A DNA stretch of 64,000 nt. It comes from an uncultured cyanobacterium. Lineage in GTDB: Bacteria > Cyanobacteriota > Vampirovibrionia > Vampirovibrionales > JAGQHJ01. This document shows positions 1 through 64,000 of this stretch, in pieces; within the stretch, counting starts at the first letter, position 1, and each line of letters starts with the position of its first letter. The stretch covers positions 1,240 through 65,239 of the forward strand of contig CALAJO010000037.1 of assembly GCA_937922745.1 (NCBI GenBank). The letters are read 5' to 3'. Below the pieces are notes generated by a model, which worked only from the letters and a program-made list of their open reading frames with translations, had not been told where the DNA came from and ran no database searches. The position numbers and the translations under genes are program-made.

Positions 1-46
1 TAACCAAGGTTTCTCAATGGGTTAATTGCAAAGTCAAACAGGATTC

Positions 47-76
47 AAAACCCCGGCTTAACGAGCTGGGGTTTTT
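47..76. terminator. GC-rich hairpin (aaaaccccggc...gctggggttttt) followed by a T-run; likely bidirectional intrinsic terminator at the 3' end of the 113..1819 gene and of an upstream + strand gene
   Basis: Inverted repeat with one mismatch and a T5 tract, read directly from the sequence. Confidence 0.5.
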
Positions 77-112
77 AGGTATAACCAACAATCTTTTCAG
101 TCGCAGAAAAAG

Positions 113-1819
113 TTAATCCAACACTTTAAACCATTGATCGGCGCTGCTGGCTTTTTGGCCATTGCGATACCAGACTGCTGCCCTTTGGCGGATTTGGTTA
201 TACTGCTGGGCGTCCTGCTCAAACACATGGTCATAATCAACATAAATACGCGTTAAATATTGATATGCAGGGTAAACGTGCCCATCACGCGTCATTAATT
301 TCAGCTCCAGGGAGGGGTGCGCCACTGTAACTCCTTTTTTGCGCAGGGATTGATACATTTCTTCCTGAACTGGGCTGGGGATATGCAGTGAAATATAACG
401 CTTCCCATCTTCATCCAACTGGATAAACGCTGCATAACGCTGCGCCAGATCGTCGTACCCAGTCTGAAACCGGCCTTGGTGGTCGCCAAAAAGATCTGTG
501 CCATCTAGCACCCCATCCCGCATTAACCCATTGCCTTCGCGGTCGGCAACCAGCCAGGCCTCTCCGGTATTCAGGCCACCAAGGGCAATTGTCCGGTTGT
601 CCTCAACAGGGGTGGAAAGATTAAGCGATGCAACATCGGAGTTAAATCCTTCCAGGGCGACTTTAAAGTGATGGTCGGAATTAAGCGCGGCATTTTGGCC
701 AAACAAACCCAATTTAACCGGAGAGAAAAATCCTGCCGATATTTGGTAGGTTTTGCCAGTGGCGCTATCCTTATAAATCCAGTTGTCCTGGTCAATGGCA
801 TTACCACCGGCCCTTAACACATCGCCGGAATAGAGCTGCATCATATAAAAGTCACTATGGTTGCCATATCGAGTTGCCAGGGTGGATTTATAAGAACTCC
901 AGGCAATGCCGTTAATTGTAAATCCCTTGAAGAAATCGATACTGTCAATTTTGGCTATCTCATTTCCTGAGCTATCAAAAAACAGCATTTCCTTTGCTTT
1001 TTGTGAAATGTTTCGATCCAGCGTCGCATTGAAACTGCTGCCCAAAAACCCTTTGAGATTATCCTGTATACGTTCCCACATACCGCCCCATTCATCAACG
1101 TGGTGGTTTAAACGGGACAAATAAGTGTCATAACCTCCGTAGTCTACGTTATTGACCGATAATAAAGAGATTCGATTTCCTCCCGTTGGAGTGGGGGCAG
1201 AAGAGGCAGGCGCAGGTGCTGACGGAGCTGAAACGCTTGGCGGTGCAGCAGAGGCCAGTTGCCAATTTTTTCCTTGATATTGCTTTGTTCGAGGCAAATA
1301 AACCCAATGCGCGCTATCGCCCCAGGTGCTGGACTGCTGGCCTTTTAAAGCCAGGCAAACCATGTCGCCGGTTTCAAAGGCATTGTTTGCAATCCCATAG
1401 GCATCTTCCTTCCAAGCGGGGGCGACATTGGTAATGACAATGCCGTCCACCAGTTGGTACGTTTTCTCACCATCGGCCTGTCCTGTCGGGCATACCCCTA
1501 TAGTGTTCGATGAAGTATTGATAGGCTTGGCCTGGTTTGAGAATTTTTCCAAAACCTGTGATGGCCCGTAAGACATAGGGAGCAAGCCAATTTCGGTATC
1601 CGCATGGCGCATGGCGCTTACCACTTGCTCTGCCGCATACTGATGCTTTGCGAGCGTTTCCTGCTTTCCCCTGGTATGGAAAAGTAAAGGAATGGCAAAT
1701 AACGCCACAACGCCGGCTATCGATATTGCAATAACAAGCTCTTGCAAACTAAATGCATTTTTTGGGCCATTGTTCAAGCGCACATCGGAATTCCTCACCT
1801 TGGATAACAGTATCGGCAT
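113..1819 (-). CDS. Large (568 aa) protein with prepilin-type N-terminal cleavage/methylation-like segment (..NAFSLQELVIAISIAGVVALFAIPLL..); putative pilus-associated (minor pilin/tip adhesin-like) protein
   Basis: N-terminal F-S-L-x-E plus hydrophobic helix typical of class III (type IV pilin) signal; remainder Gly/Ser-rich with no recognisable catalytic motif; long uninterrupted ORF. Confidence 0.5.
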   Translation of the reverse strand: MPILLSKVRNSDVRLNNGPKNAFSLQELVIAISIAGVVALFAIPLLFHTRGKQETLAKHQYAAEQVVSAMRHADTEIGLLPMSYGPSQVLEKFSNQAKPINTSSNTIGVCPTGQADGEKTYQLVDGIVITNVAPAWKEDAYGIANNAFETGDMVCLALKGQQSSTWGDSAHWVYLPRTKQYQGKNWQLASAAPPSVSAPSAPAPASSAPTPTGGNRISLLSVNNVDYGGYDTYLSRLNHHVDEWGGMWERIQDNLKGFLGSSFNATLDRNISQKAKEMLFFDSSGNEIAKIDSIDFFKGFTINGIAWSSYKSTLATRYGNHSDFYMMQLYSGDVLRAGGNAIDQDNWIYKDSATGKTYQISAGFFSPVKLGLFGQNAALNSDHHFKVALEGFNSDVASLNLSTPVEDNRTIALGGLNTGEAWLVADREGNGLMRDGVLDGTDLFGDHQGRFQTGYDDLAQRYAAFIQLDEDGKRYISLHIPSPVQEEMYQSLRKKGVTVAHPSLELKLMTRDGHVYPAYQYLTRIYVDYDHVFEQDAQQYNQIRQRAAVWYRNGQKASSADQWFKVLD

Positions 1820-1865
1820 AAAATGCCAGGAACTTGATATCCGTCTTAAGATCCAAAGGAGACAG

Positions 1866-2690
1866 CTACTCCGGGCGAATCCTGGCCTCGTCCGTGTCCA
1901 CCAGCGCTTTCTGTTTCAGGTCTAATTTTTTTGTAGGCTCCAGCAACTTGCTTAAAATCGCTTCCTGGCCTGCATGCAGTTGAAGGATTTTAACCCCTAC
2001 GCGATGCTGGTTGCAATGCCAATCGTAATGGATATGGTTGACCTGAACCGGGAGCGTGAACGCCTGCCCTTTATAATTTAGGTTCAGATGATATTCACTT
2101 CCCAAGACCACACCGACAAAGAGGCCGGTGGCCTTGAATTCCAGCGTTAATCCTTTGTGAGAGCCTTCGACAACCTTGAACGGCACATCCCCGATTTCCT
2201 GAACGGTGACGTCAAAATCCGTTTCAATGCGTTCGACGCGGCGGCGATTGGTGCCTGCTTCGCGATAGATGGGGGAGCAAACCTGCACCGGCAGATGGTC
2301 ACTGATTTCAACCCCTTGGGCAATGACGTAATAAAGCTCGAATTCCCCTGAAGCAGAGACTTTGACCCTGCCGCCATCCGGCTGGAGGTATAAACGCGTG
2401 CCAACCGGAATAATTGTATCTCCCGGCACCCGAATGCCCACTTGGGCCTTAAACCCATCCGCGGTTGCCTCAATTACATCCAGGTAACACACCACAAACA
2501 GGTTTTTGTTAGCCAGGTATTTTGCGCGAAGGGATTGTTCCAATAAATCGATCATGCCCAAATCGTACCAACTTTTTGCAGGCAAAAACAGCATTGACAG
2601 CAATTGAAAATCAGCCCAAACCACAATACCTTGAAGGTGATTGTTTAGCAAAAAGCATGGCAATATACTGAAACAACCGAACTTTTCCAC
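1866..2690 (-). CDS. Hypothetical protein with PilZ-like c-di-GMP-binding motif pair (RRRVER ... EGSHKGL), YcgR/PilZ-like
   Basis: RxxxR followed about 20 aa later by an xGSxxG block resembling PilZ D/NxSxGG; adjacent to the prepilin-like gene; motif match only. Confidence 0.35.
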   Translation of the reverse strand: MEKFGCFSILPCFLLNNHLQGIVVWADFQLLSMLFLPAKSWYDLGMIDLLEQSLRAKYLANKNLFVVCYLDVIEATADGFKAQVGIRVPGDTIIPVGTRLYLQPDGGRVKVSASGEFELYYVIAQGVEISDHLPVQVCSPIYREAGTNRRRVERIETDFDVTVQEIGDVPFKVVEGSHKGLTLEFKATGLFVGVVLGSEYHLNLNYKGQAFTLPVQVNHIHYDWHCNQHRVGVKILQLHAGQEAILSKLLEPTKKLDLKQKALVDTDEARIRPE

Positions 2691-2795
2691 AGAACCACCG
2701 TCATGGATGTTATAAATTTTTAAAAACAGGTGTAATTTGGTCTAAAATACGGTTACTATTTAGAAAAGCCACCAATCGGGGGTCACCATATCGAT

Positions 2796-3788
2796 ATGAA
2801 GCATTATGTTAAGCAGGTTCGCCTATTCACCCTGTCACTCGGGGTGGTGTTTGCGCTCTCCGCGCATGCGCTTGCGGCCGATCTATCCGGCGACTTGAAC
2901 CGCATGGAACAGCAGCTGTTTACCCGCACTTATCCTGCCGATTCGGTTGACGCCCGGCTGGGGCGGATTGAATCGACCGTGTTTGGCGCTTCTAAAAACG
3001 ATCAACCCCAGGCACAGCGGCTTCAGGATTTGGGCCAATTCTTTCAGTTCCCGCAACAGGCACCGGCCACTGCCCAGCGCCCAGCGCCATCCGCCCCACC
3101 TTCCTACCAGCAAACACCTGCACCGGATGTGGTCACCTATCAACCCAATCAGCCCGTTGCGCCTAACACAACGTCTGTCAGTGGCTCGGAGTCGGAATAC
3201 CCCTCCGTGTTGGCGATGGAGCAACGGCTTTTTAGCAAAACCTACCCCACAGAACCGATTGAGAGCCGCCTGGCCCGAATTGAAAATAGGGTTCTCGGCA
3301 GCACACAAGCCGGATCCCTTCAGGAAAGAACCGATCAGCTCCGGTTGATGGTACTGGGCGATACCGGTTCCGGCGGATCAGAAGCTATGGCGAATGACAA
3401 CAGTTATAGCTCCGCTTCAGCCCCATCCGGTTCTGTCTCGGCAGCGGCTTCTGCGGATATGATCCAGGCCTTGCCCAAAGTAGAGAAACGCATCCTGGGG
3501 CGCAATTATACCGGCGATACCGTTGAGAACCGTTTAAGCCGCATTGAAACCAAGCTTTTCAACAGCACGGCGCCGGAGATGTCTCCGGACGATAGGTTTT
3601 ACCGCATTGTCAGCGTCGCGAACGCCCAGCGTTCCGGCCAAATGGAGCAGGCTTACCGTCGCGCCCCGATTGGCGTAGGAGTAGGGCCTTACGGGCGGTA
3701 TGGTTATGGAACAGGCTATCGGATGAACTCCGGCTTTGGCGTCGGCGGTTGGGGCACCTTGCTTCAAATCCTGCTAAACTTCATCTAA
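2796..3788 (+). CDS. Secreted protein with signal peptide, three 31-aa repeats (MEQ-LF--TYP----RL-RIE---G), Pro/Gln-rich linker and Gly/Tyr-rich C-terminus
   Basis: N-terminal hydrophobic signal ending AHALA-AD; internal repeats visible in the translation; no known family recognised. Confidence 0.6.
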   Translation: MKHYVKQVRLFTLSLGVVFALSAHALAADLSGDLNRMEQQLFTRTYPADSVDARLGRIESTVFGASKNDQPQAQRLQDLGQFFQFPQQAPATAQRPAPSAPPSYQQTPAPDVVTYQPNQPVAPNTTSVSGSESEYPSVLAMEQRLFSKTYPTEPIESRLARIENRVLGSTQAGSLQERTDQLRLMVLGDTGSGGSEAMANDNSYSSASAPSGSVSAAASADMIQALPKVEKRILGRNYTGDTVENRLSRIETKLFNSTAPEMSPDDRFYRIVSVANAQRSGQMEQAYRRAPIGVGVGPYGRYGYGTGYRMNSGFGVGGWGTLLQILLNFI

Positions 3789-4881
3789 ACGCCAAGCCGA
3801 CCGCATCCCGGATATGCGGAAGCTGATGCGTATCCAGCTTCTCGAGAATACCTTGGTTGATGCGGTTGAGAAGCCCTGGCCCTTCGTAAATCAGCCCGGT
3901 ATACACCTGTATCAGGTTTGCCCCGTGGCTAATCTTCTCCCAGGCGGAATCGGCATCGTTGATGCCGCCAACCCCGATTAAGACCGTGTCCGGCTGATGC
4001 CGTGTCAGATAATACAACTCTCCCAACAGGCGCGTGGACTTGTGTCGAAGCGGTTGGCCGCTCAGCCCGCCACGCCCGATAGCCTCAATCACCTTTTCAT
4101 GTGTTCTTAACCCTTCACGCCCCGACGTGGTGTTGGAGACAACCCATCCCGCAACTTCAAACCGGCAACCAATCTCAACGATCTCCTGAAGCTGGCTCCC
4201 CGTTAAATCCGGCGACAGCTTGAGCAATAATGGCCGAGCCTTCTTGGTTGCTTCTGCCAAACCCACTTGCCGAATGGCAGATAACAGCGTTTCCAAGGTT
4301 TCCGGATCCTCAAAGGTCTTGCCCTCTTCCGTATTCGGGCAACTGATGTTAAGGCAGACGTAGGCCCCATAGCCCGCTACAGCCTGGTAGGCCGCGATAA
4401 ATTCATCCAGGCCGGCTTGTCCCATCAATTGCGCATCCGGCGTTTTAACCAGGCTGATCCCGACCGGCCAATCGGCAGGCAGGCTTGCAATGCGCGGCTG
4501 AAGGGCCTGTACGCCAAGGTTATTCAAACCCATCCGGTTAATGATAGCTTGATCCTGGGGAAGGCGGAACAGACGTGGCTTGGCATTCCCTGGCCATGGC
4601 AACGCCGAAATGGAACCGGCTTCCATAAACCCGAAACCCAGCTTGCGTAACGCGCCTGTGATCCTCAAATTCTTGTCGAACCCAGCCGCGATGCCAACGG
4701 GATTCTGGAATGCGTATCCCCAAAACGATTGCTGGAGCCGCGGATCCTGCGTTTGTGGGTAGAAGCCGGCAACCCATCCGGCCATAAATTGGCTTCGTTC
4801 GGTCAAATCGAACACAACGTGATGCGCCACTTCCGGATCAAGTTGAAAAAGGAGCGGCTTTATCAGGCTTTTGTATATCAA
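3781..4881 (-). CDS. pyrD: Dihydroorotate dehydrogenase (quinone), class 2
   Basis: Motifs GFDKN, GFGFMEAGSI, NRMGLNNLG, SNTTSGREG typical of PyrD class 2; 366 aa. Confidence 0.9.
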   Translation of the reverse strand: MIYKSLIKPLLFQLDPEVAHHVVFDLTERSQFMAGWVAGFYPQTQDPRLQQSFWGYAFQNPVGIAAGFDKNLRITGALRKLGFGFMEAGSISALPWPGNAKPRLFRLPQDQAIINRMGLNNLGVQALQPRIASLPADWPVGISLVKTPDAQLMGQAGLDEFIAAYQAVAGYGAYVCLNISCPNTEEGKTFEDPETLETLLSAIRQVGLAEATKKARPLLLKLSPDLTGSQLQEIVEIGCRFEVAGWVVSNTTSGREGLRTHEKVIEAIGRGGLSGQPLRHKSTRLLGELYYLTRHQPDTVLIGVGGINDADSAWEKISHGANLIQVYTGLIYEGPGLLNRINQGILEKLDTHQLPHIRDAVGLAFR

Positions 4882-5206
4882 GCGTTAATATACTCCATTA
4901 GATACCCTAAATTCATATCATCTCCTCCAATCCACGGATGCTGACGCATATCGCTCCCTCTATCATAAAGTCATTGCCTCGCGAACACCAGCCAACTGCA
5001 CAGGTGAACTCGCCGTGAGCCTCAGGGATGCATCGAAGGAACGCCAGGAGCGGCGGCAACCCAAAAAAGAAACCGGACGAGCAAGCTCAAGTCCGGCCAA
5101 TCGAAGGGGTATAATTTCAGTTTTAATTATACGATTTTTACCAACGAAGGGAAGACCTTGCTTCCCTGCAAGCCTAAAATTCGATCTAATGGTCAAGTCC
5201 GAAGGA

Positions 5207-6466
5207 TTAATAGCCCACTTTCTGGTCGGCAACCAGCGGGATGGATTGCCCGTCCTCATCCTTGAAGAAGACCTTGTGGATTTCCTGTACGGCTTGCTTG
5301 GCTTGTTCCTTCTGGATGAGGCAACTGATTTTAATCTCACTGGTCGCAATCATCTTGATGTTGATTTTCGCCTTGGATAAAGCCTCGAACATATCGGCGG
5401 CAATCCCGGGCCGGTCAATCATCCCGATACCCACGATGCTGACCTTGGCCACATCGGTATCATACACAACGGATTCGGCATTGACTTCCGTCTTCACCTT
5501 CTCCAGGGTTTCAAGGGCGTCCTGCAGATCGTTGAGGCTCACAGTGAAGGCAATGTCATTGATTTCCTGCTTGTTGAGCGATTGAATAATCATATCCACG
5601 CTGATATTGCGGCTCGCCAGGCTCCCGAAAATCTTGGCCGCAACGCCCGGCTGATCCGGTACGCCGGTAATGGCCACACGGGCCTGGTTCTCATCCGAAG
5701 CAATTCCGGAAACCGGGCGCGTACCGGACTCGATGGAGCCGACCACGACTGTCCCCATATCATCGGTGTAAAAGGTGCTTCTCACACGGATCTGAACATT
5801 GGCATGCCGGGCCGTTTCCACCGCACGAGGGTGTAACACCTGCGCACCCACGCGTGCCAGCTCCAGCATCTCGATATAGGTAATTTCGTCCAGCTTGACC
5901 GCTTGCGGCACCACACGCGGATCGGACGAGTAGACGCCGTTGACGTCGGTAAAGATATCGCAGCGCTCCGCGCCTAACGCACCCGCCAACGCCACGGCGG
6001 AGGTATCCGAACCGCCCCGGCCCAACGTGGTAAAGTCGCCCTTGCTATTTATGCCCTGGAAGCCGGTCACAATCACAATTTCTCCATTGTTCAGGTGATA
6101 TTGCACGCGCCCGGTATCAATCTCCAGGATGCGGGCCCGGTTATGCAGGTCTTCCGTCAAAAAGCCCGCTTGCTGCCCGTTAAGGCTAACCGCCTTATAG
6201 CCCATACTGCTCAGGGTCATCGCCATTAACGAGGCCGAAACCATTTCGCCGGTAATTAGCAGCGCATCAAACTCACGTCCTGCCGGTGTCTCAACAAGCT
6301 CACCCGCCAGGCTCACCAGCTCATCCGTGGTATGGCCCATGGCCGACACGATGACCGCCACTTGATGCCCTTGATCATGGGTATCGGCAATAATTCTTGC
6401 GACCCGGCGGATTCTTTCCACGTCTCCAACGGAGGTTCCACCGAACTTTTGGACTACAATGCTCAT
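5207..6466 (-). CDS. lysC: Aspartate kinase with C-terminal ACT domains
   Basis: MSIVVQKFGGTSVG kinase start, AVIVSAMG motif, tandem ACT-like regulatory region; 419 aa. Confidence 0.92.
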   Translation of the reverse strand: MSIVVQKFGGTSVGDVERIRRVARIIADTHDQGHQVAVIVSAMGHTTDELVSLAGELVETPAGREFDALLITGEMVSASLMAMTLSSMGYKAVSLNGQQAGFLTEDLHNRARILEIDTGRVQYHLNNGEIVIVTGFQGINSKGDFTTLGRGGSDTSAVALAGALGAERCDIFTDVNGVYSSDPRVVPQAVKLDEITYIEMLELARVGAQVLHPRAVETARHANVQIRVRSTFYTDDMGTVVVGSIESGTRPVSGIASDENQARVAITGVPDQPGVAAKIFGSLASRNISVDMIIQSLNKQEINDIAFTVSLNDLQDALETLEKVKTEVNAESVVYDTDVAKVSIVGIGMIDRPGIAADMFEALSKAKINIKMIATSEIKISCLIQKEQAKQAVQEIHKVFFKDEDGQSIPLVADQKVGY

Positions 6467-6615
6467 GCGCTCACGATTCCTCTGCGTATTTATCTTTAAG
6501 AAGGGGGCTGTCGTAAAATGAATGAAAACAAAAGCTCCAGCCGAATTGCGTTTCCTAACATTCTATCCAAAAATGGGTAAAACGGGTATGTAATCAAACC
6601 GAGGTATTTGCAGCG

Positions 6616-7062
6616 ATGAGCATTAAAGTCGTCAAGTCGTTTCAGCCCAAAGCGGTCTACATGGGCACCATCGAGTATGGCAAGGACATCCTGGACACGC
6701 TGGAAACCTTTTGCCTGGAGAATGAAATCACCACGGCATGGGTCAACCTGCTGGGCGCCCTGTCGGACGTGACGCTGGCCTATTACGAGCAGGATAACCA
6801 CCAGTATGTGACAAAGCGCTTTACCGGCGAATACGAGATTCTCAACGGAACCGGCAATATCTCCATGAAAGAGAACACGGCCGTGGGCCATATCCATGTC
6901 ACTCTCTCTAATACCGAATTTGGTTGCGTTGGCGGCCATCTCATTAAGGGCAGCGCCAAGGTCTTCGCCTGCGAGTTTATGCTAACGGTCTTGTCCGGCG
7001 CAGAGCCCCTGTTCCGCGGAAATAAAGATGAGCAAACCGGCCTGCCTCTTTGGATTTACTAA
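6616..7062 (+). CDS. PPC/DUF296-domain protein (predicted DNA-binding protein with PD1-like motif)
   Basis: 148 aa; conserved GTGNIS...VGHIHVTLS...GGHL pattern of the PPC (DUF296) fold. Confidence 0.6.
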   Translation: MSIKVVKSFQPKAVYMGTIEYGKDILDTLETFCLENEITTAWVNLLGALSDVTLAYYEQDNHQYVTKRFTGEYEILNGTGNISMKENTAVGHIHVTLSNTEFGCVGGHLIKGSAKVFACEFMLTVLSGAEPLFRGNKDEQTGLPLWIY

Positions 7063-7086
7063 ACCTCTTAATATCAGAACGAGGAT

Positions 7087-7458
7087 TTAGGTATTTTTCG
7101 TATCAATATCGTCAATTGTATTGGCCATATCGGGGCTATACAACACTTCGATAAAGCGTGCGAGTGGAGATTCCTTGACTATTTGACTTAAGGCCTTTAA
7201 AACATTCCAATCTTCCCTTGCTGAAGTCCCCGTAAGGTTAACCGAATATCCTTTAAAATCTCCATTCCAATAGCCAGGCACTAAACCTTTTGAAACTTTG
7301 GAGTTAATAGATACTTTATCTTCTCCTAAACCTGAGATAACAGGATCGGTGTATTGGGCTTTCGTTAACGTCCTTTCAAATGCAGCCTCTTCCTCAGGAC
7401 AGTCTGAGTTGAAAGTAAGATAGATTTTTCCTGCTCCAAAACGAGTTCCATCAATCAT
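7087..7458 (-). CDS. Hypothetical protein (123 aa) in a lower-GC pocket
   Basis: Clean ORF with coding-like composition; no recognisable motif. Confidence 0.4.
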   Translation of the reverse strand: MIDGTRFGAGKIYLTFNSDCPEEEAAFERTLTKAQYTDPVISGLGEDKVSINSKVSKGLVPGYWNGDFKGYSVNLTGTSAREDWNVLKALSQIVKESPLARFIEVLYSPDMANTIDDIDTKNT

Positions 7459-7582
7459 TACGAAAACCCTTATTCAATATTAACCCTTCAATAAATACAA
7501 AGCTTAAGTCGCGATTGCTTCTAACAAGCTATTAAATGCGAATATGTAACAATGGTTAATATTTATCCAGTGCAACAGAAAC

Positions 7583-7613
7583 AAAAAAACCCTTCTTTAC
7601 GAAGGGTTTTTTT
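7583..7613. terminator. Bidirectional intrinsic terminator (aaaaaaaccc ttctttacgaa gggttttttt) immediately 3' of sdhB
   Basis: Perfect stem flanked by an A-run and a T-run, 4 nt after the sdhB stop. Confidence 0.8.
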
Positions 7614-7616
7614 AAT

Positions 7617-8375
7617 CTATTTTTTGCCGGTCATCTTGCGCCAGATCATCAGGACAGGGTCGTAGAATTCGTCAACGACCCGTTCTTTCATTGGGATGAT
7701 GGCGTTGTCCGTAATATGGATGTCTTCCGGGCAGACTTCGGTACAGCATTTGGTGATGTTACAGTACCCAATCCCCGCCTCGTTTTTGGTGAACGGCACA
7801 CGGTTGGCGCCATCCATCGGGTGCATCTCCAGGCTGGCAATCCGAACCATAAAGCGCGGACCGGCAAACAGGTGTTTCGGATCATCCAGATCCTTCTTGT
7901 CGTGGTTGCGAAGCACGTGGCAGACATTCTGACACAGGAAACACTCGATACACTTGCGGAATTCCTGAACCCGATCCACGTCGTCCTGGTAAATCTTCCA
8001 TTCATCCGTGTTGGTATTGGTGGGCGTAAACGGCACAATCCGCTTGTTAATCTCGTAGTTCCAAGACACGTCGGTCACGAGATCCTTAACCACCGGGAAG
8101 GTTTTAATCGGACGAACCTCAATCGGTTCGCTCAAATCAAAGTCATCCAGGCGGGTTTTGCACATCAGGCTGGGCTTGCCGTTGACTTCGCCACTACAGG
8201 AACCGCATTTTGCGGCCTTACAGTTCCAACGAACAGCCAAGTCCGGCGCGTAAGCCCCTTGGATATAGTGGATGGCATCCAGGATAACCATCCCGGCTTC
8301 CACGGGAACTTTGTACTCGACGTATTGTCCACCGCCGCTATCGCCGCGATATACTTTTAAACGAGCCTCAGCCAT
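7617..8375 (-). CDS. sdhB: Succinate dehydrogenase/fumarate reductase iron-sulfur subunit
   Basis: 2Fe-2S (CKAAKCGSCSGEVNG), 4Fe-4S (CIECFLCQNVC) and 3Fe-4S (CTEVCP) cysteine clusters. Confidence 0.93.
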   Translation of the reverse strand: MAEARLKVYRGDSGGGQYVEYKVPVEAGMVILDAIHYIQGAYAPDLAVRWNCKAAKCGSCSGEVNGKPSLMCKTRLDDFDLSEPIEVRPIKTFPVVKDLVTDVSWNYEINKRIVPFTPTNTNTDEWKIYQDDVDRVQEFRKCIECFLCQNVCHVLRNHDKKDLDDPKHLFAGPRFMVRIASLEMHPMDGANRVPFTKNEAGIGYCNITKCCTEVCPEDIHITDNAIIPMKERVVDEFYDPVLMIWRKMTGKK

Positions 8376-10111
8376 TAGCGCTTCTCCTCTTCAAAAAGCT
8401 TTTTCAGTTCTTCCGGCATCACCGGCAACGGCGCGGTTGTTACCTCCATGCTGCCATCGGCATTCTTGCGAACGATGGAATTCACCGTAGACCAATACGG
8501 GTCGTACTCCGCATAATCCAGGCGTGTATGGCCGCCTCGGCTCTCTGTACGCTGAAGGGCGCAACGGGCAACCGCTTCGGAAATTGTCGCCATCGTCTTC
8601 AAGTCTTTCGCCAGGTGCCAGCCCGGGTTGTATGTAACCGAACCACTGATGCTGGTGGTTTTTGCGCGCTCCTGGATGCGCTTCAGTTGTTCGATCGCCT
8701 TGCGCAGGTCGGCGTCAATCCGCACAATGCCCACGTTGGCTTGCATCATCATCTGAAGCTCCTGATGGATGGTGTACGGGTTCTCGCCCTTACGCTCGAA
8801 AGGTTCCACCATTTCGGCAATCGCGCGCTGAACCGCGGCTTCATCCACCGCGGGAATGCTTGCAACCCCTTTGGCATAGGTCGCAGCGCCCATCCCGGCA
8901 CGGCGGCCAAACACCAACAAGTCGGAGAGGGAGTTGCCGCCTAAACGGTTCGCGCCGTGCATCCCGCCCGCCACTTCGCCTGCGGCGAATAAGCCGGGAA
9001 CGGTGCTTTGGGCTGTCTCCGGATCCACCTTGACGCCGCCCATGACGTAGTGCGTCGTCGGGCCCACTTCCATCGGGCCGGTGGTAATATCGACATCCGC
9101 CAGCTCCTTGAACTGGTGGTACATACTGGGCAGACGGCGCTTCACGTAATCCGCCCCGCGGTGGGAAACATCCAGGAAGACGCCGCCATGCGGGCTGCCC
9201 CGGCCTTCCTTCACCTCGGTATAGATGGACTTGGCAACGATATCCCGCGTGGAGAGTTCCATCCGGGCCGGGTCGTATTTTTCCATAAACCGTTCGCCCT
9301 TGGAGTTGGTGAGGATTCCGCCTTCGCCGCGTACGGCTTCCGTTACCAGCAAACCGGCAACGCCTGGCGGCCAAACCATCCCGGTGGGGTGAAACTGGAC
9401 GAATTCCATATCAATCAGGTCTGCGCCCACATCATAGGCCAATACGTGGCCGTCGCCCGTGTATTCCCAGGAGTTGGACGTAACCTTAAAGGCTTTTCCA
9501 ATCCCGCCGGTCGCCAGCACAACCGCCTTGGCCTTGAAGAGAACGAACTTGCCGGTTTCACGCCAGTAACCGAATGCGGCAGTCACTTCATCCCCGTTTT
9601 TAATCAAGTGGGAAATGGTGCATTCCATAAACACATCGATGTTTGGCGTATGCACGGCCTTGTCTTGCAGGGTGCGAATGATCTCCAGGCCGGTGCGGTC
9701 GCCCACGTGGCACAAACGACGGTAGGTATGCCCCCCGAACGGACGTTGCAAGATTTTGCCGTCCGGGGTTCTATCGAATACCGCGCCCCACAGTTCCAGC
9801 TCGCGGATGCGATCCGGGGCTTCCTGCGCGTGGATTTGGGCCATGCGCCAGTTGTTGAGGAACTTGCCGCCTTTCATGGTGTCCATAAAGTGGACTTGCC
9901 AGTTGTCAGCCGGATCCACGTTGCCCATGGCCGCGGCGATACCGCCTTCGGCCATAACGGTGTGGGCTTTGCCCAACAGAGACTTACAAACGAGGGCAAC
10001 ACGCAAACCTTGCTCGGCGGCTTCAATCGCGGCCCGAATCCCGGCTCCGCCTGCGCCCACCACGATCACGTCATGCTCGTGGGTTTCATATCGGGTATCA
10101 ATCATCGCCAT
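8375..10111 (-). CDS. sdhA: Succinate dehydrogenase flavoprotein subunit
   Basis: FAD-binding VIVVGAGGAG, HTVMAEGG, RLGGNSL motifs; 578 aa. Confidence 0.95.
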   Translation of the reverse strand: MAMIDTRYETHEHDVIVVGAGGAGIRAAIEAAEQGLRVALVCKSLLGKAHTVMAEGGIAAAMGNVDPADNWQVHFMDTMKGGKFLNNWRMAQIHAQEAPDRIRELELWGAVFDRTPDGKILQRPFGGHTYRRLCHVGDRTGLEIIRTLQDKAVHTPNIDVFMECTISHLIKNGDEVTAAFGYWRETGKFVLFKAKAVVLATGGIGKAFKVTSNSWEYTGDGHVLAYDVGADLIDMEFVQFHPTGMVWPPGVAGLLVTEAVRGEGGILTNSKGERFMEKYDPARMELSTRDIVAKSIYTEVKEGRGSPHGGVFLDVSHRGADYVKRRLPSMYHQFKELADVDITTGPMEVGPTTHYVMGGVKVDPETAQSTVPGLFAAGEVAGGMHGANRLGGNSLSDLLVFGRRAGMGAATYAKGVASIPAVDEAAVQRAIAEMVEPFERKGENPYTIHQELQMMMQANVGIVRIDADLRKAIEQLKRIQERAKTTSISGSVTYNPGWHLAKDLKTMATISEAVARCALQRTESRGGHTRLDYAEYDPYWSTVNSIVRKNADGSMEVTTAPLPVMPEELKKLFEEEKR

Positions 10112-10113
10112 AT

Positions 10114-10869
10114 TTATAAAATCCTTAAATCGTTGATGACGCCGGACGCAACAAGCCGGATGTACAGATCGGTGAAGCCCACCGTAAACAAGCTAATCCA
10201 GGCCCATCTCATGTGGTTTTCGTTAATAATGGAGACGCGGGACCAGGCGCCATGCTTCAGCTTGGACATCTTGTCGCAGGAGAAGCAATCTTCTTTCCCA
10301 CCCACAATGTGTCGCCAGGAGTGGCAGGAGAAGGTATACAGCCCCAGGAAAATCACGTTGGCCACCATAATCAGCGTGCCCACGCCAATCCCAAACCGAC
10401 CATCGAAGTTAAAGGCCAGCAGGGCATCGTATGTCAGGATAAGGATGAAGATAGCCGCAAAGTAGAAGAAGTAGCGGTGCAGGTTTTGCAAGATAAACGG
10501 GAACTTGGTTTCGCCCGTATAGGTGCCGCCTTTTTGGGCCGGGCCAACGGCACAACCGGGCGGGCTCATAAAATAAGCCCGGTAATAGGCTTTGCGGTAG
10601 TAATAACAAGTGGCGCGAAACAGCAGCGGGAACGGCAGGATGAGAAATGCCGGCGACAACGGAAACCACGGCGCATTGATATGCGGTGAGTAAAAGGGAG
10701 ACAGGTACGGCCCCCATTCAAAATTGGTGCCTTGAAACGCCGCCCAAGTAGCGTAAATACCAAACAAGCCCAGCCCCAAGCCGGAAAGTAGCGGCTCGAT
10801 CCACCAGCTATCCCGTCTTTCCGTTTGGCCCAGCTTATCGTTGATTGCCATCGACCTGGAATTTGCCAT
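10114..10869 (-). CDS. sdhC: Succinate dehydrogenase cytochrome b subunit, single-polypeptide diheme 'type B' (b558 family) membrane anchor
   Basis: 251 aa polytopic membrane protein with conserved His-containing helices; immediately upstream of sdhA and sdhB in C-A-B order. Confidence 0.8.
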   Translation of the reverse strand: MANSRSMAINDKLGQTERRDSWWIEPLLSGLGLGLFGIYATWAAFQGTNFEWGPYLSPFYSPHINAPWFPLSPAFLILPFPLLFRATCYYYRKAYYRAYFMSPPGCAVGPAQKGGTYTGETKFPFILQNLHRYFFYFAAIFILILTYDALLAFNFDGRFGIGVGTLIMVANVIFLGLYTFSCHSWRHIVGGKEDCFSCDKMSKLKHGAWSRVSIINENHMRWAWISLFTVGFTDLYIRLVASGVINDLRIL

Positions 10870-11133
10870 AACTGTTCAGCTCCATTCCACAACTGTTTCT
10901 TATCGTTTTCTTGTTATGCTTGTCGCAACAAAAGAGAATGCATTGCATCCCGTGATATGGTAGTACAGGCTACTACAAAAGTATCTGATATATATCAAAT
11001 AAGCCGCAGCAAACTCATTCTTGATAACGCTAGATAATTTGAAACTTACAAGGCAATTTGCAACCTTGAGCTGTTTTACTGTTTTAGTTAAAAGGTTAAC
11101 AGCCCTTGATTGTTTGTTGAAAGGACGATGATT

Positions 11134-11733
11134 ATGAACATTACCCGACTGAATGCCATCCCTCCCCGGCTCAATCCTTCTCGTGTGCAACCCCAAGCCC
11201 GCTTTGGCGTATACGAAAATGACGACGAACACGAGCAACCTGGGGCAGGTAAAAAATTTCCCGGTGGTAACCCTCCTATTATTAATTCTCTTTATGGAGA
11301 GCACCCTTTAAATCTGTTGTTTGGGCCCTCAGGCACTGGCGATGAGCTAAATGTAACAGGTGGTGACAAGGAGTTAATTGCAAAACCGATTGATCCAAAA
11401 AAACTGAATATCAAACCAATTGACTGGACGCACGTTTCATTCATCTTAAAAGCAATAACGCATTCGGAAAAATTACAACAAGCAGCCGCTAGAATGTTTG
11501 AGGGTGATGCACTCAAACCGGATCATGCCAACCAGTATGAGACTGTTATGGGCAAACCGTTCGATCTGGAAGAACAAGCCTTAATGGCTGCGCATCTGCG
11601 TAATGAGGCAACCGATGCTATCCCAGGTTCTGTTGCAACGGCGAGAAAGCGCTTTACGGCTCTCAAAGCAGCTTATCCCGCCCTGCAAGAACATCCAGCC
11701 GTTCGTGCCTTTTCCGAAGAATTGAAATTATAA
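11134..11733 (+). CDS. Hypothetical protein (orphan); start probably at MNIT.. (ORF opens at 11110)
   Basis: AT-rich upstream region, aaaggacg SD 8 nt before the ATG at 11134; no known domain. Confidence 0.5.
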   Translation: MNITRLNAIPPRLNPSRVQPQARFGVYENDDEHEQPGAGKKFPGGNPPIINSLYGEHPLNLLFGPSGTGDELNVTGGDKELIAKPIDPKKLNIKPIDWTHVSFILKAITHSEKLQQAAARMFEGDALKPDHANQYETVMGKPFDLEEQALMAAHLRNEATDAIPGSVATARKRFTALKAAYPALQEHPAVRAFSEELKL

Positions 11734-11842
11734 TCTTTCTGAGTCTAGCCCAACATTCTAAAACCGGCCTCTACGCTCTTATTCCCAGGCCGGTTTTAAT
11801 TATTCTATTCGCATTCGGCGTTTCAATGCGTAAAATAAAACT

Positions 11843-12622
11843 ATGAAGGAATATGTCGTACTCGATTTCCCCGTTCACGTGGATAGTATGCAGGGCTTGC
11901 TGAATAGCCTGCAACTTGGGCTATCCCAGGGGCAGCATCAGCATGTCGTCACGCTCAACCCGGAGATGCTGATGCGTGGCCTGGATGATCCGGGATTTGG
12001 GAAGCTGTTAAAACAAGCCAACTGGGTGCTGCCCGATGGCGCGGGCATTGTTTGGGCCTTAAAGCGAAAAGGCGTGGAAGTGACACGTATCCCCGGCATT
12101 GAATTTTCCGAGGCCTTGATTCGGCAGGCCGTGCAGGACAGGGAGCCGATTGCGCTGATTGGCGCCACACCAGAGGTGAATCGCGCAACGGTAGAGGCGT
12201 TAAAGGAAAAGTACCCGCGGCTGATGATCAGCTACTTTCATCACGGCTTTTTTATCGATGCGGCGGATCGCAGGCGTGTTGCGGAAGAATGTGCCCAAAC
12301 CCATCCGCGTTACGTGTTTGTTGCCTTAGGTGTTCCCGGCCAGGAGCTGTGGATTGACGAATTCCGGCCCCTGTTCGATACGCCTGCGGCATTCGTTGGG
12401 GTGGGCGGCAGTTTCGATATCTGGAGCCAGACCAAGAAGCGGGCGCACCCGCTTTTTCTCAAGCTCAACCTGGAGTGGCTGTGGCGCATCACTTCCGAGC
12501 CGTACCGCATTAAACGGGTGTATAAAACTTTGCCCATGTTTGTTGTAAAAGTACTATTACATGACAAGAAGCCAGTAAAGACTGATGAGTACCACCATGC
12601 CCAACCCAACTCCCCAAATTGA
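11843..12622 (+). CDS. WecB/TagA/CpsF-family glycosyltransferase (N-acetylmannosaminyl/ManNAcA transferase family)
   Basis: LNPEM...VLPDGAG[IV]VWA...IPG.E motifs of the WecG/TagA family; 259 aa. Confidence 0.8.
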   Translation: MKEYVVLDFPVHVDSMQGLLNSLQLGLSQGQHQHVVTLNPEMLMRGLDDPGFGKLLKQANWVLPDGAGIVWALKRKGVEVTRIPGIEFSEALIRQAVQDREPIALIGATPEVNRATVEALKEKYPRLMISYFHHGFFIDAADRRRVAEECAQTHPRYVFVALGVPGQELWIDEFRPLFDTPAAFVGVGGSFDIWSQTKKRAHPLFLKLNLEWLWRITSEPYRIKRVYKTLPMFVVKVLLHDKKPVKTDEYHHAQPNSPN

Positions 12623-13496
12623 ACGGGCTTCGCGCCCCCGCCCCACCGTGGAAGAGTTACAGGAAATTACCCGCAAGCTGAGAGTTGATACGCTCAACAT
12701 GATTTTCGAGGCCCAATCCGGGCATCCGGGAAGCTCCTTCTCTTGTATCGATATCCTTACCTGCCTCTGGTCCTATGTAATGAAGCACGACGTGAATCAC
12801 CCGGACTGGGCGGATCGCGATCGCTTCGTAATGTCCAAAGGGCATGGCGCGCCGGCGTTGTATGCCGTGCTGATGCACGAAGGCTACATCCCGCGGGAAG
12901 AAATCCATACCCTGCGCCAGGTTCACTCTAACCTGCAAGGGCACCCGGCATCCAAGTATGTTAAAGGGGTGGATGTCTCTACCGGCTCTTTGGGGCAAGG
13001 GCTTTCCGCCGCCATTGGGATGGCGTTGGGCCTTCGGTTAAACAACAGCCCCGCGCATGTTTACTGCCTCATCGGCGATGGCGAGGCGCAGGAAGGCCAG
13101 ATTTGGGAAGCGGCTCTTAGCGGCGCCGGGCACAAGCTCCACAACCTCACCGCCATCTGCGATCGGAATACCTTGCAGATTGACGGCTGCACGGAAAACA
13201 TCAAGCCCTTGGGCGATATCGGGCGAAAATTCGATGCCTTTAACTGGCACGTCATTGAGATTCCCGGTCACGACTTCAACAAAATCTTCGAGGCGCTGGA
13301 CTACGCCAAGCAATACAGCAACCAGAACCATGTGCCCACCATGATTGTGGCCCACACCACCAAGGGCAAGGGCGTTTCCTTTATGGAAAACCAGGCGGGC
13401 TGGCATGGCAAAGCCCCCAATGCAGAACAAATGGAGCTGGCATTAAAGGATCTGGCGCCGGAAACCTATTTTAAACGCTTACAGGAGGCGCAATAG
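12585..13496 (+). CDS. tktA: Transketolase, N-terminal (TPP-binding) subunit of split transketolase
   Basis: GHPGSS, SKGHGAPALYA, GDGE..EG motifs; 303 aa; start may be the second ATG at 12597. Confidence 0.9.
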   Translation: MSTTMPNPTPQIERASRPRPTVEELQEITRKLRVDTLNMIFEAQSGHPGSSFSCIDILTCLWSYVMKHDVNHPDWADRDRFVMSKGHGAPALYAVLMHEGYIPREEIHTLRQVHSNLQGHPASKYVKGVDVSTGSLGQGLSAAIGMALGLRLNNSPAHVYCLIGDGEAQEGQIWEAALSGAGHKLHNLTAICDRNTLQIDGCTENIKPLGDIGRKFDAFNWHVIEIPGHDFNKIFEALDYAKQYSNQNHVPTMIVAHTTKGKGVSFMENQAGWHGKAPNAEQMELALKDLAPETYFKRLQEAQ

Positions 13497-13497
13497 C

Positions 13498-14469
13498 ATG
13501 GCAACCTTATCCCCGGCAATTAACCTGGAAAAACCCGAAAAAGAAGCCCTTCGGGTGCAGTTTGGCAAAACCCTGGCCGAGCTTGGCGCGCAAAACCCGG
13601 ATATCGTGGTGCTGGATGCGGATCTCGCATGCTCAACCATGACGAAGTACTTTGCCGACGCCTTCCCGGATCGGTTTTTTAACCAGGGCATCTCCGAGGC
13701 GGACATGATGTGTACCGCCGCAGGGCTCGCCAGCGTGGGGAAGATCCCGTTCGTCAGCACGTTTGCCCTGTTCGCCTCCGGCCGCGCCTGGGATCAGGTG
13801 CGCAACACCATTTGCTATTCCAACCTCAACGTTAAAATCTGCCCCACACATAGCGGCATCAGCCTGGGGGAAGATGGCGCAAGCCACCAATCCATCGAGG
13901 ATATCGCGCTGATGCGGGTCATCCCGAACATGACCGTTGTGGTGCCTTCCGACGCCGTGGAAACCGATCACGTGATCCGCTGGGCGGCAGCGCATGACGG
14001 CCCCATGTATGTCCGCCTGGTTCGTCCGAACCACGCCGTTATTCATGACAAGGCCACATATCAATTCGAACCCTTTAAGATTGAGCTGATGCGCGAAGGA
14101 AAAGACGTTACCCTGTGCGGTACCGGAGAAACCGTTTACCATGCGTTGCTGGCCGCCAAATGGCTTTCGGAGCGGGACGGCATTGAGGCGGACGTCCTGA
14201 ACTGCGCTTTTATCAAGCCGTTTGATGTGGACACGTTGGTTCAGAGCGCCCGGAAAACCGGCAAGGTTGTTACGGTGGAGAGCCACCAGTTTATTGCCGG
14301 GCTTGGCGGCGCCGTGTGCGAAGTCCTTAGCGAGCATCATCCCACGCCGGTCAAGCGCATCGGCACGATGGATCAATTTGGGCAAAGCGGAAAACCGGAC
14401 GATCTCTTCCGAGAATACGGCCTGGACGCCCAATCCATCTACGAGTCCGTTAAAGCCTTTATGCGGTAA
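13498..14469 (+). CDS. tktB: Transketolase, C-terminal (pyrimidine-binding/C-terminal domain) subunit
   Basis: Starts 2 nt after the N-subunit stop; 323 aa with FNQGISEADMM...THSGISLGEDGASHQ motifs. Confidence 0.9.
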   Translation: MATLSPAINLEKPEKEALRVQFGKTLAELGAQNPDIVVLDADLACSTMTKYFADAFPDRFFNQGISEADMMCTAAGLASVGKIPFVSTFALFASGRAWDQVRNTICYSNLNVKICPTHSGISLGEDGASHQSIEDIALMRVIPNMTVVVPSDAVETDHVIRWAAAHDGPMYVRLVRPNHAVIHDKATYQFEPFKIELMREGKDVTLCGTGETVYHALLAAKWLSERDGIEADVLNCAFIKPFDVDTLVQSARKTGKVVTVESHQFIAGLGGAVCEVLSEHHPTPVKRIGTMDQFGQSGKPDDLFREYGLDAQSIYESVKAFMR

Positions 14470-15835
14470 CGGAAAGCTCCTGCATTTTATTTAAGGGATC
14501 GAGCTTAAGGTAACGGCAATACACCTCGTACAAGCCATCCTTGCCGTCATTCGTTTTACGGCTGCTGACATCGTAAATGGATTGCGGATTTTCCATAAAC
14601 ATCTCGCACATCGTTACAATGAAGAAGTGGGATGGATGCTCTTTCTCAAATGCATACTCTCGCCATTGGTCCGGTACACATCCCTTGGGATTGAGGTTAA
14701 TGTTATTGTAAATTCGGTCTCTCTCAGCCAGAAAGATTTGAGCATCCTGTCGATTCATATCATCGGGATAGGCTGCCATATTACCTAGCAACGTATGCCC
14801 AAACTCATGGGTGATAATATCGTAATTGTTAGTAGGATATCCAAAGCCTCCATTCCAAAGATTCCGTCCTGTCAAGGTAATGCAATGCCTGTCAGTAAAA
14901 TAGCTCCCGCCAAAAGGATGCTTTCCTTCTGGAACATAATTGGTATTAACGTAAAACTGAAGCGGCATTTTAGGAGAAAACCATCCTGTCGCTCGTTGAC
15001 TATGCTTACGCCAGAGATCCATCCGGTTCTGTAACATTTCCCCACCAATTTTTGCCGCAATAATAAACATGGTTGATGGATCCAGCGTTGTCGTTTGCCG
15101 CCCTGGGTAATAGCTGTGTTTGTCCAAATCAGTTTTACCCATATAGTCAAATTGGGAGTCCATTTTGAAGCGTCCGGAATTTTGTTTCAGATGCTGATAG
15201 ATCTCATTACACCGGTCAAAATAGTTTCGCAGCGCCAATTTTTGCTGCCGTTGAGTAGAGAAACCTTCTCCGCTCATAATTTTGGCAAGCAACGGCAATC
15301 CATCCACAAAAGCGATGCTCGCATGCTGCATCGCTTTGTAATCACTGGCGTTCTCAGCATGCCGAGCGACCTGAAACAGGTAATTAAAATAAGCTCGCCT
15401 TTCAAATGCGGAAGCATAGGATTTGGAGACACTTTCTAATTCTGTTATGCCTTCATCTGCCATGATTTGGCTTTGAAAGTGTGCGACTTGCTGTTGATAC
15501 TCCGGAGAAATTTTCATATCCGAAATACCTTTGCCCCAGTTATGTTTACAGGTACTTGTTTTTACATAAATCTTGGGATGGCTGTGATTAGGTTCTGGTT
15601 GTCTTGAATAAGCGACGGGCAATGCCGCTGCTGAGAGTAAGGCAGCCATCCCTTTTAAGAAGTTCCTACGGGACAAGCCCCATCGAATTTGACCAATATG
15701 ATGGGGTTCTGCAGCAATCGGCTTGGCCCCCCTGTAAGCAGGCCGGGCAACCGCAGGTTGCACACTGGGCAAAGTGGAATAATGCTGCCGTATTGATACG
15801 TTGAATACCAATATAACCCATCCCTCCTTCTGCAT
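14459..15835 (-). CDS. Tat-exported zinc metallopeptidase-like protein (HEFGH motif)
   Basis: Twin-arginine motif SRRNFLKGMAALLSAAAL near the N-terminus; HExxH (ITHEFGHTLLG) in the C-terminal half; exact start uncertain. Confidence 0.6.
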   Translation of the reverse strand: MQKEGWVILVFNVSIRQHYSTLPSVQPAVARPAYRGAKPIAAEPHHIGQIRWGLSRRNFLKGMAALLSAAALPVAYSRQPEPNHSHPKIYVKTSTCKHNWGKGISDMKISPEYQQQVAHFQSQIMADEGITELESVSKSYASAFERRAYFNYLFQVARHAENASDYKAMQHASIAFVDGLPLLAKIMSGEGFSTQRQQKLALRNYFDRCNEIYQHLKQNSGRFKMDSQFDYMGKTDLDKHSYYPGRQTTTLDPSTMFIIAAKIGGEMLQNRMDLWRKHSQRATGWFSPKMPLQFYVNTNYVPEGKHPFGGSYFTDRHCITLTGRNLWNGGFGYPTNNYDIITHEFGHTLLGNMAAYPDDMNRQDAQIFLAERDRIYNNINLNPKGCVPDQWREYAFEKEHPSHFFIVTMCEMFMENPQSIYDVSSRKTNDGKDGLYEVYCRYLKLDPLNKMQELSVTA

Positions 15836-15939
15836 TCTCCCTCATATAAAACAAGACGCAGGCAAAAATTGCCTTACCCTGTAGGAGAGTAACTGAACAG
15901 GCCCTATGTAGCGGATGTCAGCTCCTTCACAAATTTAAG

Positions 15940-15965
15940 AGCCAGGAATCATGAATTCCTGGCTC
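15940..15965 (-). terminator. Hairpin terminator 3' of pilin copy 1 (gagccaggaat tcatg attcctggctc)
   Basis: Inverted repeat about 30 nt after the pilin stop. Confidence 0.5.
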
Positions 15966-15996
15966 TCTGGTTGTGTCCTGTTGAAAAGGGGCTGAA

Positions 15997-16683
15997 TTAG
16001 CTGGAGAGGCGGACGCCTGCACCGGATTGTGCGTTGCCGAGCGTGCCCACTGCACCGCCCATAACGCTACCGTTGGCGTTGTAGATGCCCTGGTTATCGT
16101 TGCCCCAGAAGAAGGCTTTCTGGCCGTCACGCGGGGTAAAGGCTGCGCCGGCGGCGTCAAAGTCGCCCCACTGGTTAAAGTTGCCCACAAAGATGTCTTG
16201 TCCGGCCTGGTTGGGGTTGGACGCGCCGTTAAAGTCGATACAAAGCATGGTGTTGGCGGCGGCTGCCGGGGTCACGGTCATGGTTGCGCCCGAGGAGAGA
16301 CCGGTGACGACGACGCCGTTAGGCAGTTGGAACCAACCGCTTTGAAATCCGGATGTGCCGCCACACGGGTGTCCGCCTGCGACACCGTTGAGTGGGCTGC
16401 CGGCGGCATCCACGTTCGCGGTGTTGGAAGCATTGGTAAAGTTAAGTGTGGGGACGATGTTGTTGTACAGGGTGCCGGTTGCGCCCACGGTTAACTGGTT
16501 TTGCATTTGCCTGCCGTAATAAGCCTGTTCCAGGGTAGAGACGGTTTCCCGGATTTTGGCGGTGGCTTCGGTGGTGCCTGCGGCTTGTAAAACCTTTGGT
16601 ATGGTAAAAGCAGCGATGATACCCAGCAGAGCCAAGGCGATCAAAAGTTCCGCCAACGTAAAGCCCTTTTGTGCTGTCCTCAT
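15997..16683 (-). CDS. pilA: Type IV pilin (prepilin with leader MRTAQKG|FTLAELLIALALLGIIAAF), copy 1
   Basis: Canonical class III signal G|FTLxE plus hydrophobic alpha-1; GGAGGAA SD 7 nt upstream of the ATG at 16683 (ORF track extends further 5' to 16734); Gly/Ala/Thr/Asn-rich globular part with two Cys. Confidence 0.85.
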   Translation of the reverse strand: MRTAQKGFTLAELLIALALLGIIAAFTIPKVLQAAGTTEATAKIRETVSTLEQAYYGRQMQNQLTVGATGTLYNNIVPTLNFTNASNTANVDAAGSPLNGVAGGHPCGGTSGFQSGWFQLPNGVVVTGLSSGATMTVTPAAAANTMLCIDFNGASNPNQAGQDIFVGNFNQWGDFDAAGAAFTPRDGQKAFFWGNDNQGIYNANGSVMGGAVGTLGNAQSGAGVRLSS

Positions 16684-16769
16684 TTCGATAGATTCCTCCG
16701 TTGTTCGCATCTGGGATGCAATTCCTTCACACACATGTATTTATTTACTGCTTATCGGCTAAGGCCATT

Positions 16770-16800
16770 AGAAAAAGAGAGTGTCTGAGGCTGATTGTAA
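16770..16800 (-). promoter_or_regulatory. Conserved promoter-proximal block upstream of pilin copy 1 (gaggctgattgtaaaatatctttaca), repeated upstream of copy 2
   Basis: About 28-nt block shared between the two copies' 5' regions; contains TACAAT/TAAAAT-like -10 candidates on the minus strand. Confidence 0.4.
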
Positions 16801-16922
16801 AATATCTTTACATGGACGGGAATAGCAAGCCCGGCTTTATCCGTTGATCAATGGAGCGCCAGGCGACAATGCGTTGTCTGTGATCGGTTACGTAACGTAT
16901 CTGTACCAAATCGTCTGCTTTC

Positions 16923-16955
16923 TATTTAAAAAGCCAGGAAGATGACTTCCTGGCT
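16923..16955 (-). terminator. Intrinsic terminator 3' of pilin copy 2 (gccaggaag tcatc ttcctggc + T5 on the minus strand)
   Basis: Perfect hairpin plus T-run about 25 nt after the stop. Confidence 0.75.
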
Positions 16956-16981
16956 TTTTAATGGATTCAGTCAAGGTTGGC

Positions 16982-17668
16982 TTAACTGGCGAGTCGGATA
17001 CCCGCGCCGGACTGTGCGTTGCCGAGCGTGCCCACTGCACCGCCCATTACGGTTCCGTTGGCGTTGTAGATGCCCTGGTTAGCGTTGCCCCAGAAGAAGG
17101 CTTTCTGGCCGTCACGCGGGGTAAAGGCTGCGCCGGCGGCGTCAAAGTCGCCCCACTGGTTAAAGTTGCCCACAAAGATGTCTTGTCCGGCCTGGTTGGG
17201 GTTGGCTGCGCCGTTAAAGTCGATACAAAGCATGGTGTTGGCGGCGGCTGCCGGGGTCACGCTCATGGTTGCGCCCGAGGAGAGACCGGTGACGACGACG
17301 CCGTTAGGCAGTTGGAACCAACCGCTTTGAAATCCGGATGTGCCGCCACACGGGTGTCCGCCTGCGACACCGTTAAGTGGGCTGCCGGCGGCATCCACGT
17401 TCGCTGTGTTGGAAGCATTGGTAAAGTTAAGTGTAGGGACGATGTTGTTGTACAGGGTGCCGGTTGCGCCCACGGTTAACTGGTTCTGCATTTGCCTGCC
17501 GTAATAAGCCTGTTCCAAGGTAGAGACGGTTTCCCGGATTTTGGCGGTGGCTTCGGTGGTGCCTGCGGCTTGTAAAACCTTTGGTATGGTAAAAGCAGCG
17601 ATGATACCCAGCAGAGCCAAGGCGATCAAGAGTTCCGCCAGCGTAAAGCCCTTTTGTGCTGTCCTCAT
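16982..17668 (-). CDS. pilA: Type IV pilin, copy 2 (about 97% identical to copy 1)
   Basis: Same prepilin leader and SD; a handful of conservative substitutions relative to copy 1. Confidence 0.85.
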   Translation of the reverse strand: MRTAQKGFTLAELLIALALLGIIAAFTIPKVLQAAGTTEATAKIRETVSTLEQAYYGRQMQNQLTVGATGTLYNNIVPTLNFTNASNTANVDAAGSPLNGVAGGHPCGGTSGFQSGWFQLPNGVVVTGLSSGATMSVTPAAAANTMLCIDFNGAANPNQAGQDIFVGNFNQWGDFDAAGAAFTPRDGQKAFFWGNANQGIYNANGTVMGGAVGTLGNAQSGAGIRLAS

Positions 17669-17769
17669 TTCGATAGATTCCTCCGTTGTTGCCATTGCGA
17701 TTCAGCTCCTTAAGACCAACTTTTTCTACATGCCAGGTTATCGACAAAGTTGAACTATGGGAGAGGGTA

Positions 17770-17800
17770 TATGAGGCTGATTTTAAAATATCTTTACAAG
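17770..17800 (-). promoter_or_regulatory. Conserved promoter-proximal block upstream of pilin copy 2
   Basis: Same block as at 16770-16800. Confidence 0.4.
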
Positions 17801-18442
17801 GGCTGGAAGTGTCACGCCCTCTATTTAATTCATCCAGAGGAGAATAATTAAACGAGATAACAACGTGAATAAAGCGGGATATAACAAAAGATATCCTGAA
17901 AAAGACTTGCTAAACCAGGGACGAGGGCGCTTGTTGGCATTGAATGAAAGGAAGGAGAGCGGCAACGAAGGGCTAATCCCTAAGCAGGAATGCAGATACA
18001 GGTGTAACGTCCCTTGAAAAAAGCCATAGAGAAAGGGTTGACAGTATAGTTTAAATGCGATATATTAAAGATATGCAAAAAGGCGCTTGTTCTGGTGTGG
18101 TCGAACGTTGGCCGGTTCAGCGCCGAAGGGTTTCCATTTTTTATCAGACTGATTATTCTTATATCTAATTTATTAGGTTTAATACTGGGTTGTCTGAACG
18201 TCAAGCCCTACCGGGTCTTTTCAGTCGGATTCGGCGGAGGGGATTACTGTATCTTGACGGAATGGCAAGGGTTTTAAGATTTTCAACTGAATTCCATCGT
18301 AACCAGCCGCGTCTTTCCAATAAGGTTACGATGGCAATAGCCAAGCATCCTGGATCCCCAGGAATGCGTTATACCACACTGCGCTTGATAGCAACCCTAT
18401 CAGGCCCATTTTCGCATATCCTTTCGCGAGGCCTCAGCGCCC

Positions 18443-18852
18443 CGTCATTGCGAGCCCGGAATGCAATTCAGACGGTGCAATCTCTCAACTGTAAACCGAG
18501 ATCTGTCCCCTCTCCCGCGCGCGGGGGAGGGCTAGGGTGGGGGCCTCCTCCAACGAAGCTGTTATCTGCTATGCCATCCTCCAAGTCGAAGCCTGGATTC
18601 CCGCCTGCGCGGGAATGACAGCATGAAATAGGGAAATGATGTTAAAAATGGCTTCGTTCATTTTGGTTTGCATCTCAAAATCTCGCAGGCTCTGTCATCC
18701 CCGCGCAGGCGGGGATCCAGTCATCCAGTTGCAAGAGGGAAAGCAGAAACACATGCCCAAGTCTGCAACCCAGCCGAAAGTCCCTCCTCTCCCTTGCCTG
18801 CGCGGGAATGACAGCATGAAATAGGGAAATGATGTTAAAAATGGCTTCGTTC
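18443..18852. repeat. Cluster of REP/MITE-like palindromic elements (variants of GTCATTCCCGCGCAGGCGGGAATGAC) including a 62-bp direct repeat at 18598-18659 and 18791-18852
   Basis: Palindromes at 18443-18475, 18507-18531, 18598-18622, 18691-18720; two nearly identical copies of palindrome-half plus a 45-nt tail. Confidence 0.7.
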
Positions 18853-18911
18853 GTTCATTTTTTAATTGAAGGTATAAAAATGGGTTTGTTTTCTCATTTT
18901 TCGAAAACGCA

Positions 18912-18958
18912 CAAAAACCAAACCCCTCACAACCAGTGTAAGGGGTTTGGAAAAAAAG
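18912..18958 (-). terminator. Intrinsic terminator 3' of ahcY (aaacccctta cactggttgtg aggggttt + T-run on the minus strand)
   Basis: Hairpin plus ggtttttgtg read on the minus strand directly after the ahcY stop. Confidence 0.7.
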
Positions 18959-18977
18959 GATGTTGTTCCAGATGACC

Positions 18978-22969
<3,992 letters not shown>

Positions 22970-23196
22970 ACAATTACCCCTCTACAAGTTGTTGAATACT
23001 ATTACCCTAAGATGCTTATTTAAACAAAAATAATTACCCTTTTTCAAGAAGGAGTTTTTGACCCAAACCACGCCGTTCTTCAGAGGTTTCCATTGCTCGA
23101 ATGAAGATAACGAACGCTGGATTCTGATTGGCTGAGGCAATTTTTATTTTCACGGTCGTTTAATACTTAACGCTTTGAGAAGAAGATGAGAATAAT

Positions 23197-23928
23197 TTGA
23201 AAATGAACGTCCCTTTCCTCGCCAATGCCTCTCGCTATGCTTTTGCATCCCCATTGCGACAGCCGCAAAATGGTAAACCCCATCATCCCCATGCCTTTTC
23301 CGTGGATGCCCGGTTTGGCCATGCCCAACCCGACCCGATGGCGACCGCGGTCGATATGGTCACAACGGCTTTGGCCCAACGTGGCAATCAGCCAGAAATG
23401 TTGGGGTTTCAAGCCACGGGTGAAACCTTTGTGTTCGAGGACTTCTCCGGCGTTGCCAAGCCAACGGGGCAACCGGGAAAGAAACTGTATACGATTAGTA
23501 GAAACGGCCAGCGTCAGCCCATTGCCCAGGTTGAAGCGGACGAAGCGCAAAGCCCGTTTAAACCTATTTTTGAGGCGGCTTACGGGTTTTATCAGTTGCC
23601 GGGCGTCAACAGCACCCGCGATCTGTTCCGGATGCTGTTGGATGGGACGAAGCGGAAGTATTTCAAATGGGAGCATCTCAACACGGCGGATCGTCAAAAT
23701 TTCTCCGCAAAAGTTGGCGAGACGCAGATAACAATTGATTCTGAAGGGCGATTAACCTTATCCAAGGATCATGCCAGCTTAACCATTCTGGGGGAGGATA
23801 AAAAAATTGCGGAAGAGTTGCGGAACCTGATTCGGATACAGGTTCAGATTGCCCACTTGAGGCAGCAAATCGCGGAACTGGAAGTACAGCGGGCAGACGC
23901 CATTGGAACTGTAGAAGCGCTAATCTAA
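23197..23928 (+). CDS. Hypothetical protein with C-terminal coiled-coil
   Basis: 243 aa ORF; heptad-like C-terminus (ELRNLIRIQVQIAHLRQQIAELEVQRADAIG); no known domain. Confidence 0.45.
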   Translation: MKMNVPFLANASRYAFASPLRQPQNGKPHHPHAFSVDARFGHAQPDPMATAVDMVTTALAQRGNQPEMLGFQATGETFVFEDFSGVAKPTGQPGKKLYTISRNGQRQPIAQVEADEAQSPFKPIFEAAYGFYQLPGVNSTRDLFRMLLDGTKRKYFKWEHLNTADRQNFSAKVGETQITIDSEGRLTLSKDHASLTILGEDKKIAEELRNLIRIQVQIAHLRQQIAELEVQRADAIGTVEALI

Positions 23929-23975
23929 CGGCTTATTTTTTTCCCGGCTTCTGGTATGGTAATGGCGAAGCCATA

Positions 23976-25736
23976 TTGAGTCAGACAGAGAGGCATTGGC
24001 TATCCATGCTGCATTCGCAACGGATGAGGGAAAAAGCGCCGGAGGCGGATCCGCTTCGGCTAGGCGTGGGCTGGAGCAAGGCCGACCTGGAAAAGCCATG
24101 GGTGCTGGTGGAAACCGCGGGTGGGGATTCCCATCCCTGCTCGGTGCATTTGCAGGAGCTGGCCCGGGATGTGCGGGACGGCGTGTTAATTGCCGGTGGC
24201 GCGGTAGGCCGATATGACTGTACGGATATGTGCGATGGCGTGGCCCAGGGAACGGAGGCCATCGATCTCTCCCTGCCCAGCCGGGAACTGTTGGCGATGG
24301 CGGTGGAGCTGCATGCCATCAGCGGGCATTTTGACGGCATGGTGCTGGTATCCGGCGGGGATAAGTCCCAGCCGGGACACATATTGGCCGCGGCCCGTCT
24401 CAAAATCCCGGCCATCTTTTTGCCGGGCGGGGTGGGGGACTTGGGGCCTTCCGGGTTTTCCCTGGAGCGCGTGGGCACGATTGACGCCGAGCTTCGGCGG
24501 GGCGAACTGGAAGAAGGCGAGTACAACTTCCTCTGCGAGCATGCCTGCATGTCTGCCGGGACGTGCGAGTTTTACGGAACGTCCGGTACGATGCAAATGA
24601 TTGGGGAGGCGCTCGGGCTGGCTTTGCCCACTTCCGCGTTGCGTCCGGCGCATCTCAACCTGCACCGCCGCGGGGCAAGGCAGGCGGGTAAGCGCCTGGT
24701 AGAGATGATTCGAGAGGGCCTCACGGCAGATAAAATCCTGACGGAAAAAGCCCTTTATAATGCCCTGGTGGTGCATGCGGCCACCGGCGGGTCGTCCAAC
24801 ATCCTGCTGCACCTCCCTGCCCTGGCCGCGGAGCTGGATTTGCCGTTTGACCTCAAACATGTGGCGGAGATCAACGACAAGGTGCCGATGATTCTGAATG
24901 TCCGGCCCTCGGGTGTTCATTCCAACTCCCGGGTGTGGTATGCCGGTGGTGTGATGCGTATTATGCACGAGTTAAAGGACTTCCTACACCTGGATGCGCT
25001 AACGGTAACGGGAAAAACCCTGGGCGAAAACATGAAGGATCTGGAAGAAAGCGGCTTCTTTGCGCAGTGGCCCCGCTTCCTGGAGAATTTTGGGCTGCAA
25101 TTGCGCGATATCATTCGCCCGGTCACTGATCCGGTTGATCCGTGCGGTGGGCTCACGGTGCTGTGGGGCAATATCGCGCCGGAAGGCTCGATTATCAAGC
25201 GCTCGGCGGTGGCTGGCAGCATGCATCATTTTGTGGGACGGGCGCGGGTGTTTCACGGGCAGGAGAAAGCCTTGGCTGCTATCTATGGCGGCGTCATCCA
25301 GCCGGGAGATTGCCTGGTAATTACCGGGCAAGGCCCCAGGGCATGCGGTATGCCGGAGATGTATTATGTGACGGAGGCCATTGCGTCTTCCGCGCAGTTG
25401 CGGGAGAGTGTGGCGATTATTACGGATGGCCGTTTCTCCGGCGCAACACGCGGCCCCGCCATCGGGCACGTTTCCCCGGAGCTGGTGGCCGGCGGCCCCA
25501 TTGGCATTGTGCTGGAAAACGACCTGATTGAGATTGACGTGCCCAACAGTCGGCTGAACCTGGTTGGGGTTAACGGCGAACGCCTGTCTTCGGAGCAGAT
25601 GACGGCCGTCATTCAGGAGCGGATGAGCCGTTACCGGCCGCCATCCGTAAAAATCCGCCCCGGCTTGCTGGGGATGTATCAACGTTTGGCCGCTTCGGCG
25701 GCAAAAGGAGGAACGCTCTGTGTCCAACCGGTTTGA
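23976..25736 (+). CDS. IlvD/EDD-family dehydratase (dihydroxy-acid / sugar-acid dehydratase)
   Basis: Conserved CDG..QG...L.SRE, SGGDKSQPG, Fe-S Cys motifs; TTG at 23976 or ATG at 24006 as start. Confidence 0.85.
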   Translation: MSQTERHWLSMLHSQRMREKAPEADPLRLGVGWSKADLEKPWVLVETAGGDSHPCSVHLQELARDVRDGVLIAGGAVGRYDCTDMCDGVAQGTEAIDLSLPSRELLAMAVELHAISGHFDGMVLVSGGDKSQPGHILAAARLKIPAIFLPGGVGDLGPSGFSLERVGTIDAELRRGELEEGEYNFLCEHACMSAGTCEFYGTSGTMQMIGEALGLALPTSALRPAHLNLHRRGARQAGKRLVEMIREGLTADKILTEKALYNALVVHAATGGSSNILLHLPALAAELDLPFDLKHVAEINDKVPMILNVRPSGVHSNSRVWYAGGVMRIMHELKDFLHLDALTVTGKTLGENMKDLEESGFFAQWPRFLENFGLQLRDIIRPVTDPVDPCGGLTVLWGNIAPEGSIIKRSAVAGSMHHFVGRARVFHGQEKALAAIYGGVIQPGDCLVITGQGPRACGMPEMYYVTEAIASSAQLRESVAIITDGRFSGATRGPAIGHVSPELVAGGPIGIVLENDLIEIDVPNSRLNLVGVNGERLSSEQMTAVIQERMSRYRPPSVKIRPGLLGMYQRLAASAAKGGTLCVQPV

Positions 25737-26601
25737 ATTTATCGTGCCGCTGCTGAGCCTGGTGGATGATGAACTGAACCCCTTGCCTGAGCTGATTGCG
25801 GCCCATCTTTACCGGCTTAAGGATAATGGTGTCCACGGCGTGCTGGTGATGGGCACCACGGGGGAGTTCCCCGGTTTTAGCGTGCAGCAGCGGCAGCAGT
25901 ACCTGGAAACCGTGCAGGAAGTGAACCCGGGCTTAAACGTCATGGTGAATGTCGGGGCTGCCGCCTTTCAGGATGTGCTGGACTTGCAGGCACACGCGCT
26001 CTCCCAGCCCCAGGTTACGGAACTGTTGTGGATGCCGCCGTTTTATTATCCCGGCTCAAGCGTTAATGGCCTGGAAGCCATGTTGATGGAAATTCTTCGC
26101 AAACACGCCGAGGATATTCCATTTCTGGTTTATCATTACCCCAAGATGAGCCAGGTCTCCTTTGAACCGGACTTTCTGGAAAAATTTCCGCAACTTGCGG
26201 GCCTTAAGGATACCTCGGGGGATTATGATCGTATTGGCAGGCTGGTTCAACGCTTTCCGCATTACAGGGTTTACACGGGGACGGATTATGAAATCACCCG
26301 CTCCCGGGAATTAGGCTGCCACGGCATTATTTCCGGGATGGGCAACGTCTTCCCGGAGTTGATCCACCAGGTCATCCATCACGGGGAAAAATCGCTAGAA
26401 GCCAGGCTTAAACAGTATCGCACCGTGTTTGGGCATTTCTGTAAAATCCCGGCGATGAAGGCTTACTTGAATTCGCTGGCGCTGAATGACCTGCAAACAT
26501 CTTGCGCCTTGCCTTTTCAATCGCTTACCCATGAAGAAATTGATCAACTGCTGGCCGCTATTGCAGAAATTAAGGAAGGACACCATGCCAATGCCGGATA
26601 A
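25720..26601 (+). CDS. DapA/NAL-family class I aldolase (dihydrodipicolinate synthase family; likely 2-keto-3-deoxy-sugar-acid aldolase)
   Basis: GVHGVLVMGTTGEF motif; GTG start with aaaaggagg SD; overlaps the dehydratase stop. Confidence 0.8.
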   Translation: MSNRFEFIVPLLSLVDDELNPLPELIAAHLYRLKDNGVHGVLVMGTTGEFPGFSVQQRQQYLETVQEVNPGLNVMVNVGAAAFQDVLDLQAHALSQPQVTELLWMPPFYYPGSSVNGLEAMLMEILRKHAEDIPFLVYHYPKMSQVSFEPDFLEKFPQLAGLKDTSGDYDRIGRLVQRFPHYRVYTGTDYEITRSRELGCHGIISGMGNVFPELIHQVIHHGEKSLEARLKQYRTVFGHFCKIPAMKAYLNSLALNDLQTSCALPFQSLTHEEIDQLLAAIAEIKEGHHANAG

Positions 26602-27238
26602 TGCTGTACGGATTATCGATATTTCGGTTCCCATCCATCCCGATATGCCCATTTATCCCGGTGATCCCGGCGTGTCGTTCGAGCCGGCAATGGATATGGC
26701 TTGCGGGGAAGCTGCCAATGTAACCCGCGTGAGCATGGGCTCGCAAACAGGGACGCATTTCGATACGCCGCATCATATCCTGAACAACGGCGTCACAATT
26801 GAGCAGGTGCCGCTGACGCAGTGTTATGGCCCGGCAACGGTCGTGGAAGTCCCGCCGGAGATTCAGGCTATTGACCAGGCTGTTTTAGCGCGGTTTAACT
26901 TGCAGGGCTGCAAGCGCCTGCTGCTGAAAACCCGCAACAGCGCGTTTTGGCAGACGGACAGGAATCGCTTTCGGGAAGACTTTGCCGCGTTAACAACGGA
27001 CGGGGCAGCCTATGTGGCGTCCCTTGGCGTTGAACTCATTGGCATTGATTATCTTTCGATCGAGCTGTTTGATTCCAGCGATTTAGGCGCGCATAAGGCC
27101 TTGCTGAACCAGAACGTCCTCATCCTGGAAGGCTTAAACCTGGCCGATGTTCCATCTGGTGACTATACACTCGCCGCGTTTCCCATTAAATACCATGGGT
27201 TGGATGGCGCGCCGACACGCGCGGTCTTGATTGGATAA
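26585..27238 (+). CDS. Cyclase-family protein (kynurenine formamidase-like metal-dependent hydrolase)
   Basis: HPDMPIYPGDP...GTHFDTPHH motifs of the cyclase family (PF04199-like); ATG at 26585 after a ggaagga SD (ORF opens earlier at 26486). Confidence 0.75.
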   Translation: MPMPDNAVRIIDISVPIHPDMPIYPGDPGVSFEPAMDMACGEAANVTRVSMGSQTGTHFDTPHHILNNGVTIEQVPLTQCYGPATVVEVPPEIQAIDQAVLARFNLQGCKRLLLKTRNSAFWQTDRNRFREDFAALTTDGAAYVASLGVELIGIDYLSIELFDSSDLGAHKALLNQNVLILEGLNLADVPSGDYTLAAFPIKYHGLDGAPTRAVLIG

Positions 27239-27444
27239 AAAAGGTTAAATTCAAGCCGGCATCTGAATCGGAAGCCCAAGCGGCAGATAGCTTGGGGATA
27301 TACACTATTGAAAATTGTGAATTGATTATTAAAACAATATTTATATTAAAATTAAAACAAGTATTACGTACTACTATGATAGAAGTCACATTGTATTTTA
27401 TTTGAGTGTGTAGAGAAAGCAAGTCACATTAAGGAGGAGGATTA

Positions 27445-27882
27445 ATGCGGGTTCCCGTGAATAATTTATTCATGAATCCTGCCATCAATCATTCTCAGAA
27501 TCCTTTTGCGTTGTCAGGTGGTTTGTCAGCCGTACAGGGGCAACAAGTTCAAAACCCGTTCGCGTTGCCAAGCAACAACACCCCCTCTTTGGATCTGGGC
27601 AACCAGGCCATCCAAAGCTACTTTGAGGATATGAGAAAGGCCATTGGCAAGAGTGATAACCAGTTTTCCGATCAGGACTTTTCCAGGTTCGAGCAGATCC
27701 TGGTGAATGCCCGCGATTTGCTGGATGATACCATCCAGTTTTCCGAGCGGGCGTCTTCCCCAACGGATCTGTTCCAGCAGCAGAAGCAGGAACTGGAAAA
27801 GAACCTGAGCATGACCAAGGCGATTGCCAATTTCTTCAAGCAGCAATCGCCTGGAGCGGTTCAACAGCCAAACATTGCCTGA
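27445..27882 (+). CDS. Small hypothetical protein (145 aa) with duplicated QNPFAL motif
   Basis: Very strong SD aaggaggagga; strongly AT-rich 200-bp upstream region; Gln-rich sequence. Confidence 0.55.
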   Translation: MRVPVNNLFMNPAINHSQNPFALSGGLSAVQGQQVQNPFALPSNNTPSLDLGNQAIQSYFEDMRKAIGKSDNQFSDQDFSRFEQILVNARDLLDDTIQFSERASSPTDLFQQQKQELEKNLSMTKAIANFFKQQSPGAVQQPNIA

Positions 27883-28113
27883 TGCCATAAGGGTATAAGA
27901 ATCACATTGGAGAGAGAGGATAACCTTCTAACTCCCGGCCTGGACGACATGGTTTGTCGTCACGAGGTCGGGAGTTGGTTCCTCTCATTATTCTTAGCGT
28001 TATAGGCTTAAACCAGCTTGAAAAAGCGGAGAGTCCTGACGAGGCCTGGGGAATGACAAACTATTTGAAACCAATCGACCTTTTATGTACAATCTCCTAA
28101 CAAACTCAATCGT

Positions 28114-28190
28114 GCGCTGTTAGCTCAGTTGGATAGAGTGCATGGCTACGAACCATGAGGTCGGGAGTTCGAATCTCTCACAGCGCACCA
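28114..28190 (+). tRNA. tRNA-Arg (anticodon ACG), CCA encoded
   Basis: 7-bp acceptor stem GCGCTGT/ACAGCGC, D-loop AGTTGGATAGAG, anticodon loop CTACGAA, T-arm GGTCGGGAGTTCGAATCTCTC; followed by a T5 run. Confidence 0.9.
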
Positions 28191-28350
28191 CTTTTTAGAA
28201 GCACCCCGAAATAGGGTGCTTTTGTCTTTTGCACTTTTTCGCTGTGATAAGCAATGGCTTTGACTTGTTATAGCCCGATTTTGGATAGGCTTTTGTACCT
28301 GGTAAGATAGGGATTGAATCACATTATTTGGCGGTTGAAGGAAGCGAAGA

Positions 28351-28905
28351 ATGTCCATCACATTGGACGTGGCATGCACCGAGCAGCACTTTGAGCAGAT
28401 TCTGCAATTGCAGCAGCAGAACTGGCTCGGCGCTATCAGCCAATCGCAGCAGGTTAACGAAGGCTTTGTGTTTGCGAAGCATACCGTACCGTTGTTACAG
28501 AAAATGTCGACGTACCTGCCGCAGGTAATCGCCTTGGATGGAGGAAAGGTTATAGGGTATAACCTGGCGATGCTGGCCTCCATGCGGGAGGAGCTGCCCA
28601 TCCTGATACCCATGTTTGATGAGTTTGAGAAAGCCCGGTACAAAGGCAGCCCTTTAAAGGAGCGCAAGTATTTTGTTGGCGGGCAGGTTTGTGTGGATAA
28701 GGCCTATCGAGGGCAAGGCCTGCTAAAAAAGTTGTACCACGCAACACGAGACAGGCTGGCAGATGACTATGAACTTTGCGTCACGGAAATTGCCGTTAAT
28801 AACGCCATCTCTTTAAAAGCCCATGCCAAAATGGGATTTGAGGTCATCGGGGATTACCATGACGGCGCAACGCATTGGAATGTGGTGGCCTGGCCGCTTT
28901 CTTAG
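28351..28905 (+). CDS. GNAT-family N-acetyltransferase
   Basis: GQVCVDKAYRGQGLLKKL (acetyl-CoA-binding Q/RxxGxG/A motif) in a 184-aa protein. Confidence 0.7.
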   Translation: MSITLDVACTEQHFEQILQLQQQNWLGAISQSQQVNEGFVFAKHTVPLLQKMSTYLPQVIALDGGKVIGYNLAMLASMREELPILIPMFDEFEKARYKGSPLKERKYFVGGQVCVDKAYRGQGLLKKLYHATRDRLADDYELCVTEIAVNNAISLKAHAKMGFEVIGDYHDGATHWNVVAWPLS

Positions 28906-29121
28906 ATCCAGAAGACGTGGATGATATTAAATGCAGTCGTTCAAACGCCATTTATTTGCAGGGCTTGTGTTCCTCAGCCTGGTTTCTGGATATTGATACA
29001 CAAATCGGGGCTTTAACATACCTTCACTAACCCATACCGGTTTGTATGATCTTCAGCAAAATATTTTAATTAGTTGTTTTTATATATTTAATGATGTTTT
29101 AGTGTGTTTTAAGGAATGGGA

Positions 29122-30747
29122 ATGGCAATTGATGGCCAATTGAATAAGCCTGCTGCTTATACCAGAAAGACCAGGGATATGACCGCTGCTGAAGCGGATG
29201 CCGTCGCCAGTAATACTGAGAAGAATTGGAAGCCTGCGCCTAAGGCGAGTCCTCCCGCCCAAAATGCGTTGGAGCCCGGCCTTGTCCCAGGAAAATCTCC
29301 TGCCAAAAAACCTGGCATTGCCCCAAAAAAGGCAGTCACAGCCGAAGATATCCGCATTAATAACTTTGTTGCACAGGCTGCCAAAGCACCGGATCAGCCA
29401 TCAGCGCAAGTAGAGCAGTTGGCTGCGCCACAGCAGGCAACAGGGGCCGTCACCTCCGGCAAGCTTTCCTCAACGGCCAAGATAAGCCTGAGTAAGCCAG
29501 GCACCAAACCGCCCGCAAAAGATCCGGTTAACGAGGCGATGCGTTTGCGCTTACGGGATGAAATTGATACAAGAAACCATCCGCAAAAGGTGGAACAGGC
29601 CAGGACAACTGCGCTGAATTCCCGGTTGCAGACGGCGCAAGCCAATTTCGACGCACAGCTTGAGTCCGAGTTTTTCCGCTCCCAGCAAACCGGGGATACA
29701 CGGCGTTTGCAGCAACTAAAGACGGATCATACGCTGACCCAGGAATATTATCACCAACAGCATAAAGGCGAAATACCGGCATATTTAACCCGCGATGAAT
29801 ATGTGGACTTCGTGGGCAGATATCGGCAAAATGCCAGGCGTTACTGGAATGAAGCCCAGGCTCTGTATGATAATGGTATTCCTAACAGCCTGATTACGGC
29901 TGAGGACAGGGAAGGGTTTGTGAGCAGTACGGTTAACCGCCGGTTACGTAACGATAACGATGAGTATGTGTACCAGCAGTATGTGCAGGCCAACCTTCTC
30001 GACCCGACTAAAGTAAGCCTGACTGAATTTAAGCAGCAGCAAAGGCTGGCACGTGAACAGCAGCAAGCGGAAGATGCTGCACGGCGGGCCTACGAGTCTC
30101 AAAGGCGGTTTGAGCAGGCCAGTTGGAACCTCCAGGACTTTAAATTGCCCACAGACGGTTCACCTATACCCTGGCGCCCGGCCCGAACGGAGGAAGAAGC
30201 CATTATGATGGGCCAAGTGTTGGGGATTGACTATGTTAACGCCCGCCACGTTAAACCCACGCTGCAACAAATGAATGACTTTAACCAAGCGGTTGCGAAT
30301 ATGCCCGGGCATGTGATCAAAACGCTTTTGGATAATAATACGGGGTTGTATGGTTATCCAGGCCAACGGGTGGATGATCATCCGAATTTTCGGACTGAAA
30401 AAATCCGGGGAAATAATATTGGCTATAGCGGCTATTTCGATAGAAAGGCCATTACCACTTTAGCTCCCGGCTATCAATGGGTTGCCCTGCATGAGAATGC
30501 CCATACATATGCTGCATTGACAGGTTTCCCGGATTTGACTGAAGAATGGGCAGCTTTGACTGACCGATATTTGAAATATTGGGAAGGCACGCATCATGAA
30601 ACGCCCGTAGAAAGCTTTGCACAAGCCAGTACATTATATTTCCTCAGTCCTCAAGCAAGAAACAGCTTGCCACAACCCGTTAGGACTTTTTTGGAAAAAG
30701 TTTACAGCCCGGAATATCTTCAATCCCTTAATTCGGCACAACTTTAG
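29122..30747 (+). CDS. Effector-like protein: Lys/Pro/Ala-rich disordered N-terminus, coiled-coil Gln-rich middle, C-terminal HExxH (ALHENAH) metalloprotease-like domain
   Basis: AT-rich upstream, AAGGAA SD; HExxH plus downstream E/H candidates; no confident family assignment. Confidence 0.6.
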   Translation: MAIDGQLNKPAAYTRKTRDMTAAEADAVASNTEKNWKPAPKASPPAQNALEPGLVPGKSPAKKPGIAPKKAVTAEDIRINNFVAQAAKAPDQPSAQVEQLAAPQQATGAVTSGKLSSTAKISLSKPGTKPPAKDPVNEAMRLRLRDEIDTRNHPQKVEQARTTALNSRLQTAQANFDAQLESEFFRSQQTGDTRRLQQLKTDHTLTQEYYHQQHKGEIPAYLTRDEYVDFVGRYRQNARRYWNEAQALYDNGIPNSLITAEDREGFVSSTVNRRLRNDNDEYVYQQYVQANLLDPTKVSLTEFKQQQRLAREQQQAEDAARRAYESQRRFEQASWNLQDFKLPTDGSPIPWRPARTEEEAIMMGQVLGIDYVNARHVKPTLQQMNDFNQAVANMPGHVIKTLLDNNTGLYGYPGQRVDDHPNFRTEKIRGNNIGYSGYFDRKAITTLAPGYQWVALHENAHTYAALTGFPDLTEEWAALTDRYLKYWEGTHHETPVESFAQASTLYFLSPQARNSLPQPVRTFLEKVYSPEYLQSLNSAQL

Positions 30748-30818
30748 GGCACATTTGCGCAAAACTTTTTCCGGCAGTTGGAAGTACAGTGGGTTTGAAT
30801 GTCAGGCTGAGTAAGTAA

Positions 30819-31295
30819 CTAGGCAGGCGCATCGCCGGAGTTCGGCTTGAGTGACCTAATGGTCTGCGCGACAGCGACTCTCAGCGAATCCAGGCGTGTA
30901 TCGGCCTCGGTTGCGGGCATGGCCCGGTGAGCTTCATCCAGACGGTACGATGTGCCCTTAATCAGGATTACAAAGCCTGGGATTTTGCCCGCAGCAACCA
31001 GAAGTTGGCGGAGTTCTTTCACAAAGGCGTTAATCCCCGGGAAAAGCGGCTGGAAGTCCGGGCGGGTCAAGAACAGCGATAATTGGTCGTGCAGCTTCAG
31101 TCGGCCTTTTTTCTTGCCGGGCTCCTGCCAGCGAACGTCATCGATGAGCTGGAAAGCCGCTGTATCCAAAGGGGTTGCCAACACCTTATCGCGAATGAAT
31201 TCCATATACTGTGCCGTGTAAGCTGGGTTTGCTGTACCAAAGCGGGCAGCGCCGGAAGCGGACGGCAACGGTTTTACGCTTGGGATGGATGACAT
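30819..31295 (-). CDS. Hypothetical protein (158 aa)
   Basis: Clean ORF convergent with the previous gene; no motif. Confidence 0.4.
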   Translation of the reverse strand: MSSIPSVKPLPSASGAARFGTANPAYTAQYMEFIRDKVLATPLDTAAFQLIDDVRWQEPGKKKGRLKLHDQLSLFLTRPDFQPLFPGINAFVKELRQLLVAAGKIPGFVILIKGTSYRLDEAHRAMPATEADTRLDSLRVAVAQTIRSLKPNSGDAPA

Positions 31296-31373
31296 AGGTT
31301 GAGCCTCTCGTCTAATTTCTTAAAATCCATGGCAAAACTGTAGCGAAAACACATTGCCAGGTCGAGCTGGTGA

Positions 31374-31964
31374 TCAGTGACCAGCTTGGGCGCGCATACA
31401 GGCATGGTAGCGGAAGCAGGTGACGAGGTGGTCGTTAACCATGCCGGAGGCTTGCATAAACGCGTAGCAAATGGTGGAGCCCACAAAGCTGAAGCCATGG
31501 CGCTTCAGTGCCTTGCTCATCGCATCGGACTGGGGCGAGGTGGCAGGGATGTCCTTCATCTCTGCCCAGGCGTTCACCAGGGTTTGGCCCTCGGTAAACT
31601 GCCAGATGAACGCATCGAAACTGCCATATTGCTCCTGGATTTTCAAAAAAGCCCTGGCATTCTGGATACTGGACAGAATTTTCTGACGGTTGCGAATGAT
31701 GCCGGCGTTGGCGAGCAGTTCCGCGATTTTGGCGTCATCGTAGCGGGCCACTTCCTCCGCGTCAAAGTTATCGTAGGCTTGCCGGTAGGCGGCCCGCTTC
31801 TGCAACACGGTGTTCCAGCTCAGCCCGGCCTGCGCCCCGTCCAGTACCAGGTGTTCAAACAGCAGGCGATCGTTGTGGACGGGGACGCCCCATTCGGTAT
31901 CGTGGTACTGAACCATTAAGTCGTTGGATTTTGACCAGTCGCAGCGGATAAGGGGTTCATTCAT
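31374..31964 (-). CDS. tag: DNA-3-methyladenine glycosylase I
   Basis: Conserved YHD.EWG.P..D, LSW and Zn-binding C/H pattern of Tag; 196 aa. Confidence 0.88.
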   Translation of the reverse strand: MNEPLIRCDWSKSNDLMVQYHDTEWGVPVHNDRLLFEHLVLDGAQAGLSWNTVLQKRAAYRQAYDNFDAEEVARYDDAKIAELLANAGIIRNRQKILSSIQNARAFLKIQEQYGSFDAFIWQFTEGQTLVNAWAEMKDIPATSPQSDAMSKALKRHGFSFVGSTICYAFMQASGMVNDHLVTCFRYHACMRAQAGH

Positions 31965-32245
31965 TGTGTCAGTGCCTGGGAAAAATAATAAATCGAGCCC
32001 GTCACGTGGCCTTCCACCGTGGTGAGTACCACAAACCCGTGCTTGGATTTAAAGATGGCCTTGACCACTTCCCGCCGTCCACCGGTTTCCCGCGGATCCA
32101 GGCCGTATTTCTCGGCCACGGTCAGCATCCCGTATTCCCTTGGCACGCGGATCTTGGTGAGTTGGGTGTCCGTGGCGCTCGGGTCAAACTGCTGCACAAA
32201 TTGCAGATACAAATCCCGCCACTGGAAGGTTGCTTTCGCCGGCAT
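31961..32245 (-). CDS. Small hypothetical protein (94 aa) translationally coupled to tag
   Basis: 4-nt ATGA overlap with the tag start. Confidence 0.45.
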   Translation of the reverse strand: MPAKATFQWRDLYLQFVQQFDPSATDTQLTKIRVPREYGMLTVAEKYGLDPRETGGRREVVKAIFKSKHGFVVLTTVEGHVTGSIYYFSQALTQ

Positions 32246-32320
32246 AATTCACCCGAATGAAGCGATGACAGGTAATACCATAGCATCAGGATAACACACG
32301 TACCAGTGGCGATTGAAAAA

Positions 32321-33250
32321 TCAGGGCGGCAAAAACGCACCATCCAGGATAACCGGCAAGTGATCCGAACCCACGTTGGGCCCGTTGGCCCTGCTTCGGA
32401 TGGCGATGTCCCGGCTAACCAGGATATGATCGATGGGCAGAACGGGCAGTGGGTTTTGCTGCTGCGTTTTGGGGAAATAAGCCGGGTAAGTGGGCCAGGC
32501 CCCAAACCCCTGTTGTGTATTGATGAATTGGGTTTGGGTCATTATTTCCTTAAAATGGCTCGACCACGGCGTTACGTTCAAGTCCCCGATTAAAAGCGTT
32601 GTTTCGCTTGGGGAAGGGAGCAATGCCGCTAACTTGCTCACCTGGTGCCCATAGCGATGCGCATCAAAGGGCCGGGTCATATGTGCCACAATGAGCGTGA
32701 CCGGCTTCTTGCCCAGATGTGTCGTAACTTTCATCAATGCCGGATCTGTTGACTGATGGTACAGCGTTAACGGTTTTTGACTGTAAACCACGAGCCGCGC
32801 ATTAAAGGACACGGCCTTATACGGGTAAATCCGCCGGATTCCCAACTTCGTTAAAGCCGCATCCATGGGTTCCCGGTATTCTTCCATAACGGCTAAATCC
32901 GCCTGGGACTGCCTTAAAAAGTGATACACGCGTTGCGGATGGCGATTGGAGGCCCAGACGTTAAGCTGAACCAGGCGAAACGGCCCCGATGCGTTTGCGG
33001 TGTTTGGATGTTGAGGCGAAAACAACGGTAGGACAAGCACCAGGTTGAATATCAGGAAAGTGCCGATGATACCGACCAGTTGCCACTGCCGGGAGAACGA
33101 TAAATAAGCCACGCCCGCAATCAGTATCGCACAGTAAACCAGCCGGAAATGACTGGTAATATCCAGGAGACCGCTCCATTCCCCCAATAACCCGGCCACG
33201 CTGAGCAGCGCCGTGATGATTAAAAGCAGATGGATCAGGTGTTTCAGCAA
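32321..33250 (-). CDS. Endonuclease/exonuclease/phosphatase (EEP)-family protein with N-terminal transmembrane helices
   Basis: C-terminal GSDHLPV motif typical of the EEP fold; three predicted N-terminal TM segments. Confidence 0.7.
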   Translation of the reverse strand: MLKHLIHLLLIITALLSVAGLLGEWSGLLDITSHFRLVYCAILIAGVAYLSFSRQWQLVGIIGTFLIFNLVLVLPLFSPQHPNTANASGPFRLVQLNVWASNRHPQRVYHFLRQSQADLAVMEEYREPMDAALTKLGIRRIYPYKAVSFNARLVVYSQKPLTLYHQSTDPALMKVTTHLGKKPVTLIVAHMTRPFDAHRYGHQVSKLAALLPSPSETTLLIGDLNVTPWSSHFKEIMTQTQFINTQQGFGAWPTYPAYFPKTQQQNPLPVLPIDHILVSRDIAIRSRANGPNVGSDHLPVILDGAFLPP

Positions 33251-33577
33251 TTGGGCGGCCTTTTAGCAATAACGCATTACGATTCTTTATCATTATCTTA
33301 ATCGGTTTTTTGTCCGCTGCGGCAGGCCCCTGTTGTCAAGTGTTTAAAATCCCTGCTAACGGATTTATTGAGGGATCGTAAGGATATATTTTGTTTTCCG
33401 GGGAATTGGCTTTGAACGTACTGAATTTCAAAAATGGGTTCGATCGTTCATTTTTAAAAGGTTAGGAGAGGTTGAAAACATCGTTTGGCAGGCAAATTGT
33501 GCCAAAACACTAGATAAAGTATATAGAAGGCGCTATAATGATGGTGAATAACCATAATCAAGGGATGCTGAAACACA

Positions 33578-34225
33578 TTGGTAGAAACCACGGTTCGATA
33601 CGCGAATGTTACGGAAGAAGCCATCCGCACATGGCTTAAAAATCGCCTTAGCGAAGATCGGTTTATGCACTCGCTGGGTGCGCAGCAAAAGGCAATCGAA
33701 CTGGCCCGCAACTTTAAGTTTGACCAGGATGTGATAGAGAAGGCGGGCATGGGTGGCTTACTGCATGATGCCGCCAAGCTGATGACCCCGCAAGAATTGC
33801 TGGAAGCCTGTAATACTTTCGATGTGCCCGTGACCGAGGATGAGAAGCGTTCTCCGCAAACGCTGCACCCCTTCGTCGGGGCTGAAATGGTGAAGTGGGA
33901 ATTTGGCATTACCGAGCCCGATATTATCAACGCCATCCGGTATCACACCACGGGCCGCGCAGGGATGACCCCGGTTGAAAAACTGGTTTTTATAGCCGAT
34001 AAAATAGAGGGGAATACGCGGAATCCCTTGTACATCCAAAAAATAACCGCGTTGATGAATTACCGGGATAGCCAAACGCTTGATAAAGTAATGTTATACA
34101 TCCTGGATTCCACGATTACGTTCCTGATCGAAAAGCGTCAAATCATTCACCCCCGAACCATAGAGGCACGCAACGATATGGTTCAATCCATTAAGGCACA
34201 TAACAGGGAGAACCTGAACCAATAG
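33578..34225 (+). CDS. yqeK: HD-domain hydrolase YqeK (bis(5'-nucleosyl)-tetraphosphatase, symmetrical)
   Basis: H..GAQQKAIELA...LLHDAAK HD motif; 215 aa; followed by rsfS as in nadD-yqeK-rsfS clusters. Confidence 0.8.
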   Translation: MVETTVRYANVTEEAIRTWLKNRLSEDRFMHSLGAQQKAIELARNFKFDQDVIEKAGMGGLLHDAAKLMTPQELLEACNTFDVPVTEDEKRSPQTLHPFVGAEMVKWEFGITEPDIINAIRYHTTGRAGMTPVEKLVFIADKIEGNTRNPLYIQKITALMNYRDSQTLDKVMLYILDSTITFLIEKRQIIHPRTIEARNDMVQSIKAHNRENLNQ

Positions 34226-34236
34226 GAGGATACTAT

Positions 34237-34626
34237 TTGAGAAAAACAGCACCGATTTCTTCATTTGACGTGGCCGCCCTGGCAGCCAACCTGGCCGAAG
34301 ACAAGAAGGCAAAGGACATCCTGGTGCTAAGCACCGATCAAGTGTCCAACCTCGCGGATTATTTCGTGATCGCCTCCGTGGAAAGCCGAACGCAAATGAA
34401 AGCCCTTGCGGAACATCTGGTGAAGTCTCTCAAATCCAAAAACATTCAGGCCTATGGGCAGGAAATCGACAAGGCTGGGCGCTGGTCGCTACTCGATTTT
34501 GGCGATGTCGTCGTCCATCTGTTCCACCAGGAAGACCGGGAGTTTTACAACCTGGAGCGCTTCTGGAACCACGCGACCGAAGTATCCCGCGATGGTTGGC
34601 TAAAGGAACAACGCCAGGCTTCCTGA
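34237..34626 (+). CDS. rsfS: Ribosomal silencing factor RsfS (Iojap)
   Basis: DYFVIASVESRTQ...GDVVVHLFHQEDREFYNLERFW conserved Iojap signature. Confidence 0.9.
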   Translation: MRKTAPISSFDVAALAANLAEDKKAKDILVLSTDQVSNLADYFVIASVESRTQMKALAEHLVKSLKSKNIQAYGQEIDKAGRWSLLDFGDVVVHLFHQEDREFYNLERFWNHATEVSRDGWLKEQRQAS

Positions 34627-34937
34627 TACAAGCGGGTTGGGACGTCACATCATATTAAGGGCAAGCATTTGCTGGTTCTAAACTGCGAATGTATTCTCAA
34701 TCTTGGCTCTAGAAGATAATTAGGCCGAGCGCAGCGGCGCAGCCGCAAGCGAAGGCCAAAAAATATATCAGGGGAGGAGTCCAGAGGAGGGAACGGCCTC
34801 TGGATCTTCAGTAAACATCGTGCAGAGCATTTTTCCAGCCAACTCTGCTTATATTTATGTTACAAACCGATGCGTTGTTAAAGATTCGGCCGGGAAATAC
34901 CGAAGACCGTTTAAGAGACGGGTAGCGGTTCAGGCGA

Positions 34938-36275
34938 ATGATAATCGATACAACCATCGGTTTTTACATTATCGGCGCACTCATGTGCCTGATAACCGTG
35001 CTGTCCGTCCTGCTCGTGATTTTAAAAAAGAAGGGCCAGGCCGAAGCGCAGGCCGAGGTTGACCTGGAAACCCTGTTTGTTACCGGCAACCGCTACTACG
35101 AAGAATACAAATACCGCGAAGCCCTGGAATGCTACCTCCAGGTTGTCAAGCTGGAGCCTGGACATCTGGCGGCCAACTTCAAGATTGCCCGCATCTATAT
35201 GGGCATGGAGCAATATGCCAAGGCAGAAGAGATTTTTACCCGTCTCATCCAGTATTACCCCGATTCCGATGAGATTATTTACGAGCTGGCGCGGGTGTAC
35301 TTTAACCAGGGCCGATTTGAGGAGGCGTTGGAGCGGGTGGAGCGACTGTTAAAACTGGTTTCTGAGCATTTGGATGGGATGAAGCTGAAGTGCAGGATTC
35401 TGGCGGAACTCAACCGCTGGAGCAAGCTGATCCCACTGGCCCAGGACATCCTGACGCGAGAGCCGGAAAACGTCGATATGCTTTTTCTCTTGGGAAAAGC
35501 TTTCCAGATGGAGAAGCGCTTTGAGGATGCGTTAAAAGCCTACCACACCTTGCTGGAACAGGATAAACGGGATAAGCGAGACCTGAAATACCAGATTTAC
35601 CTCATCTACGAGTACCAGGGCCTGCACGATGAGGCCATTGCCATCCTGGAGAACATTATGAAAAGCGGCACCGGCACGGTGTCCAACGATAAAATCAAGT
35701 CCGAACTCGTTGCCTGCTGGTGCCGCAAAGGGCACGAGCAACTGCGGCTCAACCAGTTTACAGAGGCCCTGGCCTGTTTCGATATTGCCGCGACGTACGA
35801 CAAGAACAACGCCGAGGTGTTCCGCGGCAAGGCCAAAGTCTACGCCAGGCAGGAAAAAAACGACCTGGCCCTGCAATTCTACCAGAAGGCGCTGGAGGCG
35901 GGCCCGGATAGCAGCATTGTGCATATGGAACTGGCCAAGCTGTACGAAAAAACCAACCAGATTCCAGAGGCCATCGAGGTGATGCTTCAGGCGGAGGCGT
36001 ATCTGCCCACCGCCAAGGTCTACTATTATCTGGGCACGCTGTATGGCGAAAGCGGGGATCTGGATCATTGCATCCACTACCTTCGCCTGGCCATCGAGAA
36101 GGATCCCCGGTTTACGGATGCGTATTACAACCTGGGCGTTGCGCTGGAGCATCAGCATAACCTGAAAGAAGCGCTCAATATGTACAAGCGCGCCATGGAG
36201 CTGGACAAGACCCATCACGAGGCCAAGACCAACTTTAAGTACCTGCAAAACCGCTTGCAGGGCAAATTAGTTTAG
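34938..36275 (+). CDS. Tetratricopeptide-repeat protein with N-terminal transmembrane anchor
   Basis: N-terminal hydrophobic helix then more than 8 TPR-like 34-aa repeats (W/LG/Y-A-F-A-P pattern). Confidence 0.7.
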   Translation: MIIDTTIGFYIIGALMCLITVLSVLLVILKKKGQAEAQAEVDLETLFVTGNRYYEEYKYREALECYLQVVKLEPGHLAANFKIARIYMGMEQYAKAEEIFTRLIQYYPDSDEIIYELARVYFNQGRFEEALERVERLLKLVSEHLDGMKLKCRILAELNRWSKLIPLAQDILTREPENVDMLFLLGKAFQMEKRFEDALKAYHTLLEQDKRDKRDLKYQIYLIYEYQGLHDEAIAILENIMKSGTGTVSNDKIKSELVACWCRKGHEQLRLNQFTEALACFDIAATYDKNNAEVFRGKAKVYARQEKNDLALQFYQKALEAGPDSSIVHMELAKLYEKTNQIPEAIEVMLQAEAYLPTAKVYYYLGTLYGESGDLDHCIHYLRLAIEKDPRFTDAYYNLGVALEHQHNLKEALNMYKRAMELDKTHHEAKTNFKYLQNRLQGKLV

Positions 36276-36356
36276 TAACCCCTATACTTTACAGGGAGCA
36301 TAAAAATGTCTTGAGTGGCTTTAATAAATTGTATTCTTGTGATTGGAGCTTGATTA

Positions 36357-37376
36357 ATGAAACAAGTTGCATTGAATACTATTCCCCTGAGGTTGTGTCC
36401 AACAATCTCTACTCAGTCATCGCCACAACCTGTGTTTACTCCAAGGTTTCAAGGTCTTGCTCAATCCGGTATTAAAGATGCGAATACAGATGGGACTTGC
36501 TTGACACAGCTATTAAATCTGTTGGGTAGTCTCTTTCAGCGTCTTCTAACATACCTGGTGAATTCAATGCCGGTTCTTTTAAGCAATAAAGCAAAATCAA
36601 CAGCCTCCGCTACAGTTCCAAGCCGACCGGATAATTCTCAGTCGGATGATAATAAAGTGCCACCTGAAACAGCTGTGCAAACTAACACAGTAAATTTACA
36701 AGATGTTTTGAGACTGAAGCACGCTGCTATTCATGAATTAGGACATGCCATTCTGGCTAAAGTATTAGGTTTCAAGGTAATTTCGATAACCATTCTTCCG
36801 GACTTCAAGAAGCAAAATAATGGGAAGGTTGTTGTCCAAAATATTCAAGCTTCGCTTCCAGCTGCTTTAGCTTACAAAATTGCAGGTTATGCTGCGGCTC
36901 AATCTAAATTTTTTCCACAATTAAAAAATCTAGATGCTGATATAAGAGAGATTGCCCAAAATGAAGCAGTCCTAAACTGTAAAGGTGATATTAACGACAT
37001 TCGACAGTATCTTAAGATAAATGCATCCAGATTAAAAAAGTCATTTCCAAAAGCTAAATTGCATCTTGAAACCATACACCTCCCTCAAATAGTGAATAAA
37101 GAAGATTTTGCCAAGATGGCGCAACCTATCTATCAGACACTCCAGTATCCATTAGTAAACCAGGCATTACAGGTCGCTTTATCCCTGCTTCAACGAATTC
37201 CTTCGCACCAATTTGATCGAATGGTTACGGAACTTATAAACATTAAGCAGCTTACGACTTCCCAGGAGGTAGATGCTTTCTTGTGCAGGCATCTCGGCAC
37301 TTACTTTAACTGGCCAATTCTTAGGCAGAACGCCAAACAACAACTACAAGCCATAGAGAGACAGTGGAGCTTATAA
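36357..37376 (+). CDS. HExxH protein with site-2-protease/M50-like active-site signature (AAIHELGHAILAKVLGFKV...ILPDFKKQNNGKVVV) but no obvious TM core
   Basis: HELGHAxxAxxxG followed by an I-LP-G-like strand as in SpoIVFB/RseP; Ser/Pro-rich N-terminus; family assignment tentative. Confidence 0.5.
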   Translation: MKQVALNTIPLRLCPTISTQSSPQPVFTPRFQGLAQSGIKDANTDGTCLTQLLNLLGSLFQRLLTYLVNSMPVLLSNKAKSTASATVPSRPDNSQSDDNKVPPETAVQTNTVNLQDVLRLKHAAIHELGHAILAKVLGFKVISITILPDFKKQNNGKVVVQNIQASLPAALAYKIAGYAAAQSKFFPQLKNLDADIREIAQNEAVLNCKGDINDIRQYLKINASRLKKSFPKAKLHLETIHLPQIVNKEDFAKMAQPIYQTLQYPLVNQALQVALSLLQRIPSHQFDRMVTELINIKQLTTSQEVDAFLCRHLGTYFNWPILRQNAKQQLQAIERQWSL

Positions 37377-40247
37377 ACTGACTGCTTCTAAACAGCCAGC
37401 GCAAATTTCCGGATGGCTGGCATGTTGGCCCACGCTGGGCAGGTATTTCCAGCAGCGAACGCACTTGGAATTCGCTGACTTAACCGCATAAACCGTGATG
37501 TCCAAGCCAGCCGACCCTTCGGATTGACCGATTACCTCGGCTGGCACTACTTCGGCTACCTGGACGCCGGACGTGATAAACAGGGCGGCCATGTCTGTGG
37601 CTTCAATGCTTTGTAGCAGGCTTCTCAGTGCATCCGCTTTCGGAACCAGATGAACCACGGCTTCCAGGGAGCTGCCGATGAGCCCTTCCGCACGGGGGCG
37701 CTCCAGCGCCAGGTTAACCGCTTCCTTGACCTTGAGCAGTTGCTTAAACCGGCTGTCCACTTCCGGGCTAAAGTAGGTGCGATTCACCGAGGGCCATGGG
37801 GCCATCAAGATGCTCATCGGGGCTTCCGGCTGGCCGAATGTGGGTTTATGCTCCGCCGGGATGTTCAGCCAGATGTCCTCTGCCAGGTGCGGCATCACCG
37901 GCACCAGCATGGGGGTCAGCGTCGCCAGCAGCTCGTATAAAACCGTCTGGACGGCTCGGCGTTGCGGGGACTTGGCGTGGGAGGTGTACAGGATGTCCTT
38001 CGTCACGTCGAAATACAGCGAACTCAGCTCCGTGACGCAGAAGTTTTGCAGCACCTGGTAATACTTGTGGAACTCATAGCCGTCAAAGGCCTCCGTAAGG
38101 GTTTCCACAACAGTCTGAAGGCGATGGAGCAGGTATTGATCCAGCAGGGACAAGTCCTCGTAAGCAACGCGATCCTGGACTGCATCGAACCCGGACAGGT
38201 TGCCCAGGATAAAGCGGATGGTATTCCTGACTTTGCGGTAAACCTCCGCCAACTGTCCCAGGATTTCCTTGCCGATGCGGACGTCGTTGGTATAGTCCAC
38301 GCTGGCAACCCACAGCCGAAGCACATCCGCGCCCATCTGCTTAATAACGTCCAGCGGATCGACGACATTGCCCAAACTCTTGCTCATCTTGCGCCCATCC
38401 GGATCCAGCACGAACCCGTGGGTGAGGACGCTTTTGTAGGGCCGTTCGCCGCGAACCGCCACGCTGGTCAACAGGGAAGACTGAAACCAGCCGCGATGCT
38501 GATCCGAGCCTTCCAGGTAAAGCTCCACCGGCAAGTGTCCCAGCTCATCGGCGCGCTGTTCAACCACGGCCGTATGGGATACACCGCTATCGAACCAGAC
38601 GTCCATGATGTCCATTTCCTTGGAGAATTCCGTATGGCCGCACTTACCGCAGGCAAAGCCGTCACCCAGCAATGTCCGGGCATCATACGCCCACCACGCA
38701 TCGGAAGTTTCCTGCTCAAAGCGCTGGGAAACCTGGTCGATAGTTTGCTGGTTGATCAGCGGCTCGTTACACTGCTGGCAGTAAAAAACAGGGATTGGGA
38801 CGCCCCAAACCCGCTGACGGCTGATACACCAGTCCGATCGGTTCTCGATCATGCTGGTAATGCGGTGTTCACCGCGGGCCGGAACCCAATCCACCTTGCG
38901 GATCTCTTCCAGCGTCTTGGCCCGGAAGCCATCGATGCTGACAAACCATTGTTCCGTAGCACGGTAGATAACCGGGTTATGGCAGCGCCAGCAATGCGGG
39001 TAGCTATGATTGAACTTCTCGTGAGATAGCAGTGCCCCGACTTCCTGAAGCGCCTCGATGACGGCAAAGTTCCCTTTCTCGTAATGAAGCCCTGCGAACC
39101 GTTCCCCGGCCTCCTCGGTAAAGGTGCCTTTGGGAGACACCGGGGAGAGGATGCCCAGGTTATACTGTTGCCCCACCAGGTAGTCCTCGTGGCCATGGCC
39201 GGGTGCAGTGTGGACAATCCCGGTTCCGGCCTCGGCCGTGACGTGGTCGCCCAGCACAGTGGGGCTCAGGCGGTCATAAAGCGGATGCTTTGGCTTCAAA
39301 TGCTCCAGTTGGTCGCCCATCATCTTGTGGACGATGGTGTAATCGGTCAGGCCGACTTTATCAATAAACGCCTGGGACAGTTCTTCCGCCATGACCAGGG
39401 TGCCCCATTGGGGCGTTTTGATGAACACGTACTGCATCTTGGCGTTGAGCGCCAGGCCCAGGTTAGCCGGGATGGTCCAGGGCGTCGTCGTCCAGATGAC
39501 GAAGTAGGTGTTGGGCCATTCGCTGGCCACTTCGGGCGGCAAGCCTGCCGGTTGAACCTCTCCCGAATTGAAGCGCACAAAGATACTTTGGGACGTATGA
39601 TCCGCGTACTCCACCTCGGCTTCAGCCAGCGCGGTTTCACAGGAGGAACACCAGTAAACCGGCTTCAGGCCCTTGTAAACGTAGTTTTTCTGATACATTT
39701 CCCAGAACAGGCGAATCTGGATGGCTTCGAATTGCCCATCAATCGTAATGTACGGCTGCGACCAATTTCCCCAGATGCCCAAGCGCTTGAAATTCTGCTC
39801 CTGCCCTTTGAGGTTGTGCAGGGCAAATTCCCGACAGCGCTTGCGCAGTTCGGTTTCCGTAATGGCTTGGCGGCCCCCTTTAATGGACTTGACAACCGCG
39901 TTTTCAATCGGCAGCCCGTGCCCGTCATATCCGGGGACATAGGGCGAGTAAAAGCCCTGCTGAGTCTTATACTTGGTCACGATATCCTTTAAGATCTTGT
40001 TTAGCGCGGTGCCGATATGAATTTTGTCGGCGCTGAGGTACGGCGGGCCATCATGCAACAGGAACCGATGGGCTTTATCGCGTGCCGACTGTACTTTCTC
40101 ATACACCTGGTTTTCTTCCCAAAAGGCTTCGAGTTCGGGTTCACGGGTGGCAGCGCCGGCCTTCATTTTAAAGTCCGTCTGGGGCAGGTTCAGCGTGGCC
40201 TTATAATCCATCGCGGTGTTTTGTGTGGCAGAAGTCCCGTCGCTCAT
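37371..40247 (-). CDS. ileS: Isoleucine--tRNA ligase
   Basis: HIGH-like (PYLSADKIHIGTA), KMSKS, and C-terminal zinc finger CVRCW...CAGC; 958 aa. Confidence 0.95.
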   Translation of the reverse strand: MSDGTSATQNTAMDYKATLNLPQTDFKMKAGAATREPELEAFWEENQVYEKVQSARDKAHRFLLHDGPPYLSADKIHIGTALNKILKDIVTKYKTQQGFYSPYVPGYDGHGLPIENAVVKSIKGGRQAITETELRKRCREFALHNLKGQEQNFKRLGIWGNWSQPYITIDGQFEAIQIRLFWEMYQKNYVYKGLKPVYWCSSCETALAEAEVEYADHTSQSIFVRFNSGEVQPAGLPPEVASEWPNTYFVIWTTTPWTIPANLGLALNAKMQYVFIKTPQWGTLVMAEELSQAFIDKVGLTDYTIVHKMMGDQLEHLKPKHPLYDRLSPTVLGDHVTAEAGTGIVHTAPGHGHEDYLVGQQYNLGILSPVSPKGTFTEEAGERFAGLHYEKGNFAVIEALQEVGALLSHEKFNHSYPHCWRCHNPVIYRATEQWFVSIDGFRAKTLEEIRKVDWVPARGEHRITSMIENRSDWCISRQRVWGVPIPVFYCQQCNEPLINQQTIDQVSQRFEQETSDAWWAYDARTLLGDGFACGKCGHTEFSKEMDIMDVWFDSGVSHTAVVEQRADELGHLPVELYLEGSDQHRGWFQSSLLTSVAVRGERPYKSVLTHGFVLDPDGRKMSKSLGNVVDPLDVIKQMGADVLRLWVASVDYTNDVRIGKEILGQLAEVYRKVRNTIRFILGNLSGFDAVQDRVAYEDLSLLDQYLLHRLQTVVETLTEAFDGYEFHKYYQVLQNFCVTELSSLYFDVTKDILYTSHAKSPQRRAVQTVLYELLATLTPMLVPVMPHLAEDIWLNIPAEHKPTFGQPEAPMSILMAPWPSVNRTYFSPEVDSRFKQLLKVKEAVNLALERPRAEGLIGSSLEAVVHLVPKADALRSLLQSIEATDMAALFITSGVQVAEVVPAEVIGQSEGSAGLDITVYAVKSANSKCVRCWKYLPSVGQHASHPEICAGCLEAVSL

Positions 40248-40369
40248 CGTTCGTCAATCCTATCTCATCGTTATTCAGGCCGGGATTGTTCCTTAACTGG
40301 CGGCGATGCGCCGAGCCAGCCAACCCCGTTGGGTGTGACACGCAAATGTCCTTCCTAATTGAATCCGAA

Positions 40370-43300
40370 CTAGCTGACTTTTTCAAGCTGGGTTAACTTG
40401 GGATCCAAAAGTCGTTTGCCGATCCCTTCAAACGTAATGTTGAGGATGACCTGGTTATCGTCCATCGTAATCACGCGCTTGATAACCCCTTTACCATACC
40501 GCTGGTGTCGTACTTCTTCTCCTGCCTTGTATTCCACCGAAACGGACGGCGCAAGATTCGACTTGACGACGGGTATTCCCATGCCCTCTGCCGCTGGCGG
40601 CGTGTGGCTCGATGGATGCGGATCCGCTTGCTGGGGCAATATGTCCTGGTCGTGGAGTTCGGTGTACTGCACGGGCCGGGCTTCCTCAAAATCCAGCCCC
40701 AGGGAGAAATCCATCAGGTCATCCGCATTTTGATCGCCGTAGAGGAAATCAAGCGGATCTTTTTCGCTCCCGGTGTTGGCCGGAGCTTCGTTCTGCTCCG
40801 CGTGGGGCGGCTGATGCATCCATTCATCTGCGTTCAACTCCTGCAGGATATCACTCATTCCCTCCGTCTGCTGCTGGTGGATAGCGGTTGGGGTCGCCTG
40901 CTGTTCCGGCTCCTTGAAGTCCGAGAAATCAAAGTCGAGCGCCATCTCATCGTCAAAACCAAGCGCTGCGGTATCCAGGTGAAAAGGCGCTTCTTCCTCC
41001 TGTGCGATATCTGCCGGGGCAGAAGGCGTTGTCGATTCAGGCGGGGTCACTTCCAGCATGGATAAATCAAAGTCATTGCCCAGTTCTTCCGACGCCAGGG
41101 GCTCCAGTTGAAGCGATGGCGGCACGGGCTGCTGCGATGCCGAAACCGCGTTTTCCATCTCATCCCAATTGATATCCAGCCCCGGATCCAACTCAGGCGT
41201 ACTTGCCTGGGCTGAAGGCTCCTCATCCAGGCGCAGGGAAGGAGGCAGGAGGTTCTCGGAGCCATCGCCATCCGGTGCCGCAAATTCCATGTTCAACGCA
41301 AGCAGGGCTTCCAGGTTGGCATCCGGTTGAGGATCATTCATGGTGGCGTCCATCGCCGGATGCGGCATATCCAGAAAAGCTTCGCCGCTGGCCACAACCT
41401 GTTCCTTATCCAGCGTGGCATGCTTGTTGGGATTGATAAAGGTAGGCGGTTCGCTAGAATCCAGCAGGGCATCGTTGTCCAGGTCAAAGAACGGCAATGC
41501 GCCCGGCGATTCATGTTCTGGAGATACCCCTTCTTCCTGGGCAGGAGATTGCCCTTCGTTGAGATACGCCTGTAACCAGTCTTCCTCCTGTGGCATTGCT
41601 TCCTGTGCGGGCATTGCGGGTGCTGGGGCCGGTGCGTTTTCAACCGGTTGGGCGGCTGCCATCCGGGCGTTTTCTCCCAGCAGCGCCAGCAGATCCTCAT
41701 CGTTAAACCCTGCGCCCACCACGGTAACGTTTTCCTCGGGGTTGGAGGAAATGGCCGACGCAAGGGGGATATGCGCCTGCGCTTCATCGCCTTGGTTGTG
41801 GCCTAACTCCTGGAGATAAGCGAGCGCGTCATCCCGGTTCATATCCGAGGAGGCTTCCCCGTCCGGGCCTTTAATGTACACCTTGTCGTACACGGTTTGC
41901 GAGCTGGACTTGTACTCGGCATCCAGCTCCAGTTGCTCCGTATCCGTTTCCAGCTTTTTCTCGTGGACGGTTTCGATCAGATCCGGGGCCATATTGCCAA
42001 ACGGGCTTTCTTCCAGCTCTAGCGTGCCCAGTTCACCGTCCAGAGACAGTTCGGCCTGGCCCGGAACAAAGTCTACCTGGGGCATGCCCTTGGTAATATT
42101 CGGTATTTCCCGTTGCACGAGGAGGTAAAGCCCTTGCTCATCCGGGGAGGAAAGGCCGGACAGCTCCAGGCCGGAGAAATCCAGCCCCATTAAGTCATTT
42201 TCCGCAGGAGGCAATGGGTTGGGCTGCATTGCGCTTTGGCTTGCCTCAACCGGCGGCTCCAAAGCCTCCGGCAAGCCGGGCAGATCCAAAGCAACCGGCT
42301 CTGGGTTCAATATCATCTCCTGGGGCAACGTCAGCGATTCATCATGGGGCGCTTCTGCCGGCTCGGATTGTGTGGGTTCGGTGGCGGTTTCATTGAAAAT
42401 GGGTTCGTTTGCTGCATTTTCAGTCTTGGGGGCTGTATCATTCCAGCTTAGCAGTTCCGCCTCAAAGGAATCGAAAGAGGTCGGCAGATCCAAATCCAAC
42501 TGCGGCAAGTCGCCAAGGGCATTATGTTCCGATTCTTGCAGCTCGGGGGAGGGCTCTGGCGCGTCATCTACAGCTAACGGCTGGAACGGTGGCATGGCTT
42601 CGGTTTGCTCCTCAATGCCGTCGCTTTGTTCTACAAAGCTGTCGAACAGGGCTTCCTCAAACGCCAGGGATTGCTCCAGGCTTTCGGAAAGCATCTGGAC
42701 GGGTTCTTTGGGTTCTGCCTGGACGGGAGTATCCGGTGCATGGTCTTGCGGGGGATGCTCCGGTTGCGCCGTATCCGAGGCTGGCATTTGCGAGGGCAGG
42801 TCGAGATCCAGTGACCCGAAGTCCAGGTTGAATGACGCCATGGACAGTTCCGGCATGTCGTCTTCAGGCGGATGATTGACCGGCTGGGGCGTTTCGGTTG
42901 TAGAAGGCAGTTCCTCTGCCGGGAGCGTATGCTGGAGCAATGTTTCTATGTTCACTTCCTCAGAGGCAACGTTTTCAGGAGGAGGGTTTTCCGAGGGAGC
43001 CGTGTTTGCTTCAACTGTTTCGTTTAATGAGGGCAGGGTGTCCAGCCCATCGAAATTCAGGTCGAACGAAGCCTCGGTTTGCATTGGGGTGGAATGATCC
43101 GATCTCAGAAAGCCGTCAAAATCCGATAACTCTTCATCGAAGACATCTGGACTCGGCGGCGTCAAGCTTTCCGTGGGTGTCGCGTCGGGTGTGCTTCGCA
43201 TAAACCTGTCGAATTCCGCCAAGTCGGGATCCGCATCGAAGCTGCGAATGGGTGTTTTCGGGGCAGGTTCGACAGCTTGCGCTTGTTGGGAGGAAACAGG

Positions 43301-45085
43301 TTCGGTATCCGGCACGCTGCGCATAAAGCTGTCAAAGGCGGCAAAGTCGTCGTCATTGATGTTCTCAATGTCCAATCCCGGCAGGATGTTCAAGTTTTCC
43401 AGCGGCGGCGGTTTTAGGGAATCACTGATGTTGGCGGCATCATCACCGAAAACCGGGTGGGGAAGTTCCCATTCGCCACTTTCCGGCTGACTGGGAATAG
43501 GAGTGAAAACCTCCGGGACAGCCTCCTCATAATCGATCTGGGCAGCCGCCATTAAGGTTTCAAAGTCCCGTGTTTGGTTCTCCTCAGCCAGGGCCGATTC
43601 TTCCAGAGGATGCTCCGATGATTCGCCCTCCGGCGGGCGCTCGTGGCTTTCCGGTTCAAAAGCCGCCTCGATTTCCAGCGGAGCCAAAGGCATATTCGCA
43701 GGGAGATGTCCCAAACCGGGCAATTCTCCAAAGGGTTCTTCAGACGGCTGAAAATCCTCTTCTGCCGGGATATGACGAGAGGCTTCAAGGCTTTGCTCAG
43801 CTTCCAAAGGTTGAACTGCTTGCGGGATAGCCTCAATTGGCGCATTGTCGTCGGATAGTCGAAGTTCTTGGCCATCAAAACCAGATGGTTCTATCATGGG
43901 CTCGGCTTCGGGTATCTGCGGCGCAGCCTCAGCTATTAAGCCCGGCGGTTGGGGCTGATCGGGTTCCGGAAAAAAATCGGGCTCTTCCACGGTCTTGTCC
44001 GGGATAAACAGATCCAGCCCGCTCGTGATGTCGCCGCTGATTTGGATGCCGTTATCACCGAAAACGCGCTTTTCTTCCCAGCGGTCATTAATGTACTCGT
44101 CCCAATACCGGCTCACGTTGCTTACCAAAAAGGTGCGGTGGCGTGTGTGTCTTATAAATTCCAGCGTTGCGTCCGTTTCGATCTCACAAGCTACCAGCAT
44201 CATATGCGTATCCGGATGAAGGTTCTGCCGGGACGCCATGCGCAGAAGGCCCGCGTAAGCAAACGGGAGAAACTCCGAAGGCAACTGGGACAGGTTAATG
44301 TGCAGGGATTGCGGCAGGTGGTCCAGTCGCAGGATGTTGTTGGGATTGGAGGTGAATAACCGGCTGGTGTGGAATGCGTATAACTGGTGCAGGATAACGG
44401 CGGAAAGCGGGTGTTGTTGCATTGCCGGGTGATTGACGAAATACTGGAGCGGGATAAAGTCCGGTGTGGCGGGAACCAGGCTTAACAGAAAACGCGACGC
44501 TTCCGCCTGGATGGTTTTGGGCAGGTTCGCCACAATCCACTCGATAAAATTGCTAATGCCCACATCCTGGATGGATAGGCGGGCGTCAATCCCCGCATAC
44601 AGTTCCTTAACACCTGTTTCGGACAGGTTAATGCCCACCGGGTCCAGGATGAGGATCGGCAGCCGGGCCTCCTGAAGGCTATGGATGACTTTACGGTGAA
44701 GCCCAACCTTGCTGGGCTTGACATACACGATATGCCCGGAGTCATTCAGATCCATCACAATGTCATTCAGGGATATTGGTGCAACCGGATCGCTTTGCTC
44801 CAGCCGCAAACGGAAGTATTCCTTAGGCGAAACGGTTTTAACCGACTGAACCCGTGTGTCCGGCTGACCGGATACGGGGAGCATCATCAGTTTCAGCGCG
44901 TCCGGGCTATCCGGCTCCTGTAGGACGCTTTCAATCTGCGCATAATAATGCTGGCCGGTCCGGGTGATAAAGTCGAGAATCGTCCCCGGCTTTGGCAGAA
45001 CCGCCCATTGTGTACACCGACCTTCAATCGTATTGGCTGTCAGTTTCTCAATCGATATTGTTAACGCGGCCATGGACTCCAACAT
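40370..45085 (-). CDS. Giant (1571 aa) highly acidic, largely disordered repeat protein with a structured about 330-aa N-terminal domain and a C-terminal UvrD/PcrA-C-terminal-like (Tudor/SH3-like) domain
   Basis: Continuous ORF; D/E/P/Q/S/L-rich with recurring [DE]F[DA]xF[ML]RSxPD and SF[DN]L[ND]FxxLD motifs; C-terminus GEEVRHQRYGKGVIKRV...VILNITFEGIGKRLLDPKLTQLEKV resembles helicase UvrD_C_2/DUF3553. Confidence 0.7.
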   Translation of the reverse strand: MLESMAALTISIEKLTANTIEGRCTQWAVLPKPGTILDFITRTGQHYYAQIESVLQEPDSPDALKLMMLPVSGQPDTRVQSVKTVSPKEYFRLRLEQSDPVAPISLNDIVMDLNDSGHIVYVKPSKVGLHRKVIHSLQEARLPILILDPVGINLSETGVKELYAGIDARLSIQDVGISNFIEWIVANLPKTIQAEASRFLLSLVPATPDFIPLQYFVNHPAMQQHPLSAVILHQLYAFHTSRLFTSNPNNILRLDHLPQSLHINLSQLPSEFLPFAYAGLLRMASRQNLHPDTHMMLVACEIETDATLEFIRHTRHRTFLVSNVSRYWDEYINDRWEEKRVFGDNGIQISGDITSGLDLFIPDKTVEEPDFFPEPDQPQPPGLIAEAAPQIPEAEPMIEPSGFDGQELRLSDDNAPIEAIPQAVQPLEAEQSLEASRHIPAEEDFQPSEEPFGELPGLGHLPANMPLAPLEIEAAFEPESHERPPEGESSEHPLEESALAEENQTRDFETLMAAAQIDYEEAVPEVFTPIPSQPESGEWELPHPVFGDDAANISDSLKPPPLENLNILPGLDIENINDDDFAAFDSFMRSVPDTEPVSSQQAQAVEPAPKTPIRSFDADPDLAEFDRFMRSTPDATPTESLTPPSPDVFDEELSDFDGFLRSDHSTPMQTEASFDLNFDGLDTLPSLNETVEANTAPSENPPPENVASEEVNIETLLQHTLPAEELPSTTETPQPVNHPPEDDMPELSMASFNLDFGSLDLDLPSQMPASDTAQPEHPPQDHAPDTPVQAEPKEPVQMLSESLEQSLAFEEALFDSFVEQSDGIEEQTEAMPPFQPLAVDDAPEPSPELQESEHNALGDLPQLDLDLPTSFDSFEAELLSWNDTAPKTENAANEPIFNETATEPTQSEPAEAPHDESLTLPQEMILNPEPVALDLPGLPEALEPPVEASQSAMQPNPLPPAENDLMGLDFSGLELSGLSSPDEQGLYLLVQREIPNITKGMPQVDFVPGQAELSLDGELGTLELEESPFGNMAPDLIETVHEKKLETDTEQLELDAEYKSSSQTVYDKVYIKGPDGEASSDMNRDDALAYLQELGHNQGDEAQAHIPLASAISSNPEENVTVVGAGFNDEDLLALLGENARMAAAQPVENAPAPAPAMPAQEAMPQEEDWLQAYLNEGQSPAQEEGVSPEHESPGALPFFDLDNDALLDSSEPPTFINPNKHATLDKEQVVASGEAFLDMPHPAMDATMNDPQPDANLEALLALNMEFAAPDGDGSENLLPPSLRLDEEPSAQASTPELDPGLDINWDEMENAVSASQQPVPPSLQLEPLASEELGNDFDLSMLEVTPPESTTPSAPADIAQEEEAPFHLDTAALGFDDEMALDFDFSDFKEPEQQATPTAIHQQQTEGMSDILQELNADEWMHQPPHAEQNEAPANTGSEKDPLDFLYGDQNADDLMDFSLGLDFEEARPVQYTELHDQDILPQQADPHPSSHTPPAAEGMGIPVVKSNLAPSVSVEYKAGEEVRHQRYGKGVIKRVITMDDNQVILNITFEGIGKRLLDPKLTQLEKVS

Positions 45086-45146
45086 GCAAGAATCAACACT
45101 TCTATTCTATACTGTTATCGGTAAAAAGAACGGAACCTGAAACGTC

Positions 45147-46397
45147 ATGGGGAACTTGCTCGATCTGCTGGGTGAGCAGCATAAACGGACACCGCTGCCT
45201 GAACTGCTTCGGCCGAAAACGCTTTCGGACTTTGTAGGTCAGCAATCCGTGCTGGGAGCCCATGCTCCGCTGCGCAACCTGATAGAGTCGCAAAGCCTGA
45301 CGTCCCTGATCTTTTGGGGGCCGCCGGGTGTGGGTAAAACCACCCTGGCCCGGCTGATTGCGGAGAACTCCAAAGCCCAGTTTATCCAGCTGAGCGCTGT
45401 TTCATCCGGCATTGCGGACTTGCGAAAGGTGATGGAGCAGGCGCGCGAAGCCCTGATTTATTCCCAGCGGCAAACGGTGCTGTTTATCGATGAAATCCAT
45501 CGTTACAACAAAACCCAGCAGGATGCGCTGCTGCCTTATGTGGAAGATGGGACGGTCTACCTGATTGGTGCGACGACCGAGAATCCCAGTTTTAATGTCG
45601 TTCCGGCGCTGCTTTCCCGCTTATTGATTGTTCGGCTGGATTACCTGGGACGGGAAGACATTGCCCGACTGATCAGCCGGGGCATTCAACAACTGGGCAA
45701 TGCGGACGTTGAGGAGGATGCCGTTGAATATATCATTAATTACGCCAACGGGGATGGCCGGAGCGCCTTGACGCTGCTGGAAAGCGCGTATGTCTGCGCG
45801 CCGATGGCTGAAAACCGCCGAGGGATTGATGTGGCGCTGCTGGAGCAACTGGCCCAGCAAGGCCGCTTGAACTACGATCGGGACGGCGATGCCCATTACG
45901 ATCATGCATCGGCTTACCAGAAGAGTATGCGCGGATCCGATGCGGATGCGGCCATTTACTGGATGGCGAAAATGATTGCGTCCGGGGAAGACCCGCGGTT
46001 TATTGCCCGGCGTTTGGTGGTTACAGCCAGCGAAGATGTAGGGAACGCCGACCCGATGGCGCTGCTCCTGGCCAATGCCGCCGCGGATGCGGTCGAGCGG
46101 ATTGGCTTGCCCGAAGCCCGTATTCCCTTGGCGCAGGCAACCATTTATGTCGCCAAGGCCAGGAAGTCCAACCAGTCCGTTGCGGCGGTGAATGCCGCAA
46201 TGAGCGATATTGAGCGAAAAGGGAAGAACTTTCCGGTGCCATCCCATCTTCGGGATGCGCATTACAAGGATGCCAAGACCAAATATGGCCATGGGGTCGG
46301 CTACATCTATTCCCACGAACACCCGGATGCGGAGCAGCATTTTTTGCCGCAACCCCTGATTGGAACGCGTTATGTAAAGGATATTGACCATGATTGA
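45147..46397 (+). CDS. rarA: Replication-associated recombination protein A (AAA+ ATPase)
   Basis: Walker A GPPGVGKTT, Walker B VLFIDEIHR, MgsA C-terminal domain; 416 aa. Confidence 0.93.
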   Translation: MGNLLDLLGEQHKRTPLPELLRPKTLSDFVGQQSVLGAHAPLRNLIESQSLTSLIFWGPPGVGKTTLARLIAENSKAQFIQLSAVSSGIADLRKVMEQAREALIYSQRQTVLFIDEIHRYNKTQQDALLPYVEDGTVYLIGATTENPSFNVVPALLSRLLIVRLDYLGREDIARLISRGIQQLGNADVEEDAVEYIINYANGDGRSALTLLESAYVCAPMAENRRGIDVALLEQLAQQGRLNYDRDGDAHYDHASAYQKSMRGSDADAAIYWMAKMIASGEDPRFIARRLVVTASEDVGNADPMALLLANAAADAVERIGLPEARIPLAQATIYVAKARKSNQSVAAVNAAMSDIERKGKNFPVPSHLRDAHYKDAKTKYGHGVGYIYSHEHPDAEQHFLPQPLIGTRYVKDIDHD

Positions 46398-47013
46398 GTC
46401 CCAAAGCCAGCCGAATCCAACTTTAAGCAGGCCAGCGGTGTCCATTGTGTTGGCATCGGGTTCTCCACGCCGACGGGAGCTATTGGCGTCGCTCGGGCTC
46501 ACGTTCGATGTGGTTCCTTCTCCCGTGGATGAGAAGGCGATTGACGTGACGGGCCTGAGCCCAAGGGAAAAGGCCCTTAAGCTGGCCTATCTCAAGGGAA
46601 AGGCCGTGGCGCAGGATTATCCTGATGCGCTGGTTATTTCCGCGGATACGCTGGTTGCCCTGGATAGTGAGATTTTTGAAAAGCCTGAAGATGAGGCGGA
46701 TGCCTTTAGGATGTTAAACCGTTTGCAGGGGAACCGACATTCGGTTTTTTCCGCCATTGCCGTGTTTTACCAGGGGCAAGAGAAAGTGGATGCCCTGGAA
46801 ACCGCAGTTACCATGCGCCCTCTTTCTGACACGAGCATCTGGGACTATATCCGTACCGGCGAACCGATGGATAAAGCCGGGGCTTACGCAATCCAAGGAT
46901 ACGGAAGCTTACTGGTCCAGGAAATCGAAGGCTGCTACTTTAACGTCGTAGGCTTATCCCTGGTGTTGCTGGATCAGTTAACCCAATCGCTTGGGATTAA
47001 GCTCGGATTTTAA
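46384..47013 (+). CDS. maf: Maf-like nucleoside triphosphate pyrophosphatase (septum formation protein Maf)
   Basis: ASGSPRRRELL start, conserved Maf core; overlaps the rarA stop (operon). Confidence 0.88.
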   Translation: MTMIESQSQPNPTLSRPAVSIVLASGSPRRRELLASLGLTFDVVPSPVDEKAIDVTGLSPREKALKLAYLKGKAVAQDYPDALVISADTLVALDSEIFEKPEDEADAFRMLNRLQGNRHSVFSAIAVFYQGQEKVDALETAVTMRPLSDTSIWDYIRTGEPMDKAGAYAIQGYGSLLVQEIEGCYFNVVGLSLVLLDQLTQSLGIKLGF

Positions 47014-47023
47014 TGTAAATTTT

Positions 47024-47515
47024 CTAGCGCAATATGTTTTCGAGCAGCAGGCGAATCAAGCTATTCGGATCAAATTCAGATTGAGCGCCAGATATTGGCC
47101 CACTTAAATCAGGATGGATAATTGTGCCGAGTACCGAAGGATCCAATCCCGCTTCGTCACCAACAAGCGCCGTAGTGATCATTTGGTTAGGGTCAAATTC
47201 AGTGACACTGCCTATAGGCCCGTTAACATCCCGGCTGGGATTAGGCGAGGAGCCAATAGATATTCGTTCAGGAGTTATGCCTGCTTCATCACCAACCATC
47301 GCCATTGTAAACAGGCGGTTTGGATCGAATTCGGGTCCTCCGCCCTGGATAGGATCACTTAAGTCTGGTTTGCTGTTAATGCCGCAACTCACGTCGGAGG
47401 GTTTCAAGCCCGCTTCATCGCCAACCATTGCCATTGTAAACAATTGATCGGCTCTTGGTGCGGAAGCCGCCTTGCCGTAAGGAGTTGCAAGGATGTTAAA
47501 ATTGATAAATGTCAT
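47024..47515 (-). CDS. Small repeat protein: three tandem 45-aa repeats (..F/ITMAMVGDEAGL.P......P..S.PI.G..SEFDPN)
   Basis: Repeats obvious in the translation; AT-rich promoter region upstream (47520-47650). Confidence 0.6.
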   Translation of the reverse strand: MTFINFNILATPYGKAASAPRADQLFTMAMVGDEAGLKPSDVSCGINSKPDLSDPIQGGGPEFDPNRLFTMAMVGDEAGITPERISIGSSPNPSRDVNGPIGSVTEFDPNQMITTALVGDEAGLDPSVLGTIIHPDLSGPISGAQSEFDPNSLIRLLLENILR

Positions 47516-47660
47516 GCCGTACTCCTGGTCTTTCCACCAGTTTTACTGGTAATTAATTATTTGTTTATATTTTTATAAAAACAAATAAATTTTAAAAAAT
47601 GACCTGGTGGTATCAAACTTGTAAAAAAACTTAGAGCTGGATATGTGAGTTATATCGATT

Positions 47661-47900
47661 TTATTTCCCGATTAAAAAATGGCCATATAAACCTGTGGTA
47701 ATGCAGATTGCAAAAAAGAAGGCAATGACCCAGCTTGTTAGTTTGTTTAAGCCTGCTTCTGCCCCTTTTTGGCTGGTAAATAACTGTGCCGCGCCACCAA
47801 TACCGCCAATCCCATCCCCTTTTGGAGAGTGAATGAGGACGAGACCAATGAGAATAACGGCGGTGAGCGCCTGAATAACGAGCAGAATATTGAGCAGCAT
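47661..47900 (-). CDS. secG: Preprotein translocase subunit SecG
   Basis: 80 aa: N-terminal TM helix, PKGDGIGGIGGAAQLFTSQKG Gly-rich loop, second TM; AGGAGA SD upstream of the ATG at 47900 (ORF track starts further 5' at 48047). Confidence 0.75.
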   Translation of the reverse strand: MLLNILLVIQALTAVILIGLVLIHSPKGDGIGGIGGAAQLFTSQKGAEAGLNKLTSWVIAFFFAICITTGLYGHFLIGK

Positions 47901-48009
47901 AATCTCGAAATCTCCTGGATTGGTTTGTATATGAAACCATTTAATCATGGAATCTCCTCCTAGGAAAATTTTTCGCCATACTCTACAATAATGTCGTACA
48001 GGCTTGTAA

Positions 48010-48684
48010 ATGGAGTGGTTGGTTATGACAAAGCATTTTAACCTCATTAAGGGAACCCGCGTGCTGTTTGCCGCCTTTTTGACGACTTATGCCCTTTTAT
48101 CCGTGGGGTATACGGCCAAGCTCAGCGATCTCATCAAGCGAGCGCCGCAGCTTTTTCTCCCCAGCCAAATCCTGCCGGGGCAGACCACCACGTTTACCGT
48201 CAAGGGCAAGCCCGGCAAGCAGGTCAAGCTGATTTTATCCGATACTGCCGTGAATCGCGAGCTGGATTCCGGTGTGACGCTTCGGGTTGGGGAACCGGTT
48301 TTAGAGAAAGAAGTGACGATTCCTGAAACCGGGGTTGTGCAAATCCCGGTTGAGATTCCCCAGAACATTGGGGAAGCCGGACAACGGAAATTCGTGGAAG
48401 CGATTGTCTGGTCCAGCCCGGATCAGAGCGATGCGGAAGTCGTTCAGATTATCGAATCATCCGGGAATGAGACCACCGAAAATGCCGTGATGGTGGGCGC
48501 AGAACCGGATCGCGGAAACACCATCCTGGTGCCGGGCGATCCCAACCTGGCGAACGTAATGCGGACGCTGGACACCTTGAGCAATACCAGCCAGGATCCG
48601 CGCAAGCGGGATTTGATTGATAGCGGCGCCATCAACCGGAAACGCCAGTTGGATTCCAATCTCTATAACAACACCCGGTTTTAG
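48010..48684 (+). CDS. Hypothetical secreted protein (signal peptide; start likely MTKHFN.. at 48025)
   Basis: N-terminal hydrophobic segment VLFAAFLTTYALLSVGYTA; no known domain. Confidence 0.5.
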   Translation: MEWLVMTKHFNLIKGTRVLFAAFLTTYALLSVGYTAKLSDLIKRAPQLFLPSQILPGQTTTFTVKGKPGKQVKLILSDTAVNRELDSGVTLRVGEPVLEKEVTIPETGVVQIPVEIPQNIGEAGQRKFVEAIVWSSPDQSDAEVVQIIESSGNETTENAVMVGAEPDRGNTILVPGDPNLANVMRTLDTLSNTSQDPRKRDLIDSGAINRKRQLDSNLYNNTRF

Positions 48685-48714
48685 GTCTTGCTATTTTAAA
48701 GTCAGCGGTTCAAG

Positions 48715-50610
48715 CTACTGGCCATAACCATAATAGTAGTTGCTGTTCGCTGCATTATTACCGTAAGTATAAGCGGCTGGATAAGTGTAGCCCTGGCCGG
48801 CATTCGTTGTGTTATAGCCATACTGCTGATAACTGGGGTATTGGTACGGGCTGTAGGCAGCGCTAGTGTTATAGTTGCTGTAGTAGCCGCTGTTGGCATA
48901 ATTGTTGTAATACGCCATGCTGGGCTGCGAATAGTAGGGTGAATAGTACACATTGGGATATTGGGCATAGCCCTGGGCCTGCTGCGGATAGGTGTAAGCA
49001 TACCCTGGGTAGGAAGCCTGCTGTTCCTGCGCCATTTGAGCGTTCATGGCCGCTTCCTCTTCCATAATCATCCGCTGGTAATCATCCAGGAAGGCTTGCT
49101 GTTTCTCTGTCGGAACCGTTCTCAGCAGATTGTACCTGGCGGCGTCCGTCTGATCCGGGATAAGGTACTGGTTTGAGGCCAGCTTGGTATTAATGTCGTT
49201 CCAGATCTTATGGGCAATCTTTGCCGGGAAGCCGGCGTGGTGAATCATCGGGATCATCTCCCGGGCAGACCGCTTGACCAGCTTAGGGTTATCGTCATCG
49301 CTATCGGCTGTAATGAAATAGACTTCGCCGGTTTTGGGATCTTTTTCGTAGCCGGTAATCGTCAGCTCATGCTTCATATCCAGACGGCCGGTCGTTCCGC
49401 CGAACCGATCCGTTGTGACAATGCCGACCAGGACATCTTCGCCGATATCAATGGCCGAGATGATGTCTTGCAAGGTCTGGTCGAAACTGCGGTAGTAGCC
49501 CATCAAGTAGGGTTCGTTATCGCGGCCCGCGGCAGTAAACTGGTACACAACGGACATCACGCCGCCGTTATCCTTGATGATGCTTTCCATCAAAGTTTTG
49601 CGTTCTTCTTCCAGGCCCTTATCGTAGTCCAGCGTCCCATCCGGGTTGACGCGCATGTCTAATCCCGGATCGTAGGACTGAGCCGCAAGTTTGGTCAACG
49701 CACCCTGATACAGCGCTTCGACAACACCGCGCGCGCCGGGCTCCTTGTTCCGTTGCTGGTTAACCGCGCGAATCAGGCCGCTTTGGGGAAGGTTAACGGT
49801 AACCCAGTACTGCTGGTTATTGGTGCCGGGCACCGGCGTTGCGGGAATGCCGTATTCGTTTAACCGCTCTGCCGCCAGGGAAGGATCTTCCGGCGCAATC
49901 TCGTTAATGGCAGCTTTTTCCACAAAAGCCAGCCTGGGGCTGCTCAGCTCCGCAATGTGCCGTGTAAACTCGCTGGGGCTTCGGTAAGCCATATAGTACA
50001 TCACGCTGGAGGCCACACAGGTTGCGCTGGATGTCACCCGCAGGGTTTCCATATCGATGGGCTGGGAAATTTGCGGTCCGGCGCCACTGTTATAGTAGTC
50101 CATCAAGGCCCGCAGGTTCTGGGGCGTCAAGGTGCCAAAGCGTTGGGTAATGGTCTGGGGCTCGTTAATCAGGCGAACCGTCTCTTCCAGGACAACTTTT
50201 GCATCCAAGCCAGCCGCTTTTTTATTTGTTGCGATTGCATAGAGATGATCCAGCGTGGTTTTCCCATCATCCGATTTATTGTCGGTCAGGCGACCTTTTT
50301 TAAGCTGCTGGTATAAATGCTTTTTGCCGGTTGCAGAAAGGTTTTCCTGGAGCGTGCGGTACATCGCCAGGCGTGTGCCGAATGTTTCACCGGGCTGGAG
50401 TTTTACCTTCAACATCTTGTTGAGTTGCAACGACTCAAACGGATGCAGGATCCAGTCGACAATACTCAGGCTCTTGGATGCGGCCGGCTTGGCTGCGGGA
50501 ATGAATTCCTGGCCGGGCAAAATCGTTACGGCGTCAACGGCCTTTGGCGTTGATGGCACCGCAGAAAGCGGGTTATAGGGCGTTTGGATTGAGGAAACAG
50601 TATTCAACAT
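48715..50610 (-). CDS. Large hypothetical protein with about 120-aa Q/N/Y/G-rich prion-like low-complexity C-terminal tail
   Basis: 631-aa ORF; C-terminus YPGYAYTYPQQAQGYAQYPNVYYSPYYSQPSMAYYNNYANSGYYSNYNTS...; globular N-terminal part with a conserved Cys..His pair but no assignable family. Confidence 0.6.
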   Translation of the reverse strand: MLNTVSSIQTPYNPLSAVPSTPKAVDAVTILPGQEFIPAAKPAASKSLSIVDWILHPFESLQLNKMLKVKLQPGETFGTRLAMYRTLQENLSATGKKHLYQQLKKGRLTDNKSDDGKTTLDHLYAIATNKKAAGLDAKVVLEETVRLINEPQTITQRFGTLTPQNLRALMDYYNSGAGPQISQPIDMETLRVTSSATCVASSVMYYMAYRSPSEFTRHIAELSSPRLAFVEKAAINEIAPEDPSLAAERLNEYGIPATPVPGTNNQQYWVTVNLPQSGLIRAVNQQRNKEPGARGVVEALYQGALTKLAAQSYDPGLDMRVNPDGTLDYDKGLEEERKTLMESIIKDNGGVMSVVYQFTAAGRDNEPYLMGYYRSFDQTLQDIISAIDIGEDVLVGIVTTDRFGGTTGRLDMKHELTITGYEKDPKTGEVYFITADSDDDNPKLVKRSAREMIPMIHHAGFPAKIAHKIWNDINTKLASNQYLIPDQTDAARYNLLRTVPTEKQQAFLDDYQRMIMEEEAAMNAQMAQEQQASYPGYAYTYPQQAQGYAQYPNVYYSPYYSQPSMAYYNNYANSGYYSNYNTSAAYSPYQYPSYQQYGYNTTNAGQGYTYPAAYTYGNNAANSNYYYGYGQ

Positions 50611-50751
50611 CTCTTGCTAGGAAACCCCCTGTCTTTCAGGATAAAAACATCCCCAAGGCAAAAAGTGCGGCCTCAAGCGATCCGATCGTTAAGGATCTTA
50701 ACATTGAAAAACCTGAAGTCGAATGGGTTGAAGAAGCTCTCTTGGAGAAGC

Positions 50752-52554
50752 TTACTTCTTGCTCAGGCCGGATTTTTTCTGTTTGGATTGCGACTTGCTT
50801 ATGTCGCTCTCCATTTGAGCCAATCGAGTCGCAATCTCGGTAGATGGATCGAGTTCAGAAGCAAGTTTCAGGTGTTTTTGGGCCTGGCTCCATACCTGCT
50901 GATTAAAATAGGCCTGCGCCATTTCAATCTGTATCGCCGCAGACAAAGGATCGAAATGCTGCGCTTGATCCAAGACTTTAAGTGCCTTATCGCCCATTTT
51001 AACGGCATTAAAGGTTTTGGCCTGGCTGACAAGGCTTTGTGCCCTGGATTGATCGCTTTGCGCCCATTGCAGCATCTCGTTCTGGAAGGCGCCAACATCC
51101 TCGTTAAGAGAAAGCTGCTTGGCCCAAGGCCAGGCCCCGATCAGCATAAAGCGCTGCAATTGCTGCTCCAGCGATTTTGGGGCGTCGAATTGGCTCGTCA
51201 TATTCTGGGCGTTTACCGGTTGATGAAGCAGGATGTAAGCTTCGGCCTTCAGATAGGCGTTGCTTTGCTGCTTGGCAAACTGCTCCAAAGCCATAAGCAA
51301 ACCCGGCGACCATTCGCCCGTGCGAATAACCTGGAGCTGCATATCACTCAGCTCAAGCACCGGCGATAACCCTTTTTCCTGGCGCTTGCGGATCCATCCT
51401 TCAAGCTCGTCCAGCGAGGACGACATGGGACGAGCGCCTTCCATCCATTGCCGAAAGCGAATCGAAACCATCAGGGTCAACAGGTCTTCCCGATCCGGGG
51501 CAATCAGGAATGCCTTGCGGTAGAGCGGCAGGGCCTCGTTCAGCTTCCGGCTCCAAAAGGCATTGGTTGCCTGCTGGATAAAGGTTTGAAGCATGCCGGG
51601 GTTGGCCTGATACGCTTTTTGATAGGCCAGCATAGCCTCTTTTTCCCGGTTCAGGCTATCCAAGATTTGGGCATATTTAATCCAGTTTTCGGTTCGCTTG
51701 GGCCACAGCGTCACCAGTTTTTTGTAGCTTTCGGCCGCCTTTTCGGTTTTTCCGGTTTGTTGCTGGGCCTGCGCTATCAGCATCAATCGCCGGTAGCGTG
51801 GCTTGGGATCCAGGGCCTGGGATTTTTCAAGCGCATTCAGCCCGCGGGCCGGATCGCCTTTTTGGCTGAAAAAACGGCCCATCAGGAAGAGGGTGTCCAC
51901 GTCGTTAGGTTGCAGCTCCAGCGTGTGCGCCAGCAGGTTGGAGGTTTCAGGGATCATGTCCCGGTCAAGGTACACATCCAACAGGGCGTGATGGGTTCGG
52001 ATAAAGTTAGCGTCTAGCGCATGGGATCGAAGCAAGTGGTTTTCAGCCAGCTCAAGCTCTCCTTGTAAGTAGGCGCGCATCCCCTTTAGATAATAGGTAC
52101 CCGCATGGTTTGGATCTGCGGCCTCTGCTTTGCTAATGAGTTGGCTTAGCTTGGGCAACGCTTTACCAAGCTCGGTTTTATCCCGTGTAACGGGTAGGCC
52201 CAGGAGCAAATCGGCCTGCATTATCAGGATGTCGTAATGGTTTGGGAACTGTTTGCCCGCCCTGCCGAAGATAGCATTGGCTTCGTTTGGTTTATTGAGT
52301 AGAAGATACTGTTGCAGCAATTCCTGGTAATATCCAAGCTGGCTCGTATCGGCTTTTAATTTGGCTTGCAGCAGGGAAACAATCTCTTCCGGTTTCAGCC
52401 CATCGGTGGAAAGCATCATGGTGGCTTCATTCGCATAGGATGAAGCACACCAAACCGCATCAACACTGGCCTGGGATATCATCAATGCAAAAATTGAAAA
52501 CCAGTAATTGATTATTTTGTTTTTTTGTCTTTTCATACTGGTAGTTCCACTCAT
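50752..52554 (-). CDS. TPR-repeat protein with N-terminal signal peptide (secreted or lipoprotein)
   Basis: MKRQKNKIINYWFSIFALMISQASVDA signal; more than 10 TPR repeats; start at 52554 or 52536. Confidence 0.7.
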   Translation of the reverse strand: MSGTTSMKRQKNKIINYWFSIFALMISQASVDAVWCASSYANEATMMLSTDGLKPEEIVSLLQAKLKADTSQLGYYQELLQQYLLLNKPNEANAIFGRAGKQFPNHYDILIMQADLLLGLPVTRDKTELGKALPKLSQLISKAEAADPNHAGTYYLKGMRAYLQGELELAENHLLRSHALDANFIRTHHALLDVYLDRDMIPETSNLLAHTLELQPNDVDTLFLMGRFFSQKGDPARGLNALEKSQALDPKPRYRRLMLIAQAQQQTGKTEKAAESYKKLVTLWPKRTENWIKYAQILDSLNREKEAMLAYQKAYQANPGMLQTFIQQATNAFWSRKLNEALPLYRKAFLIAPDREDLLTLMVSIRFRQWMEGARPMSSSLDELEGWIRKRQEKGLSPVLELSDMQLQVIRTGEWSPGLLMALEQFAKQQSNAYLKAEAYILLHQPVNAQNMTSQFDAPKSLEQQLQRFMLIGAWPWAKQLSLNEDVGAFQNEMLQWAQSDQSRAQSLVSQAKTFNAVKMGDKALKVLDQAQHFDPLSAAIQIEMAQAYFNQQVWSQAQKHLKLASELDPSTEIATRLAQMESDISKSQSKQKKSGLSKK

Positions 52555-52620
52555 GGACTGTTGGTATAATACCGTCAGGTTTGATACCGAATCATCGTAT
52601 AACGACGGGAACTTGCATAA

Positions 52621-52980
52621 ATGTATACACAAGGCTTTGGTGTACTGTTAATTCTTTTTCTCTGTTCCATTATCTTTGCGCTAAGCACTATTTTGATTTC
52701 CTGGATTGTGAATCCCAAGGCACCCAACCCGCTTAAAAACACGCCGTACGAGTCGGGGATGAACCCCTTTGGCGAAGCGCACATCAAGTTTGACGTTAAG
52801 TTCTACCTGTACGCATTGCTCTTTATCCTCTTCGATATCGAGGCCATGTTCCTGTTTCCGTGGGCCGCTTCCTTCGTGAACCTGGGGCTTCTGGGCTTGT
52901 TTGAAATGTTTATCTTTATTGCTATACTTTTTCTAGGGCTGGTTTACGCTTGGCGGCGTAAAGCTCTGGACTGGCAGTAA
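52621..52980 (+). CDS. nuoA: NADH-quinone oxidoreductase subunit A
   Basis: 119 aa, 3 TM, conserved NuoA/ND3 loop PYESG. Confidence 0.9.
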   Translation: MYTQGFGVLLILFLCSIIFALSTILISWIVNPKAPNPLKNTPYESGMNPFGEAHIKFDVKFYLYALLFILFDIEAMFLFPWAASFVNLGLLGLFEMFIFIAILFLGLVYAWRRKALDWQ

Positions 52981-53001
52981 GTCTTTTGGAGGCGCTTTTT
53001 T

Positions 53002-53709
53002 ATGGCGATTAAGTTACCAGATTTAGGAGAACTGCTAGAAAGTAGCGGTATTATTCTTTCAAGTCTCGACAAGTTGTACAACTGGGCCCGCTCGAACTCT
53101 GTATGGCCGATGACCTTTGCCACATCCTGCTGTGGTATCGAGATGATGTCGACCAGTGTGTCCAACTTCGATATTTCCCGTTTCGGTTCGGAAGTATTCC
53201 GCGCAACCCCCCGTCAATCCGACGTGATTATTACCGCGGGCACCATTACGCATAAAATGGCCCCGGCGCTGGTTCGTCTGTACGAACAGATGCCTGAGCC
53301 CAAGTATGTTATTGCGATGGGCGCTTGCACGGTCACCGGCGGTATGTACGAGAACGATTCCTACTCCGTTGTCCGCGGCGTAGATCGGTTGATTCCGGTT
53401 GATGTTTATCTGCCGGGCTGCCCGCCTCGTCCGGAAGCGTTGATTGATGCGCTGGTTCAGTTGCAAAAGAAAATCCGCAAGGAGTCCCTGAAGGATAGAC
53501 GCGCACGTGCGGCGGAGCATCGCACGCGGGTGAAGCTGGGGCCTGGGGAAGTTCTGTTGCCGAACGAGGAGGAATTCCCAGAATTTGTCCGTTGGGGTGT
53601 CCAGACCGAAGCATATGAACTGGACGACTTGGAATTGGTCAGAGGTAACATAAGATACAGACATGAGCAGCGAGAACGAGATCGACAAGCCGCAGGAGCA
53701 GCAGTCTGA
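53002..53709 (+). CDS. nuoB: NADH-quinone oxidoreductase subunit B (with about 60-aa C-terminal extension)
   Basis: [26 protein letters not shown] Fe-S N2 motifs; ORF continues well past the usual NuoB end. Confidence 0.9.
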
Positions 53710-54451
53710 GACTGTTACTCCCGAGCCTAAGGCTGAAGAACAACAACCCATCGAGCCTAAAGAAGTAAAAGAGCCCGTCTCTGCCGAGGCGGGCGAAGCC
53801 CCTGAAGAGGCGGTTGCTGAAAAACCGGCAAAACCGGCTAGAAAAGCTGTAACGCCGAAAGCCTCCGCAGAAGAAGGCGCTGCCGCCGAGCCATCTGCCG
53901 ATGGTGAAGCCAAGCCCAAGGCAAAACCCGCCGCCGCAGCTGCCAAAGCTGCCCCAGCGAAAAAGGAAGAGGTTCCACCGCCGCCACCGGAGCCGGGTCG
54001 ATATGCGCAGTTGTTAATGGCAAATGGCTTCAAGCCTGTTCCGCTGGGCAATGACGCCGGCGGCATCGAAATGATCGAACTGAATCCCTCGGAGCTGCGC
54101 GAAGCTTGTCAATTCCTTCGGGATAGCGATGCGTCGCGCTTTGACTTGCTGGTTTCGATTGCCGGTGTCGACTGGAAGACGAGTCTCCAGGCTGTTTACC
54201 ATTTATATTCTACCGCGACTTACCAGAAGTTGGCGATTAAAGCCACCGCTGTGGATGATAAGCTGCCTTCAGTGGAGTCCGTCTGGATTACCGCCGACTG
54301 GCACGAGCGTGAAACCTACGACCTGTTTGGCATTATCTTCGAAGGGCATCATAAACTGGAGCGAATCCTGATGCCTGCGGACTGGATTGGTCATCCGATG
54401 CGCAAAGACTACAAAGTGGAAGACCCAAGATTAGTTTGGAACGAACGGTAA
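53663..54451 (+). CDS. nuoC: NADH-quinone oxidoreductase subunit C (with about 110-aa Ala/Lys/Pro/Glu-rich N-terminal extension)
   Basis: Core NuoC (30 kDa subunit) motifs ERE.YD.FGI.F.GHP; low-complexity N-terminus. Confidence 0.88.
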
Positions 54452-54458
54452 AGCTATT

Positions 54459-55679
54459 ATGAGTACGACAGCGAACTTTCCAACAACCAGCCAGGGGGTT
54501 TTCCTGGAAAAAGACATCGATACCAACGATATGGTCGTCAATATCGGGCCTCAGCATCCCAGTACCCACGGTGTATTGCGGTTAATTACCACGCTGGATG
54601 GTGAATTGGTCAAAGAAATCGAGCCGGTGATTGGCTATCTGCATCGAAGCAAGGAAAAAATGGCCGAAAGCCGTTCTCTTTTTCAATACCAGCCCACGAT
54701 TGACCGGGTTGAATATCTCTCCTCCTTCTTCGATCATTATGCGTTTGTGGCGGCGCTGGAAAAGATTGCCGATCTGCACGTTCCCAAGCGGGTTCAGTAT
54801 ATCCGGATGATCACAATGGAGTTGAACCGGATTACCTCCCACCTTTTGTGGTTTGGCACCTACCTTCTGGATTTGGGCGCCACCAGCCCGATGTTCTATG
54901 CATTCCGCGAGCGGGAAAAGATTCTCTCCTTGTTTGAAGACTTGACCGGCGCGCGGATGATGTACAACTACTATCGCTTTGGCGGTGTGGTTGCCGACAT
55001 GCCCGAGGGTTGGCTGGATAAGGTTCGTGCTTTCCTGGATGAAGCTCCCAAGCGCTTTGACGAGTACGAAGCCATTGTCTCGAAAAACCCAATCTTCCTG
55101 GATCGCACCATGGGTATCGGGATTATTCAGCCTGAAGTGGCCATTCAGTACGGTGTAACCGGCCCCACGTTACGCGCCTCCGGGGTTAACCTGGATCAGC
55201 GGAAAGCCAACCCCTACTGCTGTTACGATGAAGTGGAATTTGATGTTCCGCTGGGCACCAAGGGCGATTGCTATGATCGATTCGTGGTTCGGATGCAGGA
55301 AATGCGCGAGTCGCTGAAAATTATTCGCCAGGCCGTGGATAATATGCCCGGTGGCGATACGGCCGATCTGAACAAGCGCCGTGAGTCAGGCGATGAGACA
55401 GCGAATGATGTTGAATTGCAGACTTATGGAAAGAAAATCAACCTGATTACCTATAAGCCGCCCAAAGGGGAGGCGATGGTGACGGTGGAATCCCCGCGTG
55501 GTTTCCTGGGTTGCTATATGATTACCGACGGGACGCCCAAGGCGTATCGCATTAAGTGGCGTGGCGCCTCATTCTCCAACCTTAGCATCCTTCCTGAATT
55601 GATGCGGGGCCGCCTGTTCCCGGACTTGATGTCCATATTCGGGAGTATTGATGTCATTCTGCCGGAGGTCGATCGATAA
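54459..55679 (+). CDS. nuoD: NADH-quinone oxidoreductase subunit D
   Basis: NIGPQHPSTHGVLRL, 49-kDa subunit signature; 406 aa. Confidence 0.95.
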   Translation: MSTTANFPTTSQGVFLEKDIDTNDMVVNIGPQHPSTHGVLRLITTLDGELVKEIEPVIGYLHRSKEKMAESRSLFQYQPTIDRVEYLSSFFDHYAFVAALEKIADLHVPKRVQYIRMITMELNRITSHLLWFGTYLLDLGATSPMFYAFREREKILSLFEDLTGARMMYNYYRFGGVVADMPEGWLDKVRAFLDEAPKRFDEYEAIVSKNPIFLDRTMGIGIIQPEVAIQYGVTGPTLRASGVNLDQRKANPYCCYDEVEFDVPLGTKGDCYDRFVVRMQEMRESLKIIRQAVDNMPGGDTADLNKRRESGDETANDVELQTYGKKINLITYKPPKGEAMVTVESPRGFLGCYMITDGTPKAYRIKWRGASFSNLSILPELMRGRLFPDLMSIFGSIDVILPEVDR

Positions 55680-56933
55680 ATGGAAAATATCATCTCGAAC
55701 CTGTTTAAAATGATTGGCCTTCCGACTGAGGTGGCATACATCCTGGCTTTCTTTGCAGCAGCAGGGTTGCTTTTCTTTGTGCTTTCGCTGGTCGGACAGG
55801 TTGCCGTTGTCTTTATGGTATTGATGGAGCGCAAGATCCTGGCCTGGATTACGCAGCGTAAAGGCCCGAACCGTGTTGGCCCCTGGGGGTTGTTGCAAAC
55901 AGTCGCCGATGGCGTCAAGCTCCTCTTTAAAGAAGACATTATGATGCCGCATCAGGATAAACTACTCTTTACCCTGGCGCCGGTGCTTTTCTTTGCGCCC
56001 ACTTTCGTTATCTATGCGCTGATTCCTTTTACGGATCAGCTGCTTGGGATTAATCTGGGATTGGGACTGCTATTTGTCTTCGCTCTCTCCTCCCTTGGTG
56101 TGGTAGGCATGGTGCTTGCCGGCTGGGGGAGTAACAACAAATACTCTCTGCTGGGTGGGATGCGTAGTGCGTCGCAGGCCATCAGCTACGAGATTCCCTT
56201 GGTGTTATCGGCTTTAGCGGTGGCGCTGGCAGCCGGCTCGCTCAACATCCGGGAAATCGTTGAAACCCAGAATGCCGGCGGCTTCGGGTTATTTTCCTGG
56301 TATGCCATCAGCTTGCTTCCGTTAACCTTTGTGATTTTCTGGATTTCCTCGATTGCGGAAGTTAACCGGATCCCCTTTGACTTGCCGGAAGCGGAAAGCG
56401 AATTGGTCAGCGGTTATAACACCGAGTATAGCGGCATGAAATTCGCCCTCTTCTTCCTGGCCGAGTACGCAAGTCTGTTCGGGATGAGCGCTTTGATGGC
56501 CGTCCTGTTTTTCGGTGGGTATTACTCGCCGTTTGGCGGGCTCATTACCCAGAACCTGGGCATAGATATCCCGGTGGTTCATCAGTTGGAGATGGCGACC
56601 TGGATCATCACCAAGACGTATATCTTTATCGCCTTGGCCATGTTGATTCGTGGGACGCTGCCGCGTCTGAAGCCTGATCAGTTGATGGGTTTCAGTTGGA
56701 AGTTCCTGATTCCCTTGTCTTTAGTAAACCTGTTTATGGTTGCCATCCTGAAGATGGCCTGGTTACAAGAAAACATTCCAACCATTCCGTTGTTTGGCCG
56801 CGAAATCAGCGTGTGTTACCTCGGTACGTATGCAGCGCTCTTCCTGCTGCTAATCGCAACGCTGGCGGGCTTTGGCTCCATCTTTAAGCGGAAGGTTGTC
56901 CCTCACATCCAATTGCAACAGAGGACTGTTTAG
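55680..56933 (+). CDS. nuoH: NADH-quinone oxidoreductase subunit H
   Basis: ERKILAWITQRKGPNRVGPWGLLQ, GW.SNNKYSLLG motifs; 417 aa with extra N-terminal TM. Confidence 0.93.
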   Translation: MENIISNLFKMIGLPTEVAYILAFFAAAGLLFFVLSLVGQVAVVFMVLMERKILAWITQRKGPNRVGPWGLLQTVADGVKLLFKEDIMMPHQDKLLFTLAPVLFFAPTFVIYALIPFTDQLLGINLGLGLLFVFALSSLGVVGMVLAGWGSNNKYSLLGGMRSASQAISYEIPLVLSALAVALAAGSLNIREIVETQNAGGFGLFSWYAISLLPLTFVIFWISSIAEVNRIPFDLPEAESELVSGYNTEYSGMKFALFFLAEYASLFGMSALMAVLFFGGYYSPFGGLITQNLGIDIPVVHQLEMATWIITKTYIFIALAMLIRGTLPRLKPDQLMGFSWKFLIPLSLVNLFMVAILKMAWLQENIPTIPLFGREISVCYLGTYAALFLLLIATLAGFGSIFKRKVVPHIQLQQRTV

Positions 56934-56935
56934 TC

Positions 56936-57415
56936 ATGACTGATAATAAAGTTCTGAGTGGTATCGTTGAAATTGGCCGCGGTATGGCCACGGTGGGCAA
57001 GCACCTGTTCCGCCCGCCGGTTACACTGGAATATCCCGAGGTGATGCCGGAGCTGAGCAAGCGCTTCCACGGCCGCTTATGCCTTCTTACCAAATCCAGC
57101 GGCGAGGATCTGTGTATCGGTTGCCAGGCTTGCGCCCGCGTTTGCCCTTGCGGCGACCTGATTCAGATTGAGATGCATCGGGATGACAAAAAGCAGCCCG
57201 TAATTGATCGCTTTACCATTGATATTGGTCGTTGTATCTTTTGTGGTAACTGTACGGAAGTTTGTCCGGTTGACTGTATCAAGATGCTCAATGATTTTGA
57301 GTTGGCCGACTACAGCCGTGAAGCCCTCGTACTGGACAAATCCGGACTCAGCTTGAGTGGCGAGGAATCTGACAAGTATCGGAAAGAGCATGGATTGGAG
57401 CCGCACGTAGAATAA
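56936..57415 (+). CDS. nuoI: NADH-quinone oxidoreductase subunit I (2x[4Fe-4S])
   Basis: CIGCQACARVCP and CIFCGNCTEVCP ferredoxin motifs. Confidence 0.93.
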   Translation: MTDNKVLSGIVEIGRGMATVGKHLFRPPVTLEYPEVMPELSKRFHGRLCLLTKSSGEDLCIGCQACARVCPCGDLIQIEMHRDDKKQPVIDRFTIDIGRCIFCGNCTEVCPVDCIKMLNDFELADYSREALVLDKSGLSLSGEESDKYRKEHGLEPHVE

Positions 57416-58140
57416 TGGACGAAACAACTTTTGCAGGTCTTTACCAATTCGGTTTCTGGGTTTTTGCAGCAACCATGGTTGCTGGCGCCCTGGGTGTCGT
57501 CTTCCATCGAAGCATTGTCTACAGTGCCTTGATGTTGCTGATCACCTTCCTCTCGATTGCGGCGGTATTTGTCTTGCTGAACGCCCCGTTTATTGCTGCT
57601 GCGCAAGTTCTGGTCTATGCGGTCGGCCTGACGATCGTGTTGATCTTCGGGATTATGCTTACCGGCGACAAGCCCTTTGTGGATCCGGTAGGGCAGGAAC
57701 GTCCGAATCGCTTTTGGTTGATGCCGGCTGTGGCGTCGACCATTTTTTTAGGTTTCCTGATTTGGGCTCTTCTTTATCCTACGATGGGCTTTAGCGGCAT
57801 CAACGGGATTTTTGTCTCGCTGATGGATCCGGCGACGAATCCTGCCACCTTGCCGTCTGTGCAAGCCATTTCTACGGATGGCGGCATTACGGTGATTGGT
57901 CAATTGCTCTTTTCCCGTTACCTCATTCCATTTGAAGTGGCCTCGATTTTGCTGCTCCTGGCGATGATGGGCGCCATTCTGCTGTCCAAGCGCACCTTCC
58001 CTGAAGAAGAGGGGGAAACGTTGGCGACAGTTGAAACGATTGAGCCGTATGCGCCTCAGGTTAATATAGAAGGCAATACACCCTCACTGTCGTCCTCTCA
58101 TTCGGAAGTGGAAGAAAAAGAGACTTTAGGAGTGCATTAA
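57415..58140 (+). CDS. nuoJ: NADH-quinone oxidoreductase subunit J
   Basis: Position between nuoI and nuoK; 5-TM ND6-like protein with an acidic C-terminal tail. Confidence 0.85.
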   Translation: MDETTFAGLYQFGFWVFAATMVAGALGVVFHRSIVYSALMLLITFLSIAAVFVLLNAPFIAAAQVLVYAVGLTIVLIFGIMLTGDKPFVDPVGQERPNRFWLMPAVASTIFLGFLIWALLYPTMGFSGINGIFVSLMDPATNPATLPSVQAISTDGGITVIGQLLFSRYLIPFEVASILLLLAMMGAILLSKRTFPEEEGETLATVETIEPYAPQVNIEGNTPSLSSSHSEVEEKETLGVH

Positions 58141-58145
58141 TAACC

Positions 58146-58460
58146 ATGTTTGAAGTGGGCTTATATCACTACATCACCCTGGCGGCTGTTTTGTTTTCAA
58201 TCGGCCTCTACGGTGTGCTTTCCAGCAGAAATGCCATTCGCGTGTTAATGTGCATCGAGTTGATGCTGAATGCCGTGAACATTAACCTGGTTGCGTTTAA
58301 CAATTTCATCAACATTGAAGACTTGGGCGGCCAGGTTTTCAGTATCTTCATCCTTACCGTATCCGCCGCGGAAGCTTCGGTTGGCCTGGCAATCCTGATT
58401 GCGCTTTACCGCAGCCGCAAATCGGTGGATATGGAACGTTTCAACCTGTTGAAGTGGTAA
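58146..58460 (+). CDS. nuoK: NADH-quinone oxidoreductase subunit K
   Basis: 104 aa, 3 TM, conserved E-containing helices (ND4L). Confidence 0.92.
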   Translation: MFEVGLYHYITLAAVLFSIGLYGVLSSRNAIRVLMCIELMLNAVNINLVAFNNFINIEDLGGQVFSIFILTVSAAEASVGLAILIALYRSRKSVDMERFNLLKW

Positions 58461-58476
58461 GAGTTTTAAGGAGACA

Positions 58477-60384
58477 ATGGTGTCGAACGCGGTTCAAGAC
58501 TTGGTTTGGTTAATCCCTGTTTATCCATTAATTGCTTTTCTCATCATTGTCCTGGGACGATGGACGGGGTTATTGAAGCCGATGTCCGGATCTCCCTTTG
58601 TGATTCTCGCCACTGCTCTGGGGTTGATTCATACCCTTCTTTTCCTGGGCAATTGGGGGCCCGCTTACACCGCAGTTGAACAGAACTGGACGTGGTTGCA
58701 GGCCGGTGCATTGCAGCTTCCCATTGGTTATTTCATTGATGGTACCGGCATGATGATGTTGCTGGTGGTCACATCCGTCAGCTTGTTGATTCAGATTTAC
58801 ACCCACGGCTATATGGGGCACGATCCTGGCTATAGTCGCTTTTACGCCTATCTGGCACTCTTTAACTTCTCGATGCTCTCCCTGGTTCTGAGTTCTAACC
58901 TCTTTCAAATGTATATCTTCTGGGAAATGGTGGGCGTGAGCAGCTATCTGTTGATCGGCTTCTGGTTTACCCGTCCTTCCGCCGCCGCGGCTGCGACCAA
59001 GGCGTTCCTGATGAACCGGGTGGGTGACTTCGGACTCTTAATTGGAATCTTAACCCTGCTCTATTTTTCCTGGACTTACTGGCAAGGGTTGGATCCGCAA
59101 CAACTGCTTTCTTTCTCCCAAATGGACGGCGCCGCGAGAACGGCATTAGCTGCTGCGGGCCCGGTCGCCTTTACCGTAATGGCCATCCTGATTTTTATGG
59201 GCCCAATGGCGAAAAGCGCGCAACTTCCCCTCCACACCTGGCTGCCTGATGCGATGGAAGGCCCGACGCCCATTAGTGCGTTGATTCACGCAGCGACTAT
59301 GGTTGCTGCCGGCGTGTTCCTGATAGCCCGGATGTACCCGGTGTTTACAATCTCCCCGAACGCCATGATGATTATTGCCTGGATTGGCGCGTTAACCGCC
59401 TTTGTTGCCGCCACGATCGCCTTAACTCAGGTTGACATCAAGAAAGCGCTTGCTTACTCGACCATGTCCCAACTCGGCTACATGGTTTTGGCGATGGGCC
59501 TGGGCGCTTATTCTGCAGGTTTGTTCCATTTGATGACCCACGCCTACTTCAAAGCGATGCTCTTCTTGTGTTCCGGTAGCGTGATTCATGGCTGCCACGA
59601 AGAGCAGGATATGCGAAAAATGGGTGGTTTGATGAAATACATGCCTATCACTGGCATCACCTACCTGATTGGGACGATTGCCATTACCGGCGTGCTGCCT
59701 TTTGCCGGATTCTGGTCGAAGGATGAGATTATCGCTTCTGCTGCCGAACAGCCGCTGCTGTTTATGATCGCCATTGCAACGGCTGCAATGACGGCCTTCT
59801 ATATGTTCCGTACCTACTTTATGACGTTCCATGGTACTTATCGCGGTCATGGTCACCCCCATGAATCCCCCAAGGTGATGACAATGCCGCTGGCCATTCT
59901 TGCGGTTCCGTCCGTTATATTGGGTTTTGCCCTGTCCGGCTTCTTCGGGCTGCCGGCCTTCTCCCAATATGTCAGCTTCGGCCACGCCCATCATCATGAT
60001 CCCAACCTGGGTGTTATGGGGCTTTCCATTCTGGTGGCGTTGGGTGGCTTCCTCGTGGCCTGGTTGATGTATGGTCAGGCCAAGGTGATTGATCCGGCGC
60101 GAATTGCCTCTGCCTTCAAGCCGGTGCATACCCTGTTATGGAACAAATGGTATTTTGATCAAGCTTACGGTTTCTTTGCGCGTAATATTTACCTGTCCTT
60201 TGCGTCTTTGTCTGCCTGGTTTGACCGGACCGTCATCGACGGTATTGTGGGCCTGACTGCGGGGACGGTCAACGCGAGCGGCGGCGCGATGCGCGCGCTG
60301 CAAAATGGCCGGGTTCAATCCTATCTGGTCATTTTCTTCATTGCTGTCGTTCTGCTGACAGTTGTCTTAATGTGGATGGTATAA
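58477..60384 (+). CDS. nuoL: NADH-quinone oxidoreductase subunit L
   Basis: 635 aa antiporter-like subunit with the long C-terminal amphipathic helix region. Confidence 0.93.
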   Translation: MVSNAVQDLVWLIPVYPLIAFLIIVLGRWTGLLKPMSGSPFVILATALGLIHTLLFLGNWGPAYTAVEQNWTWLQAGALQLPIGYFIDGTGMMMLLVVTSVSLLIQIYTHGYMGHDPGYSRFYAYLALFNFSMLSLVLSSNLFQMYIFWEMVGVSSYLLIGFWFTRPSAAAAATKAFLMNRVGDFGLLIGILTLLYFSWTYWQGLDPQQLLSFSQMDGAARTALAAAGPVAFTVMAILIFMGPMAKSAQLPLHTWLPDAMEGPTPISALIHAATMVAAGVFLIARMYPVFTISPNAMMIIAWIGALTAFVAATIALTQVDIKKALAYSTMSQLGYMVLAMGLGAYSAGLFHLMTHAYFKAMLFLCSGSVIHGCHEEQDMRKMGGLMKYMPITGITYLIGTIAITGVLPFAGFWSKDEIIASAAEQPLLFMIAIATAAMTAFYMFRTYFMTFHGTYRGHGHPHESPKVMTMPLAILAVPSVILGFALSGFFGLPAFSQYVSFGHAHHHDPNLGVMGLSILVALGGFLVAWLMYGQAKVIDPARIASAFKPVHTLLWNKWYFDQAYGFFARNIYLSFASLSAWFDRTVIDGIVGLTAGTVNASGGAMRALQNGRVQSYLVIFFIAVVLLTVVLMWMV

Positions 60385-60396
60385 GGAGTCTCATCG

Positions 60397-62019
60397 GTGG
60401 AACAGCTTCCGGTTCTTTCGATTCTGATATTTCTGCCCCTGATTTACGCCCTGATTGTTCCTTTCTTGCCGAATGAAAAGCGGCTCCTGCATACATTCAG
60501 TACTGTCGGATCAGGTTTGCTGTTTGTTCTTTCCGTGTTGTTCTGGCTTGGAACGACCAAGGCCGGGCGTCCGGCTGCGGAGTTTATGACCTGGCTGCCG
60601 CAATTGGGCATTCATTACAATGTGGGAGCGGATAACCTCAGTTGGGTTCTTGTTATTTTGACGACCTTCCTGGTGCTGATGGCTGTCTTAGCCAGCTATA
60701 CCTCGATTGAGAAGCGCCTGAAGCTGTATTACGCCATGATCTTTACGTTGACCTCAGCGATATTAGGGGTTTTTCTGGCGCGAGATTTGTTCGTTTTCTT
60801 CCTGTTCTGGGAACTGGAATTAATCCCGATGTATCTGTTGATCTCCATCTGGGGCGGCCCCAGACGGGAGTACGCGGCCATCAAGTTTGTCCTTTATACC
60901 CTGTTTGGCAGTGTCTTTATGCTGGCGGCCATTTTGGGCCTCTTCTTTATCGCCAGAAGCGCCGATCCGTCTGCGACCTTTGCGTTTGCTGATTTATCCG
61001 GCGTTAGCGCGACCGGCCTGGCGGTTGGTACTCAGGTGCTACTATTCCTGGGCTTGTTTACTGCGTTCGCCATTAAATTGCCGATGGTTCCTTTCCACAC
61101 CTGGTTGCCGGATGCGCACGTTGAAGCGCCGACTCCCATCAGTATGCTGCTGGCTGGCATCCTCTTAAAAATGGGTTCTTACGGGATGCTGCGCCTGTGC
61201 TTTGGCTGGTTCCCGGAAGCAGCTACCGTCCTTGCGCCTTACCTGGTTCTGATCGGCACCATTAATATTGTGTATACGGCGGGTGTTGCACTTGCCCAGG
61301 CCGACTTGAAGAAATTAATTGCCTACAGTAGCGTCAGCCACATGGGCTTTGTGCTGCTGGGATTGGGCGCGTTGAACGCGGTTGGCTTTAATGGCGCCGT
61401 GTTCCAGATGGTGAGCCACGGATTGATTAGCGCCGGGCTCTTTATGATTGTGGGAACGCTTTATACCCGTACCCATACACGCCAGATCGCGGAAATGGGC
61501 GGGTTTGGCAAAGTGCTTCCGACAGTTTACTTCTTCGCCCTTTTGATTGCGATGGCCAGCCTCGGGTTGCCCCTTTTAGGTGGTTTCCCGGCAGAGACGC
61601 TGGTCTTCTATGGCGCTTTCCTGTCGAATGCTTTCAAAGTTATTCCCTGGTTTGGTGGCACGGTATTAACCCTCTCCATCCAGACGTTGACCATTATTTC
61701 CGCAATCGGGGTTGTTTTGGGGGCGGCTTATCTCTTGTGGATGCTGATGCGCGTCTTCATGGGGCCGGTATTCCCCAAGTGGAGCGATTTGAAAGACGCA
61801 ACGCCCAGCGAAGTCTTCGTGCTTGCTGCCTTGTCATTCCTGATTGTGGCCGTAGGGCTCTTCCCCAATCTGGTTTCTTCCCAATTCGAGCGGGAAGTGA
61901 CCGCAATGGCCCAGCCCTACAGCAAGATGATTGCCGAGCTGCATAAGGCGACCCCTAAAGGTCAAATTCCCGTGATTTCCATGATGAGCTTTTCCAAAAA
62001 TGAAGGAGGAACCCGGTAA
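60397..62019 (+). CDS. nuoM: NADH-quinone oxidoreductase subunit M
   Basis: 540 aa Mrp-antiporter-like; WLPDAHVEAPTP motif. Confidence 0.93.
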   Translation: MEQLPVLSILIFLPLIYALIVPFLPNEKRLLHTFSTVGSGLLFVLSVLFWLGTTKAGRPAAEFMTWLPQLGIHYNVGADNLSWVLVILTTFLVLMAVLASYTSIEKRLKLYYAMIFTLTSAILGVFLARDLFVFFLFWELELIPMYLLISIWGGPRREYAAIKFVLYTLFGSVFMLAAILGLFFIARSADPSATFAFADLSGVSATGLAVGTQVLLFLGLFTAFAIKLPMVPFHTWLPDAHVEAPTPISMLLAGILLKMGSYGMLRLCFGWFPEAATVLAPYLVLIGTINIVYTAGVALAQADLKKLIAYSSVSHMGFVLLGLGALNAVGFNGAVFQMVSHGLISAGLFMIVGTLYTRTHTRQIAEMGGFGKVLPTVYFFALLIAMASLGLPLLGGFPAETLVFYGAFLSNAFKVIPWFGGTVLTLSIQTLTIISAIGVVLGAAYLLWMLMRVFMGPVFPKWSDLKDATPSEVFVLAALSFLIVAVGLFPNLVSSQFEREVTAMAQPYSKMIAELHKATPKGQIPVISMMSFSKNEGGTR

Positions 62020-63563
62020 TGCCTGAAACAATGGCAATGAATGTTATTGGGCAAAAGGATATGTTGTTTATCCTACCGGAGATCATCCTGACCGTAGGGC
62101 TCTTGGCGATTCTTTGCCTGACGATGATGACCCATAAAAAGACGCGTCACGAGAATGCCGGGTTGATGCAGGTATCTCTCGTTTTTGTTCTGGGCTCCCT
62201 GGCTGCGCTGATTTGGCAGTTCGCCCAGCAACCGTCTATGGAGCCTGAGACGATGATGTTCGGCGCCTTGCGTGCGGATCTCTTTAGTTATGTCATGCGG
62301 GCTATGCTGCTGGCGGGCCTTGGCATTACGGTTGCCATCTCGCATGCCTTCCTGGAGCGGAATACCAAAATTATCGGCGACTTCTACGCCTTGGTGATGG
62401 GTGCGACGTTGGGCGGCATGGTGCTGTCTGCCGCCAATGATCTCGCAGCCGTGTTCATCGGCCTGGAAACCTTGAGCATTACCTCTTACGTGCTGGCTGG
62501 CTATTTGCGCCGCACGACCCGCAGTGCCGAAGCCTCCTTTAAGTACCTTGTTTATGGCGGGATGGGGACAGCCATCTTCCTGTTCGGTTTATCCCTGGTT
62601 TACGGCTTGTCCGGCTCCACCAACTTTTCCGACATTGCAACCGCGCTGGCTGCCTACCAAGGTGTGATGCACCCGACGCTCTTATTGATGGTGATTATGG
62701 TCTTTGCCGCACTGGCCTTTAAATTATCCATTGCCCCTTTTCATATGTGGGCACCGGATGTATACGAAGGGGCACCGACTCCGGTCAGTGCCTTCTTGTC
62801 GGTGGTTTCCAAAACGGCGGCATTTGCGGTTACCATTCGTTTGTTGATGGTCATTTTCCCGGGCTTCCCAGCCTGGGCCGAACTGTGGACGATTCTGGCG
62901 GTTCTGTCCATGACCATTGGGAACTTTGTTGCCCTGAAACAGCGTAACGTCAAGCGTCTGCTGGCTTACAGTACGGTTGCGCATGCCGGTTACATGCTTA
63001 CCGGCCTGGTTGTTGGCTCGTCTGCCGGTGTGGGTAGCATTGTGTACTACCTGATGACCTACCTGTTTATGAACCTGGGCGCGTTTGCCTGCGTCATCTA
63101 CTTTGGCATACTCACCGGCTCGGATGATATCGAGTCTTACCGTGGCATGGTGCAAAAGCGTCCCGGCCTGGTGCTGGCGTTTAGTATCTTCCTGTTGTCG
63201 TTGGCCGGAATTCCCATTACTGCCGGATTCTTTGCGAAGTTCTTCCTGTTCCAGGCGGTCATTATGTCCAACCCGGCGTATACCTGGTTGGTGATTGTGG
63301 CCCTGCTCAACAGTACCGTATCTCTGGCTTACTATATCAACATTATCCGCCTTATGGTCGTTAAAGAGCCTTCCGACGCGGTGAATGCAATTCCTGCCCA
63401 TACTTCGACCCCATGGGCGTTGGGCTCCGCATTAACCATTAGTGTTGCTGCCACGTTGTTGCTGGGTGTGTTTGCGTCCCAGTTCCTCAATTACAGCACG
63501 GAGTCTGTTAAACAGTTGGTTCAAGAACGCCCGGTGGTTGTAAGCCAAGGCTTAAAGCGTTAG
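62019..63563 (+). CDS. nuoN: NADH-quinone oxidoreductase subunit N
   Basis: 514 aa; WAPDVYEGAPTPVSAF motif; overlaps the nuoM stop. Confidence 0.93.
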   Translation: MPETMAMNVIGQKDMLFILPEIILTVGLLAILCLTMMTHKKTRHENAGLMQVSLVFVLGSLAALIWQFAQQPSMEPETMMFGALRADLFSYVMRAMLLAGLGITVAISHAFLERNTKIIGDFYALVMGATLGGMVLSAANDLAAVFIGLETLSITSYVLAGYLRRTTRSAEASFKYLVYGGMGTAIFLFGLSLVYGLSGSTNFSDIATALAAYQGVMHPTLLLMVIMVFAALAFKLSIAPFHMWAPDVYEGAPTPVSAFLSVVSKTAAFAVTIRLLMVIFPGFPAWAELWTILAVLSMTIGNFVALKQRNVKRLLAYSTVAHAGYMLTGLVVGSSAGVGSIVYYLMTYLFMNLGAFACVIYFGILTGSDDIESYRGMVQKRPGLVLAFSIFLLSLAGIPITAGFFAKFFLFQAVIMSNPAYTWLVIVALLNSTVSLAYYINIIRLMVVKEPSDAVNAIPAHTSTPWALGSALTISVAATLLLGVFASQFLNYSTESVKQLVQERPVVVSQGLKR

Positions 63564-64000
63564 ACCGAATCACATTTTCAAACGTTTCAAGAGCCCGTTG
63601 TGCCAGGTGCGCATTACGGGCTTTCTTGTCGCGGATGGCTTGCGGCAGAGGCGGCAAAATGCCCCAGTTGCTGTTAATCGGCTGGAAATGCTTGGCTTCG
63701 CTGCGGGTAATGTAATGGAACAGGGCGCCCATCATCGTTTCCTGCGGTAGAAGGATAGGCGCTTTCCCCTGGATGAGCTGGATAACCGAAAGCGCCGCCA
63801 TCAGGCCGGAGGCAATGGATTCGGTGTAGCCTTCCACGCCGGTAAGCTGCCCGGCGATGAGGATATTCGGATGCGAGCGAAGCTGCATAGTAGGCTGAAG
63901 CACCTGCGGGCTGTTGATAAACGTGTTACGGTGCATCACACCGTACCGAACGACTTCTGCGTTTTCCAGCCCCGGAATCATGCTGATCATCGTTTTCTGC
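63508..64000 (-). CDS. trmFO: Methylenetetrahydrofolate--tRNA-(uracil54-C5)-methyltransferase TrmFO, C-terminal part (gene continues beyond the window)
   Basis: GLENAE.VRYGVMHRNTFINSP...AGQ.TGVEGY.ES.ASGL conserved TrmFO/Gid block; overlaps the nuoN 3' end convergently. Confidence 0.8.
   Translation of the reverse strand, partial: QKTMISMIPGLENAEVVRYGVMHRNTFINSPQVLQPTMQLRSHPNILIAGQLTGVEGYTESIASGLMAALSVIQLIQGKAPILLPQETMMGALFHYITRSEAKHFQPINSNWGILPPLPQAIRDKKARNAHLAQRALETFENVIRSNALSLGLQPPGVLEPTV

Follow-up and report, generated by a model that had tools for sequence, protein, structure and literature searches.

Tandem type IV pilin-like genes in a Vampirovibrionales genome fit an old duplication with recently homogenised coding regions

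When two adjacent genes encode almost the same protein, are they recent copies of a whole expression cassette or older duplicates whose coding parts have been kept alike? The question is raised by two type IV pilin genes in the 64,000-nucleotide stretch of DNA analysed here (the window). Both are 687-nt ORFs on the reverse strand, arranged head-to-tail, copy A at 15997-16683 and copy B at 16982-17668 (stop codons included), and translation of each gives a 228-aa prepilin that opens MRTAQKG/FTLAELLIAL, the slash marking the cleavage site. The original prediction of a tandem of complete ~985-bp cassettes was largely right and is confirmed in part: the direct repeat is present with a start-to-start spacing of 985 nt, and both prepilin genes are full-length, separately equipped and in tandem. 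The copies differ at 22 nt and 6 amino acids (T136S, S155A, D196A, S206T, V224I and S227A, from copy A to copy B), one more than the five first counted, S227A having been overlooked. All six are found beyond residue 135, at positions that are variable within the family, in agreement with their earlier placement in the exposed globular region. We consider it likely, with a probability of roughly 0.7, that the locus consists of functional, separately transcribed, paralogous type IV pilin-like genes that stem from an old duplication and have had their coding sequences homogenised by conversion.

The best relatives of the pilins are found in Vampirovibrionales MAGs, and NuoD is 82% identical to that of Vampirovibrionaceae NZW_1234. 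The source genome is related to the predatory bacterium Vampirovibrio, and type IV pilus genes have been reported for V. chlorellavorus (PMC4451040). The GC3 and Nc values of both pilin copies match those of the adjoining housekeeping genes, and on this host-like codon usage a foreign origin of the pair is rejected. Genomes of the order carry dozens of pilin-like paralogues each, and 43 adjacent pilin-like pairs, including one triplet of the same family, are present in independent Vampirovibrionales assemblies; a tandem pilin-like pair is an ordinary and common arrangement in these bacteria.

The leader of 7 aa originally proposed is favoured both by the family alignment and by the spacing of GGAGG to the proximal ATG. 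The predicted GGAGGAA Shine-Dalgarno sequence is found 11 nt before the ATG of each copy (16693-16699 on the reverse strand for copy A, with its counterpart at 17678-17684 for copy B), and in the window copies and the five homologous loci read, GGAGG precedes the proximal ATG at 11-14 nt, mostly 11-12; copy 1 of locus L086 carries GGAGC in place of GGAGG. Nearly all of 30 family members start with M-x(4-6)-G/F. The public annotation begins both genes 27 nt further upstream, at another in-frame ATG, for a product of 237 aa. Initiation there would give a 16-aa acidic leader, for which the family alignment provides no support, and in both copies the deposited start codon probably lies 9 codons upstream of the true one, which matters in practice for annotation.

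Both prepilins have the cleavage and methylation motif, a short basic leader that ends in Gly followed by F+1 and E+5 (MRTAQKG/FTLAE), and match N_methyl PF07963 (32.4 bits against a cut-off of 21.2; E 6e-8) and TIGR02532 (31.6 bits against 16.3). There is also the hydrophobic alpha1-N helix of about 20 residues that characterises pilins, FTLAELLIALALLGIIAAFTIPK, with the helix-breaking residues G14 and P22 (mature numbering). In the precursor these are G21 and P29, invariant in 30 sequences, and the N-terminus of the family as a whole is canonical (G-1, F1, E5, G14, P22). Assignment to the type IVb class, defined by a leader of 15-30 aa and a variable +1 residue, was considered and rejected, the leader here having 7 aa and the +1 residue being Phe.

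A conserved block upstream of each gene, also part of the original prediction, was recovered as a 27-nt sequence with exactly two occurrences in the 64 kb window, against zero expected by chance. It starts 129 nt before the ATG of copy A (16786-16812, reverse strand; TGTAAAGATATTTTACAATCAGCCTCA) and recurs as a TAAAAT variant upstream of copy B (17772-17798, reverse strand; TGTAAAGATATTTTAAAATCAGCCTCA). The copy A block is an imperfect palindrome, TGTAAA-N5-TTTACA, with TACAAT inside, positioned 55 nt before a CGATA core. An A located 8 nt after TACAAT, at about -105, is invariant and could be the start site of a sigma-70 promoter within the block. Orthologues in four other genomes (L001, L002, L081 and L086) have the block at an equal distance and, across the 1.73 Mb of loci fetched, perfect matches to it are located only upstream of this Vampirovibrionales pilin family. 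The geometry resembles that of a sigma-54 promoter but, by inspection, the GG and GC dinucleotides are absent and this reading is rejected; half-sites spaced one nucleotide off (TGTA-N9-TACA) prevent assignment of the block to CRP or NtcA. No Rfam family matches the leader region, nor is any RNA structure conserved in it; its only fold is the DNA palindrome itself, with no covariation.

The CGATA core is part of an element that resembles the -10 of promoters recognised by sigma-28. Evaluated with the FliA/SigD/SigF-type consensus TAAA(GTTT)-N11/15-GCCGATAA, copy A has a -10 that matches at 8/8 positions (GCCGATAA; 16752-16759, reverse strand), 68 nt before the ATG, and copy B has GTCGATAA, a 7/8 match, at the same distance (17738-17745, reverse strand). 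The -35 is poor in copy A (TCTTTTTC) and matches at 3/8 positions or fewer in both window copies, a degeneracy that makes the sigma assignment uncertain for this particular pair. G.CGATA does not vary among six upstream sequences drawn from five genomes, and CGATA is located upstream of 56 of 172 pilin-like genes, versus 6.7% of control windows. The position matrix around CGATA reads cTAAAGTTTT-N11-G(C/T)CGATA, equal to TAAAGTTT-N11-GCCGATAA, and two-thirds (24/36) of the sites that match the FliA consensus at ≥14/16 positions fall 20-130 nt before a pilin-like gene. Judged by these motifs, a sigma-28-type -10 is widespread before the pilin-like genes of Vampirovibrionales, and it is from them that we infer which sigma factor serves the pilin genes. 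The core promoter of the Synechocystis SigF type, TAGGC...GGTAA, is absent from all of the upstream regions. The control region is conserved and separate for each gene, and is made up of a palindromic or -10-like block, a sigma-28-type -10 55 nt downstream, and GGAGG.

A strong hairpin is present past each stop codon, at 15937-15967 on the reverse strand after copy A (14-bp stem, AGCCAGGAAU...AUUCCUGGCU; MFE -26.2 kcal/mol, z -4.56) and at 16926-16961 on the same strand after copy B (16-bp stem between an A-run and a U-run; MFE -26.5 kcal/mol, z -5.62). The copy B hairpin stands between copy B and the promoter region of copy A. In predicting that each unit has its own hairpin terminator, the earlier reading was right as to the hairpins, but the T-run that follows the copy A stem is weak (CUCUUAAAUUUG). 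The L001 and L002 orthologues have hairpins at the same place that are equally strong and unrelated in sequence, and each pilin gene would end at its own terminator hairpin.

The two 985-bp units had been described as about 97% identical. This holds for the CDS (665/687, 96.8%) and the 22 nt that precede the ATG (22/22), but not for the remainder of the unit, which, with the exception of short conserved islands, is only ~47-53% identical (53% upstream beyond -22, and 47% past the stop codon), so that ~83% of the columns of the whole aligned unit are identical. The differences within the CDS are also unevenly placed, with 14 in nt 1-656 (2.1%) and 8 in nt 657-687 (26%), and a maximum chi-square permutation test supports a breakpoint at nt 656 (p = 5e-5). 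Synonymous divergence (dS) amounts to 0.065 in the 5′ tract and is at saturation over the last 31 coding nt. A sharply bounded tract of high identity, from 22 nt before the ATG to CDS nt 656 (16028-16705 in copy A and 17013-17690 in copy B, reverse strand), is therefore embedded in far more diverged paralogous sequence, the pattern by which gene conversion is recognised. As the non-coding divergence greatly exceeds the dS of the coding tract, and identity drops sharply inside the 3′ end of the CDS, these are putative conversion tracts imposed on an older duplication. In the 80-nt spacer from the upstream block to -22, residual homology is weak but significant (z about 4.2), which indicates that the promoter region belonged to the original duplicate. 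Further upstream of the block there is no homology between the copies, the 80 nt there being random-like.

Of the substitutions in the CDS, 16 are synonymous and 6 are non-synonymous and conservative, giving a dN/dS of about 0.12, an estimate made imprecise by there being only 22 differences. An old duplication with coding regions lately homogenised by gene conversion under purifying selection fits these sequence comparisons, and a similar mosaic, a patch of 94-96% identity between flanks of about 70-75%, is present in the L086 tandem triplet. Variants mis-phased by a metagenome assembler between 97%-identical copies could blur the tract boundaries; the 3′ boundary adjoins unique sequence and is less exposed to such mis-phasing. 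By the proposed route, the whole cassette would have been tandemly duplicated long ago, its non-coding parts would then have diverged almost to saturation with the functional islands spared, and a ~680-bp tract (-22 to +656) would recently have been overwritten by conversion between the copies, with the result that the proteins differ at only six conservative residues, all at variable positions.

The alternative, in line with the original prediction, is that the entire 985-bp cassette was duplicated in tandem very recently, with no conversion, and was kept for dosage or for antigenic or glycoform diversification. The exact 985-nt periodicity, the 96.8% identity of the CDS and the confinement of all six substitutions to the C-terminal, family-variable part are as such an event would leave them, but the non-coding sequence should then be about as similar as the synonymous sites (dS about 0.07-0.10), and identities of 47-53% are seen, with random-like sequence in the 80 nt upstream of the conserved block and sharply heterogeneous divergence within the CDS. 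This makes a recent duplication improbable, and alignment of the two units, suggested earlier as a way to date the event, points to an older duplicate with a homogenised CDS and not to a recent copy. Antigenic or glycoform diversification does not fit the purifying dN/dS of about 0.12 and the conservative changes. The NGS versus NGT difference had been taken as a change in a possible sequon, but both conform to N-x-S/T, no site is gained or lost and a change in N-glycosylation is therefore rejected. The bacterial sequon of the PglB type has Asp or Glu at -2; the pilin residue at this position is Asn, and so the pilin sequon is not of that type. It is very unlikely that the tandem is an artefact of metagenome assembly, with a repeat resolved wrongly or with two strain versions of one single-copy pilin gene joined head-to-tail in the contig. 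The window does apparently come from a 69-kb MAG contig, short-read assemblers err on near-identical repeats and the longest run identical in both copies is only 123 nt. Strain variants would, however, have flanks in common, whereas these copies have distinct and largely unalignable 5′ and 3′ flanks in which the conserved elements of the family are still at the correct distances, and the 43 adjacent pairs in independent assemblies show how frequent such tandems are.

The pilin copies are 40-58% identical to about 28 full-length relatives and belong to a small Vampirovibrionales-specific family of about 40 clusters, in which two cysteines, C107 and C148, are invariant. At E ≤ 1e-10 the family profile matches 4,887 library representatives, a number that falls to 39 when the threshold is E ≤ 1e-30. 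In a metagenome scan with the family alignment, most of the matches listed were distant pilin-like genes, L086 alone being informative. The AF2 model (pLDDT 85-87) has a long N-terminal helix (residues 10-60) followed by beta strands. Profile matches to solved pilins span the N-terminal helix, and a Foldseek comparison of the head domain with solved pilins gave no significant match, the best match, to an ETEC type IVb pilin (E 0.36), being obtained with the full-length model only.

Given their monocistronic layout, the two genes probably encode a major pilin of this Vampirovibrionales bacterium. Cleavage of the prepilins after Gly7 would fall to a prepilin peptidase whose gene lies elsewhere, Phe1 would be N-methylated, and polymerisation would run through the hydrophobic N-terminal helix (E5, G14, P22); we infer this processing and filament assembly from the prepilin sequences. 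A search of the 64 kb window, as proposed with the original prediction, revealed no gene for pilus machinery (PilB, PilC, PilM-Q) or a prepilin peptidase (PilD). Having two near-equivalent genes would provide higher dosage or slightly different regulation, rather than antigenic variation, and a dosage role is plausible. It is rather unlikely that the products are class III signal peptide proteins other than a fibre-forming major pilin, either pseudopilins of the type II secretion or competence kind or surface or secreted proteins with no more than a borrowed prepilin N-terminus, like those of the greatly expanded paralogue groups in Vampirovibrionales. Distant relatives are labelled "type II secretion system protein" in the sources, the profile matches fall from 4,887 to 39 between the two thresholds, each genome has many paralogues, the head domain lacks a structural match and no pil genes are nearby. 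But the matches to the GspG, GspH and ComG models are confined to the N-terminal 50-60 residues and score far under the respective cut-offs, the spacing of G14 and P22 is as in assembling pilins, and a monocistronic gene with its own promoter region and a strong terminator is typical of major pilins, not of minor pilin or pseudopilin operons. Identification as the major pseudopilin GspG was rejected (TIGR01710 matches residues 6-56 only, with 26.8 bits where the cut-off is 88.85; no gsp genes nearby).

By itself the locus is a routine tandem pilin pair, of modest value as a clean, small case of concerted evolution between two complete pilin cassettes. In the literature searched, the canonical sigma-28-type promoters before many Vampirovibrionales pilin-like genes and the family-specific palindromic element are both apparently undescribed, and the latter could lead to a factor that regulates pili in these uncultured predators related to cyanobacteria. 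More tentatively, the large, fast-evolving pilin-like tandem arrays of Vampirovibrionales may constitute a sigma-28/FliA-type regulon, co-regulated with the polar flagellum and repeatedly patched by conversion, in which the subfamily described here, with what would be its own palindromic operator and a head fold unlike those of solved pilins, might form a fibre for attachment to prey or surfaces.

In the Neisseria pilE/pilS system, promoterless, truncated silent cassettes donate variable segments that diversify the expressed pilin. There, as in the window pair, non-reciprocal recombination between paralogues shapes the sequence of the expressed pilin, but the window copies are both complete and expressed-looking, conversion homogenises them and selection is purifying. 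Among large-headed type IVa major pilins, Myxococcus xanthus PilA (8tj2) also has a short leader, F1 and E5 at the N-terminus and more than 200 aa in the mature form, and the match of the family profile to 8tj2 spans the N-terminal helix (E 1.3e-4); the globular domains, in contrast, have no detectable similarity, the score of the NCBIfam Myxococcus PilA model is far short of the cut-off and the cysteine pair of the window pilins is at 107/148 and not in the C-terminal D-region. In the same phylum, the pilA1-pilA2 genes of Synechocystis sp. PCC 6803 are also in tandem; their transcription depends on SigF, a group 3 factor related to sigma-28, and the leader measures about 54 nt (PMC2758279). 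The sigma-28-type -10 of the window copies is 68 nt before the ATG, the TAGGC/GGTAA core promoter of Synechocystis is absent, and the window pair differs from the Synechocystis genes in its 97% identity, in having a promoter region and a terminator for each copy, and in encoding a larger mature protein (221 aa) with a head domain unrelated in sequence. The adjacent and related pilA1 and pilA2 of Legionella pneumophila are both predicted to encode major pilins, although one may be functionally silent (PMC13170364); these are about 72% identical, with differences along their whole length, whereas the window pair is 97% identical with a mosaic that indicates conversion. In Rubrobacter (WhiG) and Actinoplanes (FliA-family), a -35 TAAA and a -10 GCCGATAA precede pil genes (PMC8325347). 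The same flagellar-type consensus emerges before many Vampirovibrionales pilin-like genes; of this consensus the window copies keep only the -10 half intact, together with a family-specific palindromic block 55 nt upstream.

The minus strand between 15.9 and 17.9 kb carries two head-to-tail ORFs separated by 985 nt from start to start (copy A, 15997-16683 (-); copy B, 16982-17668 (-)), each with 687 nt and 228 codons when counted from the ATG that follows GGAGGAA, and both encoding the N-terminus MRTAQKG|FTLAELLIALALLGIIAAFTIPK. The sequence is from a metagenome assembly, and the copy number and phasing of variants are as assembled. In both copies, there is also an in-frame ATG 27 nt upstream (16684-16710 (-) and 17669-17695 (-)), at which the public annotation starts to give a 237 aa protein. 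The proximal ATG, with a 7-residue leader, is favored because GGAGG is conserved 11-14 nt (mostly 11-12) upstream in the window copies and in five homologous loci, the N-termini of the pilin family agree in the family alignment, and the putative N-terminal extension is acidic. The mature protein would be unaffected by the choice between the two start codons.

Copies A and B have 22 differences in their 687 nt of coding sequence (96.8% identity), of which 16 are synonymous and 6 nonsynonymous (from copy A to copy B, T136S, S155A, D196A, S206T, V224I and S227A), and the 22 nt that precede the ATG do not differ. Outside this region, identity drops to 53% upstream and to 47% downstream of the stop codon, with retained islands limited to a 27-nt block (16786-16812 (-) and 17772-17798 (-); 26/27 identical), G(C/T)CGATAA and the hairpin stem of the terminator. 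The original prediction of a 97% identical 985-bp unit is thus correct for the tandem repeat, its spacing and the coding sequence, but not for the flanks. Based on alignment scores relative to shuffled sequences, the 80-nt spacer from the block to -22 has weak but significant similarity (~4 sd above shuffles), and the 80 nt that precede the block have no significant similarity between the copies. The differences are also unevenly distributed within the coding sequence, with 14 in nt 1-656 (2.1%) versus 8 in nt 657-687 (26%), and a maximum chi-square permutation test supports a breakpoint within the coding sequence (p = 5e-5). Nei-Gojobori estimates for the whole coding sequence are dS 0.10 and dN 0.012, with dS 0.065 for the 5′ tract.

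A recent duplication of the whole unit, as originally proposed, is disfavored because the non-coding DNA is far less similar than the synonymous sites, and the uneven divergence along the coding sequence also argues against it. An older duplication followed by gene conversion under purifying selection fits the sequences better. In the simplest history, a complete cassette, including the promoter region, would have duplicated long ago, unconstrained positions would then have diverged almost to saturation, and a recent gene conversion would have overwritten ~680 bp, from -22 to ~+656. The low dN/dS and the six conservative replacements, located in family-variable columns, argue for purifying selection on the pair rather than for the antigenic or glycoform diversification first suggested. 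The supposed change to a sequon does not hold, as NGS and NGT both conform to N-x-S/T and none is gained or lost.

Both products score above cut-off with Pfam N_methyl (PF07963) and NCBIfam TIGR02532, and they belong to the type IV pilin class by virtue of this N-terminal module. With the equivalog models for GspG, GspH, ComG pilins and Myxococcus PilA, the match is limited to the first 30-60 residues and scores fall far short of cut-off. Among 5.8 billion proteins, a search recovered the two window products and ~28 full-length relatives, 40-58% identical and every one from metagenomes or MAGs, with remoter matches being shorter pilin-like proteins labeled Melainabacteria or Vampirovibrionales. 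A profile search run exhaustively over 1.84 billion cluster representatives retrieved 39 with E ≤ 1e-30, rising to 4,887 with E ≤ 1e-10; the window pilins belong to a small subfamily within a large superfamily. In the family alignment, the N-terminus (GFTLAE...G...AFTIPK; mature F1, E5, G14 and P22) and C107 and C148 are invariant, and HPC, NGVV.GL, LCID.NG, GNFN..G.F and F.WG are further conserved motifs. AlphaFold confidently predicts an N-terminal helix of 50 residues, a second, short helix and then ~five strands (pLDDT 84.8 for the full protein; pLDDT 86.5 and pTM 0.86 for the head alone). Foldseek found no significant PDB neighbor, the best being a type IVb pilin (E 0.36, full-length model only), and pilin matches in a profile search of PDB sequences were confined to the N-terminal helix.

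The GC3 and codon bias of the pilin genes match the host. Among genomes, the pilin has its closest relatives in a Vampirovibrionaceae MAG (53% identity) and a Vampirovibrionales MAG (51%), and the window NuoD is 82% identical to NuoD of the same Vampirovibrionaceae MAG versus 65-70% for Vampirovibrio and Melainabacteria proteins. A six-frame motif scan revealed no further prepilins in the window, and a Pfam scan of 30 large window ORFs revealed no pilus assembly genes, only housekeeping functions (succinate dehydrogenase, aspartokinase, split transketolase, AhcY, PPDK, IlvD, IleRS and complex I) or ORFs without a Pfam match. No Pfam match was obtained for ORFs 113-1819, 29116-30747 and 48715-50610, or, at E ≤ 1e-3, for a 1,571-aa ORF at 40370-45085 (-). 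V. chlorellavorus reportedly encodes a complete type IV pilus system, with pili located near the polar flagellum (PMC4451040). Immediately downstream of copy A, a 458-aa ORF (14459-15835 (-)) begins with a twin-arginine signal-like sequence and contains an HEFGH zinc-metalloprotease motif; it has no Pfam domain, and its GC3 (0.46) and Nc (58.8) values are unlike those of its neighbors. Between copy B and ahcY, ~1.1 kb (17830-18960) lacks a convincing ORF. In this region, a near-consensus sigma-70 promoter-like site, TTGACA-17-TATATT (18038-18066 (+)), is followed by a GC-rich hairpin and T-run (~18085-18145), possibly a small RNA, with no Rfam match. There is also an inverted repeat (18574-18739) with 48-nt arms, 81% complementary, overlapped by a 60-nt direct repeat (18603-18662 and 18796-18855; 98% identical, 193 nt apart), that together look like a small repetitive MITE-like element; a match of the inverted repeat to a plant microRNA family was sub-threshold and spurious.

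Elsewhere, homologues of the window pilins are single genes in unrelated neighborhoods (L001, L002, L081-83, L084 and L085), with two dispersed paralogues in one genome (L001 and L084) and three tandem members on one contig (L086). In L001 and L002, the loci read downstream, a strong hairpin ends the pilin gene. The orthologous gene in these two genomes has on one side a divergent GatD-like glutamine amidotransferase gene and on the other a convergent Skp/OmpH-like gene; neither window copy lies in this setting, and the locus has therefore moved. Alignment of the regions upstream of both window copies, L001, L002, L081 and L086 copy 1 identified TGTAAAnnTATnTTAnAAT, 124-131 nt before the ATG, an imperfect palindrome (TGTAAA-N5-TTTACA) with a TAnAAT hexamer inside. 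An A located 8 nt 3′ of the block is invariant, G.CGATA follows the block start at a distance of exactly 55 nt, and GGAG is 11-12 nt before the ATG (GGAGG in 5/6). Across the 1.73 Mb of fetched loci, the TGTAAAnnTATnTTAnAAT block has perfect matches solely upstream of this pilin family. The leader matches no Rfam family and shows no conserved RNA fold. Whichever promoter is used, each window copy has a full, conserved control region, so the two are likely transcribed independently. The description of a tandem pair of complete cassettes holds.

Of 172 non-redundant pilin-like genes from the fetched loci, 56 (33%) have CGATA 45-125 nt ahead of the cleavage-site codon, versus 6.7% of control windows, and 30 (17%) have [GT][CT]CGATA within the same range, versus 1.7%. 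A position matrix around these CGATA sites revealed a second element, cTAAAGTTTT, 11 nt upstream, and the two together constitute the enterobacterial FliA consensus, TAAAGTTT-N11-GCCGATAA, making the CGATA block a predicted sigma-28-type -10 element. With a threshold of at least 14/16 for this consensus, 24 of 36 sites precede a pilin-like gene by 20-130 nt, including three successive perfect or near-perfect sites before three tandem genes in V. chlorellavorus. In V. chlorellavorus contig_2 (L023, 9904-12023) and also in L018, L024, L035 and L041, tandem pilin-like genes each follow a perfect or near-perfect flagellar-type promoter, TAAAGTTT-N11-GCCGATAA, located ~85 nt ahead of the cleavage-site codon, and this suggests that a sigma-28-family factor may drive much of the expansion of pilin-like genes in the order. 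Transcription of pilin genes by the sigma-28 family has parallels in Synechocystis, with SigF for the tandem pilA1-pilA2 genes (PMC2758279), and in Rubrobacter and Actinoplanes, with WhiG/FliA-type factors (PMC8325347).

Both window copies keep an intact -10 half (GCCGATAA and GTCGATAA) alongside a degenerate -35 half. The promoter may be of the sigma-28 type, with the upstream palindrome, centered ~60 nt before the predicted start, serving to aid or control it. Alternatively, it may be of the sigma-70 type, with TA(C/A)AAT within the block and a leader of ~105 nt. L086 copies 2 and 3 retain G.CGATA without the palindrome, which slightly favors the sigma-28 type as the basal promoter. The third L086 member (3983-4774) has GTCGATAT without the palindromic block, and a degenerate motif, GFSMSDM, in which Asp replaces Glu at +5.

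The fetched loci contain 43 adjacent same-strand pilin-like pairs (17-84% amino acid identity), and L086 copies 1 and 2 share a central 300-nt patch, 94-96% identical, with ~70-75% identity in the rest of the genes and <40% in the upstream DNA. Given these pairs and the L086 mosaic, tandem arrays apparently patched by conversion are recurrent in this gene family, and the window pair is the most homogenized example among those seen. The by-products of most interest are the order-wide occurrence of putative sigma-28-type promoters preceding pilin-like genes and the family-specific palindromic element. The window pair has counterparts in the tandem major-pilin paralogues of Synechocystis and Legionella.

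Follow-up and report, generated by a model that had tools for sequence, protein, structure and literature searches.

Introduction

Cysteine peptidases of clan CA share a Gln...Cys...His...Asn/Asp order of residues, with the cysteine at the N-terminus of a helix of the helical lobe, the histidine on a strand of the barrel lobe and the Asn or Asp at the neighbouring strand. In their active sites the Cys S lies about 3.5-4 Å from the His N within a cleft, and hydrolysis depends on the thiol. In papain, the oxyanion Gln lies roughly 6 residues before the Cys. An invariant Cys-His-Asp triad is also found in the bacterial transglutaminase-like cysteine proteinases (BTLCP/LapG), and LapG-type enzymes are periplasmic.

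The low-complexity (LC) domains of FUS, EWS and TAF15 and the N domain of Sup35 are disordered, consist almost entirely of Y, Q, N, G, S, A, P and T, and carry virtually no charged or aliphatic residues. Their hosts are RNA-binding proteins or translation factors, and Tyr makes up about 15-16% of these domains. In bacteria, the prion domain of Clostridium botulinum Rho has been shown to switch heritably between soluble and aggregated states. Bacterial prion-like sets have been defined by N/Q richness or by PLAAC/PAPA calls, and the hosts, as with Rho and the SSB linkers, are universal housekeeping factors. The Michelitsch-Weissman criterion for Q/N richness reportedly requires at least 30 Q+N per 80-residue window. 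Harrison 2019 counted ∼11 predicted prion-like proteins per bacterial proteome, and found prion-likeness to be conserved sporadically inside a persisting disordered region (PMC6400439). Among individual residues, Tyr was strongly prion-promoting in both of the libraries studied, and Pro was inhibitory in the hnRNPA1 library (PMC6059496).

Here we analyse a gene with a Tyr-rich 3′ end, located in a 64,000-nucleotide stretch of DNA (the window) from an uncultured member of the Vampirovibrionales. Conservation and structure prediction lead us to the verdict that its product probably belongs to a new, divergent and previously undescribed clan-CA-like hydrolase family, specific to the Vampirovibrionia, in which the C-terminal tail is predicted to be a fast-evolving disordered appendage.

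Results

Gene and predicted architecture

The complete CDS occupies 48715..50610 on the minus strand in the ORF list and encodes 631 aa followed by a TAG stop. These are exactly the coordinates given in the initial annotation, and the peptide quoted there is found in the translation. Public databases contain an identical protein (P0001), and the start of the CDS is backed by the conserved N-termini of homologues.

The AlphaFold2 (AF2) model shows a disordered N-terminus, a conserved core, a long helix and a disordered C-terminal tail. Residues 1-45 (50476..50610) form a P/S/A/T-rich extension, without signal peptide, that is predicted to be disordered from pLDDT values of 29-41 for residues 1-30 and up to 67 for residues 31-40. 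The core (residues 46-500) is modelled with pLDDT >90 and a pTM of 0.81, and the trimmed model has a pLDDT of 93.9. It starts with an all-helical N-terminal domain (residues 46-190, 50041..50475; AF2 helices within 50-175 at pLDDT >90), which contains the conserved motifs 'DDGHSTLYHLY' and 'ITQKF' as well as Q156 (50143-50145). The remainder of the core, residues 191-500 (49111..50040), is a candidate catalytic domain, assigned from conservation, AF2 and Foldseek as divergent papain-like (clan-CA-like). A long amphipathic helix, 'EKQQAFLDDYQRMIMEEEAAMNAQMAQEQQ' (residues 501-532, 49015..49110), joins the core to the tail; its 10-residue block means of AF2 pLDDT are 93-94, and its motif 'QQAFL..YQRM' is kept in the near clade. 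The tail itself comprises residues 533-631 (48718..49014) and is charge-free, Tyr-rich, of low complexity and, by composition and pLDDT, intrinsically disordered.

Fold and candidate catalytic residues of the core

The protein contains a single Cys (C198) and eight His. Q156, C198 (50017-50019), H414 (49369-49371) and D436 (49303-49305) are invariant or near-invariant across ∼165 aligned homologues, down to members with only about 20-30% identity. C198 and H414 are invariant within the family, Q156 is invariant in alignment A1, and in the more distant alignments (A3 and A4) conservation of Q156, H414 and D436 is 90% or higher. Conservation of D438 and of 'IHHAG' (H457/H458) is restricted to nearer clades. 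In the AF2 model C198 is the first residue of helix 198-210 (pLDDT >90), the position expected of a clan CA nucleophile, while H414 lies inside strand 409-423 and D436 directly after strand 430-435, which reproduces the Cys-His-Asp order of the clan. The model thus places the four residues where a papain-type enzyme has its oxyanion residue (Q156), its nucleophile (C198), its general base (H414) and its orienting acid (D436), and we infer that together they form the catalytic set.

The initial annotation had guessed at a papain-like or a transglutaminase-like Cys...His pair. Conservation, predicted secondary-structure placement and the best, if weak, fold matches all favour the papain-like option. 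Nearly all top Foldseek matches in the PDB were papain-family peptidases, with probabilities up to 1.00, E-values of 2e-3 or worse and TM-scores ≤0.3, and three matches in BFVD had E<1e-3, namely an AvrRpt2-like papain-like protease (8.6e-5) and Lysin A (1.5e-4 and 5.7e-4). The nearest structural matches are members of C1 (dionain, cathepsin B/H, Pd_dinase/BDI_2249 and bleomycin hydrolase), a C70 AvrRpt2-like phage protein and mycobacteriophage Lysin A. A transglutaminase-like fold found no such backing, as there was no match to the Transglut_core or LapG HMMs and no transglutaminase among the listed top Foldseek matches. The family shares the Cys-His-Asp triad with the BTLCP/LapG enzymes and differs from the periplasmic LapG type in having no signal peptide.

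Neither the protein alone nor the family profile gave a meaningful match in searches of Pfam, NCBIfam and PDB sequences. Alignment of the family profile to papain with hhalign gave a probability of 0.8%, that is, no signal, and no peptidase HMM matched any of 83 distant members. The protein is therefore not in any described family, and would at most belong to the superfamily; we regard the papain-like fold of the core as a soft assignment. The family shares with clan CA the order and the structural setting of the four residues, but it differs in several respects. Sequence or profile similarity is not detectable, the domain is far bigger (∼310 aa, subdomain insertions included, to which the 145-aa helical N-domain is added), Q156 lies 42 residues before C198, a signal peptide or recognisable prodomain is lacking, and the family is confined to one bacterial class.

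Distribution and gene neighbourhood

We collected 58 homologues, mainly from Vampirovibrionales, and then 443 representatives at 50% identity, so that the family comprises at least 443 clusters at this level. All are unnamed or 'hypothetical', and no Pfam model covers them. The 61 GTDB species loci all belong to Vampirovibrionales or Gastranaerophilales, bar a few evidently mislabelled MAGs. In ∼20 Vampirovibrionales loci the gene is followed in the order tailed protein, N224, SecG. N224 is a conserved convergent neighbour (48010..48684, plus strand, 224 aa) with an N-terminal hydrophobic segment (hydrophobicity peak 2.07) and no match in a Pfam scan. The wider surroundings are housekeeping genes (SecG, Maf, RarA, NuoAB and IleRS). 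The Gastranaerophilales context (OLD-like TOPRIM, NAD kinase and RecN) has nothing in common with that of Vampirovibrionales, so the gene neighbourhood yields no functional clue.

Within Vampirovibrionia the gene belongs to the syntenic core genome and has been inherited vertically. The term 'eukaryote-like', applied to the protein in the initial annotation, consequently holds for composition only. Horizontal acquisition from a eukaryote was considered and rejected, given the place of the gene in the syntenic core genome and its confinement to one bacterial class.

The tail is encoded by genuine sequence

Low-complexity ends are a classic class of artefact, and an assembly error, a frameshift or a mis-called stop could each produce a tail of this kind; the in-frame stop that precedes the tail in one orthologue might be read in the same way. 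The DNA argues otherwise. TRF found no tandem repeat, the Tyr codons of the tail are mixed (17 TAT and 13 TAC), and over 3896 nt the sequence is 100% identical to a Logan assembly of run ERR9287890, which excludes the microsatellite-like assembly error that the initial annotation had wished to see checked. A frameshift origin was rejected because the frame is continuous from the conserved core, and of the two other frames one is interrupted by stops and one codes for unrelated sequence. Dozens of independent MAGs carry tails of like position and character. An artefact is thus effectively refuted, and we attach next to no probability to it.

Composition and Tyr patterning

Residues 531-631 consist of Y (29.7%), A (12.9%), N (11.9%), Q (10.9%), S (9.9%), G (8.9%), P (7.9%) and T (5.9%), together with one V and one M, and contain no D, E, K or R. 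Against the composition of the protein's own core, the probability of at least 30 Tyr in 101 residues is 1.4e-16 and that of no charged residue is 1.7e-12. Entropy is 2.92 bits, compared to 3.86-3.97 in core windows, and AF2 pLDDT of 27-37 predicts disorder. The earlier description of a real, aromatic-rich and low-complexity tail built almost exclusively of Y, Q, N, G, S, A and P is therefore sound, and the tail is in addition charge-free and predicted to be disordered; its length is ∼100 aa and not 120, with residues 501-532 predicted as helix.

The 30 Tyr are dispersed among polar uncharged spacers (A/N/Q/S/G/P/T) with gaps that average 3.3 residues and never exceed 9, as in FUS-type sticker-spacer sequences. 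Their spacing is not more even than in shuffled tails (gap variance 5.1 vs 7.05, with 21% of shuffles at or below the observed value), and YY pairs are not significantly depleted, which gives no hint that sticker patterning is under selection. The [GS]Y[GS] motif occurs once, and the short linear motifs PPxY, YPxL and NPxY have no match in the tail. A search with the tail alone against 5.8 billion proteins found no relatives, so that a conserved domain or a sorting signal in the tail can be excluded. C-terminal Tyr clusters also occur in BY-kinases; this comparison was set aside, as the tail is ∼100 aa long and has no kinase domain attached.

No other ORF of the window has a comparable segment. 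Across 0.52 Mb of DNA from Vampirovibrionia, uncharged segments rich in Tyr were found only in orthologues of the gene and in one other protein (L019 3845-4870), whose tail lies behind a TM helix and is predicted to face the cytoplasm.

The tail across homologues

A low-complexity tail of 54-205 aa occupies the same position in ∼50 of the 58 homologues, and the sole 'tail-less' close relative is a truncated gene call. Together with the identical independent assembly, this speaks against the tail being missing or much shorter in relatives or other assemblies, the outcome named in the initial annotation as a refutation. Tails show no sequence conservation among homologues. Their composition drifts, with enrichment in Y/N/G/S in the near clade and in P/Q/A in the Vampirovibrio clade, and their Tyr share spans 0 to 31%, the tail studied here having the highest Tyr content among the 58 homologues. 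All of ∼10 independent near-clade tails are Tyr-rich (10-31%). The last 80 residues of almost all tails are 0-12% charged, compared to 23.5% in the core of the protein studied. Shorter Gastranaerophilales-type homologues (∼450-470 aa, N/K-rich, matching Gastranaerophilales loci) have no tail, and the tail may accordingly be dispensable for the function of the core. In one orthologue an in-frame stop closes the gene before the tail.

Comparison with prion-like domains

By composition the tail lies nearest to FUS-LC and Sup35N, at a JSD of 0.13-0.15 from these references and of 0.34 from its own core. Like these domains it shows the disorder and the depletion of charged and aliphatic residues that are expected of Q/N prion domains (pLDDT 27-37, no D/E/K/R, one V and one M). 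It differs from the FUS, EWS and TAF15 LC domains and Sup35 N in having about twice as much Tyr (30%), only 23% Q+N, more Ala and no oligopeptide repeats. The Tyr neighbours are mostly Y/G/P/A, rather than forming the [GS]Y[GS] motifs of FUS LC. The maximum is 20 Q+N per 80 residues, well below the threshold of 30, and the reading as a Q/N-rich prion domain fails on this point. The tail is instead a polar low-complexity domain rich in Tyr.

Prion propensity was scored with the mutagenesis values of Cascarina 2018 (Table 2), an improvised use rather than a validated predictor, in which the mean ln(OR) of the tail was +0.113 and +0.190 on the two published scales, compared to peaks of +0.07 and -0.02 in windows of its own core. 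The tail scores above three reference prion-like domains on both scales and tops its family on the hnRNPA1 (A1) scale. Only ∼4 of 50 orthologue tails score strongly positive, so that any prion behaviour would be lineage-specific.

Such regions are also less exceptional in bacteria than the initial annotation held; its 'rare in bacteria' is overstated because ∼11 are predicted per proteome (Harrison 2019, PMC6400439). The tail shares with bacterial prion-like domains, such as those of C. botulinum Rho and the SSB linkers, a prion-like composition that appears sporadically within an orthologous family, other members of which carry a differently composed disordered region at the same position (PMC6400439). 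It is set apart from them by being Tyr-driven and not Q/N-rich, and by its host, a lineage-specific putative peptidase. Compared to FUS and Sup35, the tail is carried by a probable enzyme, is of bacterial origin and shows no sign of horizontal transfer.

Discussion

As a whole, the data are best explained by a divergent papain-like cysteine hydrolase, cytoplasmic or non-classically exported, that bears its tail as an association module, and we give this explanation an even chance of being right. The enzyme would represent a very divergent branch of the papain-like (clan CA) fold. Most of the 58 homologues have retained the tail as a disordered, charge-poor, P/Q/Y-rich appendage whose sequence and exact composition drift freely, and in the lineage studied the drift has reached an extreme of 30% Tyr, poor in Pro and uncharged. 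By analogy with Tyr as an experimentally prion-promoting residue, the tail could be a multivalent module for self- or hetero-association, and might hold the enzyme in place or raise its local concentration, be it in a condensate, in a reversible assembly or on a partner or surface, rather than be a folded domain or carry a sequence-specific signal. Cell-wall peptide stems are suggested as a possible substrate by two weak hints, namely the fold similarity to Lysin A and a LysM domain, the only fusion detected by Pfam scan in 83 distant members (homologue P0154). The latter, a single case, is too thin for a substrate assignment.

Several other readings were considered. The tail could be neutral, that is, a fast-evolving spacer, an entropic bristle or tolerated C-terminal junk, with the extreme Tyr content a product of compositional drift and without assembly function. 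Absent sequence conservation, a Tyr share running from zero upwards, random Tyr patterning, tail-less Gastranaerophilales-type members and the orthologue with the early stop would all follow from such neutrality, and bacterial prion-like regions are equally sporadic in Harrison 2019 (PMC6400439). Harder to reconcile with it are the persistence of the tail in most homologues while core identity drops to about 35-40%, the charge depletion kept throughout and the uniformly Tyr-rich tails of the near clade; moreover, 30 exposed Tyr in an uncharged context would be expected to be costly, through aggregation, unless used. We consider neutrality unlikely, if a serious candidate. A true prion or amyloid domain would go further than the association module, in that the tail would heritably switch the enzyme between a soluble, active and an aggregated, inactive state. 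The closeness to Sup35N and FUS-LC, the propensity scores, and the charge-free, predicted disordered sequence agree with this, but Q/N richness falls short, 8% Pro and 9% Gly are distributed all along the tail, the FUS-kind motif occurs once, and few orthologues score strongly. Such switching is very improbable in our judgement.

A further possibility concerns location. The protein might be secreted as an effector or work as an enzyme at the cell surface, perhaps as a peptidase against peptidoglycan or prey walls that is exported by a non-Sec route such as a T4SS, with the tail as an adhesion, carbohydrate-binding or export element. Aromatic-rich sequences commonly bind polysaccharides, the core resembles phage Lysin A and an AvrRpt2-type effector protease, a LysM is fused to P0154, and the conserved neighbour N224 has an export-type N-terminus. 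In V. chlorellavorus, hydrolytic enzymes are predicted to be injected via a T4SS (PMC4451040). Against secretion, none of 159 full-length family members has a signal peptide (Sec or Tat) or an N-terminal hydrophobic or TM segment, the LysM is confined to 1 of 83 distant members, and the gene sits amid housekeeping genes and outside any secretion or virulence island. A cytoplasmic location is predicted for the one further Tyr-rich tail that was found, and the tail studied here offers no conserved motif for a secretion receptor to recognise. Members of the family likewise occur in MAGs labelled Gastranaerophilales, and this order is not known for predation. On these grounds export to the surface or into prey appears rather improbable. 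In a bolder form of the association hypothesis, Tyr-rich charge-free tails would be a portable cytoplasmic condensation or assembly module of Vampirovibrionales, which would switch or localise the hydrolase by phase separation or amyloid-like assembly, with L019 3845-4870 as a membrane-anchored partner. If true, this would be an independently evolved bacterial counterpart of FUS/Sup35-type domains on an enzyme of a new clan-CA family; we think it distinctly improbable.

Interest lies more in the family than in the tail alone, which adds one further predicted prion-like region to thousands in bacteria. The family is uncharacterised and class-specific and has no Pfam model; with its clear catalytic signature it is a candidate both as a marker and as a lineage-specific enzyme for the non-photosynthetic sister group of Cyanobacteria. 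It also offers a natural series in which one conserved core carries no tail, a Pro/Gln-rich tail or a tail with 30% Tyr, and this series would suit tests of how low-complexity composition tunes assembly in bacteria.

A gene for a TPR-repeat protein (Pfam TPR families; 50752..52632, minus strand) lies upstream on the same strand, 141 nt before the CDS, and the two may be co-transcribed. A promoter and terminator scan between them gave nothing convincing, with counts at or below shuffle expectation. The adjacency is kept only in close relatives (L002, L003 and L063) and is interrupted in V. chlorellavorus.

Composition of the C-terminal tail

The open reading frame at 48715-50610 (reverse strand) is real and encodes a protein of 631 amino acids. 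Residues 531-631 (101 aa) contain 29.7% tyrosine and not a single charged residue, the rest being A, N, Q, S, G, P and T with one V and one M. Both figures are far beyond chance when the protein's own core composition is taken as background (P = 1.4e-16 for at least 30 Tyr in 101 residues, and P = 1.7e-12 for no charged residue in 101), and the sequence entropy is 2.92 bits in the tail versus at least 3.86 bits in every core window. The initial annotation described a low-complexity C-terminus of ∼120 residues. The segment itself was confirmed, but its length is ∼100 aa; residues 501-532 form a helix, confidently predicted in an AlphaFold2 model.

The same annotation advised a check for a microsatellite-like assembly error. 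Tandem Repeats Finder reported no repeat in the tail DNA, and the Tyr codons are mixed (17 TAT, 13 TAC), which rules out a microsatellite. The Logan assembly of run ERR9287890 matched the window DNA at 100% identity over 3896 nt. The tail DNA has no second frame that is credible as coding sequence, one of the two alternatives being interrupted by stops and the other giving unrelated sequence, and no segment resembling the tail was found elsewhere in the 64-kb window.

Family distribution and gene neighborhood

The window belongs to a member of Vampirovibrionia (Melainabacteria), the sister lineage of Cyanobacteria that lacks photosynthesis. A word-index search with the protein identified 58 homologues of 457-714 aa, all of them unnamed or "hypothetical" and lacking any Pfam domain; the few named sources are Vampirovibrio. 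Among 1.84 billion cluster representatives, a search with the family profile retrieved 443 members at E<1e-3 (239 at E<1e-10), and 61 family loci were found by scanning one genome per GTDB species. These loci are labeled Vampirovibrionales, Gastranaerophilales, Melainabacteria or unclassified, save for a few in evidently mis-binned metagenome-assembled genomes (MAGs). Loci L008, L025, L042 and L056 lie in MAGs labeled Oculatellaceae (a photosynthetic cyanobacterium) or Muribaculaceae (Bacteroidota). They are probably mis-binned or mislabeled contigs and not evidence for a wider distribution; L008 has Vampirovibrionales-type synteny, with SecG downstream.

The gene order in the window is IleRS, a 1571-aa protein, RarA, Maf, SecG, a 224-aa protein, the gene studied here, a TPR protein, NuoA and NuoB. 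This neighborhood is core genome and is syntenic with V. chlorellavorus, which, together with the family's distribution, establishes vertical inheritance of the gene and rules out a mobile element or a eukaryotic import. The 224-aa protein (48010-48684, forward strand) has an N-terminal hydrophobic segment (signal or anchor) and no Pfam match. Its gene is convergent with the present one, the stop codons lying 30 nt apart, and the arrangement of the two genes and SecG recurs in ∼20 Vampirovibrionales loci. A role for the 224-aa protein as partner or inhibitor is conceivable, as is plain synteny. Gastranaerophilales loci have an unrelated gene context.

Tails of the homologues

A tail, with 54-205 residues following the conserved P485, is present in about 50 of the 58 homologues, so the observation named in the annotation as refuting, a tail absent or much shorter in close relatives, was not made. 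In the nearest clade (homologues P0002-P0006 and P0008-P0012; core identity 45-62%) the tails are Tyr-rich, with ∼10-31% Tyr in the last 80 residues, as in "YPGSYYANYGQYY...YYSNYGNYNNYNAY" and "YGYGYGYGNGYYNRYPQYNTGYY". Tails of the Vampirovibrio clade are Pro/Gln/Ala-rich with almost no Tyr. P0056-P0058 (457-466 aa) are effectively tail-less, with 4-10 residues after the P485 position; they match proteins of ∼450-470 aa that seem to be those of the Gastranaerophilales loci. The only close relative called tail-less is P0007, a 474-aa database entry, because the orthologue at L003 (MAG JANWIO010000151.1) has an in-frame TGA at ∼5420 ('...NEINSR*KDQS...') upstream of helix and tail. Past the TGA, for which sequencing error, recent nonsense mutation and read-through are all possible explanations, the frame continues into the conserved helix and then a P/Q/Y-rich tail.

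A search of 5.8 billion proteins with the tail gave one word-sharing candidate and nothing at E<=1. Since tails are kept while this one lacks sequence relatives, the conserved family trait is a charge-poor disordered appendage and not a domain. In 0.52 Mb of fetched Vampirovibrionia DNA, windows of 40 residues that hold 7 or more Tyr and no more than 2 charges occurred only in the C-termini of orthologues and in one unrelated protein (L019, 3845-4870, forward strand; CAYLWC010000025.1, an uncultured Vampirovibrionales MAG). In the latter a TM helix lies behind a signal peptide and ahead of Lys-Lys, so its Tyr/Pro/Gly-rich C-terminal tail ('GGYPAPYYQSPYYPGGYAQPYGMRPYGYPTNTYPVAPGYY...') should be cytoplasmic. 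It shares an 'RL.RI(E/Q)...FG' motif with the window ORF 2796-3788, which has a short G/Y-rich end only.

Prion-like character

Of the earlier description of the tail as prion-like and Q/N/Y/G-rich, the Tyr-rich, FUS-LC/Sup35N-like composition stands and the Q/N-richness does not. The maximum is 20 Q+N per 80 residues, and the Michelitsch-Weissman criterion is reportedly 30. Set against approximate reference sequences, the tail is closest to FUS-LC and Sup35N (Jensen-Shannon divergence 0.128 and 0.152; 0.342 against its own core), with about twice their Tyr content. Tyr spacing was not found to be more even than in shuffles of the tail, and there is one [GS]Y[GS] motif.

Table 2 of Cascarina et al. 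2018 lists ln(odds-ratio) values per residue on two experimental scales, in which prion formation is promoted most strongly by aromatic residues and, in the hnRNPA1 library, inhibited by Pro (PMC6059496). In an improvised use of this mutagenesis table, which is not a validated predictor, the last 80 aa scored +0.113 on the hnRNPA2 scale and +0.190 on the hnRNPA1 scale, compared to +0.073 and -0.022 for the best 80-aa core window and about -0.06 to -0.13 and -0.06 to -0.08 for reference prion-like domains. By the same scoring 4 of 50 orthologue tails were positive on both scales, and the tail studied here had the highest hnRNPA1-scale score of all tails scored. Strong prion-like character is thus sporadic within a persisting disordered region, as in the bacterial prion-like proteins of Harrison 2019, where ∼11 cases are predicted per proteome (PMC6400439). 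Such tails, previously called rare in bacteria, are uncommon and not extraordinary.

Predicted fold and candidate active site

The AlphaFold2 model, built with the 58-sequence alignment, has a pTM of 0.81; nearly all of residues 41-530 exceed pLDDT 90, and residues 1-29 and 540-631 fall below 50. Trimmed to residues 161-500, the model has a pLDDT of 93.9. Twenty alignment columns are invariant in the 58 sequences, including Q156, C198, R217, H414, E415, D436, D438 and H457/H458. In two sets of distant members (107 and 83 sequences, identity down to ∼20%), columns conserved at >=90% include the equivalents of Q156, C198, H414 and D436; that of R217 reaches this level in the 107-member set only, and the IHHAG motif is missing from the most distant sequences. 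Helix 198-210 of the model starts with C198, strand 409-423 contains H414, and D436 comes after strand 430-435. Papain-like enzymes canonically have their nucleophile, base and orienting acid in these positions. The papain-like Cys...His dyad guessed at earlier is borne out by these conserved positions, with weak fold matches.

Foldseek of the model against PDB gave no match below E = 1e-3. The list was mostly papain-family enzymes, with probabilities up to 1.00 and TM-scores of at most 0.3 (dionain, procerain, cathepsins B, H and C, Pd_dinase/BDI_2249, bleomycin hydrolase, Lpg2622, TDE_0362, prostaphopain B and UfSP). Against predicted viral structures there were three matches at E<1e-3: a phage "papain-like cysteine protease AvrRpt2" (E 8.6e-5) and two mycobacteriophage Lysin A proteins (E 1.5e-4 and 5.7e-4). 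Pfam, NCBIfam and PDB sequence searches, with the single sequence and the family profile, were uniformly negative, and hhalign of the family versus papain gave a probability of 0.8%, which excludes membership in any described peptidase family tested. We read the family as a new, highly divergent one with a clan-CA-like predicted fold and a candidate Gln/Cys/His/Asp catalytic set; membership in the clan-CA superfamily is probable, though on weak structural scores.

Predicted location and function

In 159 full-length family members no hydrophobic segment, whether N-terminal or internal, scored above 1.9, a threshold that one of three exported controls (1.89-2.35) just missed, so the protein would be cytoplasmic or exported by a route without a Sec/Tat signal. 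Many distant members have N-terminal extensions of 170-280 aa without a Pfam match. The sole accessory Pfam domain among 83 distant members is an N-terminal LysM (E 3e-7) fused to the core of P0154 (669 aa), which has no signal peptide.

The conserved core is predicted to be well folded, with its Q/C/H/D signature in papain-like positions, and the disordered, charge-free, Tyr-rich tail is maintained across the near clade. The core may act as a thiol hydrolase, be it a peptidase or an amidase or transferase related to one, and the tail may engage in multivalent Tyr-based self- or hetero-association that would concentrate, sequester or anchor the enzyme. Cell-wall peptides are hinted at as substrate by the fold resemblance to Lysin A and by one LysM fusion; lack of a signal peptide and location among housekeeping genes count against them.

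The varying tail composition would also suit a neutral, drifting appendage, an explanation to be set beside the retention of Tyr throughout the nearest clade. A true prion switch would agree with the positive scores and less with the modest Q+N content and the sporadic pattern. An effector that leaves the cell by a non-classical route and has an adhesive tail would agree with the Lysin A and AvrRpt2 fold matches and the LysM fusion; the absence of Sec/Tat signals and the setting among housekeeping genes speak against it. Low complexity may raise the suspicion of an artefact, which the lack of tandem repeats, the identical Logan assembly and the tails of relatives effectively refute. An enzyme with an associating tail is the reading we prefer.

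No papers on the family were found in a literature search, and the V. chlorellavorus genome paper gives peptidases by MEROPS BLAST only (PMC4451040). Neither the fold class nor the concept of prion-like regions in bacteria is new; what is new is the family, along with its combination of a conserved putative enzyme core and a tail ranging from absent to 30% Tyr. The family is a good experimental system, and expectations so far are not overturned.

Other features of the window

The 1571-aa ORF between IleRS and RarA (40370-45085, reverse strand) has no Pfam match at E<=1e-3. Between Maf and SecG, a 163-aa ORF without a Pfam match (47024-47515, reverse strand) is made up of a unit of roughly '(E)FDPN.L.TMAMVGDEAG(L/I).P', repeated three to four times. 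The ORFs 15997-16734 (245 aa) and 16982-17695 (237 aa), in tandem on the reverse strand, have an identical 40-aa stretch in common (GSPLNGVAGGHPCGGTSGFQSGWFQLPNGVVVTGLSSGAT), which points to a recent tandem gene duplication.
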